64,000 bases of DNA from Candidatus Elulimicrobiales bacterium (GTDB lineage: Bacteria > Patescibacteriota > Minisyncoccia > Phycocordibacterales > UBA5272), in assembly GCA_034927475.1 (NCBI GenBank), contig JAYFPW010000002.1, positions 45,372-109,371 on the forward strand, read 5' to 3'. This document shows positions 1 to 64,000 of this stretch, in pieces; positions within the stretch are counted from its first letter, which is position 1, and each line of letters opens with the position of its first letter. Both the position numbers and the translations under genes were made by a program. The notes beneath the pieces are model-generated. The model searched no databases, had not been told where the DNA came from, and saw nothing but the letters and a program-made list of their open reading frames with translations.

Positions 1-1
1 T

Positions 2-178
2 AAAGAAAATAGAATAAAATTAGGATTAACTCAAGAAGAATTGGCGAATAAGGTTAAAGTTAGAAGAGAAACTATTGTTTTTTTAGAACAGGGGAAATAT
101 AACCCTTCTTTAAAATTGGCTTATGATATTTCCAAAGTTTTAAAAATGGAAATAGAAAAATTATTTATTTTTAACTAA
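2..178 (+). CDS. C-terminal fragment of an XRE-family HTH transcriptional regulator (partial at window edge)
   Basis: Frame 2 translates to ...[49 protein letters not shown], the typical HTH_3/Cro-C1 helix-turn-helix core. Stop at 176-178. Confidence 0.5.
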
Positions 179-181
179 ATT

Positions 182-1132
182 TTATTTAGTCTTAAGAGTT
201 TTATAAATATCTTCTACAGCTTTAACAGCTTCACCTGAAGCGATATTGTTTTGATGATAAAGGATGTTTGTACAATCTCCTGCAGCCCAAATTAGATTCT
301 CTTTAGAAGCTCTATTTGTCCAAGGATCTATTTTGACTTTCTTTTCTTCATCAAGCTCTACTAAATCTTTAACCCAGTCTGTAGCTGGAATTTGTCCGAT
401 TTCTATAAATATTCCACTAGCGTTCATTTTGGTTTCTTCTCCAGTTTCTTTATCTACATAAGTCAAACCATCCACAAAGACATCTCCATGTATTTCTTTA
501 ATTGTAATATTTTTTATTAATTTAAAATTAGAATTTTCTAAAAGTTTATCTATGGTTATTTTGTCTGCTCTTGGCTCACTTCGAGAGAGAAGGATAACAG
601 ATTTACAATAAGCCAAAAGTTGAGCTGCAGATTCAAAACCCGCATTTCCACCACCGACAACTACAACATCCATTCCGGTAAACATCGGCCCATCACAAGT
701 AGAACAATAAGTTAAACCTTTATGTTCAAATTTGTCAGCATTTATCGCGTCCAATTTTCTTCTATTTGAACCTGTGGTAATTAATAGTGATTTTGAAATA
801 ATTTCTTTACCATTTTCAAGTGTTAGCTTAATAAGTTTTTCAGAATTTTCATTTTCAAAAATCTCAGATTTGGTTACTAAATTATCTGTTTTAATTTCTA
901 ATACATCTCCAGCATATTCTTTTACATGAGTTTCTAAATTTTTAGCTAATTGCATTCCAGAGATATGAGGAGTTCCAATCCAATTTTGTATATCTTCACT
1001 AACAGTAGATTGTCCGCCCCATTCTTTTAAAACTAAAGCTGTTTTTAATCTTTTTCTTGCAGCATAAACAGCAGCGCTTGCTCCAGCTGGCCCACCTCCA
1101 ACAATTATTAAATCAAAAATAGTATTTTCCAT
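182..1132 (-). CDS. trxB: thioredoxin-disulfide reductase
   Basis: N-terminal FAD motif GGGPAGASAA, redox-active CSTC (CxxC) followed by DGPMF, and a second Rossmann motif GGGNAGFESA. Length 316 aa. Confidence 0.9.
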   Translation of the reverse strand: MENTIFDLIIVGGGPAGASAAVYAARKRLKTALVLKEWGGQSTVSEDIQNWIGTPHISGMQLAKNLETHVKEYAGDVLEIKTDNLVTKSEIFENENSEKLIKLTLENGKEIISKSLLITTGSNRRKLDAINADKFEHKGLTYCSTCDGPMFTGMDVVVVGGGNAGFESAAQLLAYCKSVILLSRSEPRADKITIDKLLENSNFKLIKNITIKEIHGDVFVDGLTYVDKETGEETKMNASGIFIEIGQIPATDWVKDLVELDEEKKVKIDPWTNRASKENLIWAAGDCTNILYHQNNIASGEAVKAVEDIYKTLKTK

Positions 1133-1192
1133 ATTTTTATATTATACAGGAAGTTTCTAAAAAGAAAAACTGCCTTTTAAGGCAGTTTTTTA

Positions 1193-2575
1193 TTATTTTT
1201 TCTTTCTTAAGAATGGTGGAAGCATATTCCAATCATCATCTTCTTCCTCATCTTCCACTTCTTCTAAAAAGATACTACCTTTACCGCCTTTTTCTTCTTT
1301 TACTTTTCGCATTCTTTTAATATCTAAAAGATTATCTTCGTCTAATTCATTATTCAACTCTAGTCTACTTTTTATTTTTTCTTCAGCTTCAGAGATAGTT
1401 GGTTCAGGTCTTTTATTTTTTATAAAAGAAGAAATACTTTCTTTAATATTCAAATCTTCTCTTTCTTCTTTATCTTCTTTAAATTTTACCTTTTTCTCTT
1501 CGCTTTTTTTTTCCTCGTTTTTTTCAACTTTTTCTTCCGCAACAGATTCTAGTTTTAATTTTTCTGAATCTATATTCATATAAACTGGTTCAGAACTTCT
1601 GTGTAAAGGCATTCTATAGTTTGATGGGAATTTTGTAGCGATAACCACAATCTTCATCTCATCTTTTTTCAATGTGTCGCTATTTACAATTCCAAATATA
1701 ATAGTCGCATCTTTGTCTACAGATTCAGTAATGACTTTTGCGGCTTCAGAAACCTCAAACATAGAAAGATTTTCATTTCCATAAATCGCATAAAGAAGTC
1801 CTTTTGCTCCATTGATAGAAACATCGAGAAGAGGGGAAGAAATAGCCGCTTTGGCTGCTTCGATAGCCCTATTTTCTCCACTAGCTGTTCCGATACCAAT
1901 AAGAGCAGTACCAGAATCTTTGAGAACTCTTTTAATATCTGCAAAGTCGAGATTGATTGTTCCAGCTGTTTTGATAATGTCAGCAATTCCATCCACAGCT
2001 TGTTTTAAAACTTCGTCTACCATTTTGAAAGCGTCTTTAACAGACATGTTTCTATCAATTACAGAAAGAAGTCTGTCGTTAGGGATTGCGATAAGAGCAT
2101 CCACTTCTTTTTCTAGTTCAACCAAACCACCTTCAGCTATAGTTGCTCTTTTTTGTCCCTCAAAGAAGAAAGGTTTTGTAACTATTGCGACAGTTAATAT
2201 TCCTTCTTCTTTAGCAGCTTTAGCGATTACTGGAGCTGCACCTGTTGCAGTACCTCCGCCCATTCCGCAAGCAATGAAAACTATATCAGCACCTTTTACA
2301 GCGTCCTGGATTTCTTCTTTCGTTTCTTCTGCGCTCTTTCTACCGACTTCTGGATCCATTCCCGCACCAAGTCCTTTGGTAAGATTTTTTCCTAAGTGAA
2401 TTTTTTTACTAGCTAAACAGTTATGCAAATCTTGAGTGTCGGTATTCATGGCTATGAAGTCAATTCCTTTCAGATTTGAACTAATCATATGATTGATAGC
2501 TCCTTTACCGGAACCTCCCACGCCAATGACTTTTATTCTTGCAAAACTTTGGATTTCAGGTAGTGTTTTAGACAT
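1193..2575 (-). CDS. ftsZ: cell division GTPase FtsZ with a long acidic/lysine-rich C-terminal linker
   Basis: Tubulin signature GGGTATGAAPVIA and N-terminal GVGGSGKGAINHM. The extreme C-terminus ...LPPFLRKKK resembles the conserved FtsZ C-terminal peptide. Start placed at MSKTLPE (ATG 2575). The upstream 26 codons of the ORF track lack homology. Confidence 0.93.
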   Translation of the reverse strand: MSKTLPEIQSFARIKVIGVGGSGKGAINHMISSNLKGIDFIAMNTDTQDLHNCLASKKIHLGKNLTKGLGAGMDPEVGRKSAEETKEEIQDAVKGADIVFIACGMGGGTATGAAPVIAKAAKEEGILTVAIVTKPFFFEGQKRATIAEGGLVELEKEVDALIAIPNDRLLSVIDRNMSVKDAFKMVDEVLKQAVDGIADIIKTAGTINLDFADIKRVLKDSGTALIGIGTASGENRAIEAAKAAISSPLLDVSINGAKGLLYAIYGNENLSMFEVSEAAKVITESVDKDATIIFGIVNSDTLKKDEMKIVVIATKFPSNYRMPLHRSSEPVYMNIDSEKLKLESVAEEKVEKNEEKKSEEKKVKFKEDKEEREDLNIKESISSFIKNKRPEPTISEAEEKIKSRLELNNELDEDNLLDIKRMRKVKEEKGGKGSIFLEEVEDEEEDDDWNMLPPFLRKKK

Positions 2576-2700
2576 ATTTTCGTTATTTCTATTAGTTTCT
2601 AGTAGGTGGAAAAAGTATATCATTCGGTAAAGAAAAATGCAAAGAGTTGCCAAAAAAGTATATTATGGCTTTATAAAAAGGTTTTTTAGAACAATTTTTG

Positions 2701-3873
2701 TTAAGGTAATAGTTTTTTAAAAAAAGATTTTATATTTTTTATTAGATTTTTAAAGATTTTACTAACTTTATAATCTGAAGTTATAATAGGGGCTAAAAAA
2801 GTTAAACCATAAGCCCTCGTATAAGCAGAATCTCCAAGTTGACCATCGGAAAAATCTCTAATTTCTTCTTCGGCATATTTTATAGGTAGCTTCATATAAT
2901 TTTTAAACATATAATCTATTTTTGGAAGTTTACTACCATTTCCAGTTAAAACAATTCCACCCGGCAATAATTCTCTTCTACTAATTTTATCTAATTCTAA
3001 ATTAATTCTTTCACAAATGAATTCTACTCTAGCTTCGATGATTTCTTCTAATTTTCTTTTTGAATAAGAAGCGTCACTTCTACCGAGTTTAATATTTTCA
3101 GCTTCTTCAAGAGAAACTTGTAATCCTAAAGCGATATCGTTTGTAATATCGTTGCTACCAATACCAATAACAGAAGCTAAGATAGGATTATTATTTTCAT
3201 AAACTAAGACGCTAGTTGTAGAGTGTCCAATATTTATAAGAGCTGTGCCAGCAATTCTTTGCCTTTTATTTAAAAGGGGAATACTTTCTGCAAATGGTCC
3301 AATAACCACTTCTTCAATATTTAATTTAATACCTTTTAAAATGTCTTCTAATTTTTCTATATAAAGACTAGGGCAAAAAACAAATAAAAATTTTCCATCA
3401 ATTCTTTTTCCAAACATACCAACAGGCACTCCAGAAACTTCACTAAGATCGACTTTGTATTTTATAGGTATAGTATGAATAACTCTTTTATTTTTTATAT
3501 TTGAAACAGAAAGTGCAGCTTCTTTTTCTAGTCTGTCTAAATCTAAAGTGGTGATCTCATTATTAATGCTAGAGTTTATAATCGAAGCATTGGTTATACC
3601 ACTACTTATACCGGAAGTATTTAAAGACAAAACTATATGATTTTTTCTTTCAAAAGCATTACTTCTAAATTGGTTTATAACTTTATGGAGAGTGTTTGCT
3701 AGTTCTTTTTCATCGACAATATTTCCTTTATAAATACCTTCTGTTTCGACTTCTTGTATTTCAATTATTTCTGGATTTATTGTAGATTCTTCAGAATGAA
3801 GAACCGCACAAACTTTTGTTGTACTACTTCCTATATCGACACCAATAACAAGATGAGATTTTGCCTTACTCAT
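2701..3873 (-). CDS. ftsA: cell division protein FtsA
   Basis: Actin/HSP70-fold N-terminus VIGVDIGSSTTKV. Sits immediately upstream of ftsZ in the conserved ftsA-ftsZ order. Confidence 0.85.
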   Translation of the reverse strand: MSKAKSHLVIGVDIGSSTTKVCAVLHSEESTINPEIIEIQEVETEGIYKGNIVDEKELANTLHKVINQFRSNAFERKNHIVLSLNTSGISSGITNASIINSSINNEITTLDLDRLEKEAALSVSNIKNKRVIHTIPIKYKVDLSEVSGVPVGMFGKRIDGKFLFVFCPSLYIEKLEDILKGIKLNIEEVVIGPFAESIPLLNKRQRIAGTALINIGHSTTSVLVYENNNPILASVIGIGSNDITNDIALGLQVSLEEAENIKLGRSDASYSKRKLEEIIEARVEFICERINLELDKISRRELLPGGIVLTGNGSKLPKIDYMFKNYMKLPIKYAEEEIRDFSDGQLGDSAYTRAYGLTFLAPIITSDYKVSKIFKNLIKNIKSFFKKLLP

Positions 3874-3877
3874 TCTT

Positions 3878-4279
3878 TTATTTTATCATATATTTTTTAA
3901 GATATTTTGATTCTGAAGCTTCCATTTTTTCTCCATGATCTAAACCTTTGAGATGTAAACACCCGTGAATTATGAGTAGAATTAGAAAGTTTTCATAAGA
4001 TAAAGAAAAGTTTTTAGCTTCACTTCTAGCTACAGAGAGGCAAATAAAAATTTCTCCTTCTTTTTTAGAAAGGGGAAAAGATAAAATATTTGGAGTGTAA
4101 TCTTTCTTTCTGTATTTAATATTTAATTCTTTTGCGAGAGCTGGAGATATAAAATTTACTGAAAGAAAAAAACTTTCTCCTAAAATTTCGTTTTTAATTT
4201 TCTGAATACGAGAAAAAAGAGCTTTTTCAATAAGCCCTTTTTTCTTATTTACTATTAGATTTTTCTCTTCTAATATCAT
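3878..4279 (-). CDS. ybeY: rRNA maturation endoribonuclease YbeY
   Basis: Metal-binding motif HGCLHLKGLDH (H-x3-H-x5-H) and 133 aa size match UPF0054/YbeY. Confidence 0.8.
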   Translation of the reverse strand: MILEEKNLIVNKKKGLIEKALFSRIQKIKNEILGESFFLSVNFISPALAKELNIKYRKKDYTPNILSFPLSKKEGEIFICLSVARSEAKNFSLSYENFLILLIIHGCLHLKGLDHGEKMEASESKYLKKYMIK

Positions 4280-4522
4280 TTATCTTCTCTTTCTTTTTAC
4301 TAACTTTCCTAATCTTTTTAGTTCTTCGTATTTTTCTCCGCTTTTAATTCTTTTTATTTTACCTTTTTTAATTTTAGCTTTAGACTCTGCGCGATTGTTA
4401 TATCTTTTACCGCGAACAGTAGGAAGAACTGCGCTCTCCTGAACTTTCTTTTGAAATCTGTGAAGAAGAGTCATTGAATTATCTTTTTCTCTTCTATCTA
4501 CTTTTACATTTTTGTTTGCCAT
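4280..4522 (-). CDS. rpsU: 30S ribosomal protein S21
   Basis: Basic ~80-aa protein (VKVDRREKDNSMTLLHRFQKKVQESAVLPTVRGKRYNNRAESKAKIKK...) matching the S21 pattern. Start chosen at MANKNV (ATG 4522). Confidence 0.65.
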   Translation of the reverse strand: MANKNVKVDRREKDNSMTLLHRFQKKVQESAVLPTVRGKRYNNRAESKAKIKKGKIKRIKSGEKYEELKRLGKLVKRKRR

Positions 4523-4569
4523 ATAAATTAACTTGTGTATATTATCACAAAAAGCTAAGTAATTCAACT

Positions 4570-5910
4570 TTATTTCAACTTTTTTAAATACTCACCAAGT
4601 TTTTCTATGGAAACAATTTCTTGAGAATGAGTTTTCATATCGCGAACAATAGCTGTACCATCTAAAGCTTCTTTTTGTCCAAAAATTATACAATAAGGAA
4701 CTCCCATTTTATCTGCCATAGCCAGTTGAGCAGAAAGAGATTCTTTAGAAAGATTTTGATAAACAGATACTCTATTTTCTCTTAAAATCTCCATTATGGT
4801 TAGTGATTTTAATTTTGCTTCAAAACCAAGCTGTAGAAAATAAATTTTTGGTTTTTTAATTATTTTTGGCTCAAGATTTTTACATTCTTTAAATAACATC
4901 ATTCTATCTAAACCTAGAGCTGCCCCAACTGCTGGAATTTCTTTTTTTGATCCAAGTTCACGTCCTAAATAATTATATCTTCCACCGCCGGTGATAGCTA
5001 TTTCTTTTTCTTTTCCACCTTCTATTTCATTTCCTTCTTCATCTACCTCTTTTTCTAATTTAATAACTTCAAAAACTGTGTGGGTATAATAATTTAAACC
5101 TCGCACTAAAGAATTATTAATTCTGTAGTCTATTCCCATTTCTTCTAAATATTGAAGTACTTCACGAAAGTGCTTTTTAGAATCCGTACTTAAATAATTA
5201 ATAGGTGCTGGCGCTAACTCTTTCAAAGGTTGGCATTGTTCATTTTTACAATCGAGGAGGCGAAGAGGATTTGTTAAAAGTCTATTTTGGCAATCTTTAC
5301 AGATTTTTGCGCTATGTTTTTTGTAATAAGAAATAAGCTCTCTTGTGAAGACAACTCTGTCCTCTTTACTGCCCATACTATTTATATCGATAATCAAATC
5401 TTCAAAGCCATATTCTTTTAATATAGTCATGAGTGTACGTATAATAAGAGCGTCAGCAATAGATTTTTCTGTACCCAATATTTCTAAATTAAATTGTCTA
5501 AATTCTCTAAGTCTACCTTTTTGAGGATTGTCATGTCTCCAAAGTGGTCCAAAACTATAAAACATTATCGGTTGAGGTAAATTGTTCATTCCGTTTTCAA
5601 TATAGCTACGCATTATGCTGGCTGTATATTCTGGTCTTAAAGCAACTCTTTCGCCACCTTTAGTTTTGAAAGAATAAATCTCTTTATCTACCACATCTGT
5701 CCCTTCTCCTATACCTCTCACAAAAACCTCTTCTTTTTCTAAAGCTGGAGTTTCTATTGGTTTAAAACCATAATAGACAGCAATTTCTTGTGCCTTTTCA
5801 AACATTCCTTGAAATTGATAAAATTTCTCTCCGAAAATATCATTCATTCCTTTTAAGGAAGTACTAGGTTCAACATTTTTAATTTTCTTCTCTTCTTTTT
5901 TCTTTCTCAT
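4570..5910 (-). CDS. hisS: histidine--tRNA ligase with a Cys4 insertion
   Basis: Class II aaRS motifs (RVALRPEYTASIMRSY; GGGRYNYLGRELG) and a HisRS-type anticodon-binding C-terminus. Contains the inserted C-x2-C-x14-C-x4-C segment KICKDCQNRLLTNPLRLLDCKNEQCQ. Confidence 0.9.
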   Translation of the reverse strand: MRKKKEEKKIKNVEPSTSLKGMNDIFGEKFYQFQGMFEKAQEIAVYYGFKPIETPALEKEEVFVRGIGEGTDVVDKEIYSFKTKGGERVALRPEYTASIMRSYIENGMNNLPQPIMFYSFGPLWRHDNPQKGRLREFRQFNLEILGTEKSIADALIIRTLMTILKEYGFEDLIIDINSMGSKEDRVVFTRELISYYKKHSAKICKDCQNRLLTNPLRLLDCKNEQCQPLKELAPAPINYLSTDSKKHFREVLQYLEEMGIDYRINNSLVRGLNYYTHTVFEVIKLEKEVDEEGNEIEGGKEKEIAITGGGRYNYLGRELGSKKEIPAVGAALGLDRMMLFKECKNLEPKIIKKPKIYFLQLGFEAKLKSLTIMEILRENRVSVYQNLSKESLSAQLAMADKMGVPYCIIFGQKEALDGTAIVRDMKTHSQEIVSIEKLGEYLKKLK

Positions 5911-5922
5911 AATAATCTAATT

Positions 5923-6654
5923 TTACTTGTTAATAAAATTAATAGCAACCTCTCCAGGATTAGAGCTTATTTGGTCAAAAGGAAATAGTCTAAAGACCGC
6001 TTTTCCGGAAATATCTTTTTTATAAACTACACCCCAGCTTCTAGAGTCGTAGCTCTCAGCTCTATTATCTCCAAGTACTAAATATTCTCCGTCTTGTAAA
6101 ATTATATTTATATTTTTTACATTATCTTTAAATCTTACAAAACTTTCATCCAAAATCACTCCGTTAGGATTTTTTGTATCATAAATAATAGTTACACCGT
6201 TTTCTATAACAATTTTGTCTCCCGGTAAACCAATTAATCTTTTTATAAAAAATTTTCCATTATACTGATCATTTTTTGAATGTCTAAAAACTATAACATC
6301 ACCACGTTTTAAATTGTCTATATCGAAAGTGATTTTATCTATAAGTAAAAGTTCTCCAGATTTTAAATTTGGAAGCATAGAACCTCCATCCACAAGAAAA
6401 GGTTGAATTACAAAACCTTGTATTAATTTAATAATTATAAGAATTGAAACTAAAAGAGCTAAAAGTTTTCCAGGGGACTCATCTTTTTCTAGAAGTTTAA
6501 GTTTGACTAAAGCTTTTCTAGTGCTTTTTGAAAAAGTCGCAATCAAAAGAAGCAGAAGGAAAATAAAAATGATTATAGAGAGTAGTAGACTGTACGGATT
6601 TCCTAGTAGATCATTTATAAAATTATTTATTAAATCGTTGAAGTTACTACTCAT
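5923..6654 (-). CDS. lepB: signal peptidase I
   Basis: N-terminal TM helix, catalytic Ser box GGSMLPNL, Lys box VFRHS...KRLIGLPGD, and C-terminal GDNRAESYDSRSWG. Confidence 0.85.
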   Translation of the reverse strand: MSSNFNDLINNFINDLLGNPYSLLLSIIIFIFLLLLLIATFSKSTRKALVKLKLLEKDESPGKLLALLVSILIIIKLIQGFVIQPFLVDGGSMLPNLKSGELLLIDKITFDIDNLKRGDVIVFRHSKNDQYNGKFFIKRLIGLPGDKIVIENGVTIIYDTKNPNGVILDESFVRFKDNVKNINIILQDGEYLVLGDNRAESYDSRSWGVVYKKDISGKAVFRLFPFDQISSNPGEVAINFINK

Positions 6655-6715
6655 AATTAAAGTTAAAAAGATTATAACATAGCTAGTCGCTCGTAAGCAA
6701 ATATTTTGCTATAAT

Positions 6716-7279
6716 TTGATCGTGACCGAATCAAATTCAAATAAAATTAAATATTTAATTTTCCCTTTAGGAAATCCTGGAGAAAAATACAGTAAAACTC
6801 GACACAATGCTGGACGAATTCTTTTGTCTTTTTTAAAAAAAGAGGAAAGCTTTAAGAAAATACTAGAAGAAAATGATATTGAAATTTTTATTCCTGATGG
6901 GTATATGAATGAATCTGGAAAATACTTAAAAAAATATATAAAAAATAAAAATTATAAAACTGAAAATATTATAGTCTTATACGATGATAAAGATTTAGAA
7001 ATCGGTGATATTCGTTTAGCGAAAGATAGGGGAGACGGAGGACATAATGGCTTAAAAAATATTATAGAAAATTTAGGTACAAAAGATTTTTCGAGAATTC
7101 GTATTGGTATTGCTCCAAAAGGTACAGGGAAAAATAGTTTAATACCTCCTCATGGCGACATAGTTCAAAAATATGTCTTAGCCAAAATGCCGAAAGAAGA
7201 AATAGAAATTTTAGCTAGTAAAAAAGTTTTAGAAAGAGCGATTTTCTTTTTAGAAGAAATTATAAAAGATAAAAAATAA
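6716..7279 (+). CDS. pth: peptidyl-tRNA hydrolase
   Basis: LGNPGEKYSKTRHNAG N-terminal signature and RIRIGI...G motif. Length 187 aa. Confidence 0.85.
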   Translation: MIVTESNSNKIKYLIFPLGNPGEKYSKTRHNAGRILLSFLKKEESFKKILEENDIEIFIPDGYMNESGKYLKKYIKNKNYKTENIIVLYDDKDLEIGDIRLAKDRGDGGHNGLKNIIENLGTKDFSRIRIGIAPKGTGKNSLIPPHGDIVQKYVLAKMPKEEIEILASKKVLERAIFFLEEIIKDKK

Positions 7280-7284
7280 AAACC

Positions 7285-7309
7285 GCACACAAGTAAATTG
7301 TTTGTGTGC
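7285..7309 (-). terminator. hairpin (gcacacaa/ttgtgtgc) with T-run on the minus strand; terminator for the 7324-7569 gene
   Basis: Perfect 8-bp inverted repeat; minus-strand reading gives a downstream U-tract. Confidence 0.5.
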
Positions 7310-7323
7310 AGTTAAAATAAGTT

Positions 7324-7569
7324 TCATTCAACTTTTCCCGCTTCTTGAGCAGCTTCTTCGAGAAGCTTTTCAAGGCGCAGTTGCCAGCCTCGCAGTCCGC
7401 CGGCAAAGATTTTTCCAATCTCAGAGTCAGAAAAATACTTCTCTAAAACTTCATGAATGAAGGTTTCTTCGCCATGAGCAAGAAACAATTTCTTTACGCG
7501 GGGATTTCTATCCATTTCTTTTTGATCAAAAGGTACCAAAATGGTAGCTTGAACTTCAATTACTGTCAT
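7324..7569 (-). CDS. hypothetical small protein (82 aa) in a locally GC-rich segment
   Basis: ORF with ATG at 7569 (MTVIEVQATILVPF...). The C-terminal half is encoded by DNA of clearly higher GC than the surroundings (gcgcagttgccagcctcgcagtccgccggc). No family recognised with confidence. Confidence 0.4.
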   Translation of the reverse strand: MTVIEVQATILVPFDQKEMDRNPRVKKLFLAHGEETFIHEVLEKYFSDSEIGKIFAGGLRGWQLRLEKLLEEAAQEAGKVE

Positions 7570-7675
7570 AATGTATGTATTTTTAGGTGAATACTCAAAA
7601 GAACAAGCTTTTAAAAGCGTATTTTTATGGTAACATATTTTTAAGGATTGTGTCAAGTTTTGAATATTTAAAATA

Positions 7676-7700
7676 AAAACCACTATAAGTAGTGGTTTTT
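7676..7700 (-). terminator. intrinsic terminator downstream of the S1-domain gene
   Basis: aaaaccacta...tagtggtttt inverted repeat followed by a T-run on the minus strand. Confidence 0.55.
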
Positions 7701-7715
7701 ATTTGAATTTTTACT

Positions 7716-8858
7716 TTACTTTTTTAAAGTTAAAGTCATTTTTTCATCTTTTCCGTCAAAGAGTGTAATTTCAAATTTATATATCTTTCCTAAAGATAAA
7801 GCTTCTTTCATCTTTTCTTCGTTCTCAAAATCTGAAATATGAATAAGTCCGGCAACACCTTCTTCAATAGAAACTAATGCGCCATGCTTATTGAATCTGA
7901 TGACAACACCATCCACAACATCTCCTTTATTATATTTTTTACTTGCAGATATCCAAGGATTTTCTTTCAATTTCTTCATAGAAAGAGAAATTTTATTGTC
8001 TTTAATTTCAATAACTTCCACTTTTACTGTATCGCCAACTTTGGCATAGTCTTTAGTATTTTCTACAAGACCCCAATCGATTTCACTTTTATGAATCAAT
8101 CCTTCGATTTCATTATCGATTTTTACAAAGATTCCAAAATCCACAACACCAGTGACCACTCCTTCGAGCTGATCTCCTAAATTATATTTAGAAATAATTT
8201 TTGTAAGAGTTTTAGTATCTTTTACGGTATCATCTTTTTTCTTAGCTTCTCTTAATTCACCATCTTCTAAAACTGGATCTGTAGATTCGCTGAAAATAAG
8301 TTTACCTTCTTTTGGGATAGCGGCAATAATAGTAACTGGAATTCTTTTACCAACAAGCTTTCTAAGTTCGTTAAGAATTTGATCTTTAGCCCCGTCTTCC
8401 ACTTTAGGATAGTTTTCACCTTTAAGTTGAGAAGAAGGAAGAAAGCCGTTGATACCGTTCCAATCCATAATAAGTCCTCCTTTATTTGCTTCTTTAGCGA
8501 CAAGAGAAAGAACTCTTTTCTCTTTAAGGAAAACTTCTGCTTCACTCCAAATAAGAGCGTGTTTTGCTTCACGAAGAGAAAGGTCTATATATCCATTTTT
8601 GTCTTCTTTTTCTATTACTTTGGCAGAAATAAGATCTCCAATATTTATTTTTTTAATTAGGTCGCGAGCATTGATATATTCAATACCATAAATAATACCT
8701 GTTCCTATTGGTCCAAGATCAATATAAACAGCGGTATTGGTGATTGCTAAAACTGGGCCTTCAACAATATCATCTTGTTTGATTTGTGGAATAGGTTCCA
8801 AAACCATTTTTGTATACTGATCAAGGACTACAGTGTTTTTTGTAGTTGTATTTTCCAT
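7716..8858 (-). CDS. rpsA: S1 RNA-binding domain protein (short 30S ribosomal protein S1 homolog, ~4 S1 repeats)
   Basis: Repeated S1 OB-fold motifs (GDLISAKV..., GDQLEGVVTGVVDFGIFVKI..EGLIHKSEI, GDVVDGVVIRFNKHGALVSIEEGVAGLIHISD). 380 aa is shorter than E. coli S1. Confidence 0.75.
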   Translation of the reverse strand: MENTTTKNTVVLDQYTKMVLEPIPQIKQDDIVEGPVLAITNTAVYIDLGPIGTGIIYGIEYINARDLIKKINIGDLISAKVIEKEDKNGYIDLSLREAKHALIWSEAEVFLKEKRVLSLVAKEANKGGLIMDWNGINGFLPSSQLKGENYPKVEDGAKDQILNELRKLVGKRIPVTIIAAIPKEGKLIFSESTDPVLEDGELREAKKKDDTVKDTKTLTKIISKYNLGDQLEGVVTGVVDFGIFVKIDNEIEGLIHKSEIDWGLVENTKDYAKVGDTVKVEVIEIKDNKISLSMKKLKENPWISASKKYNKGDVVDGVVIRFNKHGALVSIEEGVAGLIHISDFENEEKMKEALSLGKIYKFEITLFDGKDEKMTLTLKK

Positions 8859-9079
8859 ATTTTTAATTTTTAATTTGTGTCAAAAATATAAATAGATACA
8901 GAAATCTGTGTTTATTATTTATTTTTGGTTTAACAAATTGTAAAGACAATATATCATAAATAAAAAATAAAAGAAAATACCGACCTAATTTCACAATCAG
9001 ATCGGCACAAAATTGTTTAACGTTTTTATTTAAATGCGCAGAGGCATTATAGCATGGTTTTATTCATTTTCTAAATTTA

Positions 9080-9110
9080 AAAATGCCCAGCTTCACAGCA
9101 AGGCATTTTT
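9080..9110 (-). terminator. intrinsic terminator downstream of recA
   Basis: aaaatgcc-N14-ggcatttt hairpin flanked by T-runs on both strands. Confidence 0.55.
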
Positions 9111-9219
9111 CGCACGTTTTTTAATGAAACAAACTACATCGTAGTTCAGTAGAACTTCTTTAATAATATATCACACTCTTAAAACAAATAAAATAAATTA
9201 GTATTTTTTATTTTAATTT

Positions 9220-10323
9220 TTACTCTTCTGGCGATTCATCGTCGCTAGATTCTTCATGGGTTGGTGCAAAATCTAAACCTCCACCTTCAAGATTTTTACG
9301 AATTTGTTTTTCTAAATCTTTGGTTATTTTCGGATTTTCTTTTAAGAAAGTCCTGGCAGCGTCATAGCCTCTACCAAGCTTTTCTTCTCCATAACTATAA
9401 GAAGCTCCAGCTTTGGAAACAAGTTTAAACTTTTCTCCGAGAGCTAAAAGCTCTCCTTCGTGAGAAATACCTTCACCGTACATAATATCGAATTCTGTAG
9501 ATTTGAATGGTGCTGCCACTTTATTTTTAACAACTTTCACTCTAGTTCTAGCTCCTAAAACATCTTCTCCTTTTTTAATTTGAGCAATTCTTCTAATATC
9601 TAAACGAACAGAAGAATAGAATTTCAAAGCTTTTCCTCCTGGAGTAGTTTCTGGATTACCAAACATTATTCCAATTTGCATTCTAATTTGATTGATAAAA
9701 ACAATAACTGTTTTTGATTTATGAGCAATCGCTGTCAATTTACGAAGAGCTTGACTCATAAGGCGAGCTTGGCGACCAACATGAGCTTGAGACATATCTC
9801 CTTCAATTTCAGCTTGAGGAGTAAGAGCGGCTACAGAGTCGATAACAACCACGTCAATTTTTCCACTGCGCACTAGAGTTTCCGCAATGTCGAGAGCTTG
9901 CTCACCATTGTCTGGCTGGGAAATAAGAAGTTCATTTATTTTTATTCCTAATTTTCTAGCATATTCTGGATCCATTGCATGTTCTGCGTCAATAAAAGCA
10001 CAAGTTCCTCCCATTTTCTGAGCTTCGGCGATGACATGTAAAGTCAAAGTAGTTTTACCAGAAGATTCTGGTCCAAAAATTTCAACAATTCTCCCTCTAG
10101 GGAGTCCACCAACACCAAGCGCAAAGTCTAAACCAATAGATCCTGTCGGTACAGCTCCCACATCTACTTTTGGTGTCTCTCCAAGCTTCATAATCGCTCC
10201 TTCCCCAAATTTATGTTGAATTTCTTTTAGAAGTTCATCCGCGCTAGCCGCTTTAGAGTCAGAGTCTTTTTTAGTAACTTTTTTAACTGTTGCTTTTTTA
10301 GCAACTTTTTTCTTTGTAGCCAT
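9220..10323 (-). CDS. recA: recombinase RecA with a lysine-rich N-terminal extension
   Basis: Walker [11 protein letters not shown], the conserved RecA core, and a ~30-aa N-terminal K/A-rich tail [19 protein letters not shown]. Confidence 0.93.
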
Positions 10324-10366
10324 ATTTATATTTATTTGTTAATACTTGGATTATAGCATAGAGATT

Positions 10367-10753
10367 TTACTCTTTGCCAACTTGAAGAATTACACTTTTT
10401 TCTTTATTGTATTTATCTATAGCGTGTATTACAACCAAAGTGTAAGGTTCTTTTGAGATTAATTCTTCTTCAAAATCTCCTTTTTCGTTTATACTTATTT
10501 CTCTGCCATTTAAATAAATATTTCTAGCGTTTTTTACATTACCATGTATAAAAAAAGTTTCTCCAGAAATAGTCTCATAAGGCAAGGGTGATAAGATTTC
10601 TATTTTTGGACCAGTAAAATAGTTAAAAATCTTAAAAGAAAAATAAACTAAAATAAAAGCTAATAATAGGAAAAATGCCCAAGTTTTTAATTTGTCCCTA
10701 AAAGGTCGATAATATTTATTTCTACTCTTCTTCATTTTCTTCTGTGTCACCAT
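10367..10753 (-). CDS. hypothetical small membrane-anchored protein
   Basis: Basic N-terminus followed by one TM helix (WAFFLLLAFILVYF). No recognisable family. Overlaps the ftsK 3' end by 32 nt. Confidence 0.35.
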   Translation of the reverse strand: MVTQKKMKKSRNKYYRPFRDKLKTWAFFLLLAFILVYFSFKIFNYFTGPKIEILSPLPYETISGETFFIHGNVKNARNIYLNGREISINEKGDFEEELISKEPYTLVVIHAIDKYNKEKSVILQVGKE

Positions 10754-13238
10754 CTTCTAATTCCTCTAGTTCTCTTTCTAATTTTTCCACTTCGCTTTCT
10801 GTATTTTTTCCAAATAAGACTTCTCTATGTCTTCCACTGACAGCTGGACCAATAATGCCATAAGCTTCTAAGTCATTCATTATTCTTGCGGATTTATTAT
10901 AACCCCAACGGAAAGCTGTTTGAAGGGCACTGGTAGAAGCTTTTCCTGTAGAGATGACATAGTCGCGAGCAGACATATAGTCTTCATCATCTTCAGGCTC
11001 TTCGTTTGGATTTCTTTCATTTGAACTCTCCATTTCTCTATAACCAGCTGAAGCTGAAGAAGAAATTTTTACTTTTTGAATATCAATACTATCTGGAAGA
11101 AAATCTTCATATTGTTTTTTAATATAAGCGATAACAGATTTAATTTCTTCACTAGAAACAAAAGGCGCTTGAACACGAGTGATACTTGAGCCATTCATAT
11201 AAAGCATATCTCCATTTCCAAGCAAATCTTCCGCTCCAGCTTGATCGAGAATTGTTCTAGAGTCTATTTGAGAAGTAGTTTTAAGAGCAATTCTTGAAGG
11301 AATATTTGCTTTGATAGTACCAGTGATAACTTTCACATCTGGTCTTTGAGTGGTCAAAATAAGATGAATACCAGCAGCACGAGCTTTTTGGGTGAGAGAG
11401 GTGATGACCGGAGTAATTTCTTTTGGATAAGTGAGCATAAAGTCATTAAACTCGTCAAAGACAATTACCACAAAAGGCATTTTTGGTGGAAGACCTTTCA
11501 CATATTCTCCTTCACTACTTTTCTTTTTAGCTTTTTCTAAAGCAGGGAAGAATATTTTTTTATTGTATTCAGTAATATTTGGCATGCCGTATTCTCCAAG
11601 TACATCGTATCTTCTATCCATTTCTTGAGCAGCCCAACTGAGAGACTTAATCGCAGTCTTCGCATCTTTAATAATAGGAGTATAGAGGTGAGGTAGAGAA
11701 TTATAGGCTGTAAATTCTACTCTTTTTGGATCTAAAATAATAAGTTTTAAATCATGAGGTGAATTTTTATAAAGTAAAGAAATAATTAAATTGTGCAAAG
11801 TAACAGATTTTCCTGTACCAGTTGCTCCAGCGACAAGCAGGTGTGGCATTTTTGAAAGATCAGAAATGACAGGTTTACCAATAATATTTTTACCAATAGC
11901 TAAAGCCAGTGGCGGAGCATCTTGGAATTCGTCTAATTCTAAAAGACTACGAAGCCCAAGCAAAGTTTTCTTTTCGTTTGGAATACCGATACCCACAAAT
12001 GGTTTTCCAGGAATAGGAGCTTCGATATGCATATTGGTTGCCGAAAGCGCCATTTGAAGATTATCTTTTAATCCTAAAATTTTTCTAACATTTACACCTT
12101 GAGCTGGTTTTAAAGTGAATTGAGTAACCGACGGTCCAACTGTAACTTCTCCCATTTCTACAGGGATATTAAACTGATTTAAAACTTTTTGAATAATATT
12201 CATTTTAAATTTAGAATCTCCAGCCGAAGATTTTCCTTGATCAGGATTAAGCAAACTTAAATCTGGCATTTCAAAAGTTTCTTCAATAAAGACAGGTTTA
12301 CTTTCTTCTAAAATACTTTGTCTTCTTTCTTCGCCGGATTTCTGTTTCACTTTTTGCAACTCAGCATTTTCATTTTCAAAATGAGGAGTTTCTGTGTCAT
12401 CTATATGATGCAACTCTTCTTCTTTACTGTTTTCAAAATTATTCATCATTTCTAAATGTAAATCGGAAACTTTATATATTTCAGAATCTGCTTTTTCTAA
12501 ATCTTCTAAAGTTTTTCTCTGAGCTTTTTGTTTAGCTATTTCATCTGTGAGCCATCTGAAAGAGAAAATATAAACTAGAAAAGAGATAAGCTTTTTGAAA
12601 AAAGTTTTTATCGCAGACCAAATAGGCTTCCAAATATTTTTTCTCTCTACTTTTTTCTCCTCAAGAGGATTACTACTATAGTCTAGAGACAAGGTCGGAG
12701 CTTTTTCATTTGAAGAAGTATTTTCTGTTTGAGTTTCTATTCCAGTATTTTTATTTCTTAATTTTAGACTAGGTTTATCTTGATAGAGAATAACAAAAGC
12801 GATTAGACCTAAAGCAAAAGATAAAATAGCTGGCAAAATATTTCCAAAATTGCTTTTTAAGAATTCTGCTAAATAATTTCCAACCACACCAGAATTTTCT
12901 AAACCAAGTGAAGCTGTAAAAGTTGTTATAGAAAAAATAATAAGTAACAAAGCTAGAATCGAAACAAAATCTGGACGGCTGTCATTTCTGTCCGTCCAAA
13001 AATTATAAGCCACCCAAAAGAATCCGAGGAAGACAATATAAGCTACCCAGCCAAGCACAAGCTTCAAAGCTCCAAAAATACTTTCTCCAACTTGTCCTCC
13101 AGCATGGAAAGAAGAAAGTAAAGCTATAGCACCTAAAATAAAAAAGATTAAAGCGGTAACTGTACTTTTAATTAATTTTCCTCTTTTTTCATCGACAGAG
13201 TTTTTTGCAACATTTTTTTTCTTGTTTTCTTTTGACAT
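10722..13238 (-). CDS. ftsK: DNA translocase FtsK/SpoIIIE
   Basis: N-terminal polytopic membrane domain, Walker A AGATGTGKSV, Walker B IVFDEFNDF, and a C-terminal winged-helix gamma domain (ARDYVISTGKASTSALQTAFRWGYNKSARIMNDLEAYGII). Confidence 0.9.
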   Translation of the reverse strand: MSKENKKKNVAKNSVDEKRGKLIKSTVTALIFFILGAIALLSSFHAGGQVGESIFGALKLVLGWVAYIVFLGFFWVAYNFWTDRNDSRPDFVSILALLLIIFSITTFTASLGLENSGVVGNYLAEFLKSNFGNILPAILSFALGLIAFVILYQDKPSLKLRNKNTGIETQTENTSSNEKAPTLSLDYSSNPLEEKKVERKNIWKPIWSAIKTFFKKLISFLVYIFSFRWLTDEIAKQKAQRKTLEDLEKADSEIYKVSDLHLEMMNNFENSKEEELHHIDDTETPHFENENAELQKVKQKSGEERRQSILEESKPVFIEETFEMPDLSLLNPDQGKSSAGDSKFKMNIIQKVLNQFNIPVEMGEVTVGPSVTQFTLKPAQGVNVRKILGLKDNLQMALSATNMHIEAPIPGKPFVGIGIPNEKKTLLGLRSLLELDEFQDAPPLALAIGKNIIGKPVISDLSKMPHLLVAGATGTGKSVTLHNLIISLLYKNSPHDLKLIILDPKRVEFTAYNSLPHLYTPIIKDAKTAIKSLSWAAQEMDRRYDVLGEYGMPNITEYNKKIFFPALEKAKKKSSEGEYVKGLPPKMPFVVIVFDEFNDFMLTYPKEITPVITSLTQKARAAGIHLILTTQRPDVKVITGTIKANIPSRIALKTTSQIDSRTILDQAGAEDLLGNGDMLYMNGSSITRVQAPFVSSEEIKSVIAYIKKQYEDFLPDSIDIQKVKISSSASAGYREMESSNERNPNEEPEDDEDYMSARDYVISTGKASTSALQTAFRWGYNKSARIMNDLEAYGIIGPAVSGRHREVLFGKNTESEVEKLERELEELEDGDTEENEEE

Positions 13239-13299
13239 AAATAATAAATAAGCAGAAGCTTTTCTTCATTAAAATTATAGCATGTGGAAAACTTTTTAA

Positions 13300-13520
13300 T
13301 TTTTAAAGGACAAAATTTATAAAAGACAGAGAAAGCATATTTTATAAAGGACAAAATGTAAAAAATAAGAAATGTCCTTTATAAATAAAAGACAAATTAT
13401 AAAAGACATCTCTAAAGATAATAGCTTAAAAAATAAGAGAATAAAAAATTATAAAGGACATTTAATATTTTAAATTTATAAAAGACACAGATAAAAATTT
13501 TTATAAAAGACATATAAAAT
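13300..13520. repeat. array of ~9 copies of an 11-mer, T(T)ATAAAGGACA / TATAAAAGACA (one inverted), in an AT-rich intergenic region at a strand switch
   Basis: Direct reading shows copies at about 13309, 13324, 13347, 13371-85 (inverted), 13388, 13400, 13450, 13478 and 13501. At least 5 further copies lie inside the downstream gene (14140-14360). Confidence 0.7.
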
Positions 13521-13622
13521 AGCATTTAAAAATAAACTTGATATTTTCATAAAAAAAGTATAGTATTTGAATAAAGAATTTAATTGTGGGAGTTAACAGG
13601 AAAATTAATCTAAAAGACAAAT

Positions 13623-14489
13623 ATGAATACCGTGCCCCCAAACTACAATTTATTAATTGCTAAAAAGACAGAAAAAATTGTCACAGCGATTTATCTCATT
13701 TCTCAATTTCTAAAGGACACAGAATCTCTTAAACATGAATTAAGAAAAGAATCTAATAATTTACTCAGAGCTTTAAGCTTGCTTGCTTATGGAGACCACA
13801 AAGATGTTTTTCCTATTTATAAAGGATCATTGGATTCAGTTTCACTTTTAATTTCCTATTTAACTATTGCAAAAGAAAGTAATTTAATTTCTCGTATGAA
13901 TGTAGAAATTGTCATCGAAGCTTTAAGGGTTTTAGAAAATCTTTTGGTTAAAAAACAGTTTAATTTAAGAAGGGAAAATCTTTTTATCAATGAAGAAAAT
14001 TTTTTAATATCATTACTCGATACAAAAGATGAGGTTTCTATTAATACAAATACTTCTTATGATGTGTTAACTGGAAGAAATATTGTTGAAGAAAATTTTT
14101 CTAATCAAACAAAAACTGAGAACAATAAAAATATTTCTATAAAGGACAAAATTTCTAAAGGACAAAATTTAAATATAAAGGACAAAACTATAGAGAAAGA
14201 AGCTGATAAAACAAAGACAGTTATAAAGGACACTTTTAAACCTTCTTCAATAAAACCAGAACCTAAAGCTAAAAAATCTGCTCAAAATAAAGAGAGAAAA
14301 AACAATAGAAGAGAGCAAATACTAGCTTTATTTAGCAAAGGAGTAGAAGTTTCTATAAAGGACATTTCTAAAAAAATCGTAGGCTGCTCTGTGAAAACTA
14401 TTCAAAGAGAATTAAATGATTTAGTCTCAGAAAATAAAATCGAAAGAATAGGGGACAAAAGATGGAGTAAATATACTCTCGTTAAGTAA
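13623..14489 (+). CDS. DNA-binding protein with a C-terminal winged-helix (DeoR/MarR-like) HTH and a K/D-rich repeat linker
   Basis: C-terminal ...EVSIKDISKKIVGCSVKTIQRELNDLVSENKIERIG has an HTH/wing pattern. The central low-complexity IKDK repeats are encoded by the same ATAAAGGACA word that is reiterated upstream. Confidence 0.5.
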   Translation: MNTVPPNYNLLIAKKTEKIVTAIYLISQFLKDTESLKHELRKESNNLLRALSLLAYGDHKDVFPIYKGSLDSVSLLISYLTIAKESNLISRMNVEIVIEALRVLENLLVKKQFNLRRENLFINEENFLISLLDTKDEVSINTNTSYDVLTGRNIVEENFSNQTKTENNKNISIKDKISKGQNLNIKDKTIEKEADKTKTVIKDTFKPSSIKPEPKAKKSAQNKERKNNRREQILALFSKGVEVSIKDISKKIVGCSVKTIQRELNDLVSENKIERIGDKRWSKYTLVK

Positions 14490-14899
14490 ATTAATTTCTT
14501 AACATTCTTAACTAAACCATTGATTTTTATAATTAATATTTTAATTCTGAAAAAAATATGCTATATTTGTAACTAGACGACCTGTCTCTGGTGAGGGCGT
14601 CCTCTGGTATTTGAGATACATTTATAAGTAATTATAGGTATCACAAAAGACTAGATCGATCGTTGGCAATAGAATATAGACGCAGATTAGAAAATTTATT
14701 AGTTAATTATTAGTTAATATTAACCCTAATAAGTGTTTAGATTCAGTCGCAATTTTTATTATCTTACGAATGTAAAAATTAAAACAGCGATGGGTCTCGT
14801 TAGTAGTTAATGAAATATTTGCTTGTCGAAGCGAATAAAAAATATTTTGTTGACTATGATCTCTATAAGATCAAAAGTTATAAATTTTTATAAAAAGTT

Positions 14900-17800
14900 A
14901 TGAATAAAATCAAGACAGCAGCTTTTGCTGTTATCGCAGGTGTACTTGCAGGAGCACTTTTTGCTTCAGCGCAAGTTACCACAACATCTTCATGCTACCA
15001 ATTCACAAGAAACTTGAAAGTTGGTAACACAGGAGCAGATGTAAAAGCGCTCCAACAAACTTTAAATGCACGTGGCTTCACAGTTGCAGCAGCAGGACAT
15101 GCTGGATCTGCAGGTATGGAAACTACATATTTCGGAAATGCAACAAAAAATGCCCTCATCAAATGGCAAGAGGCAAATGCATCAAAAGTTCTTGCTGCTT
15201 GGGGATTAACCTCAGGAACAGGATTCTTTGGTACAGCATCAAGAGCAGAAATGAATAATTGCGGTGGTTCAGTAGTAGTTCCTCCAACAACAGGAACAAC
15301 AACAGTATCAGGACCTCTAACAGTTTCATTAGCTCAAGTTCAACCAAACAATGTACTAGTGGCAGGACAAGCTCACGCTAAACTTGCTGATATTGTGTTC
15401 TCAGGAACAGGTATTGTTACTGGTGTTCAATTACAAAGAACAGGTGTTTCAAATAACAACGTATTAACAAATGTATATCTATACGAAGGTAATACAAAAA
15501 TTAGTGATGGAGCATCTGTAATGGCTGACGGATCAATTCGTTTCAATTTTGGAACAGGATTATTCTCAGTTACAGGATCAAAAACAATTTCAGTATTTGC
15601 TGATGTTGAGAAAAATAATACATCAGGACAGTCAGTTGGAGTTGCTCTAACAGGCTACACAATCGCAGGAAATGCGCCAGCAGTAGTTTCTGGAGTAAAT
15701 GGTCCTAATCTTCCAATTGGTTCAGCAACACTTGCTGATGTAATTGTTACAAGAACAACAAATCAAAACCAAGCTAATATCGGAGACCAAAATGTAAATA
15801 TCTGGTCAGCAGGAATAAATGTTTTACAACATGATGTTTACTTTGTTGGTGGATCATTTAGAATGATTGGTTCAGCTCCTTTTACAGCTCTTTCAAATGT
15901 AAAACTTTACATTGATGGAGTACAAGTCGGAAATGCAGCAGCAATCGATGCAGCAGGAAGACTTTCATTCTCAGGAGGAAATCAATTAGTGAGATCCGGT
16001 TACCACACTCTTAATGTTCGTGCTGACGTTGCGGATGGAGCTGGAAGAACACTTCAACTTTCTCTAGAGCAAGGATCAGACTTCTTATTCCAAGATGCTC
16101 AATTAGTAGGTGCGTATGTATTACCTGTTAATACATCAAACGTACCTTTCTACAACATGACTGGAGACCTTCTAACTATTGGAGCGTGTGCATCAGGTGT
16201 AAACTGTACAATTCTTACAGCAGATGCTGATTTCGCAGGAACTGCAGCAAGAGCGACTACAGGTGCATCAAATCAAACAATTGGTAAATTTAAGCTTACA
16301 GCTTCAGGTGAGCCAATCAGACTAATGTCAGCTGACATTGATGTTACATCAAGCGTAGTTAATACTGATGCTGTTACTAATGTATCAGTATATGTAAATG
16401 GAATGGCTGTATCTTCAGGAGCAACTATTGGATTCCCTGCAGCAAGTTCATCAGTTCACCTAAACAATTTAGGAGGAGTTGTTGTTAACCCAGGTCAATC
16501 AGTTGTCATTGAAGTTAAAGCTGATTTGAGAAATCCTAACGGAACAAACATTGCAGGTTCACAAAACTTGACTGTAAAATTAAACAATTTACAAGTACAA
16601 GGAACCCAATCAAGAAACATTAGTACAGCTCCAAATACCAACTCTTTACAAGCAGTAGTTGGAGGTACTTCAGCAGTATTTTCTAAGAGCTCTTCATTCT
16701 CAGGAGGAACAGCTACAGTAAATGCGCAAGAAGTAAAAATCGGATCATTTACAATGTCTAGCGGTTATGCAGAAGGTGTTAACTTAACTCAAATTGACGT
16801 AGTTATCACTCCTTCAGGAACTCCTTCATTTGATAGAAGTTCTATCTCATCACTTACTCTAAAGAGTAGTAATGGACAAAATTATCAAAGAACAGTAGGT
16901 TCCGGAACAACTGTTGCAACAACTTCATTCTCATTATTTGATTCAATTCCAGTGAATTCAGCTATGACATATGATGTGTTTGCAAACTTCAATAATGCTA
17001 CTGGATCAGTAGCAATCTCTGGAGTAGGACACTTCACAGGTATGACTTCTAATGTGGTAGCTACTCAAACAGTAGCAGCTGTAACAACAAACTTTGGAGC
17101 AGCATCATTAGGATCAATTACCTTGAATTCAAATTCAGACGGTTCACAATTTGTAACCGGTGGAACACAAACAAAATCTGTATTCTTAATCCCTGCAACA
17201 AATGGTAACAATGTTAACTTAAATACTGTTGAGCTTAAAGTAAGTAATGACGCAGCAGTAGCAGGAGTTAAAATTAACGGACAAGATGCTGTATCACAAG
17301 GAAATGGTAATTACCAAGTTGTGTTAAATAGTCCTATCGCTTTAACATCAGGATTTGGTAGCCAACTTCCTGTAGATGTAATCTTTAATGCACCTACAAA
17401 TTCAAATAGCTTAAGTAATACAACCACAAAAGTAGATATAACTTACTTAGGAACAAGCTTAGCTAATACCTCAGCTGGAACACAAGGTACATACACAGGA
17501 TCAGTTGCTGCATCAAATACATTTACTTCAGCAATTGCTATCCCAACATCAGTGAAAGCAACTAGCGGAAGTACAGTAAATAATGGTTCAGGAATCAAAC
17601 TTGGATCAATTACTGTAAACACAAATGGAGCAATCAGAATTGATGACCTTACATTTAATACAGCAGTAGCAAATGGTGGCGCTGTTTCAAACATCGTAAT
17701 TAAGAGAGGAAATACAACTGTTACTCACTCAGTAACTGGAAGTGTATACACTCTTACAGGAGGTGATATTGTAAGTGGAAATGTGACTTATGATATCTAC

Positions 17801-17923
17801 GGTGATATTGCTTCTATGGGAAGTTCAGGTTCAGCAACTGTAAGTCTCGGTGCTGCATCAGCCTTCAAGTGGAACGACTCAGTAAATACATTTACTGGAG
17901 CAGGAATCAAAGAGTACAACTAA
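14900..17923 (+). CDS. large secreted cell-surface protein: signal peptide, peptidoglycan-binding domain, and ~850 aa of Thr/Ser/Gly/Val/Asn-rich beta-repeat region
   Basis: Signal peptide MNKIKTAAFAVIAGVLAGALFASAQV. PG_binding_1-like LKVGNTGADVKALQQTLNARGF...FGNATKNALIKWQ. The rest is low-complexity T/S/G/N/V-rich with almost no Cys or charged residues. Confidence 0.7.
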   Translation: MNKIKTAAFAVIAGVLAGALFASAQVTTTSSCYQFTRNLKVGNTGADVKALQQTLNARGFTVAAAGHAGSAGMETTYFGNATKNALIKWQEANASKVLAAWGLTSGTGFFGTASRAEMNNCGGSVVVPPTTGTTTVSGPLTVSLAQVQPNNVLVAGQAHAKLADIVFSGTGIVTGVQLQRTGVSNNNVLTNVYLYEGNTKISDGASVMADGSIRFNFGTGLFSVTGSKTISVFADVEKNNTSGQSVGVALTGYTIAGNAPAVVSGVNGPNLPIGSATLADVIVTRTTNQNQANIGDQNVNIWSAGINVLQHDVYFVGGSFRMIGSAPFTALSNVKLYIDGVQVGNAAAIDAAGRLSFSGGNQLVRSGYHTLNVRADVADGAGRTLQLSLEQGSDFLFQDAQLVGAYVLPVNTSNVPFYNMTGDLLTIGACASGVNCTILTADADFAGTAARATTGASNQTIGKFKLTASGEPIRLMSADIDVTSSVVNTDAVTNVSVYVNGMAVSSGATIGFPAASSSVHLNNLGGVVVNPGQSVVIEVKADLRNPNGTNIAGSQNLTVKLNNLQVQGTQSRNISTAPNTNSLQAVVGGTSAVFSKSSSFSGGTATVNAQEVKIGSFTMSSGYAEGVNLTQIDVVITPSGTPSFDRSSISSLTLKSSNGQNYQRTVGSGTTVATTSFSLFDSIPVNSAMTYDVFANFNNATGSVAISGVGHFTGMTSNVVATQTVAAVTTNFGAASLGSITLNSNSDGSQFVTGGTQTKSVFLIPATNGNNVNLNTVELKVSNDAAVAGVKINGQDAVSQGNGNYQVVLNSPIALTSGFGSQLPVDVIFNAPTNSNSLSNTTTKVDITYLGTSLANTSAGTQGTYTGSVAASNTFTSAIAIPTSVKATSGSTVNNGSGIKLGSITVNTNGAIRIDDLTFNTAVANGGAVSNIVIKRGNTTVTHSVTGSVYTLTGGDIVSGNVTYDIYGDIASMGSSGSATVSLGAASAFKWNDSVNTFTGAGIKEYN

Positions 17924-17987
17924 TCCGCGTCTAATTCATTAGTCAAAGAAAAGTTGCAAACGAAAGTTTGTAGTGCGTAAAGTACAC

Positions 17988-18017
17988 AAAACACCCCTTC
18001 AAAGGGGTGTTTTTGTT
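17988..18017 (+). terminator. intrinsic terminator after the surface-protein gene
   Basis: acacccctt-caa-aaggggtgt followed by tttttgtttg. Confidence 0.7.
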
Positions 18018-18065
18018 TGCTTGTTTTGAAATGAAAGTTGTTTGCAAAGAAAATTTAAAAAATGC

Positions 18066-18094
18066 TTGACTTTTATTTCTACTTAGTATATACT
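18066..18094 (+). promoter_or_regulatory. sigma-70-type promoter TTGACT-17-TATACT
   Basis: TTGACT 18066-18071, 17-nt spacer, TATACT 18089-18094. Confidence 0.55.
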
Positions 18095-18100
18095 AGTTTA

Positions 18101-18158
18101 CATGTTTGGGTTTACTCAAACATACAGAAGCACTGGCCCTCGGGTCGGTGTTTTTGTT
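18101..18158 (+). ncRNA. candidate small RNA 1 (~55 nt) bounded by promoter and terminator
   Basis: Predicted TSS ~18101. Internal hairpin atgtttg/caaacat. Terminator stem cactggccc/gggtcggtg (2 G-U pairs) followed by tttttgtttg. No ORF. Confidence 0.4.
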
Positions 18159-18208
18159 TGTATAGATTTTTACACAAATTTTAATGTTTAGATATTGTTA
18201 ATAAGTGT

Positions 18209-18237
18209 TTGACTTTGGAGAGAGGGTGATATATAAT
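18209..18237 (+). promoter_or_regulatory. perfect consensus promoter TTGACT-17-TATAAT
   Basis: TTGACT 18209-18214, 17-nt spacer, TATAAT 18232-18237. Confidence 0.6.
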
Positions 18238-18243
18238 TTGATT

Positions 18244-18321
18244 ACTGTGGGGCGTCAGCCCTATTCGGCTAAATCATAAGCTGAAGGCAGAAACAAAAAA
18301 TACCCGCAAGGGTGTTTTTTG
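18244..18321 (+). ncRNA. candidate small RNA 2 (~76 nt) bounded by promoter and bidirectional terminator
   Basis: Predicted TSS ~18244. Hairpins gggc-gtca-gccc and agcc-ctattc-ggct. Terminator aaaaaataccc-gcaa-gggtgtttttt (GNRA loop). No ORF. The terminator also serves the convergent gene 18330-18809. Confidence 0.4.
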
Positions 18322-18329
18322 TTTCTTTG

Positions 18330-18809
18330 TTAATCTTCTTCCGGGTTACCTTTCATTGTTGTAAAAAACTTAACATCTCTATATTTGTTAGTTGTCCAAG
18401 CAGGGACTACACTCCAAAAATGAATATTCCCATTATCTCCTATTTTTCTCAATATTACTTTTATTTTTCTGCCATCAATTATAGCTATAATTCCCCAATA
18501 TTTTATTGAACGAGTGATAAAAGTTTTCTTTTTGTATTTTTTAGCAGATATGGTAGAAATGGTTTCTTCATATTCTTGATAGGTTGTAGATTTTTTAACC
18601 AATTTTATAGCTAAAGGAAGAAGTTTAAATCTAAGAATTTGAGAAGATCTTTCTCTTTCACTTCTTCCTTTTTTAAAAATTATATGATTAAATCCTTCAG
18701 AATTAAAACTTATCTCTGTTTCTAGAGCTGGAGAGAAGATTTTTCCCGTGGAACTATAAAAGTCCTGGGAGTCTTTTTTTAATTTTTCATAATTAGATAG
18801 ATCATTCAT
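18330..18809 (-). CDS. hypothetical protein (159 aa), basic, no confidently recognised family
   Basis: Intact ORF with its own terminator. C-terminal segment KVILRKIGDNGNIHFWSVVPAWTTNKYRD. Could not be assigned from sequence alone. Confidence 0.4.
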   Translation of the reverse strand: MNDLSNYEKLKKDSQDFYSSTGKIFSPALETEISFNSEGFNHIIFKKGRSERERSSQILRFKLLPLAIKLVKKSTTYQEYEETISTISAKKYKKKTFITRSIKYWGIIAIIDGRKIKVILRKIGDNGNIHFWSVVPAWTTNKYRDVKFFTTMKGNPEED

Positions 18810-18919
18810 GAAATAATGAATCTTATAAATAAATTATATCATTAAAAATTACACAAATTAACACTCTTTTTTAAATCGGAAAAAGCTAAAATTCTTTGTT
18901 ATAATAAAAAGTAATAGGT

Positions 18920-20242
18920 ATGGATAGTATAGATAAAAGTAATTTCTTTTTTAGAAAGGCTCTGCTAGTTTTTGCTATAGCTTTTTTTGCTTTTTCTTTT
19001 TTTCAAATTCTTTACTCTTCTGCTCAAAATACTGAGGTCTCACAATGGCAAAATGAAATCTCAATGAGAAATGAAGAGATTAAAAAACTGCAAGCAGAAA
19101 TCGATGCTTACAACGGAAAAGTTGCTGGAACTCAGGCTGAAGCTAAAACTTTAAATAGCGCTATTTCAAAACTAGAAGCCCAGAAAAAGGATCTATTAAA
19201 TCAAATATCCTTAACTAATTTAAAAATAAAAAATACAGAAGGCAATATTTTCGAAACTTTAAATAAAATTTCTGAAAGAGAGGAAAGCGTGGGTGAAAGT
19301 CGTAAAGCAATAGCGCAAACTTTAATCGAAATGAAAAGATCAGAAGATATGAACTCTTTTATTTTAAATTTAGTAAAAATGGGCAATGGAAATCTTACGG
19401 AAGTTTTAGATAATTCTTATAAATTAATAAGTTTAAGCGAAACTTTACAAGTTAAAATAGCTAAATTAAACGGGGTAATTTTAGATCTTGGACAAAATAA
19501 AAGTGAATACGAAAAACAAAAAAATGAATTAAATAATTTATCTCAGAATTTAAACACCAGAGAAGATCTTGTGGCACAAAGTCAAAAAGAGCAAAAGACT
19601 TTATTAACTCAAACAAAAAATCAAGAAAAAGAATATCAAAAGATTATTGCTGATAGAAAAGCGAAAGTGCAAGCTTTACAAGACGAAGTAAATTCTTTTG
19701 AAGCAAAAATAAAATATAGTTTAGATAGAACTAAGCTTCCGACAGGTTCGGCTCTTGTTTGGCCTTTAGATAAAGTTGTAATTACTCAGTATTTTGGAAA
19801 TACGGAATTTGCACAATCTGGAGCTTATAACGGAAAAGGGCATAATGGTATGGACTTTGGAATTGCTGTCGGGAATCCAATTTATGCTGCAGCAGACGGC
19901 ACTGTTATTGGTACGGGTGATACAGATATAGCTTGTAAGGGAGCCTCATATGGAAAATGGGTACTGATAAAACACGATAATGGTTTAGCGACACTTTATG
20001 CCCATCTTTCATCTATTACTGTTTCTAGTGGACAAAAAGTCGGCGTAAAAGAACAGATTGGTTTATCTGGAAATACTGGCTATTCTACTGGTCCACATCT
20101 TCACTTTACTGTTTTTGCTGCAGACGCTGTAAAAATCTTTGGCCCAACAGAGTACAAAAGTAAAACTTGTGGAACATATATTGTTATGCCATATGCGCCT
20201 ACAGAAGGTTATTTAAATCCAGCAACTTATTTGCCGAAGTAA
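18920..20242 (+). CDS. M23 family metallopeptidase with N-terminal membrane anchor and coiled-coil (EnvC/LytM-like)
   Basis: N-terminal TM helix, ~230 aa of heptad coiled-coil, and a C-terminal M23 domain with HxxxD (GHNGMDF) and HLH (PHLHFTV) zinc motifs intact. Confidence 0.85.
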   Translation: MDSIDKSNFFFRKALLVFAIAFFAFSFFQILYSSAQNTEVSQWQNEISMRNEEIKKLQAEIDAYNGKVAGTQAEAKTLNSAISKLEAQKKDLLNQISLTNLKIKNTEGNIFETLNKISEREESVGESRKAIAQTLIEMKRSEDMNSFILNLVKMGNGNLTEVLDNSYKLISLSETLQVKIAKLNGVILDLGQNKSEYEKQKNELNNLSQNLNTREDLVAQSQKEQKTLLTQTKNQEKEYQKIIADRKAKVQALQDEVNSFEAKIKYSLDRTKLPTGSALVWPLDKVVITQYFGNTEFAQSGAYNGKGHNGMDFGIAVGNPIYAAADGTVIGTGDTDIACKGASYGKWVLIKHDNGLATLYAHLSSITVSSGQKVGVKEQIGLSGNTGYSTGPHLHFTVFAADAVKIFGPTEYKSKTCGTYIVMPYAPTEGYLNPATYLPK

Positions 20243-20299
20243 AAAAAGTAGCATATAATAAAAGAGTAGATATTATTAGTTTAATTAACTTATTTCAAT

Positions 20300-21226
20300 A
20301 TGGAAAAAAATTTTGACGGTTTTAAAATGGGAGGAATAGCCATGTTATTTATCGATCTTTTGATTTTAGGCTTTTTCTTCCTAATTGCTTTAATGGGAGG
20401 CTGGTTTCTACTTTTTGTGCTTGTAACTTTCATAGTAATGTTTTCTTGGAAAGGTTTTACTTTAAATGAGCCAAATGAAGCCAGAGTGCTAACATTTTTT
20501 GGAAAATATGTGGGTACAATTAAAGACACTGGATTTTTCTGGGTAAATCCATTTTTATCTAAAAAGAAATTGACTTTAAGAGCTAGAAATCTTGATATTG
20601 AACCTATTAAAGTAAATGATAAATCTGGAAATCCGATTATGATTGGTTCAGTAGTAGTTTGGAAAGTTAGTGATACCTATAAAGCCATTTTTGAAATCGA
20701 TAGTGCTTCAAATACGGTAATGGTTTCTAGTGGAAATCCAAAAGATGGTTCTGTACCAAGTTTCGGAATTGATAGAATGAAAGCTTATGAACATTTTGTG
20801 AGAGTGCAAGGAAATGCAGCTTTAAGAAGAGTGGCTGGAATGTATCCATATGATCAATCTGAAGAAAAAGATTTAGAAGGATTAACTTTAAGATCTGATG
20901 GAGAAGAAATTAATAAAATTCTAGAAAAAGAATTAGGGGAGAGACTTACTATTGCTGGAATTGAAATTGTAGAAGCGAGAATTAACTATTTAGCTTATGC
21001 TCCAGAAATTGCAGCCGTGATGCTAAGAAGACAACAAGCCGACGCAATTATTGCAGCTCGTGAGAAAATTGTAGAAGGAGCTGTCGGTATGGTAAAAATG
21101 GCTTTAGAAAAAATTGATGCAGATAAAACAGTGACTCTTTCTGAAGAAAAGAAGGCGGAAATCGTTGGTAATTTAATGGTTGTTTTATGTAGTGATGAAT
21201 CTGCTCAGCCAGTAGTTAATGTCTAA
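20300..21226 (+). CDS. SPFH/band-7 (stomatin/prohibitin-like) membrane protein
   Basis: N-terminal TM segment then EARVLTFFGKYVGTIKDTGFFWVNPF, typical of the SPFH domain. Confidence 0.7.
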   Translation: MEKNFDGFKMGGIAMLFIDLLILGFFFLIALMGGWFLLFVLVTFIVMFSWKGFTLNEPNEARVLTFFGKYVGTIKDTGFFWVNPFLSKKKLTLRARNLDIEPIKVNDKSGNPIMIGSVVVWKVSDTYKAIFEIDSASNTVMVSSGNPKDGSVPSFGIDRMKAYEHFVRVQGNAALRRVAGMYPYDQSEEKDLEGLTLRSDGEEINKILEKELGERLTIAGIEIVEARINYLAYAPEIAAVMLRRQQADAIIAAREKIVEGAVGMVKMALEKIDADKTVTLSEEKKAEIVGNLMVVLCSDESAQPVVNV

Positions 21227-21280
21227 AAATTAAACAATTATTAAAAGGTTAAAGGTTTTAAAGAAAATGATGCGACTAGC

Positions 21281-21309
21281 TTGCATTATTTTTTTTGTTG
21301 TGCTAATAT
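21281..21309 (+). promoter_or_regulatory. promoter TTGCAT-17-TAATAT upstream of the rRNA operon
   Basis: TTGCAT 21281-86, 17-nt spacer, TAATAT 21304-09. Its first 14 nt (TTGCATTATTTTTT) are shared with the tRNA-Gln(TTG) promoter. Confidence 0.5.
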
Positions 21310-21542
21310 AGATAAACCTAAATTATGTTTAATAAAAACAAAGAAAAATAAGCAGCTCCTAAAAAAGTGTTTTTAGTAGCCGCTTAAAAGCGGTTTTTAT
21401 TTAAAAAAATTTAGAATGTATTTTGTCAACAGAATCCTGTAGCATCATCAATTTAATATCTCAATATTTTGGGGTCTTTTCAGATGATGTATATAGATTA
21501 TATAAAAATTATATAAAGGTAAAAAAACTGTAAAATAAAAAA

Positions 21543-21554
21543 CACTCTTTAATC
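21543..21554 (+). promoter_or_regulatory. boxA-like antitermination element in the rRNA leader
   Basis: cactctttaatc resembles the boxA consensus GCTCTTTAACAA. It lies ~40 nt before the mature 23S 5' end. Confidence 0.4.
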
Positions 21555-21589
21555 TGCAGCGGTGTAGATGAAGAGAAATGGTAAATATA

Positions 21590-24500
21590 TTTCCTGATAG
21601 GAAATATAAGAGCATAAGGTGGATGCCTTGGTTCAAGAAAGCGATGAAAGACGTGATCAGGCTGCGATAAGTTTCGGGGAGGTGCCTAATAACCTTCGAT
21701 CCGGAAATTTCTGAATGAGGAAACTCTCCTGAAGTAATGTTCAGGAATCTAGGGAGCATATCTTTAGAGGCAAACCTGGGGAAGTAAAACATTCTAGTAC
21801 CCAGAGGAAAAGAAAACAAAGTTTATTCCGCAAGTAGCGGCGAGCGAAAACGGAGGAGCCCAAATTCTTTGTAGTAATACAAAGTTGGTTGTAGGCTTGA
21901 GATGTAGAATTATCTAGAGGAGTTACAAAAGTTGATTATAGGTTAAGCTATTGGAAAGTAGCACCACAGAGGGTGATAGTCCCGTAATCGAAATCTTCAA
22001 CTCTCTTTTATCTCTTGTCCTGAGTAGTTCGAGACACGAATAGCTCGGATGAATCTGCCGGAACTAACCGGTAAGGCTAAATATTTCTTGAGACCGATAG
22101 TGAACTAGTACCGCGAGGGAAAGGTGAAAAGAACCCTGGAAAGGGAGTGAAATAGAACTGAAACCTTATGTTTACAAAGAGTAGGAGAGGACTTGTTCCT
22201 CGACTGCGTGCCTATTGAAGAATGAGCCAACGAGTCTTATTATCCAGCCGGCTAAGCAGCATAAAGTTGTGGAGCCACAAGCGAAAGCGAGTGTTAATAG
22301 CGCGAAATAAAGGTTGAGTAATAAGGACCCGAAGCCGGATGAGCTACCCATGAGCAGGGTGAAGCTTGTCGAAAGACAAGTGGAGGCCCGAACCAATAAG
22401 TTGTGCGACTCTTTTGGATGACTTGTGGGTTGGAGTGAAAAGCTAATCGAATTCGGTAATAGCTGGTTCTCGTCGAAATATTTTTTGGAATAGCGTCAGG
22501 TGGTCCCTTTGGGGGTAGAGCACTGGAAGGTCTTGACTAGTGGAAACACGGCAATACCTATCAAACTCCGAATACCAAAGATTATCAGCCTGGCAGTCAG
22601 ACTCCGGGGGCGAAGCTCCGGTGGTCTAAAGGGAAACAGCCCAGATCTAAAATTAAGGTCCCTAAGTATATGCTAAGTGTAAGCAAGGATGTGAAGTTTC
22701 ATTGACAATGAGGATGTTGGCTTAGAAGCAGCCATCATTGAAAGAAAGCGTAACAGCTCACCCATCGAGAGACTCTGCGCCGCAGATGATCGGGACTCAA
22801 GCATATCACCGAAGTTTAGGGATTGTATGTTCGCATACAATCGGTAGACGAGTGTTCCACTCTGCGTTGAAGCGAAAGGGGTGACCCATCGTGGAGCGTG
22901 TGGAAGTAAGAATGTTGGCACAAGTAACCGCAATGGAGGTGAGATCCCTCCACGCCGAAAGAATAAGGTTTCCTTCGCAATGATTGTCAGCGAAGGGTTA
23001 GTCGAGCCTAAGGGGATGGCAATGCGCCGGACCCGATGGACATAAGGTTAATATTCCTTAACTTGGTATAAATGTGATGGAATGACGCATTGTTGTACTC
23101 TATGCCTCTTATCAGATTGAGGTCTTTGTAATGATTAGCGAGAGCATGTAAATCAGTTCTCGAATACTGAGAGTTATGAAGCGAAGCTTGTAGCAATACT
23201 GGTGAAGATAGAGGAGCACGGTGCCGAGAAAAGTTTCTACATCTACTGAATAGTAGATATTGTCTTGTGAATAATGTTTCTAGTCATCTATGAAATATTA
23301 TTCACAAATGTGACAATACTTAAGTTTATATCAAACCGTACCGCAAACCGACACAGGTATTCAGGTCGAGTAGACCCAGGCGAACGAGTGATTTCTCCCT
23401 AAGGAACTAGGCAAAAAAGCAGCCGTAAGTTAGCAATAAGGCTTGCCTGTAGCAATACAGGCCGCAGTGAAAGTTTCTCTGGCAACTGTTTATCTAAAAC
23501 ACAGCTCCATGCGAACTCGTAAGAGTATGTATATGGGGTGACACCTGACCAATGCGGGAAGGTCAAATATCGGTGGTCACATGGTGATCTTGAAATTTAT
23601 TATTCGTAATTTATTTTGAGTTCACCATGTGGCTGACTGATATAAGCCCCCGTCAATGTCGGCGATAACTATAATCGTCCTAAGGTAGCGAAGTTCCTTG
23701 TCTGGTAAGTTCAGACGTGCACGAATGGTGTAATGACTGGGGAACTGTCTCAGGGAGTAGCTCGGTGAAAATACAGTGGCGGTGAAGATGCCGCCTACCT
23801 GCAGATAGACGAAAAGACCCCGTGAGCTTTACTCTAGCTTGGTATTGTGTTTATTAATTTGTTGCGTAGAATAGTGGTGAGACTTTGAAGTATAGATTTT
23901 GGTTTATATGGAGTCGACAGTGAAATAGCCATCTGCATCTTGGTAAACACTAACCTAAACGGAAAAAACGTTTAGAGACAGTATCTGGTGGGGAGTTTTA
24001 CTGGGGTGGTACCCTCCTAAAAGGTAACGGAGGGGTTTATTAAGGTCAGTTAGGCGCGAATGGAAACCGTGCCGATAGTGTAATGGCATAAACTGGCTTG
24101 ACTGTAAGACGGGCATGTCGAGCAGATACGAAAGTAGAACATAGTGAACCGACAATTCGCATTAGATGCGGTTGAAGATTAACGGATAGAAGCTACCACG
24201 GGGATAACAGGCTAGTTCCACCTAAGCGTCCATAGCGACGGTGGAGTTCGGCACCTCGATGTCGGCTCATCTTATCCTGGGGGTGAAGAAGCTCCCAAGG
24301 GTATGGCTGTTCGCCATTTAAAAAGATACGCGAGCTGGGTTCAAACCGTCGTGAGACAGGTTGGTCTCCTATCTACTGCAGGCGCTTGAATATTGAGAAG
24401 ATTTGTCTCTAGTACGAGAGGACCGAGATGAACTGACCTCTGGTGTGTGGGCTCTGACGCTAGTTGGATCGCCCAGTAGCCAAGTCGGGAATGGATAAGT

Positions 24501-24645
24501 TCTGAAAGCATCTAAGAACGAAGCCAACTTCAAGATAAGTATTCTATGAGGGTCGTAAGAGATGATTACGTTGATAGGATCTAAGTGTAAGTACAGTAAT
24601 GTACTCAGCTGAGGATTACTAATAACCCGATTCTTATCAGGAAAT
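21590..24645 (+). rRNA. rrl: 23S ribosomal RNA (approximate ends, ~3.05 kb including AT-rich expansion segments)
   Basis: 5' aagagcataaGGTGGATGCCTTGG...GATGAAaGACGTG. Internal conserved blocks include GTACCGCAAACCGACACAGGT, GGATAACAGGCT and ACGAGAGGACCG. 3' GAAAGCATCTAAG... Terminal helix cctgatagg/cttatcagg. Confidence 0.9.
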
Positions 24646-24909
24646 ATATTTATCATGTTTTTACAGACTTAACTCTTGTATCCTAAAAATTATTTTTGAT
24701 TGATTTTTAATTAATTTTCTTTAATTTTTAGGATTCAGGAGTTAAAAAGCCACGTCGGTGTGCTTAATATCTAGTTAACAATTCTTAAGATTAATAGAAA
24801 AATTCTATCAAAATTTTTCTTTAATTTTAACTTGCGTTGGCGATTTAACGACATTAAGCATCCGACGATCTAATACAGGATTCTAAACTCAAATCAAAAG
24901 ATTTGAGTA

Positions 24910-25028
24910 TTCTGTTCTCCCGATTCAGATGAAGGGTAACACACCATCCCATTTCGAACTGGATCGTGAAGACTTCACTCAGCGATGGTAGCGTCCGCGC
25001 AAGAGTAGCTTTTCGGGAGAACAGAGTA
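24910..25028 (+). rRNA. rrf: 5S ribosomal RNA
   Basis: Terminal helix tctgttctcccg/cgggagaacaga, with an internal ...CCCATTTCGAACTGG...GTAGCGTCCGCGCAAGAGTAG pattern ~265 nt after the 23S. Confidence 0.8.
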
Positions 25029-25066
25029 CTTAAATTTGAAGCAATTTGACTTTATGTGCTCTACTC

Positions 25067-25097
25067 AAAAACACCTTGATTTATCAGGGTGTTTTTG
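25067..25097 (+). terminator. terminator after 5S rRNA
   Basis: aaaaacacctt-N8-agggtgttttt hairpin plus T-run. Confidence 0.6.
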
Positions 25098-25123
25098 ATT
25101 TTGTGAAATCAAATTTTTATGAT
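25095..25123 (+). promoter_or_regulatory. promoter TTGATT-17-TATGAT for rplJ-rplL
   Basis: Hexamers with a 17-nt spacer, overlapping the T-run of the 5S terminator. Confidence 0.5.
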
Positions 25124-25223
25124 ATATTTATATTCGTAAACCAAAGAAGTGAGTGAGCAAATATAGCTCTTAAAATACAAACTCACGGAGGTCGAACTTA
25201 GGCATTTTGCCAGTGTTTACCTT

Positions 25224-25260
25224 AAATCTCTCTAATCTCTTTGGTTGAGAGATTTTTGTT
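25224..25260 (+). promoter_or_regulatory. leader hairpin plus U-tract (putative attenuator) in the rplJ leader
   Basis: aaatctctc-N14-gagagattt followed by ttgttt, located ~100 nt before the rplJ ATG. Confidence 0.4.
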
Positions 25261-25277
25261 TATAAAAATAAAAATAT

Positions 25278-25348
25278 CAGAAATCAAAACTAATTTTTAG
25301 AAAGCTAACCCCGCAAGCGAAGGCTTTCAAAAATTGTTTTGATTTCTG
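25278..25348 (+). promoter_or_regulatory. structured operator element (copy 1) immediately upstream of rplJ, mimicking the 23S L10-binding region
   Basis: 13-bp outer stem cagaaatcaaaac/gttttgatttctg encloses ttagaaagctaaccccgcaagcgaaggctttc. A near-copy lies upstream of rplL. The motif TTAGAAGC resembles 23S UUAGAAGCAGCC (seen at 22712-22730 in this window). Confidence 0.5.
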
Positions 25349-25358
25349 TAAAAATATT

Positions 25359-25844
25359 ATGGCATTAAGTAAAGATAAAAAATCTGAATTAATTAAAAAG
25401 TATTCTGGTATTTTAGACAAAGCTAAAACTTTAGTTTATGTAAAGTTTAAAGGCTTAAATGTTAAAGACACAGAAGCTTTAAGAAAGAAACTTTTTGCAG
25501 AAGGGATTTCTTATAATGTAGTTAAAAAAACTCTTTGGGATAGAGCTCTTTCCGACAAAAAAATTGATGGTGAAAAACCAGAAATCGGAGAAGAAATGGC
25601 TGTTGTGGCTGGAGAAGATTTATTAGCTGCTGCTAGAATCGCAAATGATTTTAGTAAAGAACACAGGGGAATCTTTTCTATTATTGGAGGAATTTTTGAT
25701 GGTGTATTTAAAGATGAAAAGAGTATGATGGAAATCGCTACCATTCCTTCAAGAGAAGTTCTTATTTCTCAAATTGCCTTCTTATTTAAATCTCCAATGC
25801 AAAGATTGGCGATTGGTATAAATGAAGTAGCAAAGAAAAAGTAA
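25359..25844 (+). CDS. rplJ: 50S ribosomal protein L10
   Basis: 161 aa, MALSKDKKSELIKKYSGILDKAKTLVYVKFKGLNVKDTEALRKKL..., typical L10. Confidence 0.9.
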   Translation: MALSKDKKSELIKKYSGILDKAKTLVYVKFKGLNVKDTEALRKKLFAEGISYNVVKKTLWDRALSDKKIDGEKPEIGEEMAVVAGEDLLAAARIANDFSKEHRGIFSIIGGIFDGVFKDEKSMMEIATIPSREVLISQIAFLFKSPMQRLAIGINEVAKKK

Positions 25845-25860
25845 AAGAATTTTTAAAACT

Positions 25861-25926
25861 GAATCAAAATAATTTTTATGAAGCAGGCCCCGCTTTGCGA
25901 AAGCTTCAAAAAATCATTTTGCTTCT
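25861..25926 (+). promoter_or_regulatory. structured operator element (copy 2) upstream of rplL
   Basis: tgaatcaaaataatttttatgaagcaggccccgctttgcgaaagcttcaaaaaatcattttgcttc is ~75% identical to copy 1, with an equivalent outer stem and a gaagc/gcttc inner stem. Confidence 0.45.
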
Positions 25927-25964
25927 CTAAAATATAAATTATAAAATTAGTAAAATTTAAAATT

Positions 25965-26336
25965 ATGGAAAAATATAAAGATTTGTTAGATAAAATTGAC
26001 GGAATGTCAGTTCTAGAATTAAATGAATTAGTAAAAGCTATTGAAGAAAGATTTGGTGTATCTGCAGCAGCAGTTGCCGCAGCTCCAGCAGGAGGCGCAG
26101 CAGGAGGAGCTGAAGCAGAAGAAAAATCTACCTATACAGTTCACCTTGAAAATGCAGGTGAAGGAAAAATTGCAGTTATGAAAGTTGTAAAAGAAGCTCT
26201 TGGTCTTGGACTTAAAGAAGCTAAAGACCTCGTAGATGGAGCTCCTGTAGACCTAAAGAAAGACGTTAAGAAAGATGAAGCTGAAGCTCTAAAGAAAGCT
26301 CTTGAGGAAGCTGGAGCTAAAGTTGCTCTAAACTAA
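25965..26336 (+). CDS. rplL: 50S ribosomal protein L7/L12
   Basis: N-terminal dimerisation domain, Ala/Gly/Glu hinge and C-terminal [27 protein letters not shown]... Confidence 0.93.
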
Positions 26337-26357
26337 TTCTGTAGACAAAAAACACTA

Positions 26358-26392
26358 AAAAACACTCTAATTTTAGGGTGTTTTTTATTTTT
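26358..26392 (+). terminator. intrinsic terminator after rplL
   Basis: acactcta-attt-tagggtgt followed by ttttttatttttt. Confidence 0.65.
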
Positions 26393-26472
26393 TAAAACAT
26401 ATTTCCTTATTTTTCAAGGTTTGATTTTAAATAGAGATAATGCTAGTATTTTAATATAACAGAATAAGAAAT

Positions 26473-27057
26473 ATGGACTCATTAGTAAAAATTTTTCAAG
26501 CAAATAATGGTGATGTTAGACTTAAAGTATTAAGATTTTTTTTGGTTAATGATAAAGAATCTTTCAGTATAGACGATGTGGAATTTAATACTAAAACTAG
26601 AAGAGATCCATTGAAAAAAGACCTTCTATTTTTAGCTGGAGCAGGATTCTTAGAAAGAAGATTGGAAAAAAATACTAGTGTTTATAGATTTAATCAAAAT
26701 TTTGAGTATAAAGAAGCTTTGTATAATTTAGTTTTTGATTTAAAAAATCTCAATAAAAAGATAATTCTCGATAAATTTAAAAAAATCGGAAGAATTAAAC
26801 TTTTCTCTTTAACGGGTGTATTTATTGAAGACACGGATATTGATCTTGATATTTTGGTGGTAGTTGATATTTTAAAGCCAAAAGAAGCCAATAAAATTAC
26901 AGCTGAACTCGACGCGACTTTTGCTTCTAAACTTAAAGTTTTAATAATGGACATTGAAGAATTTAATTATAGAAAGAAAATGTTTGATAGATTTTTACAT
27001 TTAGTTTTAGACAGTCAAAGAATTACTTTAATAGATAAACTTTCAGATAAAATTTAA
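26473..27057 (+). CDS. hypothetical protein with an N-terminal winged-helix-like region
   Basis: 194 aa. N-terminal VRLKVLRFFLVN...DLLFLAGAGFLERR pattern. The C-terminal D-rich segment (EDTDIDLDILVVVD) could be a minimal nucleotidyltransferase but is not convincing. Confidence 0.35.
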   Translation: MDSLVKIFQANNGDVRLKVLRFFLVNDKESFSIDDVEFNTKTRRDPLKKDLLFLAGAGFLERRLEKNTSVYRFNQNFEYKEALYNLVFDLKNLNKKIILDKFKKIGRIKLFSLTGVFIEDTDIDLDILVVVDILKPKEANKITAELDATFASKLKVLIMDIEEFNYRKKMFDRFLHLVLDSQRITLIDKLSDKI

Positions 27058-27181
27058 TCTTATAAATATATATTTTTGTCTTTTGTGGATAAGATTTTAA
27101 TCTGTGCTTTTTATAATGATATAATTTAAGAGTTAAGGCAAGTTTATAAATTAATTTTAAATTATAAAAATTTTAAAAAAT

Positions 27182-27859
27182 ATGTTTGAACAATATATTA
27201 ATATTTTAGGACAAGAGCTTATTACTGTTTCATCAAAAATGGTAGCTTTTCTTCCTAATTTTCTTATCGGTGTTCTTATTTTATTAATCGGATGGTTGTT
27301 TGGGGTAATTTTAGGTAGAGCAACTATTCACATTTTTGATATTCTTGGTTTAGATAACTTTTTTGGTAAAGCGGGGTTAAATCGTTTATCTAGAAAATCC
27401 GGATACAGATTATCTTTAGGAGTAATTTTTGGAGCAATTGTTCGCTGGACAGTGATTATCGCTTTTGCGTTAGCTGCAGCAAATGTATTTGGGCTTCATT
27501 ATGTATCCTCTTTCCTTATTGGTATTCTTAATTATCTTCCTTCTGTATTTATTGCAGGCTTTATTATTGTCATCGGTACAGTTCTTGCTAATTTTGTTGA
27601 AAAACTTATCGATGGTTCAGTAAGAGCAGCAGGTCTTAAGGTTTCTATTGCTGGCACAATTGCTAGATATGCAATTATGCTTACAGCGGTTCTTGCAGCT
27701 TTAAATCAATTAGATATCGTTACTACCTTTACCAACGCTATCTTTATCGGATTCATCGGAGCAATTTCACTCGCTTTAGGTTTAGCTTTTGGTTTGGGAG
27801 GAAAAGAAGCTGCAGCGAGAGCTATTGATAAAATCGAAAAAGATTTTACTAAAAAATAA
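27182..27859 (+). CDS. membrane protein with two 'conserved TM helix' repeats (small mechanosensitive-channel-related family)
   Basis: Internal duplication FLPNFLIGVLILLIGWLFGVILGR / YLPSVFIAGFIIVIGTVLANFVEK, typical of the PF05552-like repeat. 5-6 TM helices. Confidence 0.5.
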   Translation: MFEQYINILGQELITVSSKMVAFLPNFLIGVLILLIGWLFGVILGRATIHIFDILGLDNFFGKAGLNRLSRKSGYRLSLGVIFGAIVRWTVIIAFALAAANVFGLHYVSSFLIGILNYLPSVFIAGFIIVIGTVLANFVEKLIDGSVRAAGLKVSIAGTIARYAIMLTAVLAALNQLDIVTTFTNAIFIGFIGAISLALGLAFGLGGKEAAARAIDKIEKDFTKK

Positions 27860-27961
27860 TTTTACATTAATTTAAAATTAATTTTCTAACATAAAAAGCA
27901 CAATAAAATGTGTTTTTTATTTTTATAAAAGTTTATAGATTTATGGTAGAATTAACTTATT

Positions 27962-28768
27962 ATGCAAGGCACTTGGAGAACTAGAAGAAAAAGTATCTTT
28001 ATTTTTATTGGCTCTTTTCTGTTATTAGCTTTTTTAGTTTTTAAATTGTATCCCTATATTAATCCAGCTCCAAATTGTTTCGATCAGGAGCAAAATGGAG
28101 ATGAAGACGGAATAGATTGCGGTGGAAGCTGTGCTATGGTTTGTAATGACAAAGTTTTGCCTCTTGAAATACGATTTACTAGATTTATAGAATCAGAAGA
28201 AAATTTATACGATTTAGTGGCTTTTGTGCAAAACCCAAATGCTGATAAAAATATTGAAGGTAGTATTTTAGATTATAGTTTTTCACTTTATGATAAAGCT
28301 GGTTCTTTAATACATACTTTTTACGGAACTTCTAGCCTGCCAACAGGTCAAGCTTTTCCAATTATTATGCAAAATATTCCAATAAGTTTTGCTGGTACAG
28401 GAAATGCTCTTTCGAGAATATCTTTTGATGTGTCAAATTTAAGCAGGCCTTGGATTAGAGTAGATGAAATTTATAAAAATAGTTTTTTTAGAGTAGAAGA
28501 TTATTTATATGAAAGAGAAAAGAATAATATTACACAATTAACAGTCTATCTTCAAAATACAACCAGAGCAAATTTTAAAAATGTTCCGGTTAGAGTACTT
28601 TTAAACGATGATAAGGGGAACGCTATAGCTGCAAATGAGACTTTGATTCGAGACATAGGTCCTGGAGCCACAACACAACTTAGTTTTACCTGGAGAATAC
28701 CACTCGAAATAGAAAATCCTCAAGTAGAGGTTTATCCAATAGTAACTCCAGACACTTATATTAGATAG
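27962..28768 (+). CDS. hypothetical membrane-anchored extracytoplasmic protein
   Basis: N-terminal TM helix, then the Cys-rich acidic segment CFDQEQNGDEDGIDCGGSCAMVCND. No family recognised. Confidence 0.35.
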   Translation: MQGTWRTRRKSIFIFIGSFLLLAFLVFKLYPYINPAPNCFDQEQNGDEDGIDCGGSCAMVCNDKVLPLEIRFTRFIESEENLYDLVAFVQNPNADKNIEGSILDYSFSLYDKAGSLIHTFYGTSSLPTGQAFPIIMQNIPISFAGTGNALSRISFDVSNLSRPWIRVDEIYKNSFFRVEDYLYEREKNNITQLTVYLQNTTRANFKNVPVRVLLNDDKGNAIAANETLIRDIGPGATTQLSFTWRIPLEIENPQVEVYPIVTPDTYIR

Positions 28769-28774
28769 ATTTTC

Positions 28775-29932
28775 ATGAATGTCTTTAAAAAAACTTCCAA
28801 ATTTAGCTCTTTTTTAGAGAAAATTAAACAGGTAGACTGGGTTATTTTCTCTTGCATGGCTATTTTAATGAGTTTTGGTCTTTTGTCTATGACTTCTTCT
28901 GAGCTTTTTGGAGGAGTATTTTGGAGGCAGCTATTTTTAATAGTAATTGCGCTTTCTGTTTATATAGTCTTTTCTTTTTTTGATTATCGTACCTTAAAAA
29001 ATTCTTATATTCTTATCGGTATTTATGGGTTTATGATTCTCCTTTTAGCTTTAATTTTTGTTTTTGGATATGTTTCTAAAGGGGGAAATAGATGGTTTAA
29101 TTTAGGAGAATTTTTTATCGGGCCATCAGAACCAATGAAAGTTGTGCTTATTTTACTTTTAGCAAAGTTCTTTTCTAAAAGACACTTAGCTATTGCAAAT
29201 GTTAAAAATATTTTACTTTCTTTAGTCTATTTAATTATTCCAGTTACTCTTATTGTTCTTCAGCCAGATTTGAGTACAGCTATAGTTTTATGTGTGATCT
29301 GGTTTGGAATGCTTTTAGTCTCTGGTCTTTCAAAGAAACACATACTCTGGTTTTCGGGTATTGCTCTCATAGCCGGCTTACTTTTATGGAATTTTTATCT
29401 TTTACCTTATCAAAAAAATAGAATTATAACTTTTATAAATCCAACTCACGATTTGCAAGGCACTGGTTGGAATGCTTATCAATCTATTATCGCTGTAGGC
29501 TCTGGTGGAGCTTTTGGAAAAGGTGTTGGCTATGGCACTCAATCTCGCTTAGGTTTCCTTCCAGAACATGAGACAGATTTTATCTTTGCTTCTTTTACTG
29601 AAGAATGGGGATTTGTCGGAGCTATGATAGTTTTCACTTTATTTAGCATTATCATTTATAGATTAGTCAAAAAAAGTCAAAAAGGCAACTCCAATTTCGA
29701 AACTCTTTTTATACTTGGGGTTTGTATTTGGTTAGTCACTCAAACCACATTTAATATTGGTATGAATATCGGTATTCTTCCCGTCACCGGTATTCCTTTA
29801 CCTTTTATGAGCCACGGAGGCTCACATCTCTTGGCGGAAAGTCTGGCTCTTGGTATGTGTGTTGGTATGAGTAGATATGGCCGAACTGCTCATCCAGATA
29901 AGTTTAAAGATGAATTTTTGGGGCTAGAATAG
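28775..29932 (+). CDS. SEDS-family peptidoglycan glycosyltransferase (FtsW/RodA)
   Basis: Polytopic protein with conserved blocks LQPDLSTA, NAYQSIIAVGSGGAFGKG, PEHETDFIFA and PLPFMSHGGS. Confidence 0.85.
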   Translation: MNVFKKTSKFSSFLEKIKQVDWVIFSCMAILMSFGLLSMTSSELFGGVFWRQLFLIVIALSVYIVFSFFDYRTLKNSYILIGIYGFMILLLALIFVFGYVSKGGNRWFNLGEFFIGPSEPMKVVLILLLAKFFSKRHLAIANVKNILLSLVYLIIPVTLIVLQPDLSTAIVLCVIWFGMLLVSGLSKKHILWFSGIALIAGLLLWNFYLLPYQKNRIITFINPTHDLQGTGWNAYQSIIAVGSGGAFGKGVGYGTQSRLGFLPEHETDFIFASFTEEWGFVGAMIVFTLFSIIIYRLVKKSQKGNSNFETLFILGVCIWLVTQTTFNIGMNIGILPVTGIPLPFMSHGGSHLLAESLALGMCVGMSRYGRTAHPDKFKDEFLGLE

Positions 29933-29976
29933 TCAAGGAGAAGCTCTCCTAAGTGTGATAGAATAGATTAATATTT

Positions 29977-31257
29977 ATGATGGAAGCTATTAGAAAATAC
30001 AAAGACAAATCTCATATTTTTGTTAAAAGTAAATTTGAGAAAGAAGATGGCGCAGGCTGGCTTTTGCTTCAGCAATTGATTATTGCTCCCATGTCTCTCA
30101 TCACCACTGTCCTTTTAGCTAAAGTCCTTTCTATTACAGATTATGGTTTTTATAAATATATACTTTCAGTATATGGTATTGTCGCTGTCACAGGGCTTAG
30201 TGGTTTTTACAATATTGCTTCTCTAAATATGCAAAGAGGGGAAGATGAATTTTTTCATCTTGGTTTTAAATATAGAAGAATTTTGCGCTGGATACCTGTA
30301 TTAGTTTCTATTATCATTTCTGCTTACTATTTTATAATGGGTAATAATTTTCTCGGTACTTTATTTTTAATCACTATTTTTTCTCATCTTTTTGTAGATT
30401 TATATGATTTTTATATGGTAGCTGTCTCTGGTAGAGGGCATTATAAATTGCATTCACTTTTAGCTGTGATTAATTATTTTGTCTCTTTTTTTCCCCCGAT
30501 TTTAGTTGCCTATCTCACTCAAAATCTATATTTTGTATTTATCACTCTCTTTTTCTGTCAATTTTTATTTAGAATATTTGCTTTTCATTATGTAAAAAAG
30601 AAATTAAATTTACAAAATAAAAATATTTTAAATGAGCTTTCTAAAGAGAGAGAAAATAATTATAAAAAAGAATCTTTAGCTCTTTCTTTTAATGGAGCAC
30701 TAGGAAATCTCAGTGTAAATGGAAGTAGTGCCATTGTCTTTAATAGACTCGGTGCCGAAGCCAACGCTATTTATTCTTTAGCTATTACTTTTGCAGATTT
30801 TATTTACGGTATTGTCTCTGCTCCTTTAGCCAAAGCCACATTAATTTTTTCTCGCATGACTAGAGATAAAGTTTCAAATACTGAGAAAATCAAATTAGCA
30901 AATTCTTTATCAAGAAAATATTTTTGGTTTGCTCTTTTAGCTATGCTCGCCACAATGGCCACGCTTCCTTTTGTATATAAATTTTTATTTGCAAAATATC
31001 TTTTTTCTTATAAATTTGCAGTGGTATATTCTCTCTCCATACTTTCCATTGCTTTTTATCCAGCCTATCAATATCTTTATGAGATTAGAAAGATTAAGCT
31101 TTTAAATACAATTCAAATTTCCACTTTAGTTTTAGGTTTAGCTTCCTTATTTTTCTCTGCTATGTATTTTGGTCTTTGGGGTGCTATAATCGTAGCTATA
31201 ATATTAAGGTTTGCGAATAATGTTATTTCCACAATTTTGATAAGAATTAAAAAATAA
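29977..31257 (+). CDS. polysaccharide/oligosaccharide flippase (Wzx-like, MOP superfamily)
   Basis: 426 aa with ~12 predicted TM helices. Sits at the head of a glycosyltransferase cluster. Confidence 0.55.
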   Translation: MMEAIRKYKDKSHIFVKSKFEKEDGAGWLLLQQLIIAPMSLITTVLLAKVLSITDYGFYKYILSVYGIVAVTGLSGFYNIASLNMQRGEDEFFHLGFKYRRILRWIPVLVSIIISAYYFIMGNNFLGTLFLITIFSHLFVDLYDFYMVAVSGRGHYKLHSLLAVINYFVSFFPPILVAYLTQNLYFVFITLFFCQFLFRIFAFHYVKKKLNLQNKNILNELSKERENNYKKESLALSFNGALGNLSVNGSSAIVFNRLGAEANAIYSLAITFADFIYGIVSAPLAKATLIFSRMTRDKVSNTEKIKLANSLSRKYFWFALLAMLATMATLPFVYKFLFAKYLFSYKFAVVYSLSILSIAFYPAYQYLYEIRKIKLLNTIQISTLVLGLASLFFSAMYFGLWGAIIVAIILRFANNVISTILIRIKK

Positions 31258-31538
31258 TATAAAAGTATGGATCTATACAAAAAGGAAGATGTTAAAAAAA
31301 AGATTTTAAAAAATTATGAGTTATACAAACTAAATCATAGTAGGTTGAAAAGGTTTTTGAAATCTCCAATAAAAACTTTACCATTCTTCATCTTAGCATT
31401 TTTCTCTTATTTAAAACCTTTTAAGGTTAAGTATAAGACTTTTTGGGGAGATTAATAGTAAAAACTAAAAACTTAAATATGTTTTGAGAGATAAAGATAT
31501 TTATTTGATAGGAAAAATAAAGAATATATATATAATTT

Positions 31539-32462
31539 ATGAAAGACGACATCAAAGGTAAAAAAATAATGGTTACAGGAGGAGCTGGTTTTATTGGTTC
31601 CCACTTAGTTGATAGATTAATAGATTTAGGTGCCAGAGTGGTTATTGTGGACAATCTTAGTACAGGGCTCAAACAAAATATAAACCCAAAAGCAGTTTTT
31701 TATAAATTAGATATAAATGATAAAAAAATAAAAAATGTTTTTGAAAAAGAAAAGCCACAGGTTGTTTTTCTTTTAGCATGTAATACAAAAGTTCCAAAAT
31801 CTATAGAAGACCCAATGTTTGATATACAAAGTTTAGTGGGTAATCTTAATGTTTTAGTCAATGCAAAAAATAATAAAGTTTCAAAAATAATAGCAGCATC
31901 CTCTGGTTTTGTTTATGGAAATACAACTAAATTTCCAACACCTGAATCTGCTCCAATCATACCGGAGAATCCTTATATTATTAACAAATCTGCAATGGAA
32001 AAATATGTTGAATTTTTTTGTATGACATACAATATTGAATATGTCATATTAAGGTATGCTACTGTTTACGGTCCAAGACAGGTTGGTGGAGCTATGGCAG
32101 ACTATATTAGAAACATAAAAGCTGGAACATCTGCTGATATTTATGGTAATGGTAAAAAAACTAGAGATTATGTGTATATAGAAGATGTTATTCAAGCCAA
32201 TATGTTAGCGTTAAAATATAAACCCCATAAAAATGTGACCCCTATTTTTAATATAGGGACAGGAGTCGAGACAACTTTAAATTCTCTATACTCTAAAATT
32301 TGTAAAATCTTAAACAAAAAATCAAAACCGACCTATCAAAAAGACAGAAAAGGAGAAATGTTTAGATTTAGCCTTTCGACAAGTAAGAGTAATAAATATT
32401 TACACTGGAAATATCTAAATAGTTTGGATGAGGGATTAAAAAAGATATTATTAAATAAATAA
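31539..32462 (+). CDS. NAD-dependent sugar epimerase/dehydratase (SDR family)
   Basis: VTGGAGFIGSHLVDRL Rossmann motif and catalytic YxxxK (YIINK). Confidence 0.8.
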   Translation: MKDDIKGKKIMVTGGAGFIGSHLVDRLIDLGARVVIVDNLSTGLKQNINPKAVFYKLDINDKKIKNVFEKEKPQVVFLLACNTKVPKSIEDPMFDIQSLVGNLNVLVNAKNNKVSKIIAASSGFVYGNTTKFPTPESAPIIPENPYIINKSAMEKYVEFFCMTYNIEYVILRYATVYGPRQVGGAMADYIRNIKAGTSADIYGNGKKTRDYVYIEDVIQANMLALKYKPHKNVTPIFNIGTGVETTLNSLYSKICKILNKKSKPTYQKDRKGEMFRFSLSTSKSNKYLHWKYLNSLDEGLKKILLNK

Positions 32463-32466
32463 AACT

Positions 32467-33114
32467 ATGAAAAATTTTTTGAAAAAAAATATCAGACACA
32501 TATTTCCAACAACCGATCAAATTATAGAGCGTGTGTTAAGAAGAGAGATTAAAAAAGGGGATAAGGTTCTAGATTTGGGCTGCGGACCACATTCTCCCCT
32601 CAAGATGTTGAAGAAAAATCCAGATTTAGAATTATATTCTGTCGGCGTAGATCTTTTTCGTCCTTACATAGAAAGGAATATTAATATTGAGAAAATTCAC
32701 ACTGAAATAATTGAGAAAAATATTTTAGATATTGATTTTCCGGACAATAGTTTTGATTGCGCTGTTATGATAGATATTATTGAACATATTAGAAAAGAAG
32801 ATTTTTATAATTTTTTACCAAAATTAGAAAAAATAGCAAAAAAAATAATAATTATCACTCCTAATGATTTTGTGGAACAAGACATTTATGATGAAAATAT
32901 TTATCAAAAACATCTTTCGGGGTGGACGGTAAAAGAACTTGAAGAGTTAGGTTTTAAGTGTTTTGGATTGTCTGGTTTAAAATCTTTACGAAAAGAGTTG
33001 TGGGTTCCAAAAATAAAACCAGCTACTTTGGGAAATTTTATAGCTGATATAACTCAGTCTGTGGTTTATAGAAATCCTAAGTTTGCATACCATATTATAG
33101 CTATAAAAAAATAA
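32467..33114 (+). CDS. class I SAM-dependent methyltransferase
   Basis: Motif I VLDLGCGP and acidic motif II. Length 215 aa. Confidence 0.7.
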   Translation: MKNFLKKNIRHIFPTTDQIIERVLRREIKKGDKVLDLGCGPHSPLKMLKKNPDLELYSVGVDLFRPYIERNINIEKIHTEIIEKNILDIDFPDNSFDCAVMIDIIEHIRKEDFYNFLPKLEKIAKKIIIITPNDFVEQDIYDENIYQKHLSGWTVKELEELGFKCFGLSGLKSLRKELWVPKIKPATLGNFIADITQSVVYRNPKFAYHIIAIKK

Positions 33115-33903
33115 ATGAAAACACTTATCTCTATAATTACACCATGTTTTAACTCTGAAAACACCATAGAGAGATGTATTTTAAGTGTTAAAAATCAAAA
33201 AGATTGTTTTAATATTGAACACATAATTATAGACGGAAAATCCAAGGATAAGACTTTAGAGATTATAAAAAAATATGAAAGTACATACGGAATGAAATGG
33301 GTATCAGAAAAAGATTCTGGGATAGCGGAAGCGATGAATAAAGGTTTTGCTTTGGCAGAAGGGGAATATGTGGCTTGGCTAGATGCTGATAATTATTATC
33401 CAAATGATATATGTAGTTTTATTTCAGATAAAATAAAAAGAAATCCAGAAGTTGATATATTTTGTGGATATATTGAGTTTATCTCTAAACATAAAAAAAA
33501 ACAGTTTGGATCCAATCCACCTTTTTCATTTAAGAAGGCTCTTATGAAAAATACTGGAAGTATACCACTTCAGCCTGGGGTTTTCTTTAAGAAAAAACTT
33601 TGGAATGATGTTTCAGGTTTTAATACTAAGTATAAAATTGCGGGAGATTATGATTTTTGGTTGAAAGTTTTAAAAATGAATCCTGAGATAGACTATTCAG
33701 AAAAAGTTTTCGGATACTATTTAAAAGAGGATATGGGTGCTTCTCAATCTTTAAAAGGTATAACAAATGGGTTAAAAGAAATGATATCCATCGGCTCCAA
33801 ATATAAACAACCATTTTTTGGAAAAATTTCATTGGTTTTTAAATATGTAACAGGTTTATTTTCTTTTTATTTTAAAAAGATAAAGTATGAAAAAGATAAT
33901 TAA
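33115..33903 (+). CDS. family 2 glycosyltransferase
   Basis: ISIITPCFNSENTIERCILSVKNQ...IIIDGKSKDKT plus DAD/DxD (AWLDADNYY). Confidence 0.8.
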   Translation: MKTLISIITPCFNSENTIERCILSVKNQKDCFNIEHIIIDGKSKDKTLEIIKKYESTYGMKWVSEKDSGIAEAMNKGFALAEGEYVAWLDADNYYPNDICSFISDKIKRNPEVDIFCGYIEFISKHKKKQFGSNPPFSFKKALMKNTGSIPLQPGVFFKKKLWNDVSGFNTKYKIAGDYDFWLKVLKMNPEIDYSEKVFGYYLKEDMGASQSLKGITNGLKEMISIGSKYKQPFFGKISLVFKYVTGLFSFYFKKIKYEKDN

Positions 33904-34615
33904 ATTTTTATTTAAAATATTACAAACTCCTTTTATCATAAAGGACTATTTAAGCTATCTTAAAAAGGATAAGAATCAGAGATTTAATTTAAAAATAAAA
34001 GATTTTTATCCTCAAATAAAAGATAAGACCATAAAAACTGGTTTCGATAGACATTACGTCTACCATACTGCATGGGCAGCTAGAAAAATAAAAGAAATTA
34101 ATCCTATTAAGCATATAGATATTTCTTCTAGTTTATATTTTTCAGGAATACTCTCTTCTTTTATTGATATTGATTTTTACGATTATCGTCCAGCAGATCT
34201 ACATTTGTCCGGATTAAAAAGTTTAGAAGGTAATCTTTATAATCTTCCTTTTGAGTCAAATTCTCTTAAATCAATTTCTTGTATGCATACAGTTGAACAT
34301 ATAGGACTTGGTAGGTATGGGGACACCATAGATCCAGAAGGTGATTTAAGGGCTATTTCAGAATTAAAGAGAGTTGTGGAGCCAAAGGGAAATCTTTTAT
34401 TTGTGGTCCCTATAGGTAGAGCTAAAATTGAATTTAATGCACACCGGGTATACTCTTATGAGCAAATAATCTCATATTTTGATAAATTTACACTAAAAGA
34501 ATTCTCTTTAATACCAGAATCAGCAGATAAAGGAGGTTTGATTATAAATGCAGATCCTAAATTAGTCGAAGCTGAAAAATATGCCTGCGGGTGTTTTTGG
34601 TTTATAAAAAATTAG
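33887..34615 (+). CDS. hypothetical protein, possible methyltransferase-like (DUF268-type) enzyme of the glycan cluster
   Basis: 242 aa. Conserved-looking YHTAWAARKI...MHTVEHIG blocks. Assignment is tentative. Confidence 0.35.
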   Translation: MKKIIKFLFKILQTPFIIKDYLSYLKKDKNQRFNLKIKDFYPQIKDKTIKTGFDRHYVYHTAWAARKIKEINPIKHIDISSSLYFSGILSSFIDIDFYDYRPADLHLSGLKSLEGNLYNLPFESNSLKSISCMHTVEHIGLGRYGDTIDPEGDLRAISELKRVVEPKGNLLFVVPIGRAKIEFNAHRVYSYEQIISYFDKFTLKEFSLIPESADKGGLIINADPKLVEAEKYACGCFWFIKN

Positions 34616-34620
34616 ACAAT

Positions 34621-35517
34621 ATGATAAAAGTAAAAATTCAAGCTGGATTAGGTAACCAAATGTTCCAATATGCTTTAGCTCGATATTTACAAGAAAAAAC
34701 AAGACAAGAAATAATTCTAGACCTCTCTTACTATTCTCTAGGTGGAGTAAAAAGGGGTGATACTCCTCGTGGATATGAGTTGGACAAATTTAATATAAAC
34801 GAAAGCTTTAAAAAAGATTTTTCTCCTACACCTTTCAAGGCTACATTTTTTGGAAAAATTTTGAGAAGATTTAAAAATGAATCAGCTTTTGTTTTTTATA
34901 AAAAGTTTTTGAATCCAAAAGACGGCAATTATTTAATAGGTTTTTGGCAGTCAGAAAAATATTTTAAAGACATCGAATATATTATAAGGAAAGAATTTAC
35001 TCTAAAAAATAGAATCGAAATCCGAGAAGATTCTGATTTAGCCAAACAGTTTTTGAATCAGATATTATTTTCCAAAAACTCTATTTCTGTAAATGTGCGA
35101 AGAGGGGATTATGCTAACAATCCTAAAATACGAAATCATCATGGGCTTTTGTCCATAGAGTATTTTATAGAAGCTGTTAAATATGTTGTAAAAGAAAAGA
35201 AACTTTTGAAAGAAGGTGTTAAGATTTTTATCTTTTCAGATGATGTTGAGTGGTGTAGAGAAAACTTAGATTCTTTAAAAGATTTTGGAGAATTGGTATT
35301 TGTCTCAAAAGATATAATAGCCACAGATTCTTTGTACTTAATAAGTAAATGTAAATATAATGTAATTGCTAATTCTTCCTTTTCTTGGTGGGCGGCTTGG
35401 TTGAATAATAATCCAAGCAAAATTGTAATTGCTCCTAAAAAATGGATGAGAACTAAGGTTGATACAAAAGACGTTTGTCCTCACGATTGGATTAGATTAG
35501 AAAATAGATTTTATTAA
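34621..35517 (+). CDS. alpha-1,2-fucosyltransferase (glycosyltransferase family 11)
   Basis: GT11 motifs: N-terminal GGLGNQMFQYA, HVRRGDY-type VNVRRGDY, and IFSDDVEWC. Start at MIKVKIQ (ATG 34621). Confidence 0.85.
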   Translation: MIKVKIQAGLGNQMFQYALARYLQEKTRQEIILDLSYYSLGGVKRGDTPRGYELDKFNINESFKKDFSPTPFKATFFGKILRRFKNESAFVFYKKFLNPKDGNYLIGFWQSEKYFKDIEYIIRKEFTLKNRIEIREDSDLAKQFLNQILFSKNSISVNVRRGDYANNPKIRNHHGLLSIEYFIEAVKYVVKEKKLLKEGVKIFIFSDDVEWCRENLDSLKDFGELVFVSKDIIATDSLYLISKCKYNVIANSSFSWWAAWLNNNPSKIVIAPKKWMRTKVDTKDVCPHDWIRLENRFY

Positions 35518-36240
35518 TCTTTGTGTTGCTAATATTCTCATTTTGACGGCAGCAAGTTTCATTTTTAGCTTCGTTTTTAAATTTTTACTACTAGAGTTTG
35601 CTGTATGAATTCTATATTTAATTAAATATTTATCAATATTTTTTGCTTTATTATTATAAATATATTTAGTGACAAATTCATAATCTTCAGCTAAATGAGT
35701 ACCAACCTTGAAGAGGTTATTTTTTTCTAAAATTTCTTTTTTGAGAATTAGAGAAGAAGTTATAAAAGGATGTTTATAAAAAGAAGATTGTTTTATCTTT
35801 TTATCCTCTAAGGGTGGATAGGTAAATTTTTTAATTTCTTTACCTTTTTCATCTATAACACTTGCCCAAGTTCCGCAAATTTTTAATTCTTTGTCAGATC
35901 CAAACTTGTTTAACTGTATGTTTAATTTTTCTTCTACCCAAATATCATCAGAGTCTAAAAAAGCTATATATTCACCAGAACTTTTTTTAATACCAATATT
36001 TCGTGCCACAGAAACACCTTGATTTATTTGATCTATTATCTTTATCCTATTATCTTTATTCCCATATTCTTTAATAATATTTAAAGAATTATCTTTTGAG
36101 CCGTCATTTACAATAATTAATTCAAAATCTTTGAAAGTCTGATTAAGTACACTTTCTATGGCTTCTCCTAAAAACTTTTCACCATTATAGACTGGCATTA
36201 TTACTGAGACTTTTGGATTCATATTTTCATTATACCCCAC
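35497..36240 (-). CDS. family 2 glycosyltransferase
   Basis: VSVIMPVYNGEKFLGEAIESVLNQTFKDFELIIVNDGSKDNS and DSDD motif. Confidence 0.8.
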   Translation of the reverse strand: MGYNENMNPKVSVIMPVYNGEKFLGEAIESVLNQTFKDFELIIVNDGSKDNSLNIIKEYGNKDNRIKIIDQINQGVSVARNIGIKKSSGEYIAFLDSDDIWVEEKLNIQLNKFGSDKELKICGTWASVIDEKGKEIKKFTYPPLEDKKIKQSSFYKHPFITSSLILKKEILEKNNLFKVGTHLAEDYEFVTKYIYNNKAKNIDKYLIKYRIHTANSSSKNLKTKLKMKLAAVKMRILATQRLIKSIF

Positions 36241-37594
36241 TCTTACTTAATAGAGTTTTGACAGTTCTAATCATCAAAGATAAATCCATTAAGAAAGATC
36301 TATGCTTTAAATAGAAAATATCATAACAAAGTTTGTCTTTGGTGGCATCGGTCGCAATGCCAAACTTTGGAACAGATTTTTGTTCTTGATAAATCTGGGC
36401 GTAGCCGGAAAGGCCAGGAGTAACGGTGTGGCGAATCCCGTAAAAAGGGATTTGTTTCCCATATTCCTCTACAAGAGGAGGAACTTCTGGACGAGGTCCG
36501 ATGAGAGACAAGTCTCCTGAGATAATATTTATAAGTTGAGGGAGTTCATCTAGTCTAGTTTTTCTTAAAAAGCTTCCAAACTTTGTAATTCTTTTTGCTT
36601 CATCTTTACTGCTAGAATCTATGTCTTTATTTTTAAGATCGGTCATACTTCTAAATTTATAGACTTTAAAAGGAAGTCCGTCTTTACCTATTCTTTCAGA
36701 AATATAAAAGAGGCTTCCACCGTCTTGTGCTTTTAAAACAAGAAAGATAATCGGGTAAATAGCTAGAGAAATCAAAAAGATAGGAATAGACAAAGATAAA
36801 TCTAAGAGTCTTTTTGCATTTTCGTAAAATTTATTTTTCTTTCCGTAAAGATTATTAAAGAACCAGCCAGCGTCGATATTATCAAGTGGAATTTTTTGGA
36901 ATAAATCTTCGTATAAATCGGCAAAATTTATAACGGACACTTTTTCTAAAAGTAATTCATAGAAAAGAGAAATGCTATTTTTAACATACGGGTGATGCAT
37001 ATTAATCGCTAGCATATTAAATTTTCCATCTTCAATTTTAGATTTTATTTTTGTATAAAGATTTAAATCTCTATCTTCATTTAAGTCTATAAAATCCACT
37101 TTTTCCACATTTAGGATTTTGTTATGCTCTATTTCGTTTTTTAATTCTGAGAGTTCTTTTCCTTCAGCGACTAAAAGAATTCTGTTTTGAGCCGTACTTT
37201 TAAAAAGTTTGCCAACATTTCTTCTCCAAATAAAAATTAATAAACTAGAAATGGCGATGTAAATTATAAGTATTGTTTTTGGAGCAATAGAGAAAAGGGG
37301 AACAGTATAGAAAATTATTGCTCCGAGTACAGAAGAAAGTATCTGACTTGATAAAATTCTTTGATTTAATTCTTTATATATTTTGACTGTCATTTTGTCG
37401 TAGAAGCCATACATATAAAAGACAAGCAAGTTTAAAAATATAATTAAAAGAAAGGGTCTAAAGATTTTTAAATATTCAGCAAATGGTAAAAATTCTAGAT
37501 TTCTTAAAGCTAAAGCCAAATAGAGAGAGAAAGATAAAATCAAAAAATCTATAATAGCGATGAATAGCCTCTTTGTGATTCTGGTTGAAATCAT
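36230..37594 (-). CDS. undecaprenyl-phosphate sugar phosphotransferase (bacterial sugar transferase, WbaP/PglB-type initiating enzyme)
   Basis: N-terminal TM helices, and a C-terminal domain with KVYKFRSM and DELPQLINIISGDLSLIGPRPE. Confidence 0.85.
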   Translation of the reverse strand: MISTRITKRLFIAIIDFLILSFSLYLALALRNLEFLPFAEYLKIFRPFLLIIFLNLLVFYMYGFYDKMTVKIYKELNQRILSSQILSSVLGAIIFYTVPLFSIAPKTILIIYIAISSLLIFIWRRNVGKLFKSTAQNRILLVAEGKELSELKNEIEHNKILNVEKVDFIDLNEDRDLNLYTKIKSKIEDGKFNMLAINMHHPYVKNSISLFYELLLEKVSVINFADLYEDLFQKIPLDNIDAGWFFNNLYGKKNKFYENAKRLLDLSLSIPIFLISLAIYPIIFLVLKAQDGGSLFYISERIGKDGLPFKVYKFRSMTDLKNKDIDSSSKDEAKRITKFGSFLRKTRLDELPQLINIISGDLSLIGPRPEVPPLVEEYGKQIPFYGIRHTVTPGLSGYAQIYQEQKSVPKFGIATDATKDKLCYDIFYLKHRSFLMDLSLMIRTVKTLLSKSGV

Positions 37595-37670
37595 ATATAC
37601 TTATATTAAATTATAGGTTTATTATACAATTTATCCCAAAAAAATAAAGCTAAATTTTTTCTCAAAAATT

Positions 37671-38774
37671 ATGAAAATTTTATACATAATTACTAAAAGT
37701 AATTGGGGTGGAGCACAAAAATATGTTTTTGATTTGGCTAAACATACAAAAGAGCTAGGAGAAGATGTTTCGGTCGCTTTTGGAGGAAATGGGGCTTTAG
37801 CTGAAAAACTAAAAGAGAAAAATATTCGCACTATAGAGATTTCTGATTTAGAAAGAGATGTAAATTTAGAAAAAGAAATTAAAGTTTTTAGAAATCTTTA
37901 TAAAACCCTTAAAACTGAAAAACCAGATATTATTCATTTAAATAGTTCAAAGATTGGAGCACTTGGATCTTTGCTTGGAAGAATGGCTGGAATTAAAAAA
38001 ATTATTTTTACAGCTCACGGATTTCCTTTCCGCGAAGAAAGGGGATTTTTTCAAATTTTAATAATTAAGTTTTTGTCTTGGCTTACAATTATTTTTTCCC
38101 ATAAGACAATTTGTGTTTCTAAAAAAGATTTTGATGATGTTAAAGACTGGTTATTTGTTAAAGATAAAATTTTTACTATTCACAATGGTATCGATTTAAA
38201 TGAAATTCCAGAAAATCTATCTTTAGAAAGAGGTTCCAATATTGTAAAGATCGTTTCTATTGGAGAATTGCATAAAAATAAAGGATTTGAATATGGAATA
38301 AAAACTATTTCAGAAATGAGGAAGAAAATTCAAAATTTTAAATATACAATTTTTTCTTTTGGTGGTGATGAAAAATTTAATTTAGAAAAAATGATAAAAG
38401 ATTTATCTTTGCAAGATTTTGTAGAGCTAAATATCAATCGAGAAAAACATAGCGATTTTCTAAAAGATTTTGATATTTATTTTATGCCTTCCATTAAAGA
38501 AGGTTTGCCATATGTCTTATTAGAGGCTGGGTTGAATTCTTTGCCTTTGGTTGCTAGTGATACAGGAGGAATTGGTGAAATTGTAGAAAATTATAAAAAT
38601 GGATTTTTAATAAAACCGAAAGACATAAATGGTTTTGAGTTGGCTTTGGAAAAATTGATAGAAAGTAAAAATCTGAGAGAGGAATTTGGAAGAGAGGCAA
38701 GAGATAAAGTTAAAAAAGAGTTTAGTTTAGAGAAAATGTTAGAAAAAACTAAAGAACTCTATTTTAACAATTAA
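37671..38774 (+). CDS. family 4 (GT-B) glycosyltransferase
   Basis: C-terminal EGLPYVLLEAGLNSLPLVASDTGGIGEIV (E-x7-E motif region). Confidence 0.8.
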   Translation: MKILYIITKSNWGGAQKYVFDLAKHTKELGEDVSVAFGGNGALAEKLKEKNIRTIEISDLERDVNLEKEIKVFRNLYKTLKTEKPDIIHLNSSKIGALGSLLGRMAGIKKIIFTAHGFPFREERGFFQILIIKFLSWLTIIFSHKTICVSKKDFDDVKDWLFVKDKIFTIHNGIDLNEIPENLSLERGSNIVKIVSIGELHKNKGFEYGIKTISEMRKKIQNFKYTIFSFGGDEKFNLEKMIKDLSLQDFVELNINREKHSDFLKDFDIYFMPSIKEGLPYVLLEAGLNSLPLVASDTGGIGEIVENYKNGFLIKPKDINGFELALEKLIESKNLREEFGREARDKVKKEFSLEKMLEKTKELYFNN

Positions 38775-38949
38775 GTTTGTGTTTTTAAGAAAAATGTGTT
38801 ATATTTATATTAGTTCTAATTAAGCCGTAAGTTTGTCAGATGTGAATCTCGCAAACAGACAATTTTGTCATATTTTTAATTCCCTTCACTGCACTAAAAC
38901 AGTGAAGGGTTTTTTGTTTTACTATTTTCATGTTAAAATCTAAAAACTG

Positions 38950-39020
38950 GGTCTATAGTTCAGTGGTAGAATAGCGGTCTCCAAAACCGTTGACCGAGGT
39001 TCGAATCCTCGTGGACCCGC
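38950..39020 (+). tRNA. tRNA-Trp (anticodon CCA)
   Basis: Manual fold: acceptor gggtcta/tggaccc, D-arm gttc-agtggta-gaat, anticodon stem gcggt/accgt with loop cuCCAaa, T-arm cgagg-TTCGAAT-cctcg. CCA is not encoded. Confidence 0.85.
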
Positions 39021-39021
39021 C

Positions 39022-39090
39022 TTCGGTTCGCCGAAGCGAACCTATGGCGTGGCAAAGCCCGCCGTGGTTTGCGAAGGCGACCTTGATATA
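39022..39090 (+). other. GC-rich structured island directly 3' of tRNA-Trp (cuucgg-UUCG-ccgaag hairpin plus further GC stems)
   Basis: ~65% GC over ~70 nt in a ~30% GC genome. Perfect hairpin cttcgg ttcg ccgaag, then gcgaacc...ggtttgc and ggcg...cgcc pairings. Confidence 0.4.
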
Positions 39091-39093
39091 AAT

Positions 39094-39327
39094 ATGTTTT
39101 ATTATGTATATATTTTAAAATGCAAAGATGGATATTATTCAGGGTGCACAAATAATTTGAAAGAAAGAATTAATAGACATATAAAAGGGCAAGTGACCGC
39201 CACAAAAGATAGAAGACCTATACAATTAATAAATTATTTCGCTTTTAATGATAAATATAAAGCATATAATTTTGAGGTATACTTAAAAACAGGTTCAGGA
39301 AGAACTTTTTCTAAAAAACACTTTTAA
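39094..39327 (+). CDS. GIY-YIG nuclease superfamily protein (small stand-alone)
   Basis: FYYVYILKCKDGYYSGCTNNLKERINRH carries the two signature boxes (V-Y-I ... Y-S-G) plus Arg and the conserved N...H. Start at MFYYVY (ATG 39094). Confidence 0.75.
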   Translation: MFYYVYILKCKDGYYSGCTNNLKERINRHIKGQVTATKDRRPIQLINYFAFNDKYKAYNFEVYLKTGSGRTFSKKHF

Positions 39328-39335
39328 AAAATATT

Positions 39336-39887
39336 ATGAAAACATTTTTTTGCTCACAACATACAAATATTAAAGATGAAGAATGGAAAAACAAAGGCTG
39401 CTCTGTTTCAGCTTTATGGATGACTTTGAAATCTTTAAAGACAAACTTTTCTTTATCTTTAGACGAATTATTAAATGAAGCTATTAATATTAAAGCTTTT
39501 AGTGATTCTGGTTTTTGGAGGCACGATAGAATTGCTGTTTTAGCACATAATCATGGACTCGCAGCTTATGCTGAAGAATTTAAAAGTATTCCTTTTGGCG
39601 AAGAGACAGAGTATGCTGAAAGTTTAGCAGAATATGGAATAGAAAAAATATTTAATTTTTTGAAAGAAGAAAAAGGACTTGTCATAGTTTCTGTTCCAAA
39701 AGATTTTTCTGAAGAGAATAAACCGCACTCTATTCTTTTAACTAGCGCAAAAGAAGAAGGAGGAAGATTTTTTGTCTATAATGATAGTGATAAAAAAACT
39801 GAAGAAGAAGGGCAAAGTTTAGAAATTTCTCTTGAAATATTTAAGAAAAACTGGAGAAGGTTAGCAATTTTTATAAATAAAATATAA
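39336..39887 (+). CDS. putative C39-like (papain-fold) cysteine peptidase
   Basis: Candidate catalytic Cys in GCSVSALWMTL and His in KPHSILLTSAKEEGGRFFVYND. Spacing and context resemble the Peptidase_C39-like family. Confidence 0.45.
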   Translation: MKTFFCSQHTNIKDEEWKNKGCSVSALWMTLKSLKTNFSLSLDELLNEAINIKAFSDSGFWRHDRIAVLAHNHGLAAYAEEFKSIPFGEETEYAESLAEYGIEKIFNFLKEEKGLVIVSVPKDFSEENKPHSILLTSAKEEGGRFFVYNDSDKKTEEEGQSLEISLEIFKKNWRRLAIFINKI

Positions 39888-39912
39888 AATAATAATACCA
39901 AAATAAAAATTT

Positions 39913-40539
39913 ATGTCATTTTTAGAAAATTTAAATTGGAGATACGCTACAAAAAAATTTGATACCACTAAAAAAATAAGTGAAGAAAATTTACAAAAAA
40001 TAAGAGAAGCTATTAGACTAGCTCCTGCCAGTATGGGGTTGCAACTTTATAAAATTCTTGAAGTTACAAATGGGGAAGTTAGAGAAAAAATGAGAGCTGC
40101 TTCAAATAATCAACCTCAAGTCACCGATGCCGATAGAGTTTTTGTATTTTTGGCAAGTATTGATGGAGAAAATAGAGTAGAAGAGATGTTTACTGAAATG
40201 AGTGGTGGAAATGCTGAAGTTAGAGAAAACAATCTAAAAGGCTATGAGGATATGGTTCGGGGATTTGCACTTTCTAAGAGCCACGACAATCTTTTAGCTT
40301 GGTCCCAGAAAAATCTTGGTATAGCTCTCGGATTTGCTTTAGCTGCTTGTGCAGAATTAAAAATAGATGCTTGTCCAATGGATGGATTTGACCCTCTACA
40401 AATTAAAGAAATCTTAGGAGCTGGTGAAAACTTTTTCCCAGTTGCTTATTTAGCAGTTGGCTATAGAGATGAGAGTGATGAGACTAGTTCTCGTCCAAAA
40501 TGGAGGCTTCCTCTTGATAAAACAATTCAAAAAATCTAA
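39913..40539 (+). CDS. NAD(P)H nitroreductase family protein (NfsB/FRase I-like), paralog 1
   Basis: N-terminal FLENLNWRYATKKFD, RxA PASMGLQ region and C-terminal ...GY. Length 208 aa. Confidence 0.8.
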   Translation: MSFLENLNWRYATKKFDTTKKISEENLQKIREAIRLAPASMGLQLYKILEVTNGEVREKMRAASNNQPQVTDADRVFVFLASIDGENRVEEMFTEMSGGNAEVRENNLKGYEDMVRGFALSKSHDNLLAWSQKNLGIALGFALAACAELKIDACPMDGFDPLQIKEILGAGENFFPVAYLAVGYRDESDETSSRPKWRLPLDKTIQKI

Positions 40540-40563
40540 TTTTTTCTGTGATACAATTAAATC

Positions 40564-41208
40564 ATGAAAAAGAAAAATGTAGTAGTTTTAATTTTGATTT
40601 TATTATTAGTATTATTTTTAAGTATTTATTGGTTATTTAAGGCGGCCTATAAGTTTCAAGCAAACTCAAATACAGCTACCACCACTGGGGAATTAACACA
40701 ACTCTCTGATGCTCAAAAGTTTCAAGCCGAGTATCCTGGGGTAGCTATTGACAATCGTTTTGTTTATCGTTCAGCAGAAGAAATTATTAATATTTTGAAA
40801 GGAGGAACAGGATTGGTTTATTTAGGTTTTCCTGAATGTCCTTGGTGTCAAAGATATACAGTTTATCTAGATGAGGTTGCTAGAGAACAAAATCTAGAGA
40901 AGATTTATTATTATAATGTTCGCCAAATACGAACAGATAATACTCCTGAATATCAAGAAATGGTAGCTCTTTTAGGAGAAAATCTAGACAAAGATACGGA
41001 AGGTAATCCTAGAATTTTTGTTCCAGATCTTACAGCTGTAAAAAATGGAGAAATTATTGCTCATGACAATTCTACTTCGCTTTTAAATTCTGCTGTCGAT
41101 GGTACACCAGATGAATGGTGGACTGAAGAGAGAGTAAATTCTTTTAAAGAAAATCTTAAAAAGATAATCGAGCCGGTTAATATTTGTTACGAAGTTTGCA
41201 ACAGCTAA
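40564..41208 (+). CDS. secreted/membrane-anchored thioredoxin-fold protein with CPWC active-site motif
   Basis: N-terminal hydrophobic anchor, then LVYLGFPECPWCQRY (CxxC in thioredoxin-fold context). Confidence 0.55.
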   Translation: MKKKNVVVLILILLLVLFLSIYWLFKAAYKFQANSNTATTTGELTQLSDAQKFQAEYPGVAIDNRFVYRSAEEIINILKGGTGLVYLGFPECPWCQRYTVYLDEVAREQNLEKIYYYNVRQIRTDNTPEYQEMVALLGENLDKDTEGNPRIFVPDLTAVKNGEIIAHDNSTSLLNSAVDGTPDEWWTEERVNSFKENLKKIIEPVNICYEVCNS

Positions 41209-41240
41209 CTTCCATTATCAAGTTAATTAATTAAAAATTT

Positions 41241-41873
41241 ATGTCATTTTTAGAAAATTTAAATTGGAGATACGCTACTAAAAGATTTGATACAACTAAA
41301 AAAGTTAAAGAAGAAGATGTGAAGAAGATTCGTGAAGCTATTCGTATGACTCCTACTAGTCTCGGAGTACAAATGTTCCATGTCGTAGAAGTTGTGAGTC
41401 AAGATTTAAAAGATAAATTGAGAGCCATTTCTTTCGATCAAGAGCAAATGTCTACCGCGGATAGGATTTTTGTCTTTTGTGCTAGAAAAGATTTAGCGGA
41501 TAGAACAGAAGAAATGTTTATGGATATGACAAATAATGACGAAGAGTTTAGAAAAAACGATAAAGACATTTCTCAGTATGAAAAATCAGTTAAATTCTTT
41601 GCGGGGCAATTGGGTGCTGACAGAATTCCAGAATGGTCTGCCAGGGAAGCCCATATTGTCTTGGGATTTGCTCTCGCAGCCTGTGCAGAATTAAAAATAG
41701 ACTCTTGCCCAGTTGGTGGATTTGATCCAGTCAAAGCTAAAGAGATTTTAAATATGGATTTAGACTTTATGCCAGTTGTGTGTTTGCCAATTGGTTATAG
41801 AGATGAGACAGATGAACATCTCAAGTTTAAAAAATGGAGATTTCCGGAAGACAAAATCTTTGAAAAAATGTAA
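41241..41873 (+). CDS. NAD(P)H nitroreductase family protein, paralog 2
   Basis: The first 16 residues (MSFLENLNWRYATK(K/R)FD) are almost identical to paralog 1, with the same fold signature throughout. Confidence 0.8.
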   Translation: MSFLENLNWRYATKRFDTTKKVKEEDVKKIREAIRMTPTSLGVQMFHVVEVVSQDLKDKLRAISFDQEQMSTADRIFVFCARKDLADRTEEMFMDMTNNDEEFRKNDKDISQYEKSVKFFAGQLGADRIPEWSAREAHIVLGFALAACAELKIDSCPVGGFDPVKAKEILNMDLDFMPVVCLPIGYRDETDEHLKFKKWRFPEDKIFEKM

Positions 41874-41885
41874 TTCTTAAAACTT

Positions 41886-41920
41886 AAAAATACGCCAAAT
41901 AAGGCGTATTTTTATTTTTT
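41886..41920 (+). terminator. intrinsic terminator
   Basis: atacgcc-aaataa-ggcgtat followed by ttttatttttt. Confidence 0.65.
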
Positions 41921-41975
41921 CTAACAAAGTCTTTATGTTATAATGCTTTCAAATCGTTTAACTTTTAAAGCTAAT

Positions 41976-43868
41976 ATGACAATAAATGAAATTCGAAAAA
42001 AATATTTAGAGTTTATGAAGAGTAATGGACACGCCATTGTTCAATCTTCTTCGCTTGTTCCAGAAAATGATCCTACAACTCTTTTTACCGCTGCGGGAAT
42101 GCAACCAATGATTAATTATATTTTAGGAGCTAAACATACAGCCGGAAATAGAATCGCGGACACACAAAAATGTTTTCGCTCTCAAGATATAGAAGAAATA
42201 GGAGACAATAGACATACAACTTTTTTTGAAATGCTTGGAAATTGGAGTTTTGGAGACTATTTTAAAAAAGAGCAAGTAGGCTGGATGTTTAAGTTTTTAA
42301 CTGATTCTGAAATTGGTCTTGGTTTAGATAAAAACAGATTATATTTTTCTTGCTATTCTGGAAATGAAGATTTAAACGTTCCAAAAGATGAGGAAACAAA
42401 AAAATATTGGTTAGAAAATGGTGTGGCCGAAGATAGAATTTATTTCTATGATGATAAGAAAAATTGGTGGAGCCGAAGTGGTGCTCCAGCAAATATGCCT
42501 TTAGGGGAGCCTGGTGGACCAGATTCTGAAATGTTTTTCGACTTCGATCCAAATAATGAGAAAAAAATTCACGAAAATAGTAAGTTTAAAAATGAAGAAT
42601 GTCATCCAAATTGCGATTGTGGAAGGTTTGTAGAAATTGGAAATAGTGTTTTCATTCAATACAAAAAGACGGAAGTTGGACTAGAAGAACTTTTACAAAA
42701 GAATGTGGACTTTGGTGGGGGTCTTACTAGAATGGCAGCAGCAACTATCGATGATAGCGACATTTTCAGTTTAGATATTTTTGGTAATGCAAAAACTATA
42801 TTAGAAAATCTTTCTAAGCATACATATACTGGCAATGAAACTTCTTTTAGAATAATTTTAGATCATATTCACGCTGCTACATTTTTAATTGGCGACGGAG
42901 TTGTTCCTGGAAATAAAGATCAAATGTATTTTGTAAGAAGACTTATTCGTCGCGCAATTGTCGCCGGACACAAATTAGACATTCATGACAATTTTACAAA
43001 GCAAATAGGGGAGACTTTTGTAGAAAATTATAAAGGATCAGAAGAATATCTTGGTGACAATCTTTCTCGCAATAAAGAAATAATTTTATCTGAGCTTGAA
43101 AAAGAAGAAAATAAATTCCGAAAGACTTTGTCTAATGCTATGAAAAAGTTTGATAAAGCAATAAGGATTGCAGTAGGTACTTATGTACCAGGACAACCTA
43201 TTTCGGAAAATTATACTAAGACATTATCTTCAGATATTGTCTTTGAAATGATTACATCAGATGGTCTGCCTAAAGAAGTCATAAAAGAAGAAGCTGAAGA
43301 GAGAGACATTTCTATTGATTGGTATGAAGTTGATATGAAATTATTAAATCATAAAAATTTATCTCGAACTGCTAGCGAAGGCATGTTTAAAGGTGGATTA
43401 GCTGACCAATCTGAAATCACTACGGCTTTGCATTCTGCTTGTCACTTAATGCTTGCAGGTATGCGAAAGGTTTTAGGAGAAAATGTAACTCAAGCTGGAA
43501 GTAATATAAATTCTGAAAGATTACGCTTTGACTTTACTTTTGATAGAAAAGTCGAAGAAGATGAAATTGAAGCTATAGAAAATTATGTAAATAGAGCTAT
43601 CGAAGAAGGCTTTACTACAGTAATTGAAGAAATGGAAAAAGAAAAAGCTAGAGAAGGCGGAGTGACAGGAGCTTTTTGGGATAAATATCCAGAAATTGTA
43701 AAAGTCTATAATATGATTGGAGAAGGTGGAGAAGTTTATTCCAGAGAACTTTGTGGAGGTCCACATATTCATAACAGTACAGATTTTATGAAAGGAAAAA
43801 CTTTCAGAATTTCCAAACAAGAAGCTGTCTCTGCTGGAGTTCGTAGATTTAAAGGGGTTCTTGAATAA
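41976..43868 (+). CDS. alaS: alanine--tRNA ligase, short form lacking the C-terminal C-Ala/DHHA1 domain
   Basis: Class II catalytic core (FTAAGMQPM; FEMLGNWSFGDYFK) and editing-domain zinc motif (HSACHLM...CGGPH). Only ~630 aa versus ~870 typical. Confidence 0.8.
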   Translation: MTINEIRKKYLEFMKSNGHAIVQSSSLVPENDPTTLFTAAGMQPMINYILGAKHTAGNRIADTQKCFRSQDIEEIGDNRHTTFFEMLGNWSFGDYFKKEQVGWMFKFLTDSEIGLGLDKNRLYFSCYSGNEDLNVPKDEETKKYWLENGVAEDRIYFYDDKKNWWSRSGAPANMPLGEPGGPDSEMFFDFDPNNEKKIHENSKFKNEECHPNCDCGRFVEIGNSVFIQYKKTEVGLEELLQKNVDFGGGLTRMAAATIDDSDIFSLDIFGNAKTILENLSKHTYTGNETSFRIILDHIHAATFLIGDGVVPGNKDQMYFVRRLIRRAIVAGHKLDIHDNFTKQIGETFVENYKGSEEYLGDNLSRNKEIILSELEKEENKFRKTLSNAMKKFDKAIRIAVGTYVPGQPISENYTKTLSSDIVFEMITSDGLPKEVIKEEAEERDISIDWYEVDMKLLNHKNLSRTASEGMFKGGLADQSEITTALHSACHLMLAGMRKVLGENVTQAGSNINSERLRFDFTFDRKVEEDEIEAIENYVNRAIEEGFTTVIEEMEKEKAREGGVTGAFWDKYPEIVKVYNMIGEGGEVYSRELCGGPHIHNSTDFMKGKTFRISKQEAVSAGVRRFKGVLE

Positions 43869-43920
43869 AAAAATAAAAATAAAATCGCCTAAGTTGGCGA
43901 TTTTATGTTAAAATATTTCT

Positions 43921-44415
43921 ATGAATGAAAACTATTTGAGAAAATATTTAGATATCAAAGTTTTTGATGATAAAACTCAGGTTCAATTTTGGAAAGATGA
44001 TGTTTTAGCTACAACTTCTGAATTTTATATAGGTATAAATCAAATCTCTGAAAATTTAGTTAGTGAAGCCATTATGAATGATTGGCTAGGGGGTATCGTC
44101 TATAATTTAGAAAAAATTTCTCTTTTAGACAGGATTCCAACTTTTTTTTATTTAACTACTGAAAAATATGGAAGTGTCTTTGAAAAGTTTTTAAAACGTA
44201 AAGGAACTTATTCACAGTTTTATTTAGAGCCTCATCAATATGGTCTAGGCATACATGTTATAATAAAAAAGATAAATCGCATTAATATCAATACTCATTT
44301 TGGAAAAAGTATAACGAATGAGGATTTAAGGGATAAAGTTATTATTAAAGATAATAAAGAAGATTCAAAATCATATGAGAGATATACGAAGGCCATATCG
44401 CAATTCAAAATCTAG
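43921..44415 (+). CDS. hypothetical protein
   Basis: 164-aa ORF, no recognised motifs. Confidence 0.3.
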   Translation: MNENYLRKYLDIKVFDDKTQVQFWKDDVLATTSEFYIGINQISENLVSEAIMNDWLGGIVYNLEKISLLDRIPTFFYLTTEKYGSVFEKFLKRKGTYSQFYLEPHQYGLGIHVIIKKINRININTHFGKSITNEDLRDKVIIKDNKEDSKSYERYTKAISQFKI

Positions 44416-44431
44416 TGAAAGTGAAAAAAGG

Positions 44432-45832
44432 ATGTCTGTAAAACAAGATAGATTTTCTCGTCTTTCTGAAAGAGAGGAGACTTTTGGGCAAAGAGAAGCA
44501 CCTTTGCCTAGAAAAAAGGAATTTGCTGATATTGAATATACTAGAGAAGGGAAGCCAATGATTAAAGCTTCTTCTCATTTTGATGTTAAACCAGGAGGAT
44601 ATAAAAGAGAAAGAACTGGAGATGAGTTTGACGTTCTTAAAAGAAGTGAATTTTTTAGTAATAATAATCAAAGAGAGTACAATGAAGAAAATGTAAGAGA
44701 ATATAGAAAGAAAATTTCAAAAAAGAAAAGTGGTAAAAAAGCTTTTTTCTTTGTGTTTTTATTGCTCGTACTCGGTGGTTTAGCAGCTTGGACTTTCTTT
44801 TTTAACACTGCAAAACTTTTTGTTAATCCAAAATATGCTGATATCGAACTATCTGGCAGTTTCTTAATATTTAAAGACGATATAGTTATGGATTATGCCA
44901 GTTCGACTTTAGGAAAAACTGTTCTTAAATCTGAGCCAAAAGAAGTAAATCAAAAAGCTTCTGGTGAACTTACTATTTATAATAATTATTCCAGTTCTTC
45001 TCAAATATTAATTACAAATACAAGATTTCAAACTTCAGATGGAAAAATATTTAGAATTGGAGAAAGTGTGACAGTTCCTGGTAAAAATGGAAACACTCCA
45101 GGGACTATAAAAGTTAAAGTCTCTGCGGATACTGTTGGCGCTGATTATAATATTTCGCCAACCACATTTACTATTCCAGGTTTTAAGGGTACCGCTAGAT
45201 ATGAAGGATTTTATGCTAAATCTACTGAACCTATGTCTGGAGGAGTTTCTGGTATTGTACAAATTGTTTCTCAAGATGATATAGATAATGCTAAAGCCGA
45301 TTTATCTTCTTCAATTGAAACAAATATTATAGATCAAGCTTCCAAGATTAATAAAAAAGATTATATAACTTTAGCTAAAGCTCCGTTAATCACTTATTCT
45401 GATAATCATAATGATCTTATGCTTAGTGATAAAAATTCTTACGAATTAACTGGAGCCGGGACAATTCTTTCTATCAAAGAAGATATTTTAGCTAAAATGT
45501 TAACAAAGCATGCTTTAGGTGATGCTTATAATGAGCTTGAAGGTGTACGTATAAATAATCCTGAGAATTTAACTTTCTCATTAGATAAAAATACTGACCT
45601 TAACTCTAACATTATTAAGGTTGATGTTAGTGGAGCTACGAGAATTGTTTGGACTTATGACGAAGACAATATTCGCGCTTCTCTTGTTAATCAAAAACTT
45701 TCTGATTTAAACAGTATTTTGGCAAATTATAGTTCCTCAATTCTTTCTAGCACTTTAAGTGTTGCTCCTGGTTGGGTTAAAAAATTCCCTTCATCTATAG
45801 AAAGAATTAGACTTATTGAAGAAATAAGGTAA
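44432..45832 (+). CDS. hypothetical single-pass membrane protein with large extracytoplasmic domain
   Basis: Basic cytoplasmic N-terminus, TM helix AFFFVFLLLVLGGLAAWTFFF, then ~330 aa of beta-rich sequence. Start taken at MSVKQ (ATG 44432) to avoid overlap. Confidence 0.4.
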   Translation: MSVKQDRFSRLSEREETFGQREAPLPRKKEFADIEYTREGKPMIKASSHFDVKPGGYKRERTGDEFDVLKRSEFFSNNNQREYNEENVREYRKKISKKKSGKKAFFFVFLLLVLGGLAAWTFFFNTAKLFVNPKYADIELSGSFLIFKDDIVMDYASSTLGKTVLKSEPKEVNQKASGELTIYNNYSSSSQILITNTRFQTSDGKIFRIGESVTVPGKNGNTPGTIKVKVSADTVGADYNISPTTFTIPGFKGTARYEGFYAKSTEPMSGGVSGIVQIVSQDDIDNAKADLSSSIETNIIDQASKINKKDYITLAKAPLITYSDNHNDLMLSDKNSYELTGAGTILSIKEDILAKMLTKHALGDAYNELEGVRINNPENLTFSLDKNTDLNSNIIKVDVSGATRIVWTYDEDNIRASLVNQKLSDLNSILANYSSSILSSTLSVAPGWVKKFPSSIERIRLIEEIR

Positions 45833-45844
45833 AATAGCTAAGTT

Positions 45845-46093
45845 ATGAATAATAAAGAAAACAAAGATATAGAAGAATTTGAAGACGATGAGTTGGAAAT
45901 CAAAGAAGGAAGAGTGATTGAAGCTTTACCGGCAGCTCTTTTTAGAGTTAAGTTTGATAAAGACGGAAAAGAAAGTATTTGCTTCCTCAAAGGAAAAATC
46001 AAAGTCTTTAAAATAAAGATTTTAGTAGGTGATAAGGTCCTTGTGGAAATGGATCCTTATGGAGGACGGGGAAGAATTATTAGACGCTTATAG
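45845..46093 (+). CDS. infA: translation initiation factor IF-1
   Basis: S1-like core GRVIEALPAALFRVKFDKDGKESICFLKGKIKV...GDKVLVEMDPYGGRGRIIRR, with a short acidic N-terminal extension. Confidence 0.85.
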   Translation: MNNKENKDIEEFEDDELEIKEGRVIEALPAALFRVKFDKDGKESICFLKGKIKVFKIKILVGDKVLVEMDPYGGRGRIIRRL

Positions 46094-46120
46094 TCGAAAG
46101 CTGTATTGTGCTTAGAAAGT

Positions 46121-46149
46121 TTGCATTTTTTTACTATTTATAGTATACT
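46121..46149 (+). promoter_or_regulatory. promoter TTGCAT-17-TATACT upstream of rpmJ
   Basis: Hexamers with 17-nt spacer, ~40 nt before the rpmJ ATG. Confidence 0.45.
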
Positions 46150-46191
46150 TTCTTTCACAAACTAAAAAACTAGTTTTTATTTTTTTTGCTT

Positions 46192-46305
46192 ATGAAAGTA
46201 AGATCATCTGTTAAAAAGTTTTGCGGAAAATGTAAAATGATAAAGAGGGATGGAAACCTTCGTGTTATTTGTGTTAATCCAAAACATAAGCAGGTACAAG
46301 GATAA
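46192..46305 (+). CDS. rpmJ: 50S ribosomal protein L36 (missed by the >=60-aa ORF track)
   Basis: Translates to [37 protein letters not shown], the canonical L36 zinc-ribbon (C-x2-C...C-x4-H), preceded by an RBS-like purine run. Confidence 0.85.
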
Positions 46306-46318
46306 TTTATTAAACATT

Positions 46319-46699
46319 ATGCGTATTGCAGGTATTACAATTCCAGAAGATAAAAGATTAGAAGTCGCTTTGACTGTTGTTCATGGTATCGGACGCCAAA
46401 AAGCAAAGACTATTTTAGAAGGTCTTAATATTGATTTTGGTAAAAAAGTTCCAGAACTTACAGCCGATGAAGAAAAAGACATTAGGCGTGAAGTAGAATC
46501 TTTTAAAATCGAAGGAGATTTAAGAAGAGAAAAACAAATCAATATCAAAAGATTGAGAGATTTGAAATGTTATCGAGGAGTAAGACATACTCGCGGTTTA
46601 CCAGTCAGAGGACAGAGAACCAAAACTAATAGTCGTACTGTTAGAGGTAATCAAAGAAGAACCATGGGCTCTGGTAGAAGAAAAGTCGAAAAGACATAG
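46319..46699 (+). CDS. rpsM: 30S ribosomal protein S13
   Basis: MRIAGITIPEDKRLEVALTVVHGIGRQKAKTIL... and C-terminal RGLPVRGQRTKTNSRT. Start at ATG 46319 (the ORF-track start lies inside rpmJ). Confidence 0.9.
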   Translation: MRIAGITIPEDKRLEVALTVVHGIGRQKAKTILEGLNIDFGKKVPELTADEEKDIRREVESFKIEGDLRREKQINIKRLRDLKCYRGVRHTRGLPVRGQRTKTNSRTVRGNQRRTMGSGRRKVEKT

Positions 46700-46719
46700 A
46701 ATAATTATTACTAAAATAT

Positions 46720-47154
46720 ATGGGAAAGAAACGTGTAGTTAAAAAAAGTGGTTCTGGATTAGACAATGCTCTTAAAAGCAGAGCTCTTTCTAAGTTGGTT
46801 AAAAGAAAAATTTCAGAAGGAGTGCTCTATGTTGAATCTACTTATAACAATACAAAATTAACTCTTACAGATTTATCTGGAAATGTAATAATTTGGTCTA
46901 CCTCAGGATCTTTAGGATTTAAAGGTGCTAAAAAAGGAACTCCTTTTGCAGCTGGAAAAATTGCAGAAGTTATTGGAGAGAAAGCTTCTCAAGCTGGTGT
47001 AAAAGAAGTTAAAGTCGTTGTTAAAGGCGTTGGTTCAGGAAGAGAGGCAGCAATTAGATCTTTTGCAGCTTTTGGTATTGATTTGACTTCTATTGAAGAT
47101 CAAACTCCAGTTCCTCATAATGGTCCAAAACCAAAGAAACCAAGAAGAATTTAA
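46720..47154 (+). CDS. rpsK: 30S ribosomal protein S11
   Basis: GVLYVESTYNNTKLTLTDLSGNVIIWSTSGSLGFKGAKKGTPFAA... typical S11. Confidence 0.9.
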   Translation: MGKKRVVKKSGSGLDNALKSRALSKLVKRKISEGVLYVESTYNNTKLTLTDLSGNVIIWSTSGSLGFKGAKKGTPFAAGKIAEVIGEKASQAGVKEVKVVVKGVGSGREAAIRSFAAFGIDLTSIEDQTPVPHNGPKPKKPRRI

Positions 47155-47166
47155 TATTATAAAAAT

Positions 47167-47799
47167 ATGATGGATAAAAAATGTAAAATTTGTAGAAGAG
47201 CTGGCGAAAAACTTTTTCTAAAAGGAGAAAGATGTTTTACTCCAAGATGTGCGATGAATAACAGACCTTATGCTCCTGGAAAATTAGATTCTGAAAAGAA
47301 ACGTAGATCTCCAATTTCTGAATATGGAATTCAAATGAAAGAAAAGCAAAAGATTAAAAATATTTATGGAGTATCAGAAAAACAATTTGTTGCTTATGTT
47401 AAAAATGCAGAAAATTCTACAGTCAACACTAAAATTGCTCCAGCGCTAGGTGCTTATATCAATCTTGAAACAAGACTTGATAATATTGTTTTCAGAATGG
47501 GCTTAGCTAAGAGTCGCGCACTTTCACGACAAATGGTTGCTCACGGACACATTATTGTAAATGGAAAGAAAATTAATATTCCTTCTCATAGAGTAAGAGT
47601 GGGAGATGTTATTTCTGTACGTGAAGGATCAAAAAACACAAAACTTTTCAACGAAGCGTCTGCTAAGTTAAAAGATTTTTCATCACCAGATTGGTTGGCT
47701 TTAGACGCTGCCAAATTGGAAGCAAAAGTTTCTTCTTTGCCAAAAGAAATTGAAGGAGGTTTTGATTTTGCTAAAGTCTTAGAATTCTACAGTAGATAG
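47167..47799 (+). CDS. rpsD: 30S ribosomal protein S4
   Basis: N-terminal zinc finger CKICRRAGEKLFLKGERCFTPRC and C-terminal S4 RNA-binding domain. Confidence 0.9.
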   Translation: MMDKKCKICRRAGEKLFLKGERCFTPRCAMNNRPYAPGKLDSEKKRRSPISEYGIQMKEKQKIKNIYGVSEKQFVAYVKNAENSTVNTKIAPALGAYINLETRLDNIVFRMGLAKSRALSRQMVAHGHIIVNGKKINIPSHRVRVGDVISVREGSKNTKLFNEASAKLKDFSSPDWLALDAAKLEAKVSSLPKEIEGGFDFAKVLEFYSR

Positions 47800-47936
47800 T
47801 AAAAGCTAAGGCTAAAAACAAAATCTGCCTTGATATTTATGGCGTTTTTGTGTTATAATAACTTTTGTTAATTTTTGTCGGTCAATTTATTAATTATTAA
47901 GAACAATAGGTCAGAAAAATAATAAAATAAAAAAAT

Positions 47937-48905
47937 ATGCATTCACAAAATATAAATCTACCATCAAAACCTAAAATTATTAAAGAAGAAGATAATAAAG
48001 GTATTTATGAAATCGATGGTTTATATCCAGGATATGGATACACTTTGGGTAACTCAATAAGAAGAATAATAATCTCTTCTATTCCTGGAGCAGCTATAAC
48101 CTCTCTTTCGATTGAAGGAGTTAAACATGAATTTTCTACAATTGATGGAATTAAAGAAGATGTAATTTCAATGATTTTAAATTTAAAAGCTGTTAATTTT
48201 ACTTTACATACAGATGAACCTCAAAAAATTTCTTTAAAGGTAAAGGGTCCTAAAGTCGTTACTGCTGCAGATCTTGATGCTAGCTCTGAAGTTGAAGTTT
48301 TAAATAAAGATGCATATATTTGCGAAATCACTGGAAAAGTTTCTTTAGAAATGGAAATGACAATTGAAAAAGGTATCGGTTATGTTTCTAAAGAACAAGT
48401 TGAAAAAGAAAGAACTCCAATTGGAGCTATTGCACTCGACGCTGCTTTTACACCTGTTAAAAGAGCTAGTTATGAAGTAGAAAATATGCGTGTTGGAGAT
48501 AGAACAGATCATAACAGATTAAGATTTTTTATTGAAACAGACGGAACAGTTTCTCCAAAAGAAGTTTTAGAACATTCTATTTCTCTTATGATAAAACAGC
48601 TTCAAGCTGTAGTCGGGTTTAAAGAAAATGTTCTCGAAGCAGAAGGAGGCATGATGTCAGACGATATGGTTGATCCTGTACAAGATTCTTCAGAATCTCC
48701 AGCAAAAGTTAAAATTGAAGAATTACAATTTTCTACACGTACAGAAAATGCTCTTCTTGCTGGAGGCGTTAAATCTTTATCTGGATTATTAAAGAAATCT
48801 GAATCAGATCTTAAAGCTCTTGGAGGGCTTGGAGATAAAGCTGTAGAAGAGATAAAAGAATTGCTTGAAGGAAAAGGGCTCTCTCTTAAACAAGAGAAGA
48901 AGTAA
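47937..48905 (+). CDS. rpoA: DNA-directed RNA polymerase subunit alpha
   Basis: N-terminal domain GYGYTLGNSIRRIIISSIPGAAITS and C-terminal HhH domain (ELQFSTRTENALLAGGVKSLSGLL). Confidence 0.9.
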   Translation: MHSQNINLPSKPKIIKEEDNKGIYEIDGLYPGYGYTLGNSIRRIIISSIPGAAITSLSIEGVKHEFSTIDGIKEDVISMILNLKAVNFTLHTDEPQKISLKVKGPKVVTAADLDASSEVEVLNKDAYICEITGKVSLEMEMTIEKGIGYVSKEQVEKERTPIGAIALDAAFTPVKRASYEVENMRVGDRTDHNRLRFFIETDGTVSPKEVLEHSISLMIKQLQAVVGFKENVLEAEGGMMSDDMVDPVQDSSESPAKVKIEELQFSTRTENALLAGGVKSLSGLLKKSESDLKALGGLGDKAVEEIKELLEGKGLSLKQEKK

Positions 48906-48952
48906 AAATTTGCAAAAATACTTAAAAAAGTGTATAAAATAGAGACAAAAAC

Positions 48953-49306
48953 ATGAAGCATCATAAAAATTTTAGAAAATTTGGACGAGAAAGAAATCAA
49001 AGACACGCCTTTATTAAAGGTCTTGCTATTAATCTTATTCGTCATGGAAAAATGGAAACAACCGAAGCTAGAGCTAAAGAAATTAGACCTTTTGTAGAAA
49101 GATTGGTTACTTTAGCTAAAGTGGATTCTGTTGCTAGGAGAAGACTTGTTTCTAGTAGAATTTACAATCAAGAACCTGAAACAAAAAAACTCTTTGCCGA
49201 AATCGCTCCAAAGTATAAAGATGTAAACGGGGGATATTTAAGAATTACTAAATTAGGACAAAGAATTGGAGATGGTTCACCAATTGCTGTAATTGAATTT
49301 GTATAA
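48953..49306 (+). CDS. rplQ: 50S ribosomal protein L17
   Basis: MKHHKNFRKFGRERNQRHAFIKGLAINLIRHGKMETT..., canonical L17. Confidence 0.9.
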   Translation: MKHHKNFRKFGRERNQRHAFIKGLAINLIRHGKMETTEARAKEIRPFVERLVTLAKVDSVARRRLVSSRIYNQEPETKKLFAEIAPKYKDVNGGYLRITKLGQRIGDGSPIAVIEFV

Positions 49307-49310
49307 ATTT

Positions 49311-49676
49311 ATGACAAACACAAAAGAAACAAAAGAATACATAATTGATGCTTCAGGTAAAGCTCTAGGAAGACTTTCTTCAGAAGTTGCTTCTATTTTA
49401 AATGCAAAAAATTCTCCAAGTTTTGCAAAAAATATCGTAGCTCCAGTTAAAGTGAAAGTTATCAATGCTTCAAAAATTAAATTGACTGGTAAGAAAATGG
49501 ATAATAGTGTTCACAAGACTTATTCTGGTCATCCAGGAGGTCAAAAAGTGAAAACTTTGTCTACTGTAGCTGAAAGAAAAGGCTATTCAGAATTAGTTAG
49601 ACATGCAGTGGAAGGAATGCTTCCAAAAAATAGATTACAAGACAAGAGAATGAAAAATCTTTTAATAGAAGAATAA
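49311..49676 (+). CDS. rplM: 50S ribosomal protein L13
   Basis: YIIDASGKALGRLSSEVASIL...VKVINASKIKLTGKK...HSGHPGG...GMLPKN pattern. Start at ATG 49311. Confidence 0.85.
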   Translation: MTNTKETKEYIIDASGKALGRLSSEVASILNAKNSPSFAKNIVAPVKVKVINASKIKLTGKKMDNSVHKTYSGHPGGQKVKTLSTVAERKGYSELVRHAVEGMLPKNRLQDKRMKNLLIEE

Positions 49677-49694
49677 GTTTAATATTATAAAATT

Positions 49695-50093
49695 ATGAGT
49701 AAAGAACAATACATAGAAGCAATAGGAAGAAGAAAGACAGCGACAGCGAGAGTTCGTTTGACTCCATCCGCTAAAGCTTCTTTTTTGGTTAACGATAAAG
49801 ATATTCACGACTATTTTCCAACTTCCGAACTTCTTACAATAGTTAATTCCGCTTTCAGCAAAACTGATATTCCAAACAAATATGCTATTACTGTAAAAGT
49901 TACTGGTTCGGGTATTCATTCTCAAGCCGAAGCTATTAGACATGGTATTACTAGATGTCTTGTAAAAGAAGATGCTGATTTAAGAAGCGGTCTTAAAAAA
50001 CTCGGTTTCCTCAAAAGAGATCCAAGAAAGAAAGAAAGAAAGAAATTCGGTCTCAAAAAAGCTCGTAAAGGACCAACTTGGTCAAAGAGATAG
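49695..50093 (+). CDS. rpsI: 30S ribosomal protein S9
   Basis: GRRKTATARVRL... and C-terminal ...RKKFGLKKARKGPTWSKR. Confidence 0.9.
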   Translation: MSKEQYIEAIGRRKTATARVRLTPSAKASFLVNDKDIHDYFPTSELLTIVNSAFSKTDIPNKYAITVKVTGSGIHSQAEAIRHGITRCLVKEDADLRSGLKKLGFLKRDPRKKERKKFGLKKARKGPTWSKR

Positions 50094-50103
50094 AAACAAA
50101 AAC

Positions 50104-50136
50104 AAAACTCGGATTATTCCGGGTTTTGTTTTGGAT
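50104..50136 (+). terminator. intrinsic terminator after rpsI
   Basis: aaactcgg-attatt-ccgggttt followed by tgttttggattttttt. Confidence 0.6.
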
Positions 50137-50140
50137 TTTT

Positions 50141-50169
50141 TTGCTAGAAAATATTTTTTATGATATAAT
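50141..50169 (+). promoter_or_regulatory. promoter TTGCTA-17-TATAAT for grpE-dnaK-dnaJ
   Basis: Hexamers with 17-nt spacer, then a long imperfect inverted repeat (cactaat-N35-attagtg) before the grpE ATG. No canonical CIRCE. Confidence 0.5.
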
Positions 50170-50248
50170 ATTTTTATCACTAATGGGTTGCAAATGATTG
50201 TTTTTTCAGTATGATTTTTTATTAGTGTTTTGTTATTTAAAAATTAAT

Positions 50249-50860
50249 ATGAAAGACAAAAAAGATAAAAAAACTTCCGAAAACGAAGAAAATGAAGATA
50301 TTGTTTTTGAGGAATTGAATGAAGATGGTGAAGAAATGACAGAGAAACAGAAAAATAAAAACGAAAAAGAAAAATTAAAAGAGAAATTTGAAGATAAAAT
50401 TGAAAGGCTTGAAAAAGAAAGAGATGAATATTTGAGAGGCTGGCAAAGAGTTCAAGCAGATTATAAAAATAGAGAAAACGAATTAGAAGATTATAAAAAA
50501 AATATTATTAAATTTGCCAATGAAAATTTGGTAAAAGAAATGTTACCAGTTTTTGATGGTTATGATGCCGCGAGAAGCAATAAACAACAATGGGAAGATG
50601 TGAATCCTAATTGGAGAATTGGTGTAGAATATCTTTTCTCACAATTCTTAGATATTTTAGCGGATGCTGGAGTGGTAATTTATGGAGAAGAGGGAGAAGA
50701 ATATGATCCTACTTTCCATGAAGCTATAGAACTTATAGAACTTCCAGATGAAGATAAAAACAAAAACCACAAAATTATTTCCGTTGTTCAGAAAGGATAT
50801 AAAATGGGAGATAAGATATTAAGGGCAGCAAAAGTAAAGGTTGGTAAATTAAAAGACTAA
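50249..50860 (+). CDS. grpE: nucleotide exchange factor GrpE
   Basis: Acidic N-terminus, coiled-coil region and C-terminal GrpE core (...LRGWQRVQADYKNRE..., LPVFDG...). Start taken at MKDKKDK. Confidence 0.85.
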   Translation: MKDKKDKKTSENEENEDIVFEELNEDGEEMTEKQKNKNEKEKLKEKFEDKIERLEKERDEYLRGWQRVQADYKNRENELEDYKKNIIKFANENLVKEMLPVFDGYDAARSNKQQWEDVNPNWRIGVEYLFSQFLDILADAGVVIYGEEGEEYDPTFHEAIELIELPDEDKNKNHKIISVVQKGYKMGDKILRAAKVKVGKLKD

Positions 50861-50911
50861 ATTAAAATTATTAATAATTATTTATAAAATATAGAAAAGA
50901 AAGAAACGAAT

Positions 50912-52816
50912 ATGAGTAAAATAATTGGAATTGACTTAGGAACAACAAATTCAGCGGTAGCTATTATTGAAGGTGGACAACCAAAAATTATAGAAAATGT
51001 TGAAGGATATAGAACTACTCCATCAGTTGTTTCCTATTCTAAAAATGGAGAAAGAACAGTAGGTGTAACCGCTAAAAGACAAGCGGTTATTAACCCTGAA
51101 AATACTATTTATGGGGTAAAGAGATATATGGGACACTCTTTTAAAGATAAAGAAGTACAGAGTGATATTGGAAATGTAGCTTATAAATTAAAAGAGGGTG
51201 AAAATGGATCAGTTTTAATTACTTTAGGAGGTAAAGATTATCGCCCAGAAGAAGTTTCAGCTATGATTCTTCAAAAATTAAAAGCCGATGCAGAAGCTAA
51301 ACTTGGAGAAAAAGTTACAGAAGCTGTTATTACTGTACCCGCATACTTTAACGATTCTCAAAGACAAGCTACAGTTGACGCTGGTAAAATTGCTGGATTG
51401 GAAGTGAAAAGAATTATCCCAGAACCAACAGCAGCAGCGCTTGCTTATGGCTTTAATACAAATAAAAATGAAAAACTTGCAGTCTTTGACTTTGGAGGTG
51501 GAACTTTTGATATTTCTATTCTCGAAGTGGGTGACGGAGTGGTAGAAGTAAAATCAGTGGACGGAGACTCTCATCTCGGAGGTAGAGACATCGATCAGCA
51601 AATTGTCAAAAGTATTATGGCAAGATTTAAAGAGGAGACAGGAATTGATGTCACAGGGGACACTCTTGCTTTACAAAGAATTGATGAAGCAGCAGAAAAA
51701 GCGAAACACGAACTTTCTACTCAATCTGTAGCTGAAATCTTTCTTCCATTCTTAGCGGCAGGTCAAGATGGTCCAAAGAATATACAAATGAATTTAACAC
51801 GTGCCGAACTTGAAAATATAGCACGTCCATTTGTGGATAGAGCAATGGAAATTACCAAAAGAGCGCTTGATAACTCTCCTTTCAAAAAAGAAGAAATTCA
51901 TGATGTGATTTTAGTTGGTGGGCAAACTAGAATGCCTATGGTTGCGGAAGCTGTAAAGAACTTGTTTGGTAAAGAACCAAATAGAAATATTAATCCAGAT
52001 GAAGTGGTGGCTCTCGGAGCAGCTGTTCAAGCTGGAGTTTTACAAGGAGACGTTAAAGACGTTCTCCTTCTCGATGTAATACCTCTTTCACTTGGTATTG
52101 AAACTTTAGGCGGAGTTTCCACTAAGCTTGTAGAAAAAAATACAACTATACCAACTCAAAGATCACAGACTTTTTCTACAGCTGCAGATAGTCAAACTTC
52201 TGTTGAGATTCATATTGTTCAAGGTGAAAGACCAATGGCGGTAGATAATAAATCTTTAGGTAGATTTATTTTAGACGGTATTCCACCAGCACCAAGAGGT
52301 GTTCCACAAGTTGAAGTTAGTTTTGACATTGATGCAAATGGTATTTTAAATGTCAAAGCAAAAGATAAAACTTCTGGTAAAGAACAGTCTATTAGAATTG
52401 AAGCAAGTTCCGGACTTTCAGATGAAGATATTAAAAGAATGCAATCTGAAGCAGAAACAAATGCCGAAGCAGATAAAAAGAAAATGGAAGTCGCGGAAGC
52501 AAAAAATCTTGCTGATCAAATGGTTCATACCGCAGAAAAAGCTTTGAAAGATGCAGAAGGAAAAATCTCTGATGAAATTAAAAATAATGTTACTCAAAAG
52601 AGAATTGATTTAACTTCTATCAAAAATAATCCAGATTCATCTATAGAGCAAATTAAAAAAGCCACCGAAGAACTTTCAGAAGCTATGATGAAAATAGGTG
52701 AAGCTATGGGCGCTCAAGCTAATCCTGGACAAACTGAAGCGAATCCTAATCCTGATCAGCCACATTTTGATCATGATGACGAAGAATTAAAGAAAGATAA
52801 CGAAACACAAAATTAA
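50912..52816 (+). CDS. dnaK: molecular chaperone DnaK (Hsp70)
   Basis: [29 protein letters not shown] and full SBD. Length 634 aa. Confidence 0.95.
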
Positions 52817-52871
52817 AGTTTTTTAGAGTAGAAAATATTTTTCTACTCAATAAAGATTTTAAATTAAATTT

Positions 52872-53987
52872 ATGGCAAATAAGGATTATTACGAAACATT
52901 AGGAGTCTCTAAAAGCGCCTCAAAAGACGAAATAAAGAAGGCTTTCTATAAATTAGCTGCAAAGTATCATCCGGACAAAAAAGATGGTGACGAGGCCAAA
53001 TTTAAAGAAATAAACGAAGCTTATCAAGTGCTTTCTAATGATCAAAAGAGAAAAGAATACGATATGTATGGCCAGACCTTTTCTGGAGCTGGGAGTCAAG
53101 GCGGAGCTGGACCATTTGGACAAGGTGGCGGATTTGGTGGGTTTGATTTTTCCGGTTTTGGACAAGGAGATTTTCAAAATATGGAGTTTGATTTAGGGGA
53201 TATTTTTGGAGATATTTTTGGCGGTGGAGGTTTTTCTCCTTTTGGTAGACAAAGAGAAAAAAGAGGTAGAGACATGACTTTAGAGATGGATATAACTTTT
53301 GAAGAGTCTATTTTTGGAGTTGAGAGAAATATTTTAATTTCGAAAATTTCAAAATGTAAAACTTGTACTGGAACTGGAGCAAAACCAGGAACAAAACTAG
53401 AAACCTGTAAAAGATGTGGCGGTAAAGGAAAAACTAATGAGGTAAAAAGAACTATTTTTGGAGCTATGCAATCAGTGCAGACTTGTATAGCTTGTAATGG
53501 CAAAGGAGAAATTCCAAAAGAAAAATGTTCTACTTGTGGTGGAGATGGAATTGTAAATGCTAAGGAAGAAATAAAAATTAATGTTCCAGCTGGAATTAGA
53601 AATGGAGAAACTATAAAAATTAATGGAATGGGCGAAGCTATTTCAAATGGCAAGACAGGGGATTTATATGTCACAATTTTAGTTAAACCTCACAAAATTT
53701 GGAGAAGGGAAAATTATGATTTAATAATGACTCACAATGTAAATTTTTCAGATATCCTTTTGGGAACTAAGCAAATTATTCCTGGTCTAGATGGAAATAT
53801 TGAATTAGAAATCCCGGCTGGTATTTCTCTCGGGGAAACTTTAATAATAAAAGGAAGAGGTGTACCAATAGCTAATAATAAAAACAATAGAGGAAATGTT
53901 CTTATTAAATTAAATATTCAGACACCAAAAAGAATCTCTAAAAAAGTAGAAGAATTAGCTAAAAAATTAAAAGAAGAAGGGCTTTAA
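52872..53987 (+). CDS. dnaJ: molecular chaperone DnaJ
   Basis: J-domain with HPD (KYHPDKK), G/F-rich region and four CxxCxGxG zinc motifs. Confidence 0.93.
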
Positions 53988-54178
53988 AATCATCCATTAA
54001 TAATTTGAGAGCCATTCATATAGGTAATTATCAAAAAGAAAATTATAACAACAAGAATTATAACTATTGAAATTAAAATCTTTTTTAATCTATTATTTTC
54101 TTTTTTTTCTGGTTGAAATATATCTTGATCTTCCATATATATCTATACATAAATTATAACATATCAAAAAACTTCTAT

Positions 54179-54207
54179 TTAAATTTTTAGGTTAAATAAG
54201 TTATAAT
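54179..54207 (+). promoter_or_regulatory. weak-(-35) promoter with extended -10 (gtTATAAT) for tRNA-Gln(CTG)
   Basis: TATAAT at 54202-07 places the TSS ~6 nt before the tRNA 5' end. The -35 TTAAAT is poor. Confidence 0.35.
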
Positions 54208-54219
54208 AGCGATACAAAT

Positions 54220-54293
54220 TGCCCATTCGTCTAATGGTAGGACAACAGTTTCTGGCACTGTTAATTGAGGTTCGACTCCTTGATGGGCAGCCA
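54220..54293 (+). tRNA. tRNA-Gln (anticodon CTG), CCA encoded
   Basis: Manual fold: acceptor tgcccat/atgggca (perfect), U8, D-arm gtc-taatggtag-gac, anticodon arm acagt-uuCUGgc-actgt, T-arm tgagg-TTCGACT-ccttg, discriminator G then CCA. Confidence 0.8.
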
Positions 54294-54326
54294 TATTTAC
54301 TCTAAATACAGTGGTATAATCATTTT

Positions 54327-55622
54327 ATGAAAGAATTTGCCCCGAAATTAAATACAAATAAAATTGAAAGTAAAGAAGCTAGTGAAAGTGAAAGAGTGGA
54401 TTTAAATTTATTAGCTGAAAAAATTTCTAAATATGAACCAGATTCACAAGAATTTTTTAAATTAAAAAATTCTTTTATGAAATCTATGCCTTTCTTTAGA
54501 GAAAGGATACGAGGATTTGTTGAGTTATATGATGACTCTATATTTTCTCTTGCACTGGATAGTGAATATGAAAAATATTTTATATTAGGTGATAAATTGG
54601 GCTTGTTAACAGAAGAAGATAAAGAAATATTCTATGAACTCTTTAAGCTTGGGCAAATGAGATATGAAATTACCGACAAGATTTTAGAAAAAAGAGAATT
54701 TTATAAGGATAAAAATAAAGAAAAAAAAGAAAAACAAGAAGAGCGTGATAAGAAACTTGAAAAAGAAGAACTGTCAGAATTTATTTTGAAAAAAATGGGC
54801 TTTTCCTCAAAAGAATCTGAAGAACTTATTGGAAGCTGGTTCTCTGTGCAACAAGAAGATTTGTTAAAGTGGTATATATCGGAAAATCTACAAAATATAA
54901 AGAATTTAGAAGGTTTTGAAAAAGGTTCGGTAAAGTATTTATTTGATAATTTTGGTATTCGCGGTTTCGGAAGATATCGTCTACACGAACTTAAAAAACA
55001 GTATGAAGAGAGAGAAAATATGGGGCCATATGGTGTATTTTTTCAGGCAGTTTTTGACTCAAATGGATCTTTTGTAAATTCAAACCAATCAGAATCTTTA
55101 GGTGAAAAAGTAGAAGAACATGATTTTCTTATTAGAATTGTAGAAGCTGATGGAAAAATAGATTTAGCTAAAAGATTACTCTATTTGAGAGATAAATATG
55201 ATCAAAAAATAAAATTTATGTATATGCATGTCCATGGCCATACCAGTGTTGTTGGGTTAGGGGATCGTAAAGGCTCTAATAGACTACTTCTACAAAAAGA
55301 TTTAGAGGGTAAAGGTGTGCAAAGAGTTAAAAATTTATTTGAAGATGATGCTGAACTAATTCTCTCTAGTTGTTTAACAGGGATTAAGGGAGGTCTCGCA
55401 GAAGAAATGGCTAACACTTATGATGTTAAAGTTATAGCAGCCGATAAGCCAACAGTAGGAGAACCAATTTCTATAGATATAGAAAAAACTCCAGATGGAA
55501 ATAATTTAAAATTTGATATTATTTTTAATACGGCAGAAATGGAGGATAAAGATTGGGGAGAAATAGAAAAAAGATCCGATTTATTCGGTACTGTTACTTA
55601 TAATCCAAAAAATAAAAATTAA
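54327..55622 (+). CDS. hypothetical protein: coiled-coil K/E-rich N-terminal half plus C-terminal region with a caspase/CHAT-like His...Cys signature
   Basis: C-terminal FMYMHVHGHTS...(47 aa)...ELILSSCLTGIKGGLAEEMANTYDVKVIAADKPT has a His-Gly then a hydrophobic strand-Cys-x-T-G, followed by a G..A....V.VIA segment, as in caspase-hemoglobinase-fold (CHAT/C14) peptidases. Confidence 0.35.
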   Translation: MKEFAPKLNTNKIESKEASESERVDLNLLAEKISKYEPDSQEFFKLKNSFMKSMPFFRERIRGFVELYDDSIFSLALDSEYEKYFILGDKLGLLTEEDKEIFYELFKLGQMRYEITDKILEKREFYKDKNKEKKEKQEERDKKLEKEELSEFILKKMGFSSKESEELIGSWFSVQQEDLLKWYISENLQNIKNLEGFEKGSVKYLFDNFGIRGFGRYRLHELKKQYEERENMGPYGVFFQAVFDSNGSFVNSNQSESLGEKVEEHDFLIRIVEADGKIDLAKRLLYLRDKYDQKIKFMYMHVHGHTSVVGLGDRKGSNRLLLQKDLEGKGVQRVKNLFEDDAELILSSCLTGIKGGLAEEMANTYDVKVIAADKPTVGEPISIDIEKTPDGNNLKFDIIFNTAEMEDKDWGEIEKRSDLFGTVTYNPKNKN

Positions 55623-56569
55623 TCTCTAACAACAACTGTAGTTCCTAAATCTGCCCATTCGTATAATTTTTCAGAATCAGTTGGAACTAAGTTCACACAA
55701 CCGTGTGACCATTGAGAGCCAAATTTATCATGCCAATAAGCTCCGTGTATAGCTCCACCTTGATAGGTAAAATACATTGTCCAAGGAACTCCAGGAAGAT
55801 CATAATATTGTTCAGAAATACCAGGAAGAGGTCCTTGCATATAACGGCTTGGAGTTTTTTCAAAAATATTAAAATTACCACGAGGAGTTGGTAAATCATC
55901 TAGTCCAGTAGAAACTAAAACTTCCATAAATAAAGTATCGCCATCATAAGCATAAAGTTTTTGTTCACTTCTATCCACAATAATTTTTTTATTAGTTAAA
56001 TTTTCAACTTTCGCATCTTTTGCGTAACGAGTTTTTTCACTAGTTAAATCTTTCAAATATTCTGTAGAAACATACCACTCAGAAGCCAATCTATCTGAAT
56101 ATCTTACCCATTCATCAAAAACGATATGAGACCATTCTACACCATCAGCCTCAGTAATTTCTCCAGTAGATTTTAAAACCATACCTGTTCTGAGACTGGT
56201 GACAACAGGACAATTTACACTAGGGCAAGCTCTTGCTCTCACACAAGTTCCACCAAAGTGTGCGTCACAACTATCAATAACTTCTACGTATTTACCAGAT
56301 TTTGTAATAATAGAAACAGTGTCTTTAGTTGTAGAAGCGGTTTCTTCTGTGGTAGTTGAAGTTGTTTCAGTACTAGACAGATTTTCTTCAGTACTTGAAG
56401 AAGTTTCTATTTCGATAGGGGATAATGGAGTATTTAAGTTGAAAGAATCATTTTTAATAAAAGATTGTCCTGCTAGATAAATTAATAAAAGTAGAGTAAA
56501 AACGATAACAGAGATTGTTAAAATTTTAACCAGGTCTTTATTAGATTTTATTTTAGTATTTTTTTTCAT
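55619..56569 (-). CDS. L,D-transpeptidase (YkuD domain) with N-terminal membrane anchor and Ser/Thr-rich linker
   Basis: C-terminal catalytic domain with HG...SHGCVNL (catalytic Cys). N-terminal TM helix plus STEENLSSTETTSTTTEETASTT linker. Confidence 0.8.
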   Translation of the reverse strand: MKKNTKIKSNKDLVKILTISVIVFTLLLLIYLAGQSFIKNDSFNLNTPLSPIEIETSSSTEENLSSTETTSTTTEETASTTKDTVSIITKSGKYVEVIDSCDAHFGGTCVRARACPSVNCPVVTSLRTGMVLKSTGEITEADGVEWSHIVFDEWVRYSDRLASEWYVSTEYLKDLTSEKTRYAKDAKVENLTNKKIIVDRSEQKLYAYDGDTLFMEVLVSTGLDDLPTPRGNFNIFEKTPSRYMQGPLPGISEQYYDLPGVPWTMYFTYQGGAIHGAYWHDKFGSQWSHGCVNLVPTDSEKLYEWADLGTTVVVRD

Positions 56570-57048
56570 TTATTTTTTATATTCTTATCAAATAATATAA
56601 AAACACTTCCTAATATTATACCAAATGAATTTGCTGTTAAATCAAGCCAGGTATCATTTACGCTTAAAGCAAAAACTAAACTCGTATTCATTTGTACAAA
56701 GAATTCAAATATTTCGTTTAAAACTCCTAAAAAAGTAACTATTAAGGCAGTTAAAATGAGAATTTGTAACTTATTCAGTTTAACCTCACTATCTTTAAAA
56801 GATAAATAAGAAATTAACATAGTTAAAAATCCTCCAGCTATAGCATGCTGAACTCTGTTAGCAAATTCAGGATCTTTAATAAAAAAGACTATAGAAAATA
56901 TAAAAATTCCAGAAAACAAAATTATTAAGAAAGATTTTTTCTTTAAAGTTTTTTTATTTATTTTTCCTTTAAAAATAAACTGGAAAGCATAGTTTAACAT
57001 TACATAAAGAATTATATAAGCTACTATAAAAATAATATAAGAAATCAT
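56566..57048 (-). CDS. hypothetical polytopic membrane protein (start trimmed to avoid the tRNA)
   Basis: 4-5 TM helices. The 41 N-terminal codons of the ORF-track call (…SSNGRTAAFEAVNVGSIPA…) are the antisense translation of a tRNA-Gln gene, so the start is placed at MISY (ATG 57048). Confidence 0.45.
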   Translation of the reverse strand: MISYIIFIVAYIILYVMLNYAFQFIFKGKINKKTLKKKSFLIILFSGIFIFSIVFFIKDPEFANRVQHAIAGGFLTMLISYLSFKDSEVKLNKLQILILTALIVTFLGVLNEIFEFFVQMNTSLVFALSVNDTWLDLTANSFGIILGSVFILFDKNIKNK

Positions 57049-57068
57049 ATAAACTAAACTTAAACTTG

Positions 57069-57139
57069 CTGCCAGAGCTGGAATCGAACCAACATTCACA
57101 GCTTCAAAGGCTGCTGTCCTACCATTAGACGATCTGGCA
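57069..57139 (-). tRNA. tRNA-Gln (anticodon TTG)
   Basis: Reverse complement folds as acceptor tgccaga/tctggca, U8, D-arm gtc-taatggtag-gac, anticodon arm gcagc-cuUUGaa-gctgt, T-arm gttgg-TTCGATT-ccagc, discriminator G. The GGTTCGATTCC T-loop is visible. Confidence 0.85.
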
Positions 57140-57263
57140 ATAGATAAAATATAACATAAAAATAAGAGCATTTCAATTTCTAAATATAAAAATATAAAAA
57201 GTAAAAACCCCGACCGAAGTCAGGGTTTTCACAGTGTTGCGATACAAGTACCACAACAGTAAT

Positions 57264-57292
57264 AATATAGCATAAGCTAAAAAATAATGCAA
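57264..57292 (-). promoter_or_regulatory. promoter TTGCAT-17-TATATT (minus strand) for tRNA-Gln(TTG)
   Basis: Reverse complement of 57264-57292 is ttgcat-tattttttagcttatgc-tatatt. Shares the TTGCATTATTTTTT start with the rRNA promoter. A hairpin (57200-57228) lies in the leader. Confidence 0.5.
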
Positions 57293-57484
57293 GTCTTTTT
57301 AAAAGATTCTGTTAAAAAGTGTTAAGAAAGTTTTAAAAAGCCTTATTTTACACAATTTTTATATTCTGCCACATAAAAAATATTTTTCTAGTTGCTTTTG
57401 TTTTTTAGTTTAAGTTATAATTGAGTGACTATAAAAGTTTTTAGTTTTTTTATTAAAAGTATAATTAGTTTAAAATAAAAAGAT

Positions 57485-57715
57485 ATGACATTCACAAATG
57501 AAAATCCAAACAGAATTATTGAGAATAAAAATGAAAAGTTCTTTTCATTAAAAGATATTCCAAAAGATGTCATTGAAAAAGTTAATGCTAAACTAGAAAA
57601 ATTAACTAAAAACGAAAATTCAAAATTAGAAACTTATGGTCGATATGGTAATCTTGTAAAAATGACCAGTGTAGCCTCTCTTTATAGTAAAAATTTTGGA
57701 CCGAGTATAGCTTAA
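57485..57715 (+). CDS. hypothetical small protein (76 aa)
   Basis: ORF only. No motifs. Confidence 0.25.
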   Translation: MTFTNENPNRIIENKNEKFFSLKDIPKDVIEKVNAKLEKLTKNENSKLETYGRYGNLVKMTSVASLYSKNFGPSIA

Positions 57716-57777
57716 TATTTCTTGTGGATAAAAAATAGGAGCTTTTTAAAAGAGTGATATTATAAGTATATAAAAGT

Positions 57778-58098
57778 ATGGATAATGAATTAATAGATGA
57801 AAATCGCGACTTGAATGTCGAGATGAAGAACATCTTATACAAATCAAATCTTTCTTTCGATGAGACAAGAGCTTTTTTTGATGGTTTACAATATTTACCA
57901 GATGAAGACAAACAACAATTTATAGAAATTTTATCTGAAGAACCAGAACTTATTTATCCATTGTATATAAATTTTAAAGCAAAATTAAAAGCTTTAGAAT
58001 CTGAAGATCCAGAAAAAGAATGGGATCAAATTGTTGAAGATGAACTCGCAATGCTTGATGATTATTTAGATAAAAAAGGAATTAAAGAAGACAATTAA
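57778..58098 (+). CDS. hypothetical acidic small protein (106 aa)
   Basis: ORF with RBS-like spacing. Highly acidic (D/E-rich). No family recognised. Confidence 0.3.
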   Translation: MDNELIDENRDLNVEMKNILYKSNLSFDETRAFFDGLQYLPDEDKQQFIEILSEEPELIYPLYINFKAKLKALESEDPEKEWDQIVEDELAMLDDYLDKKGIKEDN

Positions 58099-58102
58099 TT
58101 TT

Positions 58103-58288
58103 ATGGCAGCTTTTGCAAGAATTTTACTTATTGTTGGAGGTTTAAACTGGGGACTAGTTGGTCTAGGTTATTTTATTAAGAAAGATTTAAATTTTATAGA
58201 CTTACTTTCATCTTATTACACTACTTTGCCAGCAATTATATATTGCGTAATGGGTGTTGCGGCCATTTGGTTAATTTTTAAAAAATAA
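58103..58288 (+). CDS. DUF378-family small membrane protein
   Basis: LLIVGGLNWGLVGL signature of the DUF378/YuzA family, with two TM helices. 61 aa. Confidence 0.7.
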   Translation: MAAFARILLIVGGLNWGLVGLGYFIKKDLNFIDLLSSYYTTLPAIIYCVMGVAAIWLIFKK

Positions 58289-58289
58289 T

Positions 58290-58958
58290 ATGGTTTCTCT
58301 CGCAGATTTAGGACAACCAGCAAAGAATATTGCTAGATTAATTTTTCTTATTATAATTATTGCTGTACTTGTGGCAATTTTTCAGTCCACAAAAGATTTA
58401 TTAATTTCAAAAGGTATTTTACCTGCGACAATTAATCATAAAAAACTTTTTGTTCAAAATTTAAATTTTGATTATAAAATAACTAGAGTCATAGATGGTG
58501 ACACAATTCAAATTAAAAGGTTGGACGGGAAAATTATTGAAAATACCAGTAAAGAAATGAAAGTTAGACTAATTGGTATAAATTCTCCAGAGTCAGTCGA
58601 TCCAAGAAGACCAGTTGAATGTTTTGGAAAAGAAGCCAGTAGTCACATGAAAAGTTTAGCTCAAGGAAAAGTTGCTGCACTAGAATATGATTTTACTCAA
58701 AGTAAATTTGATGATTATGGAAGACTTTTAGCTTATGTTTTTATAAAAGATTCTGGCGTTGCAGATAAAAATGTTCGAATGTTAAATGAGGAAATGGTAA
58801 AAGATGGGTATGCTTATGAATATACTTATAATTATCCATATAAGTATCAATCTCAATTTAAATGGCTAGAAGGATTTGCTAGAGAAAATTATATTGGTCT
58901 TTGGTCCTCCAATACTTGCAGTGGTCTCAAAACTCCAATAGCTCCGCCAGTAAATTAG
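58290..58958 (+). CDS. membrane-anchored thermonuclease (staphylococcal nuclease-like, SNase fold)
   Basis: N-terminal TM helix, SNase core RVIDGDTIQIKRLDGK...VRLIGINSPE...GKEA...GRLLAYVF with catalytic Arg/Glu pattern. Confidence 0.75.
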   Translation: MVSLADLGQPAKNIARLIFLIIIIAVLVAIFQSTKDLLISKGILPATINHKKLFVQNLNFDYKITRVIDGDTIQIKRLDGKIIENTSKEMKVRLIGINSPESVDPRRPVECFGKEASSHMKSLAQGKVAALEYDFTQSKFDDYGRLLAYVFIKDSGVADKNVRMLNEEMVKDGYAYEYTYNYPYKYQSQFKWLEGFARENYIGLWSSNTCSGLKTPIAPPVN

Positions 58959-58981
58959 TTTTAAATGATATAATCTAAAAT

Positions 58982-59710
58982 ATGGGAAATTTTTTTAAAT
59001 TGATGTGGCGAAAAGGGTGGAAATTTATTTTAATTTTAGCTGTTATTTGGTTAATTTATTTTTTAATTACTTTTTTCTATCCAAATACTTTTAATTTTCT
59101 AAGAAATAAAAACACTTCTAAACAAACTTATTCAACGATTGAACAAGTAAAAATTCCTTTAAGGTATAGGATTTATAATTTTTTCTTCAACAACTCAAAC
59201 TTAAAAGGCTTTTCAGGTAGAAATAATGTTAATCCTACAACTACTGAAATCCTACAAGAAGAAAATGTAGATACTGGCCCTTATGTTTGGGGGACTGAGA
59301 CGGGTGCCACTTATAGGAACAAGAATTTTTTATTGGCAGAAGATTTATATGTCTATCCAAACATCAAAAAGAACGCTGTAGCTCAAAATTTTCGATTTGA
59401 TGATGTCCTAGTTAAAGAAGGCGGAAATAATATTTTAAAAGCCGACACAGTTATTACAGGGGAAATAAATACACATTATCTTAATAATCCATTTTTTAAT
59501 ATAGACATATATGATGCCGCTGGAAGTTACCTTTATTCAATATATGCGAGCGGAAGAATTTTAGAAGAAGATCCAAATCTTTTAACTTTTTCAGCTACAA
59601 ATATAGCTTCATATAATTTTTATGGTTATAAAGGGGAAGGGTTTTTAGCTATTTGGACAGACAATCCAGAAGTTGAATCAATTTTAATTAGCAAAATAAC
59701 TATTGAATAA
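58982..59710 (+). CDS. hypothetical membrane-anchored extracytoplasmic protein
   Basis: N-terminal TM helix (FILILAVIWLIYFLITFF), then a beta-rich domain. No motifs recognised. Confidence 0.35.
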   Translation: MGNFFKLMWRKGWKFILILAVIWLIYFLITFFYPNTFNFLRNKNTSKQTYSTIEQVKIPLRYRIYNFFFNNSNLKGFSGRNNVNPTTTEILQEENVDTGPYVWGTETGATYRNKNFLLAEDLYVYPNIKKNAVAQNFRFDDVLVKEGGNNILKADTVITGEINTHYLNNPFFNIDIYDAAGSYLYSIYASGRILEEDPNLLTFSATNIASYNFYGYKGEGFLAIWTDNPEVESILISKITIE

Positions 59711-59729
59711 AAATATTTCGAATAATTTT

Positions 59730-60362
59730 TTAATAGTCATCATCTTCTAGATCTTCCCTTTGTTCTCTTTGGGATTCGTAAAAATTTCTTATTGGGTGAG
59801 AAGGTTTTGATGAAAAATTTTCTTTAGGGTATTTCTTAGCGTAATATTCTCTTTTAATTTCCTCTTTCAAGTTGGCTATTTCTCTTTTTGAAGCTTTTTT
59901 ATTTATCTTTTTAAAATAAGTTTTAGATAAAATGTGAGCCGCAAAGCCAACCCAGAAAGACCAATTATTTCTTTGTACATAATGTTCATATAGATGTAGA
60001 CTTTTTTGTTCTTCAACAAGAGCGTCATCTAGCATTTCTTTTAACTCTTCTAGAATTTTTAATTTCTCTTCTTTAACATTCTCTTGCTCTTCTCTTCTTT
60101 TTTCTTTTTTAAATTCCTCCCACTCTTTTATCATGGCAATCTCTTTTTTCATTTCAGATTTTTCTTTTTCTATTATTTCTTTTTCAAAATATTCATTTAA
60201 CAAAGAAGCTAAATCTTCTCTAACTTCAGATTTAGCTTTTGGTAATTCAGCGTCAACAATCTCTTCGACAGAAAAATGTCGGGGATATTTTTGAATTATA
60301 TCTTCTATTTTTACTTTTTTAGATCTAGGAGATTTAAAACCTTCCAGCATATTATTTAACAA
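59730..60362 (-). CDS. hypothetical E/K-rich coiled-coil protein
   Basis: 210-aa ORF, ~45% charged residues with heptad character. Overlaps the yqeY-like stop by 11 nt. Confidence 0.35.
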   Translation of the reverse strand: MLNNMLEGFKSPRSKKVKIEDIIQKYPRHFSVEEIVDAELPKAKSEVREDLASLLNEYFEKEIIEKEKSEMKKEIAMIKEWEEFKKEKRREEQENVKEEKLKILEELKEMLDDALVEEQKSLHLYEHYVQRNNWSFWVGFAAHILSKTYFKKINKKASKREIANLKEEIKREYYAKKYPKENFSSKPSHPIRNFYESQREQREDLEDDDY

Positions 60363-60798
60363 GTTCGTCTATAACTTCTTTTACAAGAGCTCCATCAGCA
60401 GAGTCTCCTAATTCTTTTAGCATTGTTCCGACGAATTGTCCTTTTTTAGACGGATCAATCGCTTCAGCTGCTAATTTTTCAGAAACCTTAGCTAAAATTT
60501 CTTCTCTGGACATTTGAGCTGGTAAAAATTCTTCAATGATTTTAGCTTCCGCCATTTCTCCTTCAGCAAGCTCTGGTCTTCCAGCATTTGTAAATTGTTC
60601 AATAGCATCCTTTCTTTTCTTTAATTCTCTTTTAAGAACCTTTAAAACTTCAGCGTCTTCTAGAGCGTCAGTAGGGAGTTTTTGAAGATAGACCAATTCA
60701 TTGGTAAATGCTGCGGAAAGCATACGGAGAACACCAAGTCTTTCCATATCTTTATTCATCATTGCTTGCTTAAGTTCGGCTTTAATTTTTTCTTGCAT
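60352..60798 (-). CDS. GatB/YqeY domain protein
   Basis: 148 aa with the YqeY pattern (…LGVLRMLSAAFTNE…; C-terminal …GQFVGTMLKELGDSADGALVKEVI…). Confidence 0.75.
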   Translation of the reverse strand: MQEKIKAELKQAMMNKDMERLGVLRMLSAAFTNELVYLQKLPTDALEDAEVLKVLKRELKKRKDAIEQFTNAGRPELAEGEMAEAKIIEEFLPAQMSREEILAKVSEKLAAEAIDPSKKGQFVGTMLKELGDSADGALVKEVIDELVK

Positions 60799-60895
60799 AT
60801 TTTTATTTTTCTAGTTATTTAAATGATTATTTTAGAATTATATCACAAAATAAGACTTTATTTAAGAATTTTTCTTTATGATATAATCTCTAAAT

Positions 60896-62017
60896 ATGGA
60901 TAATTTAACTATATTTTTATTTGCTTTTGCTTTAATTTTACTTCTAGTTTTGGTTTTTGTGATCTTTTCTTTAAATAAAAAGTTAAAAGAAAGAGATGGA
61001 AGAGGAGAAATGGAGATGCTGTCAGAGACTTTAAAAAGTTTAAAAGATGATTTAAAGACAGATATTCGCGAAACCAGAAGAGAATTAGATCAAAAAATTA
61101 CTTTTGGGCAAAAAGAAAGTAATGAAAATGTTAAATTTCAATTTGAGGCTTCACAAAAATTAATTAAAGATATAAATGAGCATCTTGGGAAAGTAAATGA
61201 AAGTGTAGTAGAAGTAAAAGAAGGTAGCAAGCAAGTGGTAAATATGACAGAGCAGCTTTCTAATTTAGAGAAAGTTTTAACAAATCAAAAACAACGCGGA
61301 AATTGGGGAGAAGGGTCCTTGCAATTAATTCTTTCCAATTTTTTGCCGGACGGGGTTTATCAAATGCAATATTCTTATAAAAATGCTGAAATCGTAGACG
61401 CGGTAATCTTTATTAAAGATAAAGTACTTCCTATAGATTCAAAATTCTCTATTGATAATTATCGTCGTTCTATTGATGCGCAAAATGACGAAGATAAAAA
61501 ATATTTCGGAGAAGAGTTTAAAAAAGATATTAAAAAAAGAATTGACGAAACTAGTAAATATATCGATGAAATAAAAGAAAACACTTTACCTTTTGCTTTT
61601 ATGTTTATTCCAAGTGAATCAATTTATTATGATTTAAATGCTGGAGATAATGGAGCTCTAAAAGTAAATACTCAAAAGCTTTTAGATTATGCCCAAAGTA
61701 AAAGAGTTATTTTTGTTTCTCCAACTTCGATTCTAGCTTATTTGCATTTAGTTGTTTCCGGAATAAAAGATAGTAATATAGAAGAAAATGCTAAACAAAT
61801 AAAAAAGAAAGTCGAAGAACTCGGAAAGCATATTCAAAAATACGAAGAATATATGCAAAAGCTTGGTAATTCTTTAAATACTACAGTGAATCACTACAAC
61901 GCTTCTTATAAAGAGCTTAAAAAAATAGATAAAGATGTTTATAAAATCACTGATGGGGCTGGAGAAATGACCGTAGAGCCTATGCTTTTAGATAGGGTGA
62001 ATATGGAAGAAGAATAG
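60896..62017 (+). CDS. rmuC: DNA recombination protein RmuC
   Basis: N-terminal TM helix, coiled-coil, and RmuC core with QRGNWGE motif. Confidence 0.8.
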   Translation: MDNLTIFLFAFALILLLVLVFVIFSLNKKLKERDGRGEMEMLSETLKSLKDDLKTDIRETRRELDQKITFGQKESNENVKFQFEASQKLIKDINEHLGKVNESVVEVKEGSKQVVNMTEQLSNLEKVLTNQKQRGNWGEGSLQLILSNFLPDGVYQMQYSYKNAEIVDAVIFIKDKVLPIDSKFSIDNYRRSIDAQNDEDKKYFGEEFKKDIKKRIDETSKYIDEIKENTLPFAFMFIPSESIYYDLNAGDNGALKVNTQKLLDYAQSKRVIFVSPTSILAYLHLVVSGIKDSNIEENAKQIKKKVEELGKHIQKYEEYMQKLGNSLNTTVNHYNASYKELKKIDKDVYKITDGAGEMTVEPMLLDRVNMEEE

Positions 62018-62095
62018 GGGTACTGGTATCGATTTGACACATTTTTTCGAATTTTATATATTGAAATTAGTAGTAACCAATATATATAATTAAAA

Positions 62096-62347
62096 ATGGA
62101 AAGTTTAAGTTTTCATATTAGTGAAATATTAGAATATTTTGCTAGTAAAGATGTAAATCTGAGAGACGCTTATTTAGCAGCTTCTTTTTTCAAAAATAAG
62201 ACACTAACATTAAAAGTAGAGTTAACATTAGAAGAAGCAAAAACAAGAGAACTGATTTCAGACTTTTTAAAAGAAAAAAATAAAAAACTTATCTCTTTTT
62301 CTATGACAAGAGATAGAATCGTTTGCTATGTCAAACAGATAAGTTAG
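62096..62347 (+). CDS. hypothetical small protein (83 aa)
   Basis: ORF only. Confidence 0.25.
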   Translation: MESLSFHISEILEYFASKDVNLRDAYLAASFFKNKTLTLKVELTLEEAKTRELISDFLKEKNKKLISFSMTRDRIVCYVKQIS

Positions 62348-62497
62348 ATAATCGGGACACTTTTAAAAGTCTAGTAAAAATTAATTAAGCCTTTTACTTT
62401 ATAGGGTAAAAAGGCTTTTTATTTGCAAAAATAATGTTTTTATGATAATATTGTCTTATTAAAAAATCTAAGATTTATTAAAAACATCATGAAAAAT

Positions 62498-62815
62498 ATG
62501 ACTAATTTTGCAGTAATTCAAACAGGCGGAAAACAATACAAAGTTTCTGAAGGTTCAAGAATAAAAATTGAAAAGATTATCGGCGATTATAAAATCGGCG
62601 ATAAGCTCTCTTTTGAGAATGTACTTTTATCTGTTAATGGAAATGATGTTAAAGTCGGAGAACCTACAATTTCAGGATCAAAAGTAGAAGCTGAAATCAT
62701 AGACATAGCAAAACATAAAACAGTTGAAGTTGTTAAATATAAAGCAAAATCTAACTATCATAAAAAGAATGGTCATAGACAACCATATTTTGAAATAAAA
62801 GTTTTAGCTATTTAA
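62498..62815 (+). CDS. rplU: 50S ribosomal protein L21
   Basis: FAVIQTGGKQYKVSEGSRIKIEKI... canonical L21 N-terminus. Start at MTNFAV (ATG 62498). Confidence 0.88.
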   Translation: MTNFAVIQTGGKQYKVSEGSRIKIEKIIGDYKIGDKLSFENVLLSVNGNDVKVGEPTISGSKVEAEIIDIAKHKTVEVVKYKAKSNYHKKNGHRQPYFEIKVLAI

Positions 62816-62829
62816 TTTAAAATTAAAAT

Positions 62830-62860
62830 AAAATCTGAGACAATCTCAGATTTTATTTTT
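62830..62860. terminator. bidirectional intrinsic terminator between rplU and recR
   Basis: aaaatctgaga-caa-tctcagatttt, 11-bp perfect stem with T-runs on both strands. Confidence 0.7.
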
Positions 62861-62879
62861 TATATTTTTTAACTATTTT

Positions 62880-63518
62880 CTAGCCTCTATGCTCAAAAGC
62901 TTCTTTAAAAGTATTTTTATCTACATATTCAATATCGAGTCCAGAAGAAAGACCTCTAGCTAAAGTGGACATTCTTACATTTTCAATACCAACAATTTGA
63001 GCCAAAGTCTTTTTTAAATAGTTGATAGTATTTTCTCCTTCATCGGTAGCTGGTAAAGCAAAAATAATTTCTTCTAAATTTTCAGTTTTCTCTTCTTTTT
63101 GTAAATCATTATGTATAAGATTAACCAATTCTCTTATATTAATAACCTCACTTGGTTTTTCTGTTAAAAACGGCAAAAGATTTCCTAAAACAAAATATTT
63201 TCCATTATAAAATTTTGTCTTTTCTATAGCATCTATGTCTAATTCTTTTACGACTATCATCAAAGATTTTTTATCACGCATACTGTTTGCGCAAATATCA
63301 CAAATAGAGCTATCTTTTTGATTATTATATTTACTAAAAACTCTGAGACACTTTTCGCAAATATTAGACGAATCTTTTAGAGCTTCAATATTTCTAGCTA
63401 AATCTTGTTTATAGTTATTTTTCTCTCTCATCAAAAAATAAACAAAACGAGCGGCTTGTTTAGGCCCAATGCCAGGGAACTTTAAAAATAATTCTTGAAG
63501 TTTTTCTGAAGGGTTCAT
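62880..63518 (-). CDS. recR: recombination protein RecR
   Basis: HhH (FPGIGPKQAARF), C4 zinc finger (CEKC...CDIC), Toprim domain. Confidence 0.9.
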   Translation of the reverse strand: MNPSEKLQELFLKFPGIGPKQAARFVYFLMREKNNYKQDLARNIEALKDSSNICEKCLRVFSKYNNQKDSSICDICANSMRDKKSLMIVVKELDIDAIEKTKFYNGKYFVLGNLLPFLTEKPSEVINIRELVNLIHNDLQKEEKTENLEEIIFALPATDEGENTINYLKKTLAQIVGIENVRMSTLARGLSSGLDIEYVDKNTFKEAFEHRG

Positions 63519-63522
63519 AATT

Positions 63523-64000
63523 TTAAAAATCGTCAGGGATATCTATTGTTGGTATTTCAAAATCACCAAATTCATTTTTATCGATAGAAAGAAATGAGGT
63601 TTTCTTGTTATCAAAGTAGAGCTCAGCTTTTCCAGTCGGTCCATTTCTATGTTTTTCAATTAAGATTTCGATAATATTTTTCTTATCAGAATCTTCTTCA
63701 TATTTATCTTCTCTGTGAATAAACATAACCACATCAGCATCTTGTTCAATAGATCCAGAGTCTCTTAAGTCTGAAAGGCGAGGGCGTCCACCACGAGATT
63801 CAACGGCACGAGAAAGCTGAGAAAGAGCGATAACTGGTACATCAAACTCTTTAGCTATACCTTTTAAAGATCTGGAAATCTCTGTAACTTGATTCACCAT
63901 ATTGTCATAGCTTTTGGATGTTCCCATAAGTTGAAGATAGTCAACAATAACTAAACCAATTTGTTTTTCATGATTTAATTTTCTTAAAACTGAACGCATA
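63523..64000 (-). CDS. dnaB: replicative DNA helicase DnaB, C-terminal part (continues beyond window end)
   Basis: RecA-like C-terminal domain motifs LVIVDYLQLM, ...VPVIALSQLSRAVE..R....P.LSDLRESG.IEQDADVVMF. Confidence 0.85.
   Translation of the reverse strand, partial: MRSVLRKLNHEKQIGLVIVDYLQLMGTSKSYDNMVNQVTEISRSLKGIAKEFDVPVIALSQLSRAVESRGGRPRLSDLRDSGSIEQDADVVMFIHREDKYEEDSDKKNIIEILIEKHRNGPTGKAELYFDNKKTSFLSIDKNEFGDFEIPTIDIPDDF

Follow-up and report, generated by a model that had tools for sequence, protein, structure and literature searches.

A direct-repeat array shared by a winged-helix gene and ftsK-X-recA in Patescibacteria is probably a multi-site autoregulatory operator rather than a replication origin

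In the 64-kb stretch of DNA analysed here (the window), an AT-rich intergenic region separates the minus-strand operon ftsK-X-recA from a plus-strand gene encoding a protein of 288 residues, ORF288. Copies of a short word, TAAARGACA, fill much of this region and continue into the gene. The features of the locus, from left to right, are these:

9220-13238, minus strand: divergent operon ftsK-X-recA (recA 9220-10323; X, a small Glucodextran_B-like protein, 10367-10753; ftsK 10722-13238)
13274-13282, minus strand: putative extended -10 element TGCTATAAT for ftsK-X-recA, found by eye and conserved in L001
13283-13291, minus strand: DnaA-box-like word TTTTCCACA, the only one at the locus
13304-13512, plus strand: upstream array of nine TAAARGACA copies, eight direct and one inverted (exact matches, shuffle control, repeat families)
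13538-13566, plus strand: promoter-like TTGATA-17-TAGTAT for ORF288, lying between array and gene, from a promoter scan
13611-13619, plus strand: motif copy in the 5' UTR, 4-12 nt before the ATG (exact match)
13623-14489, plus strand: ORF288 (288 aa), four-helix bundle, linker and winged helix-turn-helix
13663-13671, plus strand: motif-like AAAAAGACA, forming codons K14-K15-T16 of the conserved AKKTEK peptide
13711-13719, plus strand: motif copy in the part coding for the N-domain (peptide FLKD), also in L002
14140-14232, plus strand: linker-coding cluster, with copies at 14140 (IKD), 14156 (SKGQ), 14176 (IKD) and 14224 (IKD)
14356-14364, plus strand: motif copy in the part coding for the winged helix (peptide SIKDI), present in L002 and L007 and absent from L001

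Exact matches to TAAARGACA numbered 19 in the 64 kb, against 2.86 +/- 1.69 in shuffled sequence (maximum 8), and 16 of the 19 fell within the 1.06 kb from 13304 to 14364. The repeat array described in a first-pass annotation of this DNA is therefore real, its clustering being far above shuffle expectation. That annotation had counted nine intergenic copies, one of them inverted; the inverted copy is there (13373-13381), and the total is ten, with direct copies at 13304, 13320, 13345, 13386, 13400, 13452, 13479, 13504 and 13611. It had also proposed at least five further copies within the adjacent gene, encoding I-K-D, and six exact matches were found there (13711, 14140, 14156, 14176, 14224 and 14356); most do encode this tripeptide, the copy at 14156 being read in another frame as S-K-G-Q. 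Weaker variants lie at 13663 and at about 14212, the latter (AAAGACA) within the linker-coding cluster. An unguided 8-mer count returned AAARGACA as the top enriched word, and the extended consensus, tATAAARGACA, agrees with the 11-mer first proposed and, as had been pointed out, differs from the DnaA box. Start-to-start spacing is irregular, 14-52 bp in the window and 9-23 bp outside it, and the array region has 27-28% GC compared with about 30% for the genome, a contrast that does not single out a DNA-unwinding element. An Rfam search at the array matched no family, and a literature search found nothing on this motif or this protein. Outside the locus, both in the window and in the flanks of relatives, the word occurs at chance level and is not spread at similar density; because of this chance density we rejected its interpretation as a general promoter element (TATAAA plus GACA).

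The array recurs at the equivalent position in homologous loci. We selected 80 loci (26-71% identity) by winged-helix peptide patterns only, without reference to the motif, and counted AARGACA in each part. Density was 6.9 per kb upstream of the gene, 9.8 in the linker-coding part and 2.65 in the N-domain, compared with 0.44 in the remaining 567 kb, so that the motif is 16-22 times denser upstream and in the linker-coding part than elsewhere. At least two co-oriented upstream copies were present in 62 of 73 loci and at least one linker copy in 63 of 80, and 87% of copies pointed with the gene (408 co-oriented, 59 inverted). The copies concentrate in two clusters, one between -210 and -60 and the other between +390 and +660 when counted from codon 14. 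A cluster holds anywhere from 1 to 7 sites, and we rejected the idea of five sites per cluster, one for each arm of a pentamer. Near-palindromic motif pairs also occur, for example TGTCCTTTATAAAGGACA. A scan of contigs for ATAAARGACA-N(3-33)-ATAAARGACA gave at least 120 matches, diluted by chance matches outside Patescibacteria. Among the matches listed were 16 distant homologous loci, together with clusters of 2-4 copies elsewhere in Patescibacteria, within cca and close to yraN or to tRNA genes, which as products of a pattern-ascertained scan are examples rather than counts.

Copies within the coding sequence fall in two reading frames, and one of them runs in the opposite direction. In a histogram of 65 loci, the 30-bp bin containing K14-K15-T16 held 42 co-oriented copies, so most loci carry a copy at this position, where the motif requires the rarer codons AAG and ACA. 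Further downstream, the linker is hypervariable except for the KGQ and IKD islands, whose columns are nearly invariant. Lysine-aspartate is encoded as AAG-GAC in 45% of cases in homologues and in 6% in neighbouring genes (p = 6e-15); for five loci picked by protein similarity the corresponding figures were 7/24 and 2/85 (p = 3e-4). Because the coding copies span two frames and use rare codons, these results show that the DNA itself is under selection. The KGQ and IKD residues of the linker appear to be by-products of the protein's own predicted binding sites.

ORF288 consists of an N-terminal, Avd-like four-helix bundle (residues 8-112; 13644-13958), a disordered linker of ~70 residues (about 149-218; 14067-14276) and a C-terminal winged helix-turn-helix (218-286; 14274-14480). 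The last of these had been recognised at first pass and is backed by an AlphaFold2 model (pLDDT 70-84) together with weak, sub-threshold hits in Pfam. Profile searches placed HTH_DeoR at the C-terminus (residues 229-276) with 16.8 bits against a cut-off of 21, a weak similarity (E = 6e-4 to 6e-3) under the gathering score, and the NCBIfam GlpR and DeoR models matched the helix-turn-helix only, far under their cut-offs. A DeoR-type C-terminal effector-binding domain is absent, the rest of the protein being four-helix bundle and disordered linker, as is an S24 self-cleaving peptidase domain. Pfam, the structure model and structural matches gave no AAA+ or Rep-like domain in ORF288: searches for Rep families in Pfam produced nothing significant, with a weak sub-threshold HTH_36 and with KfrA_N in 3 of 37 family members, and the model has a single winged helix, not the tandem WH1-WH2 architecture of Rep proteins. 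Among the structures nearest to the winged helix are RNA-binding domains of the same type, for example those of SelB and Z-alpha.

As modelled, the N-terminal domain has the four-helix-bundle fold of Avd and 23S rRNA intervening-sequence proteins (PF05635, bAvd; PDB 2rld, 2gsc, 4dwl, 8ub7_B). PF05635 was found in 4 of 37 family members (best E = 0.02) and PF22296 in 1 of 37 (E = 0.009), all below threshold, and the family profile matched no PDB sequence. ORF288 differs from Avd in that its bundle continues into a linker and a winged helix, in having no retroelement nearby and in having no significant PDB sequence match; homopentameric assembly is a feature of the Avd family, whereas ORF288 is known from a single-chain model. 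Judged by its modelled fold, the N-domain probably drives oligomerisation. The family, which is uncharacterised in function, comprises 2,960 clusters in Patescibacteria at E<=1e-10 (about 3,000, counted as clusters at 50% identity). In the family alignment the recognition-helix segment KTIQRELN is invariant, and so is the core of the motif.

Gene order around the array is also conserved. Wherever a relative's flank is long enough to show it, the winged-helix gene has ftsK on its left. All 55 informative loci have ftsK divergent, with recA then on the same strand in 38, and the right neighbour is always a large PG_binding surface protein in the loci examined. The Southlakia Tn-seq tables show that this synteny is not kept there, with dnaA at 1, ftsK at 96 kb, and recA and L10 elsewhere. 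On the ORF288 side, the TTGATA-17-TAGTAT block is conserved in L002 and L001. In many lineages the -10 box of the gene and the motif core merge into one sequence (TATAATGGACA), further copies occupy the 5' UTR, and relatives, like the window, have a copy at the start codon or overlapping it (W -11, L001 +6, L002 -17, L007 -10 and -21). On the ftsK side, the first motif copy lies ~22 bp upstream of the putative -10 on the minus strand; the TGCTATAAT element was not among the matches of a promoter scan of the locus and is thus proposed from its appearance. For the lineage of the window itself, the predicted ORF288 promoter has eight or nine copies upstream of it, beside the divergent promoter.

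We therefore asked what the array is most likely to be. Motif enrichment, conservation, orientation and two-cluster layout, selection on the coding DNA, synteny and the protein fold are supported directly. From adjacency and co-conservation we infer that ORF288 binds the motif. On present sequence evidence, we put a probability of roughly 0.6 on the array being the predicted binding-site cluster of ORF288, a multi-site autoregulatory operator and not a chromosomal replication origin, and the comparative evidence thus favours the alternative that the first-pass annotation had offered, an operator array for this regulator. Candidate site sequences for ORF288 are TATAAAGGACA and TATAAAAGACA, with the core GGACA. 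Each winged helix, behaving like a monomer, would recognise a single tATAAARGACA site of 9-11 bp, and a presumed oligomer with long linkers would tolerate the irregular spacing of 9-52 bp. A multi-site complex would then form over the region common to the promoters of ORF288 and of the divergent ftsK-X-recA, and the second cluster, ~500 bp downstream in the protein's own linker-coding part, might allow looping or act as a roadblock. The outcome would be autoregulation, with repression as its most likely sign, and ORF288 would probably control ftsK-X-recA as well. Several points count against an operator array. The upstream copies in the window's lineage mostly precede, and do not overlie, the predicted promoter; a regulator of itself alone would seem pointless, and with flanks at chance density a regulon is not definable; and other clusters of 2-4 motif copies exist in Patescibacteria genomes, among the matches listed.

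Known regulators offer partial parallels to such an operator. The heptad repeats of CtsR and the boxes of PhoB and OmpR are likewise short direct repeats read by a winged helix, with sites at the regulator's own promoter. The CtsR repeat GGTCAAA is one base off the heptad GGACAAA, which offers a lead. In contrast to these systems, the domain order is reversed in ORF288 (bundle N-terminal, winged helix C-terminal), ORF288 has no Pfam match to the CtsR or response-regulator families, and here there are up to 16 irregularly spaced sites, with a second cluster in the regulator's own coding sequence. Operators several hundred bp apart, one of them intragenic, are known from E. coli DeoR (O1, O2 and OE) and from lacO2 inside lacZ. 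ORF288 has its weak, sub-threshold HTH_DeoR similarity, though with a C-terminal helix-turn-helix and no DeoR effector domain; the intragenic sites here are numerous and lie in the regulator's own gene, and looping is a proposal.

The first-pass annotation had also seen the geometry of a replication origin, at what it took to be the only large-scale strand switch in the window. In that reading the array would be a chromosomal origin with lineage-specific initiator boxes, either for a divergent DnaA or with ORF288 as initiator or origin regulator; we consider this extremely unlikely, and the array is most likely not an origin. In its favour are an AT-rich intergenic region (27% GC) between a divergent gene pair, a cumulative GC-skew minimum of the window at the array, one DnaA-like box at 13283, and two site clusters, as with the clustered DnaA boxes on either side of dnaA in Firmicutes. 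The change from minus to plus within the window is real, and strands on either side are mostly uniform as described, the exceptions being pth (6716-7279, plus) and an ORF at 18330-18809 (minus). But the switch is local. In a leftward extension of 9.8 kb, on DNA of the same population (11,132 bases matching at 99.97% identity), genes and GC skew are plus again, the skew being positive 1-10 kb left of the window (-1.8 to -9.8 kb from its start), and the skew V within the window, although its minimum falls at the locus as the annotation had proposed to check, follows the coding strand. Skew at four-fold sites was contradictory. Left minus-strand genes looked leading (-0.21 +/- 0.06, compared with -0.18 for leading and -0.39 for lagging), which favours an origin, and far-left plus-strand genes, at -0.06, looked leading too and not lagging-like (-0.39), which argues against one. 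Because these third-position and four-fold results conflicted, we used comparative gene orientation instead. In most relatives the minus strand is confined to ftsK-X-recA (about 4-5 kb) amid plus-oriented DNA: across 32 loci with long flanks, the far-left flank beyond recA had 52 kb plus and 28 kb minus, and the right flank 150 kb plus and 4 kb minus (97% plus). L007 has plus-oriented adk and map on its left. DnaA itself is also missing from the picture. Neither a DnaA-signature pattern search of the window nor tblastn of the window, the extension and 131 loci (with a B. subtilis DnaA query) found dnaA, and none was found in 80 further related loci with flanks of up to 8 kb, about 210 loci altogether, related or pattern-matched. 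The window has no cluster of TTWTNCACA boxes (11 matches against 8.8 expected, one at the locus), and ORF288 lacks an AAA+ or Rep-like domain. L022 and L077 have one or two DnaA boxes beside motif copies; with so few boxes and dnaA not nearby, we did not accept them as evidence of an origin. Like the iteron origins of plasmids and the RctB 11/12-mers of Vibrio chromosome 2, the locus has direct repeats and an inverted copy beside a winged-helix gene, but iterons are 17-22 bp and in helical phase, whereas these repeats are 9-11 bp and irregular; there is no WH1-WH2 Rep fold and no DnaA-box cluster, and the locus is fixed among core genes phylum-wide. The oriC regions of Bacillus, Helicobacter and Mollicutes have, as here, two irregular clusters of 9-mer boxes around the start of an adjacent gene, and DnaA boxes flanking dnaA serve autoregulation among their functions; unlike in those bipartite origins, the adjacent gene is other than dnaA, the word differs from the DnaA box and the comparative strand context is contrary.

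Other readings keep the array as a binding site and change its purpose or its ligand. ORF288 might coat the array as a centromere-like or chromosome-organising complex with a role in segregation or division, perhaps with FtsK, autoregulation being secondary. The direct-repeat arrangement of partition centromeres, preceding a gene that encodes a small DNA-binding adaptor, is present: many co-oriented repeats lie directly upstream of a small winged-helix protein gene, as do the roughly 10-12-bp repeats of parC/ParR of R1 and tubC/TubR of pBtoxis, where TubR is itself a winged-helix protein and cooperative coating also autoregulates. The number of sites far exceeds what simple autoregulation would require, ftsK is an invariable neighbour, the N-domain probably oligomerises if the model is right, and the window and 567 kb of flanking DNA, at chance motif density, reveal no regulon. 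We nevertheless regard this as quite unlikely. Unlike the plasmid systems, the locus is chromosomal and among core genes, and its sites enter the coding sequence; no partition NTPase gene adjoins, contrary to the partition-site geometry suggested at first pass, nor does a ParA, ParM or TubZ-type motor gene in any locus examined; many lineages have a copy placed on the -10 box, as would suit a role in transcription; and smaller motif clusters exist at other loci among the matches listed. It is more doubtful still that a different regulator, for example the LexA of Patescibacteria, binds the array as an SOS-type operator for ftsK-X-recA, ORF288 being a neighbour or a regulon member. Such a reading draws on recA being within the divergent operon and on motif sites that, among the matches listed, lie close to genes of DNA metabolism, yraN and xth for example; Patescibacteria LexA is reported to recognise a direct-repeat motif, and PMC7739468 cites Sanchez-Osuna et al. 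2017 among examples of LexA evolving direct-repeat recognition. A spacing of 9 to 52 bp is unfit for a dimer of fixed geometry, the densest clusters are over the ORF288 promoter and in its coding sequence and not at ftsK, and a G[DN]SM motif scan finds no lexA in the window or the loci scanned. Very improbable, finally, is an element acting at the RNA level, in which ORF288 or some other factor would bind UAAARGACA in the mRNA, to autoregulate translation or control mRNA stability. Co-orientation of 87% of copies, in leader and coding region in most lineages, would suit it, as would the RNA-binding structural neighbours of the winged helix, SelB and Z-alpha; against it stand copies in inverted orientation, near-palindromic pairs (TGTCCTTTATAAAGGACA is one), the copy that overlaps a -10 box, and the position of eight or nine copies upstream of the predicted promoter in the window's lineage.

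The operator reading has consequences beyond this locus. Strand switches and V-shaped GC skew within a limited window are poor grounds for calling an origin, and the linker-coding copies provide a clear case of a coding sequence with a second layer of information. A further, unlikely extension is that ORF288 and its array form a Patescibacteria-specific master module, an oligomeric complex beside ftsK-recA that would serve as an anchor, centromere-like, or as the hub of a small regulon. If that were true, the module would couple chromosome or cell-cycle functions of FtsK and RecA to a phylum-wide DNA code, and a recognition word would have been selected into the codons of its own reader's linker and, in many lineages, into cca. 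Patescibacteria (the candidate phyla radiation) make up a large share of bacterial diversity, and their gene regulation is almost uncharted. We now pair a large uncharacterised protein family with one particular DNA word and a fixed address beside ftsK-recA, and this pairing of protein and motif is a hypothesis that can be tested directly without culturing the organisms.

The 64-kb window contains 19 matches to TAAARGACA, compared with 2.86 +/- 1.69 expected from dinucleotide-preserving shuffles, and 16 of these lie within 13304-14364. Ten copies fall between genes, nine in direct orientation and an inverted one at 13373-13381, and six lie inside ORF288, which encodes a four-helix-bundle N-domain, a disordered linker and a C-terminal winged helix. 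An unguided 8-mer count gave AAARGACA as the most enriched word, the extended consensus of the motif is tATAAARGACA, and its density in the rest of the window is at chance level. The repeat array described in the first-pass annotation is therefore correct. The features concerned are:

13239-14489: ftsK/ORF288 spacer together with ORF288
13274-13282, minus strand: TGCTATAAT, a putative -10 element for the divergent ftsK operon, picked out by eye, near the first motif copy
13623-14489, plus strand: ORF288, 288 aa

Motif copies within the coding sequence are selected as DNA. The linker is hypervariable except for islands of KGQ and IKD, the only near-invariant residues there, and these are one DNA word in two frames (T AAA GGA CA and ATA AAG GAC A). 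The related locus L001 has YKGQ and YKRQ at the place of the window's IKD, and in L098 an inverted copy lies inside the coding sequence. Homologue genes used the rare pair AAG-GAC for 44 of their 98 K-D dipeptides, versus 11 of 190 in neighboring genes of the same loci (p = 6e-15); in the five loci chosen by protein similarity, the counts were 7/24 versus 2/85 (p = 3e-4). The conserved AKKTEK codons also spell a motif-like word, and their bin holds 42 co-oriented copies across 65 loci. In the window, the earlier description of in-gene copies as I-K-D codons needs amending for the copy at 14156, which encodes S-K-G-Q.

At loci with homologues of 42-75% identity, the motif array and the gene order are both kept, with recA, a Glucodextran_B-like gene (X) and ftsK on the minus strand and the homologue, a ~1,000-aa surface protein and L10-L12 on the plus strand. 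When species-representative genomes were scanned with a DNA pattern, at least 16 further loci emerged, several labeled Saccharibacteria, in which homologues of only 24-34% identity have the same synteny and co-oriented motif copies in two clusters. Because those loci had been ascertained by the motif itself, we performed an unbiased retest on 80 metagenome loci picked only by two winged-helix peptide patterns. AARGACA was densest where the linker is encoded, at 9.8 per kb, followed by the first 0.5 kb upstream of the gene (6.9 per kb) and the region encoding the N-domain (2.65 per kb); the other 567 kb had 0.44 per kb, close to the estimated base-composition expectation. At least two co-oriented upstream copies were present in 62/73 loci and at least one linker copy in 63/80, with 408 co-oriented versus 59 inverted copies overall. 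Relative to codon 14, copies were most frequent in two intervals, -210 to -60 and +390 to +660, and the folded N-domain lay in the trough between them. Gene and motif thus travel together.

In many lineages the -10 box of the winged-helix gene is fused to the motif core (TATAATGGACA), and more copies occupy the 5' untranslated leader and overlap the start codon, which matches a classic autorepressor layout. In the window's lineage, the upstream array has expanded to nine copies ahead of a conserved predicted promoter, TTGATA-17-TAGTAT. We infer that ORF288 is the binder of the motif, because the two are always adjacent, because neither the recognition-helix segment KTIQRELN nor the motif core varies, and because the word occurs elsewhere in the window only at chance density. 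ORF288 would then bind the copies at its own promoter in the manner of an autorepressor. Since the interval from copy to copy ranges between 9 and 52 bp, the winged helices would act independently, each joined by a long flexible linker to an N-domain that is predicted, from its Avd-like fold, to be oligomeric. The second motif cluster, ~500 bp downstream, suggests putative looping or a roadblock between the two clusters. Co-regulation of ftsK-X-recA is likely, as this operon diverges from the homologue gene across an intergenic region common to both in 55/55 informative loci.

The presence of recA in the divergent operon would also suit binding of the array by LexA, and Patescibacteria LexA is reported to recognize a direct repeat, as stated in a passage of PMC7739468 citing Sanchez-Osuna et al. 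2017; against this, motif spacing is variable and sites concentrate on ORF288 itself. The other proposal, that the array is a chromosomal replication origin, is very improbable. A relaxed DnaA box occurs at chance frequency in the window, with a single copy at the locus, and we found no dnaA in the window, its 9.8-kb leftward extension or the other loci compared, nor in another 80 searched with flanks of as much as 8 kb. The skew V of the window follows the coding strand, and coding-strand skew is alike for genes on either strand. A contig of the same population extends the window leftward with 3 mismatches in 11,132 bases; beyond trxB, the genes revert to the plus strand over ~8 kb, with skew of +0.13 to +0.24, so that the V at 13.4 kb pairs with an inverted V near -1.8 kb. 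Together these mark a 14-kb minus-strand island: the minus-to-plus switch noted previously is real inside the window but is local, not large-scale. Across 32 related loci with long flanks, plus-oriented DNA outweighs minus-oriented DNA by 52 kb to 28 kb at distances above 4.6 kb on the left, and by 150 kb to 3.9 kb on the right flank. In most lineages the minus strand is limited to ftsK-X-recA, and the distant relative L007 has plus-oriented adk and map on the left side. In genomes co-oriented this strongly, the pattern is most simply explained by replication passing through the locus. Skews at four-fold sites contradict one another and carry no weight in this verdict.

Clusters of 2-4 motif copies were also present at other Patescibacteria loci, among the matches listed in the motif-ascertained scan. 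In cca of many Patescibacteria, three copies, with codons KG(H/Q), YKGQ and IKDK, lie just after the RDFTINA motif (L018, L022, L030, L037, L040, L045, L056, L073, L080, L081, L083, L094, L107 and others). The cca of L022, found via a different site, has all three, and those of L035 and L062 have none. These copies may reflect DNA-level selection or a second target. Intergenic sites of 2-4 copies, often near-palindromic (for example TGTCCTTTATAAAAGACA), recur adjoining yraN (UPF0102), sometimes near cca or xth:

L022, 3325-3489
L035, 2567-2603
L062, 6147-6176
L097, 3193-3226
L107, about 6000-6022

Four of the five lie 100-170 bp downstream of a tRNA gene, and that of L062 instead lies ~50 bp upstream of one. 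In L022 and L077, motif sites are accompanied by one or two perfect DnaA boxes (TGTGGATAA), and no dnaA was found near them. These clusters may point to a small regulon or to some second function.

Several further features deserve mention. The ~330-nt spacer between ORF288 and the surface-protein gene (1007 aa) shows much stronger conservation than the genes on either side. Coordinates of this spacer and of the rRNA region are:

14497-14570: possible promoter, with a TTCTTAAC-A-TTCTTAAC direct repeat and a -10-like box, TGCTATATT, upstream of the spacer
14572-14899, plus strand: conserved spacer, candidate structured RNA
21595-25022: 23S and 5S rRNA genes
25123-25267: L10 leader, after the rRNA genes

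L002, L008 and L132 share a 44-nt core of the spacer without any change, and L009 and L134 each have one differing base. The spacer RNA folds well (z = -5.4), with compensatory changes in 16 of 96 predicted base pairs, and no Rfam family matches 14572-14899; the spacer, which is confined to the window's clade, may form a structured 5' leader or a non-coding RNA. In L007, an inverted repeat with ~30-bp arms (9630-9760; AGAAACCTAGGCTATTGGGATTTTAAAAC ... reverse complement) in the ftsK/homologue spacer may be a small mobile element or regulatory hairpin. The 23S rRNA gene spans 3,047 nt versus a 2,925-nt model, which suggests insertions, and no 16S gene was found anywhere in the window. Between the surface-protein and M23 peptidase genes, a minus-strand ORF (18330-18809, 159 aa, weak LPD3 match) is probably a recent insertion, because the otherwise syntenic L002 does not have it. 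Two paralogous ~210-aa genes (39913-40539 and 41241-41873) with near-identical N-termini (MSFLENLNWRYATK...) appear nitroreductase-like by eye, and the 214-aa secreted ORF between them, with a CPWC motif, appears thioredoxin-like. The window's genome and L007 both have a TraG/VirD4-like coupling-protein gene in the plus-strand DNA to the left of the minus block (in L130, the leftward contig, at 12949-14682, which is about 1.8-3.5 kb before the window start; in L007, at 1153-3873). A type IV secretion system has been described as conserved in Patescibacteria, and this gene fits with it.

The predicted ORF288 system would work in a manner similar to winged-helix autoregulators on direct repeats, to looping systems with several operators, and to centromere adaptors such as ParR and TubR. 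Membership tests did not place it among oriC, iteron replicons, partition cassettes or the DeoR family, and fold alone points to possible membership of the Avd family. We found no description of the protein family or the motif in the searchable literature. Unusual features are the domain architecture of ORF288 and a putative operator cluster that lies within the codons for its own disordered linker. This module, an uncharacterized regulator with its predicted operator, occurs in every sampled lineage of the phylum.

Follow-up and report, generated by a model that had tools for sequence, protein, structure and literature searches.

The locus examined here raises the question of what a secreted protein of 1007 amino acids does for a Patescibacterium when charged residues make up only 9% of its body, the minimum among the 56 open reading frames of the window (the whole 64-kb stretch of DNA that was analysed). 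CPR bacteria, or Patescibacteria, may form a large share of bacterial diversity, and a Patescibacterial S-layer has been observed by cryo-EM. An experimental identification of a Patescibacterial S-layer protein was not found in the literature searched. The gene had first been singled out from the letters alone as a low-charge secreted reading frame, an observation that the analysis confirms. Its product is a 100% match to MPL62324.1, MEA4910577.1 and UniRef100_A0A644T680, and the mature protein has a computed mass of ~99.6 kDa and a computed pI of 6.2. Most likely, it is secreted, attached to the cell's own wall and built from six beta-sandwich domains, and we consider it probable that it is a peptidoglycan-anchored S-layer protein of a Paceibacteria-type Patescibacterium. 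It is a further member of a very large CPR family that has been proposed to build crystalline coats, a proposal made by computation only. The features of the locus are collected in Table 1.

Table 1. Coordinates of the surface-protein gene, its domains and its flanking elements in the window
Feature	Position	Strand	Basis or remark
Upstream neighbour, 288 aa	13623..14489	+	conserved; sub-threshold winged-HTH at aa ~229-276
Extended -10 promoter-like element TGCTATATT	14559..14567	+	conserved in alignment; TGnTATATT in relatives
Conserved 5' leader, ~325 nt, probably structured	14575..14899	+	alignment, folding statistics
CDS, surface protein	14900..17923	+	1007 aa + stop
Sec-type signal peptide, aa 1-25	14900..14974	+	sequence features; predicted cleavage between ASA and QV
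PG_binding_1 domain, aa ~33-122	14996..15265	+	Pfam, PDB profile search, structure match
Flexible T/P/G-rich linker, aa 123-137	15266..15310	+	pLDDT <50
Beta-sandwich D1, aa 138-286	15311..15757	+	model, conservation, domain hhalign; best conserved domain
Beta-sandwich D2, aa 287-436	15758..16207	+	model, domain hhalign
Beta-sandwich D3, aa 437-590	16208..16669	+	model, domain hhalign
Beta-sandwich D4, aa 591-736	16670..17107	+	model, domain hhalign
Beta-sandwich D5, aa 737-876	17108..17527	+	model; most divergent repeat
Beta-sandwich D6, aa 877-1007	17528..17920	+	model, conservation, hhalign; least conserved overall
Intrinsic terminator	17988..18020	+	11-bp stem, 5 G-C pairs, then T-run; strong

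Secretion, as proposed from the outset, can be read from the features of the signal peptide, which is the sole hydrophobic segment in the protein and has a pLDDT of ~32 in the AlphaFold model; A24 and Q25 are conserved across the family alignment. The peptidoglycan-binding N-terminus claimed in the sequence-only reading is also found, as PG_binding_1 (PF01471) matches aa 44-93 with 29.5 bits against a gathering cut-off of 23. The N-domain shows the three-helix PG-binding fold, and the family profile matches the PG-binding domains of solved hydrolases in the PDB with E values of 1e-5 to 3e-4, this domain being the sole region of the protein that is matched in PDB sequence searches. Within it, a pair of cysteines (Cys32 and Cys121) is conserved in family alignments, and a disulfide between the two is possible. 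A Pfam search found no SLH domain (PF00395) in the protein, and the linker that follows the PG-binding domain is the point where the alignment with SLH-bearing relatives starts.

For the long region behind the linker, tandem repeats of either an Ig-like or a beta-helical type had been suggested. The Ig-like half of this suggestion stands: the all-beta blocks of the AlphaFold model, the repeat offsets and the domain-wise hhalign comparisons agree on six tandem Ig-like domains. A right-handed parallel beta-helix of the pectate-lyase-like type is rejected because the model shows separate sandwiches, whose matches are of the cohesin-like and Ig-like kinds. The accompanying doubt, that the region might be disordered and of low complexity, with no repeat or fold signal and no counterpart in relatives, falls away: the pLDDT is 88 (~90), the signal is clear, and there are thousands of relatives. 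The inter-domain geometry of the model is uncertain because its pTM is 0.49. By hhalign, the profile similarity of D5 to the other domains is weak, and in D6 two residues, W991 and D993, are invariant despite the lowest conservation of all domains. Searching the PDB and BFVD with the full-length model using Foldseek gave generic tandem-Ig matches only (TM 0.1-0.2). Adhesins, pilins and complement proteins provide the top structural matches, all of them generic sandwiches of the Ig-like or cohesin-like type and none from a solved S-layer protein; an NCBIfam search with the protein gave no match. Two further candidates were rejected. An alpha-2-macroglobulin or complement MG protein would require a CxEQ thioester motif, which is absent, and its matches are only to generic MG/Ig sandwiches with a TM of ~0.1; an LPXTG-anchored Gram-positive adhesin or pilin would need a C-terminal sorting signal with a hydrophobic tail, but the LPxTG motif is missing and the signal peptide is the only hydrophobic segment.

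The family to which the protein belongs is broad. The family profile recovers 2,466 representative clusters (50% identity) at E<=1e-30, and the best 150 matches all have E <1e-175, the full-length ones among them being mostly 1000-1300 aa long and aligned end to end. Because members are matched end to end at this length, the six-domain plan is fixed across classes, in contrast to the expandable stalks of adhesins. Nearly all named members are Patescibacteria, including Paceibacterota, Nomurabacteria, Buchananbacteria, Falkowbacteria and Kuenenbacteria. The same profile also recovers six-domain proteins, 1131-1274 aa long, and three-domain forms, 638-693 aa long; the latter, together with the proteins of 1131, 1174 and 1185 aa, are matched at E<1e-175. 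The anchor can be exchanged within the family. In one relative (P0177), three SLH repeats (E 5e-34) replace the PG-binding domain, and from the linker onward its body is 35% identical to the 1007-aa protein (E 2e-55); in another (P0153), a single weaker SLH match (E 3e-5) takes the same place.

A protein of the same architecture has been predicted in a 2024 bioRxiv preprint (10.1101/2024.05.28.596244). It presents a candidate S-layer protein of Patescibacteria whose six Ig-like domains would serve assembly, with a left-handed spiral monomer and predicted p6 lattices of the "hexagonal spiral pyramid" kind; the predicted lattice constant is about 18 nm for six-domain forms and about 13 nm for three-domain forms. 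Homologues are reported to be numerous across Patescibacterial classes, and a three-domain short form of ~640-730 aa is included. The examples given there are A0A1G2EN61 (1131 aa), A0A0G1WWP5 (1173), GMX59286.1 (1185), A0A1F5NRV7 (1264) and A0A1F4NSF7 (1274) for the six-domain form, and GMX57981.1 (692), A0A1G2QP48 (643) and UMX47672.1 (727) for the three-domain form. The 1007-aa protein is assigned to this family on the basis of its architecture, length range, taxonomy and context, and the lengths of the six- and three-domain proteins recovered by the profile support this indirectly; the support for the six-domain family itself is computational only.

Read as an S-layer protein, the precursor would be exported by the Sec system and cut at about residue 25, and its PG_binding_1 domain would hold the cell's own murein non-covalently. 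Beyond the flexible linker of 15 residues, the six domains indicated by the model and the repeat analysis may associate by self-assembly with those of adjacent copies and so form a hexagonal coat, by analogy with what the preprint predicts for the same architecture. The anchor-proximal end is the conserved one, and the distal domains would be exposed and fast-evolving. Conservation is 0.66 in D1 and has dropped to 0.44 by D6, and at one related locus (L002) the surface protein is 53% identical, compared with 82-92% for its neighbours. The gene would stand alone as a unit, with its own extended -10 promoter, the conserved and probably structured leader of 325 nt and a strong terminator, and it is probably very highly expressed. 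As a proxy for expression, its codon usage leans towards that of ribosomal proteins by +0.070, against 0.025-0.051 for the ribosomal genes of the window and a mean of -0.043 for other genes. In PMC10936435, the five secreted genes with the highest expression in three Paceibacteria include ones for proteins with peptidoglycan-binding domains; homologues rank among the most highly expressed secreted genes in two Paceibacteria. One distant family member shares an ECF-sigma/DUF5667 neighbourhood with the locus from that study. The link to O-glycosylation by a glycan cluster with a fucosyltransferase, suggested in the sequence-only reading, is not supported: the cluster is present in the window, but no oligosaccharyltransferase was seen in its 64 kb and nothing connects the cluster with the surface protein.

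Several points weaken the S-layer reading, namely that solved S-layer proteins are missing from the top structural matches, that PG_binding_1 is not a classic S-layer anchor, that a very low charge combined with a near-neutral pI is unusual for S-layer proteins, and that rapid divergence is just as typical of adhesins. It also counts against it that PMC10936435 interprets the homologues as proteins for host attachment. A wall-anchored, non-crystalline surface protein serving mainly in host-cell adhesion, as a fibrillar Ig-like stalk, is a rival that we regard as unlikely. An LPXTG motif, a thioester motif and a distinct tip or lectin domain are all absent; across classes the domain number stays at six and orthology follows domain position, whereas the number of repeats in stalk adhesins varies; the housekeeping synteny is strictly conserved in close relatives; and some relatives carry SLH anchors. 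The methanogens that serve as hosts in PMC10936435 are without murein, and the PG-binding domain must therefore hold the bacterium's own wall. The initial proposal had left the choice between sheath, S-layer and adhesin open; of the three, the S-layer gains, and sheath and adhesin are less supported because of the fixed domain number, the positional orthology, the exchange for SLH anchors and the lack of an LPXTG motif or tip domain. The adhesin and S-layer readings are not exclusive, as an S-layer can also mediate contact.

The surroundings of the gene bear on a third explanation, in which the protein would bind peptidoglycan below a separate outer layer and serve the wall zone there as a structural spacer or scaffold, neither forming a lattice nor mediating adhesion. 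The PG-binding anchor would fit this, as would the cell-envelope and division genes nearby (FtsK upstream, an M23 peptidase and an SPFH protein downstream). However, a buried protein is unlikely to diverge several-fold faster than its neighbours or to show conservation falling toward its distal end, and the lattice predictions of the preprint (10.1101/2024.05.28.596244) point the other way for the same architecture, which makes a scaffold improbable. Automatic names of homologues ("peptidoglycan hydrolase-like protein", "trimeric autotransporter adhesin") and the K21449 assignment of a relative in a table of PMC10936435 suggest an enzyme that cleaves the cell wall or an autotransporter adhesin of the trimeric type. 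Either is very improbable, since Pfam, NCBIfam and PDB searches show no catalytic domain, Pfam and NCBIfam show no YadA-type C-terminal anchor, there is no coiled coil, the model is all-beta without long helices, and the T/S/G/N/A-rich composition offers the simplest explanation for the K21449 match.

A "repeat array" had been noted to the left of the putative S-layer gene as a separate feature; it consists of 2.5 copies of TTATTAGTTAA (14696-14722) and turns out to be part of the gene's own conserved 5' leader. Strong conservation starts at 14575, 7-8 nt past the -10-like element. Of 20 loci, 17 have the leader 5' of the gene, and its core is 85-96% identical, compared with 91-96% for 23S rRNA and 78-83% for the recA coding sequence; the surface proteins have diverged to ~35% identity across species that share it. 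Its MFE has a z-score of -3.8, and its fold has 56 pairs (97% paired, 10 with compensatory changes), a result that was reached by 0 of 500 shuffles. Upstream of the distant members L011, L019 and L020 the leader is undetectable, so it is lineage-specific and not family-wide. No Rfam family matches it at gathering score, and no terminator was found between the leader and the ATG. A relaxed Rfam search gave a tmRNA fragment (E 0.047, 10 bits where 47 are needed) and otherwise noise only; the tmRNA is rejected because ARAGORN finds none and there are no tRNA-like ends. A short open reading frame in the leader (MKYLLVEAN) is rejected as a leader peptide because it is not conserved in relatives. 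Shine-Dalgarno sites are otherwise absent from the genome, and several genes have a -10-like box just 5' of the start codon. That the surface-protein gene is controlled through this 325-nt leader, as an undescribed structured RNA, is a serious possibility that we put forward tentatively. If true, it would represent a leader class of a new kind, one that regulates in cis or stabilises the mRNA and that specifically serves the major envelope protein in a CPR lineage.

A related-locus search with a 20-sequence family alignment gave 12 loci. The 288-aa neighbour lies directly 5' of the surface-protein gene in 17 of the 18 loci L001-L018, these 17 being all that include upstream sequence. Its matches to HTH_DeoR, HTH_36 and HTH_11 are weak (E 1e-3 to 1e-2, below the cut-offs), and on this basis it may be a regulator. 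The leader always adjoins the gene for this small winged-HTH-like protein. At the other end of the gene, the terminator of its own that had been claimed is present, and the terminator region is conserved in L002.

The window thus gives a clean and complete example of the leading candidate S-layer family. Absent from the literature searched are the interchangeable anchor module (PG_binding_1 or SLH), a gene that keeps its position within one lineage while diverging several times as fast as the genes around it, the drop in conservation from anchor to tip, and the extreme composition. The findings argue against the annotations "host-attachment enzyme" and "trimeric autotransporter" on homologues, and the conserved leader offers RNA biology a starting point of its own in CPR organisms.

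Among known systems, the six-domain protein of the preprint is the closest: signal peptide, wall anchor, six tandem Ig-like domains, phylum, a huge multi-class family and a three-domain short form are the same, and the 1007-aa protein differs in lying at the short end of the length range. Six Ig-like domains in a row are also found in csg of Haloferax volcanii. This archaeal protein is highly acidic, glycosylated and held by a C-terminal lipid anchor. According to the preprint (10.1101/2024.05.28.596244), the Patescibacterial protein bears a "striking resemblance" to csg in its basic architecture; PDB sequence and profile searches detect no sequence similarity to csg, which is also absent from the top structural matches, and the resemblance is an analogy of design and not an established homology. 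The SLH-anchored S-layer proteins, such as Sap and EA1 of Bacillus anthracis and SbsB and SbsC of Geobacillus, are comparable in that some family members carry a triple SLH module, whereas the 1007-aa protein is anchored by PG_binding_1 and its assembly domains have no sequence similarity to theirs. SLH anchors bind a pyruvylated secondary wall polymer; with its PG_binding_1 anchor, the 1007-aa protein would bind murein instead. The Ig-like fibrillar adhesins and pilins of Gram-positive bacteria (PrgB, antigen I/II, BcpA, LrpA) are also listed among the closest known systems. In the wall hydrolases that carry PG_binding_1 (SleB, the Streptomyces Zn DD-peptidase, gp144 of phage phiKZ and related endolysins), the domain accompanies a catalytic domain, in whose place the 1007-aa protein has ~870 residues of beta-sandwiches.

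The open reading frame proposed at 14900-17923 on the forward strand is found exactly there, with an ATG start and 1007 codons. Its N-terminus, MNKIKTAAFAVIAGVLAGALFASA|QV, is built in three parts like a Sec signal peptide, is the sole strongly hydrophobic segment of the surface protein, and carries A-S-A before the likely cleavage site; judging from this and from the family conservation of A24 and Q25, the peptide would be cleaved from the precursor. PG_binding_1 at residues 44-93, above the gathering score, is the only Pfam domain. An NCBIfam search of the protein gives no match, and the sole matches in sequence searches of the PDB are to PG-binding domains, those of endolysins, DD-peptidases and SleB-type enzymes. 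The remaining 870 residues, the body, consist of 64.5% S/T/G/A/N/V and 9.3% D/E/K/R. Across the window's 55 other ORFs, charged residues average 27.9% (minimum 12.5%), and the surface protein is the least charged of all, lower even than polytopic membrane proteins; an earlier description of the body as almost devoid of charge was slightly too strong.

An alignment of 69 full-length homologues was compared with itself by hhalign and then cut into six pieces, D1 to D6, numbered from the anchor outward. The self-comparison has off-diagonal matches at offsets of ~142 (probability 99.8%), 300 (99.2%), 452 (93%) and 733 residues (43%), so that the suspected internal repeats are indeed present. Most pairs among D1, D2, D3, D4 and D6 are mutually homologous at 80-98% probability (D2-D6 61%), and D5 is a weak repeat, with 51% to D3. 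The AlphaFold2 model from the same alignment has a mean pLDDT of 88.3, with beta strand throughout beyond residue 138 and disorder limited to the signal peptide (residues 1-31) and linker (123-137); relative domain placement is uncertain because pTM is 0.49. Foldseek against the PDB and viral models finds tandem Ig/MG proteins at TM 0.1-0.2. Repeat offsets, model and Foldseek matches together argue for a body of six predicted beta-sandwich domains, in a family without a solved relative. The sequence-only reading had suggested tandem Ig-like or beta-helical repeats: the first stands, as Ig/MG-type sandwiches, and the beta-helix is ruled out, as is a disordered body.

A first homologue search yielded 195 proteins; of the 120 best ones listed, almost all are 980-1130 aa long, most span the query end to end, and identities go down to ~31%. 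By source name the homologues are mostly Paceibacterota, Parcubacteria and Nomurabacteria. An identical protein (MPL62324.1, MEA4910577.1, UniRef100_A0A644T680) comes from the metagenome of a bioreactor and from a MAG that bears the label Candidatus Elulimicrobiales, Patescibacteria group. Searching 1.84 billion cluster representatives with a profile gives 24,991 matches at E<=1e-3, 13,804 at 1e-10 and 2,466 at 1e-30, the weaker tiers taking in unrelated proteins that have only the PG-binding domain in common. E-values of the top 150 all lie below 1e-175; full-length proteins among them are mostly 1000-1300 aa and cover profile positions ~1-1010, and proteins of 638-693 aa match only positions ~4-635, which is the anchor plus D1-D3. 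A second search, seeded with a 1131-aa member, adds Buchananbacteria, Falkowbacteria and Kuenenbacteria. Copies of the surface protein carry other labels: MEA4968290.1 (partial, from the same 90% cluster, P0001) is deposited under Bacteroidaceae, and P0112 under Burkholderiales; both labels are probably MAG binning contamination.

Two homologues begin differently. P0177 has three SLH repeats at its N-terminus (E 5e-34) and P0153 a single, weaker SLH match (E 3e-5); others bear PG_binding_1 there. From the linker (query residue 128) onward, P0177 aligns with the surface protein at 35% identity (E 2e-55), and the N-terminal module is thus interchangeable. SLH is the classic S-layer anchor, and since it occurs here on the same body, it is the strongest internal evidence on that body's function. 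The surface protein is probably a peptidoglycan-anchored S-layer protein, which would be bound to the cell's own murein, form a lattice and be highly abundant.

The same neighbourhood recurs in twelve species-representative genomes (see the table). At the related locus L002 the surface protein has 53% identity, against 92% for RecA, 87% for S1, 86% for both M23 and SPFH and 82% for FtsK; it evolves much faster than the neighbouring genes' products. Column conservation is 0.61 in the PG-binding domain and 0.66, 0.53, 0.49, 0.48, 0.45 and 0.44 from D1 to D6, and W991 and D993, close to the C-terminus, are invariant despite the low value of D6. The pattern fits an anchor-proximal part with a fixed partner and a distal part that would be exposed.

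Features at and around the surface-protein gene (window coordinates)
Feature	Position	Strand	Remarks
S1, RecA, 128-aa protein, FtsK	left of 288-aa ORF, in order	-	ribosomal protein S1 first; synteny, twelve genomes
288-aa ORF, surface-protein gene, M23 peptidase, SPFH protein, 23S rRNA	in order	+	synteny, twelve genomes
288-aa ORF	13623-14489	+	directly upstream of leader and gene in 17/18 related loci (L001-L018)
Extended -10 element TGnTATATT, here TGCTATATT	14559-14567	+	conserved; promoter-like by sequence
Leader, ~325 nt	14575-14899	+	conserved, predicted structure
Promoter-plus-terminator unit	18030-18170	+	TTGACT-17-TATACT at 18066-18094, then hairpin and T-run
Second promoter/terminator unit	18209-18326		within 18170-18809
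159-aa ORF	18330-18809	-	weak LPD3 match, E 8e-4, below cut-off
Wzx-type glycan biosynthesis cluster	29977-38774		genes listed in the text

The 288-aa ORF is upstream wherever upstream sequence is present. Pfam assigns it no family above cut-off and gives weak DeoR/HTH_36/HTH_11 matches at residues ~229-276; it could possibly regulate the surface-protein gene. In distant lineages an ECF sigma factor and a DUF5667 protein adjoin the family gene instead (as at L020 5961-11396), which hints at a different, sigma-factor-based control. The gene of one homologue, P0223, follows such a pair, and the three-domain PMX_810_sub_00350 is flanked by another (PMC10936435, Table S2, rows PMX_810_sub_00350-00352). 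Elsewhere in the neighbourhood, the 128-aa ORF (10367-10753, minus strand) overlaps the ftsK start by 32 nt, is kept in all syntenic loci and has a Glucodextran_B match just under threshold (26.1 bits vs 27). The 23S and 5S rRNA genes (21595-25022, +) directly follow the SPFH gene and are themselves followed by an L10 leader (25123-25267) and rplJ-rplL; since the 64-kb window has no 16S rRNA gene, the rRNA operon is split.

The newest element at the locus is the conserved leader RNA. The upstream spacer of 410 nt is unexpectedly well conserved, and the 186-nt core of the leader has 85-96% identity across 17 loci, comparable to 23S rRNA (91-96%). Identity is lower in the coding sequence of recA (78-83%) and in that of the surface protein, which has 65-75% and is alignable only in part. 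The window has one copy of the leader. In 17 of 20 loci a leader separates the 288-aa ORF from the gene, and at the three most distant loci it is undetectable. Its folding is more stable than that of shuffled sequence (z = -3.8). Its consensus structure has 56 pairs, 97% paired, 10 of them with compensatory changes, which 0/500 shuffles reach, in a structure derived from the same alignment that scored its covariation. Rfam gives no match for it and ARAGORN finds no tmRNA. The repeat array seen left of the gene exists, as TTATTAGTTAA in 2.5 copies at 14696-14722, and is part of this leader rather than separate. The gene's own terminator, also seen beforehand, is at 17988-18013, followed by a T-run.

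Codon usage was scored as log-likelihood ratio per codon against eleven ribosomal and chaperone genes of the window. The surface-protein gene scores +0.070, above every reference gene (0.025-0.051; other genes mean -0.043, sd 0.032), as a proxy for expression only. Just 1 of 56 genes has its start within 22 nt of a Shine-Dalgarno-like motif, and several have a TATAAT-like box 8-15 nt 5' of the ATG (e.g. starts 1132(-), 18920, 54327, 58982, 60896), which suggests leaderless or very short-leader mRNAs. Because of both features, a long leader is exceptional in this genome. Lactobacillus and Thermus S-layer genes are known to have long 5' leaders with a stabilising role, to which this one would be a parallel only.

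Just 3' of the terminator, the unit at 18030-18170 resembles a conserved gene for a small RNA: its identity is 97-99% in L002 and L015, with a tandem duplication in L015, and 83% in L003. The 159-aa ORF and most of the second unit are missing from L002 and L003, two close relatives in which the M23 peptidase gene begins ~300 nt after the surface-protein gene, and 18170-18809 looks like an insertion in this genome. The glycan cluster, suggested beforehand as a possible source of glycosylation of the surface protein, encodes a Polysacc_synt flippase, an NAD-dependent epimerase/dehydratase, two methyltransferase-like proteins, two GT2, a GT11 (34591-35517), a Bac_transf initiating sugar transferase and GT4/GT1. 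Within the window no oligosaccharyltransferase or Wzy-type ligase is recognised, and no link between cluster and surface protein was found. Two paralogous nitroreductase-like genes (39913-40539 and 41241-41873, +) lie further on, with an unannotated 214-aa ORF between them.

What the sequence-only reading observed is confirmed, and its interpretation is supported in part. The S-layer reading draws on architecture, repeats, family size and spread, anchor swap, synteny, divergence gradient and expression-unit anatomy. Its main rival, a non-crystalline adhesin, seems rather unlikely; a wall-zone scaffold is less likely again. PMC10936435 describes highly expressed proteins with peptidoglycan-binding domains and similar predicted structures, and interprets them as host-attachment 'enzymes'; a 692-aa gene there is labelled K21449, trimeric autotransporter adhesin, which is why several homologues carry the autotransporter misnomer. 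Hydrolase and autotransporter readings are rejected by direct tests and deserve hardly any weight.

The literature searched contained no paper in which a CPR S-layer protein is identified by experiment, and the surface protein joins a kind already predicted and lacking experimental verification. According to the supplement to a preprint (bioRxiv 10.1101/2024.05.28.596244), homologues of a putative S-layer protein are numerous in Patescibacterial classes and, by metatranscriptomics, rank in the top five for expression among secreted genes in 2/3 Paceibacteria; in the third species the version has three domains, and its predicted 13.5-nm cell matches the 13-nm lattice observed by cryo-EM. Because that family and the present one agree in architecture, size range, taxonomy, the existence of a short form with three domains and one neighbourhood in common, they are, by this comparison of descriptions, very likely the same.

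Follow-up and report, generated by a model that had tools for sequence, protein, structure and literature searches.

The part of the 64,000-nt stretch of DNA analysed here (the window) that surrounds the cassette is delimited on the left by a terminator-like hairpin with a T-run (38882-38909, + strand), which closes the upstream glycosyltransferase genes and marks the limit of a unit starting with a tRNA-Trp(CCA) gene (38949-39021, + strand; ARAGORN; Rfam tRNA, 70.1 bits). A GC-rich hairpin and a tiny GIY-YIG gene follow. Further downstream on the + strand lie the genes of a C39_2-like papain-fold protein (39336-39887; PF13529, 19.5 bits, below the 24-bit cut-off), an NfsB-like nitroreductase of 208 aa (NTR1, 39913-40539; PF00881, E = 1e-21), a CPWC thioredoxin-fold protein of the PedC-like family PF20207 (40564-41208) and a second nitroreductase of 210 aa (NTR2, 41241-41873; PF00881, E = 5e-17). 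The CPWC protein has an N-terminal hydrophobic anchor and a weak match to TIGR01295 PedC/BrcD (23.8 bits), and the PF20207 assignment is precomputed on an identical database protein. Another terminator-like hairpin with a T-run follows NTR2 (41885-41914, + strand) and is the sole such + strand site between the tRNA and alaS; no other + strand site was found in the region besides these two. Every feature listed in a first-pass annotation of this DNA was found where it had been placed.

A comparison of the junctions in the window and in the relatives L082, L085 and L088 reveals that the GC-rich hairpin and the GIY-YIG gene form a single 306-nt cassette 3' of tRNA-Trp (39022-39327, + strand), which is composed of a 72-nt GC-rich leader followed by a 77-aa Slx1-like GIY-YIG gene and is co-directional with its tRNA. 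The tRNA-Trp gene ends ...GGACCCG(73)C(74)C(75) (...GGACCCGCC), and the next base is the T with which the cassette starts; therefore, A76 is not encoded, and the cassette lies between C75 and the A76 position. The right edge is the stop codon of the GIY-YIG gene, and the 8 nt 3' of it (AAAATATT) correspond to AGAATAT of the empty allele described below. Target-site duplication around the cassette is absent. No Rfam family and no published description of the cassette were found, and a literature search returned no report tying the Slx1-like/UPF0213 family to tRNA genes or to the leader element.

The GIY-YIG ORF (39094-39327, + strand) encodes the catalytic domain only, of the Slx1-like/UPF0213 type (Pfam PF01541, E = 1.1e-11). 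Translation properly starts at the ATG at 39094; a reading frame begun at the GTG at 39049 runs through the hairpin. Residues Y6, Y15, G17, R25 and H29 are invariant in 90 homologues, and E61 is conserved in 89 of them. In the window copy there is no terminator-like site between tRNA-Trp and this ORF, and promoter-like matches across the region are no commoner than in shuffled sequence, which suggests that expression of the nuclease would depend on the tRNA promoter and on read-through.

The leader (39022-39093) has a GC content of 55.6%, rising to 61.9% in the paired part (39025-39087), whereas the window as a whole has 31.5% and the GIY-YIG ORF 24.8%. The first-pass annotation was therefore correct that a GC-rich segment follows the tRNA, but not in regarding it as foreign: the leader is GC-rich across hosts of 29-57% GC and the GC of the nuclease ORF is host-like, which argues that the high GC is structural. 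The leader is predicted to fold into one long imperfect hairpin with an MFE of -38.1 kcal/mol (z = -5.26; none of 200 shuffles folds equally well). Its first four bases, TTCG (39022-39025, + strand), are nearly invariant in other loci, with the variants TTTG, TACG and TCCG. The GC-rich rod (39025-39082, + strand) consists of helix P1 (39025-39027 and 39029-39032 paired with 39076-39082), helix P2 (39036-39042 paired with 39066-39072) and, on top, the apical hairpin H (39046-39063, + strand; GGCG-T-GGC AAA GCC-CGCC). An alternative local hairpin, HP1, pairs 39025-39031 with 39036-39042; the cuucgg-UUCG-ccgaag hairpin noted earlier is possible as local pairing, but comparative data support another fold. 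In an alignment of 31 type-1 leaders (A2), 87.7% of cells pair under the rod model, compared with 33-39% in slid controls, and the covariation score is 0.310, compared with 0.149 in shuffles (0 of 500 as high). The model CM R1 scores 80.5 bits on the window leader, which is among the 31 leaders used to build it, and 78 of 80 loci have a + strand match to it (E <= 0.01), 31 of these by construction. Three mutually exclusive helices covary, with 92% (b:b'), 91% (b:e) and 79% (b':b'') of cells paired. Additionally, G-U pairs outnumber A-C mismatches in the leader helices (37 to 22 overall and 10 to 0 in the apical hairpin), which indicates selection on RNA or on one DNA strand; a role at the RNA level fits at least equally well.

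Comparison of hairpin H with the tRNA reveals that its 3' strand (39057-39063, GCCCGCC) is a copy of the tRNA-Trp 3' end, (A)CCCGCC, and that its 5' strand is the complement of that end. In other loci, the 3' strand of the hairpin equals the last six bases of whichever tRNA stands upstream. Six positions before C75, tRNA-Ser has T, tRNA-Trp and tRNA-Met have C, and tRNA-Asp has A, and the 3' strand of the hairpin carries the tRNA's own base at that position in all 37 loci in which the hairpin was correctly identified. The tRNA end and the 5' strand of the hairpin pair in 98.9% of cells; 21 sequences have UA and 9 have CG. L075 differs at a second position in all three places, i.e., the tRNA end and both hairpin strands, and in L038 the repeat extends to 12 nt (AGACCGCCTTCG). 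In a neighbour-joining tree, the Trp-linked proteins are scattered among the Ser-linked ones, which suggests repeated retargeting.

Many Patescibacteria and Bacteroidota carry the cassette directly 3' of tRNA-Ser, tRNA-Trp and tmRNA genes. The 80 loci sampled were chosen solely for a GIY-YIG homologue (58-79% identity), and the genome collection contains more than 576 stretches of this kind; because the protein was the basis of the choice, the sample gives biased frequencies for solo leaders and for copies without a tRNA. A same-strand tRNA lies 60-230 nt upstream of the homologue in 63 of the 80, mostly tRNA-Ser or tRNA-Trp and occasionally tRNA-Asp, -Val, -Met or -Pro, and several of the remaining loci end at a contig edge yet still start with ...CGCCTTCG. 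The junction is nearly always ...CGCC|TTCG. By a crude sequence rule applied to the tRNAs within these loci, the leader follows 46 of 79 tRNA-Ser genes (leaving 33 without it) and 13 of 16 tRNA-Trp genes, but none of 32 tRNA-Arg, 7 tRNA-Leu and 4 each of tRNA-Tyr, -Thr and -Cys. The Bacteroidota copies lie 3' of tRNA-Asp, -Val, -Met or -Pro, and the tmRNA-linked copies form a separate protein subfamily.

In close relatives that share this tRNA-Trp and its flanking genes, the site occurs in three states: empty, half leader and full. L088 is empty: the CCA is encoded (...GGACCCGCCA; ...CCCGCCA), and the C39 gene starts with an ATG 6 nt after it. L085-87 have an identical tRNA and no nuclease gene, and their half leader ends exactly after the CCCGCC of the hairpin, and the next 18 nt look like the 3' terminus of the nuclease ORF (16 of 18 positions match; p about 0.06). 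The full unit is present in L082, L002 and the window, and in L002 a degenerate second leader lies immediately after the stop codon. Elsewhere, the tRNA 3' end plus leader occurs on both sides of the nuclease gene (L081, L051 and L024), L016 contains 5.3 tandem units of 363 nt with 99% identity, and solo leaders without a nuclease gene are found after tRNA-Ser. The leader could work without the nuclease, as well-preserved solo copies such as that of L023 (65.8 bits) suggest. With three allele states at one site, the hairpin and nuclease are an accessory and apparently mobile feature, in agreement with that part of the first-pass annotation. Nuclease copies inside one genome are old paralogues (41-73% amino acid identity), and the copies in the window, L082 and L002 occupy a syntenic locus and are 77-79% identical; together with the host-like GC of the ORF, this indicates that much of the history of the cassette is vertical. 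If the cassette does move, we infer that it does so slowly or chiefly from genome to genome. In Patescibacteria and Bacteroidota it resides on the chromosome and is not phage-borne; just one relative was found among 2.9 million viral contigs, and no obvious vehicle is known.

On comparative evidence, we consider it somewhat more probable than an even chance that 39022-39327 is a selfish, homing-endonuclease-like cassette that is specific for tRNA 3' ends and expressed via tRNA read-through. Normal 3' processing and CCA addition would free the tRNA from the transcript, so that the host would lose nothing, and the rod would form the stable 5' end of the nuclease mRNA after tRNA release. The nuclease would cleave DNA either in the immediate region of the tRNA end, (Y)CCGCC^, or in a hairpin or cruciform containing that end, and the cassette would then be copied into empty alleles by recombinational repair, as for a free-standing homing endonuclease. 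Recombination between leader copies would yield the tandem arrays, flanking repeats, solo leaders and deletions. The 77-aa catalytic domain has no DNA-binding module for site recognition, and classical homing alone does not predict an internal target copy in a hairpin; both points count against a selfish cassette, as do the largely vertical history, the lack of an obvious vehicle, the absence of target-site duplication, the excess of G-U pairs and the well-preserved solo leaders.

The seg (GIY-YIG) and mob (HNH) genes of T-even phages are free-standing homing endonucleases, and SegB is encoded in the tRNA gene cluster of T4. The tRNA context of SegB has been described (PMC13096335). As in that system, a small nuclease gene without intron or intein is wedged between conserved genes, varies in presence among close relatives and would be expressed with its neighbours, with conserved RNA genes as landmarks and, as in seg, GIY-YIG chemistry. 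However, Seg proteins are of about 200 aa or more, contain a DNA-binding domain and belong to the I-TevI/UvrC lineage, whereas the window protein is Slx1-like and its cassette chromosomal; additionally, the cassette always abuts C75 of a tRNA or tmRNA, and its conserved structured leader holds a copy of the target. I-TevI represses its own expression via an operator that resembles the homing site just upstream of its ORF, which it binds through a separate DNA-binding domain. The target-like copy just upstream of the window ORF is similarly placed, and autorepression is one possible role of the hairpin, although this copy lies within a covarying RNA or DNA structure and the window protein lacks such a domain. 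With integrative elements that target the 3' ends of tRNA or tmRNA genes, the cassette shares the target class, a tRNA that is still functional and a copy of the tRNA 3' end in the insert, and in L081, L051 and L024 the repeat flanks the gene as attL and attR would; it differs in the absence of an integrase, in its length of about 300 nt and in that the repeat of most copies, including that in the window, is only 6-8 nt long and forms part of the hairpin upstream of the gene instead of lying on its far side.

A host function is rather unlikely in our view. The GIY-YIG protein would then be a cellular enzyme acting on tRNA or its precursor, e.g., in 3'-end processing, repair or quality control, and the leader a cis-acting RNA that mimics the acceptor end of the neighbouring tRNA and either regulates processing of the tRNA-mRNA precursor or allows the protein to act as repressor of its own mRNA. 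This would parallel certain ribosomal proteins and aminoacyl-tRNA synthetases, whose own leaders contain mimics of the RNA substrate to which the protein binds. The covarying, mutually exclusive helices and the 98.9% pairing of the tRNA end would fit a switch in which the tRNA end, TTCG and b pair with b', c and the 5' strand of the hairpin, as opposed to the closed hairpin, and the excess of G-U pairs, the constant co-direction with the tRNA and the conserved solo leaders point the same way. Fusions of bacterial Slx1-like GIY-YIG domains with a TrmH-like tRNA methyltransferase have also been reported, and the authors proposed that these domains function in RNA metabolism (PMC1564403). However, tRNAs manage without the unit (the empty allele of L088 and the 33 leaderless tRNA-Ser genes), and the diverged copies within a genome, each by its own tRNA (L052, L051/L081), as well as the near-identical tandem arrays and flanking repeats, resemble a selfish element rather than a housekeeping gene. 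Pairing with the tRNA end is also impossible once the tRNA has been cut off, and the Bacteroidota leaders carry a T-run on the first hairpin followed by an AT-rich spacer, so that a single RNA probably does not span the entire leader in that group.

A special case of the selfish cassette, in which the target is picked by base pairing rather than by the protein, appears improbable. The 5' strand of the hairpin, as leader RNA or single-stranded DNA, would pair with the tRNA gene at its (Y)CCGCC end, and the 3' strand would either mask the 5' strand in cis or pair with the other DNA strand. A changed hairpin would then redirect a Ser-specific cassette to Trp, Asp, Val or tmRNA. The three-way covariation of the tRNA end and both hairpin strands (two positions, at least five target classes) would be accounted for, as would the interleaved Trp- and Ser-linked nucleases, a protein that has no DNA-binding domain and the L085 deletion endpoint exactly at CCGCC^ of the hairpin. 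The same covariation is expected, however, if the hairpin is merely copied from the target or if RNA mimicry is selected; six to eight paired bases offer very little specificity, the imperfect strand in tmRNA-linked copies (including L054/L070) is sometimes the 5' and sometimes the 3' strand, and we know of no GIY-YIG nuclease that uses a nucleic-acid guide. Elements of the IS200/IS605 family insert immediately 3' of a specific short motif and do not duplicate the target site. They carry a subterminal hairpin, and a short internal stretch beside it recognises the flanking target by pairing with it. The position of the cassette 3' of (Y)CCGCC and the internal complement in its hairpin are similar, but the cassette has neither HUH/Y1 transposase nor TnpB, no right-end hairpin was found in it, and a GIY-YIG hydrolase is incapable of strand transfer via a covalent intermediate.

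The genes downstream of the cassette have a different history. The order tRNA-Trp, C39-like, PedC-like, AlaRS is kept in L082, L085-87 and L088 with both flanks conserved, and the window has no att-like repeat. Under the refuting condition given with the first-pass annotation, this makes the peptidase and redox genes a block of vertical descent rather than an acquired module. In relatives, the PedC-like gene accompanies the C39-like gene as its conserved partner, and the C39-like orthologues there match PF13529 without the 'weak' mark, and a C39, nitroreductase or PedC-like gene is near none of the 79 other GIY-YIG loci. Judging from these comparisons, the mobile unit ends at the GIY-YIG stop codon, and the C39-like, PedC-like and two nitroreductase genes are unrelated residents of the operon that begins with tRNA-Trp. 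The nitroreductases number 0, 1 or 2 in relatives and are absent from L002 and L088. Their near-identical N-termini reflect about 75 nt around the start codons, which look like a short gene-conversion tract; the proteins are 52% identical overall, and each is nearer to the single copy of another relative (NTR2 89.5% to that of L085, the L085-87 orthologue; NTR1 63.5% to that of L082). They are thus old paralogues, not the product of a recent tandem duplication with an inserted partner. Both match the NfsB-type model PRK11053 (94 and 104 bits), and no RiPP dehydrogenase is among their listed NCBIfam matches. The C39-like product, with its papain-like domain and Cys in GCSVSALWM, and the membrane-anchored CxxC protein recall bacteriocin processing by C39 peptidases and PedC/BrcD, but their scores are far below the family cut-offs (24 and 120 bits), there is no ABC transporter, double-glycine precursor or immunity gene, and the pair is conserved beside tRNA-Trp and alaS in the lineage. 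That all of 38950-41873 was acquired at tRNA-Trp, perhaps as a peptide-modification system, is thus extremely unlikely despite the tRNA-adjacent position, the variable nitroreductases and the bacteriocin-like families: besides the synteny, which refutes it for the C39-like and PedC-like genes, and the L088 C39 gene adjoining its tRNA, no long downstream repeat of the tRNA 3' end was found in the window (the sole copy is the 6-7 nt within the hairpin), no suitable free-standing small ORF for a precursor peptide was found in 38780-41960, as the first-pass annotation had also reported, and the GC and GC3 of the block match its neighbours.

Within the selfish cassette that we favour, the nuclease itself is most similar to UPF0213/COG2827 proteins of known structure, BH0048 (1zg2; the best match, E = 1.3e-9) and EF2693 (1ywl), although these have 96-107 aa and the 77-aa window protein falls in a clade distinguished by a conserved C-terminal motif, FEKYLKTGSGR. 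BH0048 is a member of the bacterial Slx1 family of minimal GIY-YIG domains, and the window protein agrees with the description of that family as a stand-alone minimal domain without the C-terminal Asn region (PMC1564403). Eukaryotic Slx1 is a structure-specific nuclease (PMC1564403), and such an activity in the window protein would suit a hairpin or cruciform substrate.

The tRNA-Trp(CCA) gene at 38949-39021 of the window, identified by both ARAGORN and Rfam, ends in ...GTGGACCCGCC, and the terminal A of the CCA is not encoded, because the base after the gene end is a T. Directly after C75, a unit of 306 nt on the plus strand (39022-39327) comprises a GC-rich leader and an ORF for a small GIY-YIG nuclease, and the occupied junction between the tRNA end and the leader reads ...CCCGCCTTCGG.... 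The leader (39022-39093, 72 nt) has a GC content of 55.6%, and its paired core (39025-39087) reaches 61.9%, compared with a window mean of 31.5%. Folded alone, the leader forms a single long imperfect hairpin of -38.1 kcal/mol (z = -5.26), a stability that none of 200 shuffled sequences attains. The true start of the ORF is the ATG at 39094, from which 77 residues comprising the catalytic domain only are encoded; the ORF call from the GTG at 39049 runs through the hairpin. Within the window, a covariance model of the leader finds no copy other than this one.

A comparison with relatives that carry the same tRNA-Trp flanks reveals that the unit is variably present. The flanking genes common to the window and these relatives are a sugar transferase, GT4 ... 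AlaRS, orf164, orf485, IF-1, S13, S11 and S4. The site is empty in L088, in which ...GTGGACCCGCCA is followed by GAATAT and the ATG of the C39-like gene (empty site ...GGACCCGCCAGAATAT...), and C39-like, PedC-like and AlaRS genes lie downstream. The full unit is present in the window (followed by C39-like, NTR1, PedC-like, NTR2 and AlaRS), in L082 (C39-like, PedC-like, NTR, malic enzyme and AlaRS) and in L002, where it stands behind a tRNA-Trp-like gene with the anticodon UCA and is followed by C39-like and AlaRS. In L085-87, an identical tRNA is followed by TTTGGTTCGCTGAAGCGAACCTACGGCGTGGCGAAGCCCGCC, which ends exactly after the hairpin, and then, without a nuclease, by C39-like, PedC-like, NTR and AlaRS. 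The 18 nt after this partial leader agree with the 3'-terminal 18 nt of the nuclease ORF at 16 of 18 positions, a value equaled by 28 of 500 shuffles, and the L085-87 state may tentatively be considered a deletion. Set against the empty allele, the full one contains an insert that separates C75 from A76 and extends on the right as far as the nuclease stop codon.

Rearranged forms of the unit are also observed. A degenerate second leader starts immediately behind the nuclease stop codon in L002, and in L081, L051 and L024 the nuclease gene lies between two copies of a segment consisting of 10-15 nt of the tRNA 3' end and the entire leader. Tandem leader copies are present in L063, L064 and L020, and solo leaders, without a nuclease gene, lie behind tRNA-Ser in L023, L054, L063 and L067. 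L016, located where a 430-kb Bacteroidales contig ends, contains 5.3 tandem [leader + GIY-YIG] units of 363 nt with 99% identity (22-1931), which represent either a genuine amplification of recent date or an effect of assembly at the contig end.

Several further observations concern the tRNA genes of the compared loci. In the empty allele of L088 (1662-1745), the C39-like ATG lies only 6 nt past the CCA of tRNA-Trp, and because of this spacing the tRNA-Trp and protein genes are very probably co-transcribed in this lineage. The cassette-bearing tRNA of L002, the closest relative, has a tRNA-Trp-like body and the anticodon UCA (4828-4900; SeC according to ARAGORN), has a normal tRNA-Trp(CCA) 630 nt upstream of it, and might read UGA. 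A second kind of small tRNA-3'-end element is present behind the normal tRNA-Trp(CCA) as three tandem units of ~180 nt (L002 4195-4710), each of which closes with 21 nt copied from the tRNA 3' end (CGAATCCTCGTGGACCCGCCA); the unit folds at -61 kcal/mol (z -4) into a structure that includes stems resembling an acceptor stem and a T-arm. A related unit with a conserved core in common lies behind tRNA-Ser in L009 (4667-4815), and no Rfam match was found for the L002 and L009 units. Additionally, inserts separate a complete tRNA-Ser from a second copy of the tRNA 3' end in L022 (4862-4915), L058 (4822-4932) and L057/L059 (4775-4865), with the GIY-YIG leader following the second copy; the L022 and L058 inserts have GGATGAGAAGTTTAYCCTGAGCGA...GGGAATCC in common.

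The association with tRNA genes extends well beyond this lineage. Some database homologues of the nuclease possess over-called N-termini composed of a translated tRNA T-arm (GSNPT, VRIPP) and an Arg/Ser/Pro-rich stretch, which suggested that the tRNA-nuclease arrangement is conserved. The public gene calls P0014, P0023, P0026, P0027, P0034, P0038 and P0049 (91-132 aa) likewise start within the tRNA or the leader, and their N-terminal extensions are translated non-coding sequence, a systematic annotation artefact. A scan with one genome per species yielded more than 576 stretches encoding relatives, of which the best 80 (58-79% identity), all from Patescibacteria and Bacteroidota, were kept. 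Among these best 80 of more than 576 loci, 63 carry a same-strand tRNA 60-230 nt upstream of the nuclease, and several of the others are cut by a contig end, yet their sequence begins ...CGCCTTCG. The upstream genes are overwhelmingly tRNA-Ser (all isoacceptors) and tRNA-Trp, and Bacteroidota copies are found behind Asp, Val, Met or Pro. By a crude sequence rule applied to the 80 loci, the leader follows 46 of 79 tRNA-Ser and 13 of 16 tRNA-Trp genes and none of the genes for tRNA-Arg (0/32), Leu (0/7), Tyr, Thr or Cys (0/4 each). A separate protein clade lies behind tmRNA genes in L010 (tmRNA 3275-3684, nuclease 3801-4028), L033, L054 and L070, and this tmRNA-linked subfamily (L010 3275-4028) is ~49% identical to the tRNA-Ser-linked copy of the same locus. 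The tRNA-leader junction is nearly always ...CGCC|TTCG across loci. The hairpin and the nuclease form a single unit that recurs in association with the 3' ends of tRNA genes.

The comparison of loci establishes, besides the presence/absence polymorphism between relatives, that the apical hairpin H of the leader (39046-39063 in the window) contains a copy of the target: its 3' strand repeats at least the last six bases of the preceding tRNA. This copy is TCCGCC behind tRNA-Ser, as in the majority of loci, ACCGCC behind the tRNA-Ser variant of L022, and CCCGCC behind tRNA-Trp, with GCCCGCC at 39057-39063 of the window behind a tRNA ending in ACCCGCC. It is CGCCCAC behind tRNA-Val (L068), GCCCAC behind tRNA-Met (L074), and AGACCGCC plus TTCG, 12 nt repeated, behind tRNA-Asp (L038); in the tmRNA-linked copies, H matches the tmRNA 3' end (CCACAC). 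The sole position that varies much is the base six before C75, where H agrees with the tRNA in all 37 loci in which H was correctly identified, and shuffled tRNA-hairpin pairings reached the observed match in none of 10,000 trials. In L075, a change at a second position affects the tRNA end as well as the two strands of H. The base after the CC of the hairpin is A in 20 of the 37 loci, and H there holds the full ...CCGCCA of an unoccupied tRNA gene. In a neighbor-joining tree, poorly resolved for a protein of 77 aa, the Trp-linked nucleases are scattered among the Ser-linked ones, and 9 of 11 have a nearest neighbor that is not Trp-linked (six Ser-linked, one Pro-linked and two without a tRNA called upstream); the hairpin-tRNA match probably does not go back to a single inheritance but arose anew on several occasions.

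The anatomy of the cassette, its specificity for (Y)CCGCC-type acceptor ends and the covarying structure of its leader are likewise established by comparison. In an alignment of 31 leaders sharing the architecture of the window, a rod composed of the helices P1 and P2 and H has 87.7% of cells paired, and 11 of 23 pairs are changed on both sides. The covariation score of the rod, which was derived from the same 31 sequences and whose alternative helices score similarly, is 0.310, compared with 0.149 for column shuffles (0 of 500 reach 0.310) and 0.05-0.11 for slid partners. The local hairpin b:b' (39025-31 with 39036-42 in the window) covaries as well, with 92% of cells paired, as do the last six bases of the tRNA with the 5' strand of H (98.9%). 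Segments complementary to one another alternate along the leader in zig-zag fashion, and because the rod, b:b' and tRNA end:H helices all covary, at least two exclusive conformations are conserved. A three-hairpin model and the rod model are both supported by the alignment, which prefers neither fold; the weakest helix, HP2 (b'':e, 67.7% paired), may be a by-product. G-U pairs outnumber A-C mismatches in the leader helices (37 vs 22 overall, 10 vs 0 in H), an excess that, on the question of RNA or DNA selection, is suggestive of, if not decisive for, selection on the transcribed strand.

The rod covariance model matches the plus strand at E <= 0.01 in 78 of the 80 loci, 31 of them by construction. 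Some leaders contain an additional hairpin with the loop GCUUUAGCGAAG, and the Bacteroidota form has a T-run behind the first hairpin and then an AT-rich spacer; all forms begin with TTCG, contain a stretch that is complementary to the tRNA-leader junction, and have H directly before the ORF. In Rfam 15, searches of the whole window at the gathering threshold and of 38780-39400 at E <= 10 left the leader unmatched and identified nothing but the tRNA in this region, the best non-tRNA match over 39014-39078 being one of 19 bits on the opposite strand; searches of 14 related loci returned tRNA and tmRNA only. Sampling of leaders, not via the protein, was attempted with the metagenome pattern CCGCCTTCGN{17,22}GGCGN{7,12}CGCC, which is too loose: the 120 listed stretches are chance matches, mostly on contigs of 57-75% GC, with no tRNA and no GIY-YIG.

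The window nuclease matches PF01541 over residues 3-69 of 77 with 45.3 bits (cut-off 22.6; E = 1.1e-11), and the GIY-YIG catalytic set (two Tyr, Arg, His/Tyr, Glu) is complete. Y6, Y15, G17, R25, H29 and T37 are invariant in 90 aligned copies, and E61 is present in 89 of the 90; because these residues are invariant, selection maintains the nucleases as active enzymes. An identical protein in NCBI is assigned to a MAG of Candidatus Elulimicrobiales (Patescibacteria). The two PDB entries that match best are UPF0213 proteins, BH0048 (1zg2, E = 1.3e-9) and EF2693 (1ywl, E = 5.5e-4), which were placed in the bacterial Slx1 family by Dunin-Horkawicz et al. (PMC1564403). That family is a minimal GIY-YIG domain without the auxiliary domains or the C-terminal Asn of the UvrC/I-TevI lineage, and its fusions to a TrmH-like methyltransferase hint at RNA metabolism (PMC1564403). 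The window protein is, in the same manner, a stand-alone domain of 77 aa that ends shortly past the Glu motif, and profile searches identify the catalytic domain only and no DNA-binding module. Copies within one genome have diverged to 41-73% identity. A phage origin is unsupported because a search of viral contigs returned only one distant relative (44% identity).

We are somewhat inclined to regard 39022-39327 as a selfish, homing-endonuclease-like cassette specific for tRNA 3' ends. The unit would be transcribed from the tRNA promoter, because 38909-41885 of the plus strand contains no terminator-like site and its promoter-like matches are no commoner than in shuffles. The tRNA would be freed by ordinary 3' processing and CCA addition, as is generally known of RNase Z and CCA-adding enzymes, and the nuclease mRNA would begin with the rod. 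DNA would be cut by the nuclease either at the hairpin or where the tRNA gene ends, and repair and recombination would then copy or rearrange the unit. Against a selfish cassette stand the largely vertical history, the RNA-like substitution patterns in the leader, the conservation of solo leaders, the lack of a DNA-binding module and the fact that the nuclease activity is a prediction. A host function on tRNA, with the acceptor-end mimic in the leader acting as a regulator, is an unlikely but not negligible explanation. Campbell-type integration of a circular form via the hairpin CCGCC was dropped as a general mechanism because it predicts the wrong order of leader parts; such recombination could account for those loci whose flanking repeats are long.

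A special case of the selfish cassette, which we consider improbable, is that H acts as a guide, pairing as leader RNA or single-stranded DNA with the 3' end of the tRNA or tmRNA gene. Pairing would bring the 77-aa GIY-YIG domain to cut or insert there, and a changed base pair of the hairpin would retarget the unit, for example among Ser (UCCGCC), Trp (CCCGCC) and Asp (ACCGCC), with Val and Met (CCCACC) and tmRNA (CCACAC) as further targets. The covariation that links the tRNA end with both strands of H, the intermingling of Ser- and Trp-linked nucleases in the tree and the lack of a binding domain are compatible with guiding and do not demonstrate it. If guiding were true, the unit would be a mobile element with a minimal nuclease guided by nucleic acid.

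The proposal of the first-pass annotation that 38950-41873 is a single acquired island next to the tRNA, with a foreign-looking GC-rich segment and a redox triad, is hardly tenable: the GC and GC3 of the nitroreductases match those of the surroundings, and neither a repeat search of 38700-42100 nor a search of the window for the 19-nt tRNA 3' end with up to 3 mismatches revealed a second copy that could form an att site. The features that it listed at tRNA-Trp are all confirmed. Downstream of the unit lie a C39_2-like protein (39336-39887), the nitroreductase NTR1 (39913-40539), a membrane-anchored CPWC protein (40564-41208), the nitroreductase NTR2 (41241-41873) and a terminator-like hairpin (41885-41914), with alaS next. 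In this lineage, the genes for the C39-like and PedC-like proteins form a conserved pair right behind tRNA-Trp. The C39-like protein matches PF13529 weakly, at 19.5 bits and below the cut-off of 24, and its L082/L088 orthologues (59-64% identity) have an unmarked precomputed hit. The CPWC protein belongs to PF20207 ('PedC-like', precomputed on an identical database protein), and its match to TIGR01295 (PedC/BrcD) is weak at 23.8 bits, far below the cut-off of 120; bacteriocin transporter, precursor or immunity genes are not found near it.

The two nitroreductases match PF00881 with 78.0 and 62.9 bits (cut-off 23.5), and among NCBIfam models PRK11053 fits them best, at 94 and 104 bits, which falls short of its equivalog cut-off of 227; they are NfsB-like members of the nitroreductase family and not NfsB orthologues. 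Nitroreductase copy number is 0 in L088 and L002, 1 in L082 and L085-87, and 2 in the window. NTR2 shares 89.5% identity with the enzyme of L085 and NTR1 63.5% with that of L082, and the two, at 52% identity to each other and each with a closer orthologue in a different relative, are old paralogues, on which grounds a recent tandem duplication is rejected. The near-identical N-termini on which attention had been drawn are real, as ~75 nt around the starts (~39902-39980 and 41230-41308) are almost identical, and a short gene-conversion tract would best explain them. The suggested peptide-modification system finds no evidence here: the nitroreductases match NfsB-type models, every extra ORF of at least 20 aa in 38780-41960 overlaps annotated genes, leaving no precursor peptide, and intergenic gaps are at most 40 nt. 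A reasonable guess is that the neighbors comprise a membrane thiol-disulfide oxidoreductase and cytoplasmic flavin reductases. Farther along, the alanyl-tRNA synthetase ORF (41943-43868) encodes 641 aa, shorter than typical bacterial AlaRS, with the catalytic and second additional domains and no further domain in Pfam. At 21595-25267, the window contains a 23S rRNA match of 3047 nt to a 2925-position model (~120 extra bases), 5S rRNA and an L10 leader; no Rfam match to 16S rRNA was found anywhere in the window.

Among known systems, free-standing homing endonuclease genes are the closest to the unit in the way it works. In relatives it is present or absent at the same locus with precise boundaries (empty in L088, truncated in L085-87, full in the window, L082 and L002), but it lacks the DNA-binding module that gives such genes a long recognition site. 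Insertion 3' of a short motif (the left junction always lies behind (Y)CCGCC), the hairpin, and an H 5' strand that is an internal complement of the target resemble IS200/IS605 elements without demonstrating their mechanism; GIY-YIG is the only ORF, with neither an HUH Y1 transposase (TnpA) nor TnpB, and a right-end hairpin was not found. Some features are reminiscent of tRNA-targeting integrative elements, whereas the unit has no tyrosine or serine recombinase, and flanking direct repeats of the tRNA 3' end, as in such elements, occur only at some other loci (L081, L051, L024). No description of a tRNA- or tmRNA-linked Slx1-like GIY-YIG cassette or of its leader was found in the literature covered, which mostly did not include subscription journals, and given this coverage an earlier description is possible.

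As regards annotation, the high GC of the island does not argue for foreign DNA, and the label of a mobile or peptide-modification module should not be given to the neighboring redox genes. If the selfish cassette is real, it would account for many over-long ORF calls through tRNA genes (the 91-132-aa 'GIY-YIG' entries) and would represent an RNA or DNA motif new to Rfam. H tracks the identity of the adjacent tRNA; as to how a domain without a binding module would find a site of 6-8 nt, possible answers range from the mundane, an operator-like copy of the target, to the remarkable, guide-based targeting. A selfish cassette of ~300 nt, composed of a leader and a 77-aa nuclease, would have colonized the 3' ends of tRNA-Ser, tRNA-Trp and tmRNA genes in two large bacterial groups and left the target genes undamaged, and it would provide a concrete context for the widespread, functionally obscure bacterial Slx1-like/UPF0213 GIY-YIG proteins.
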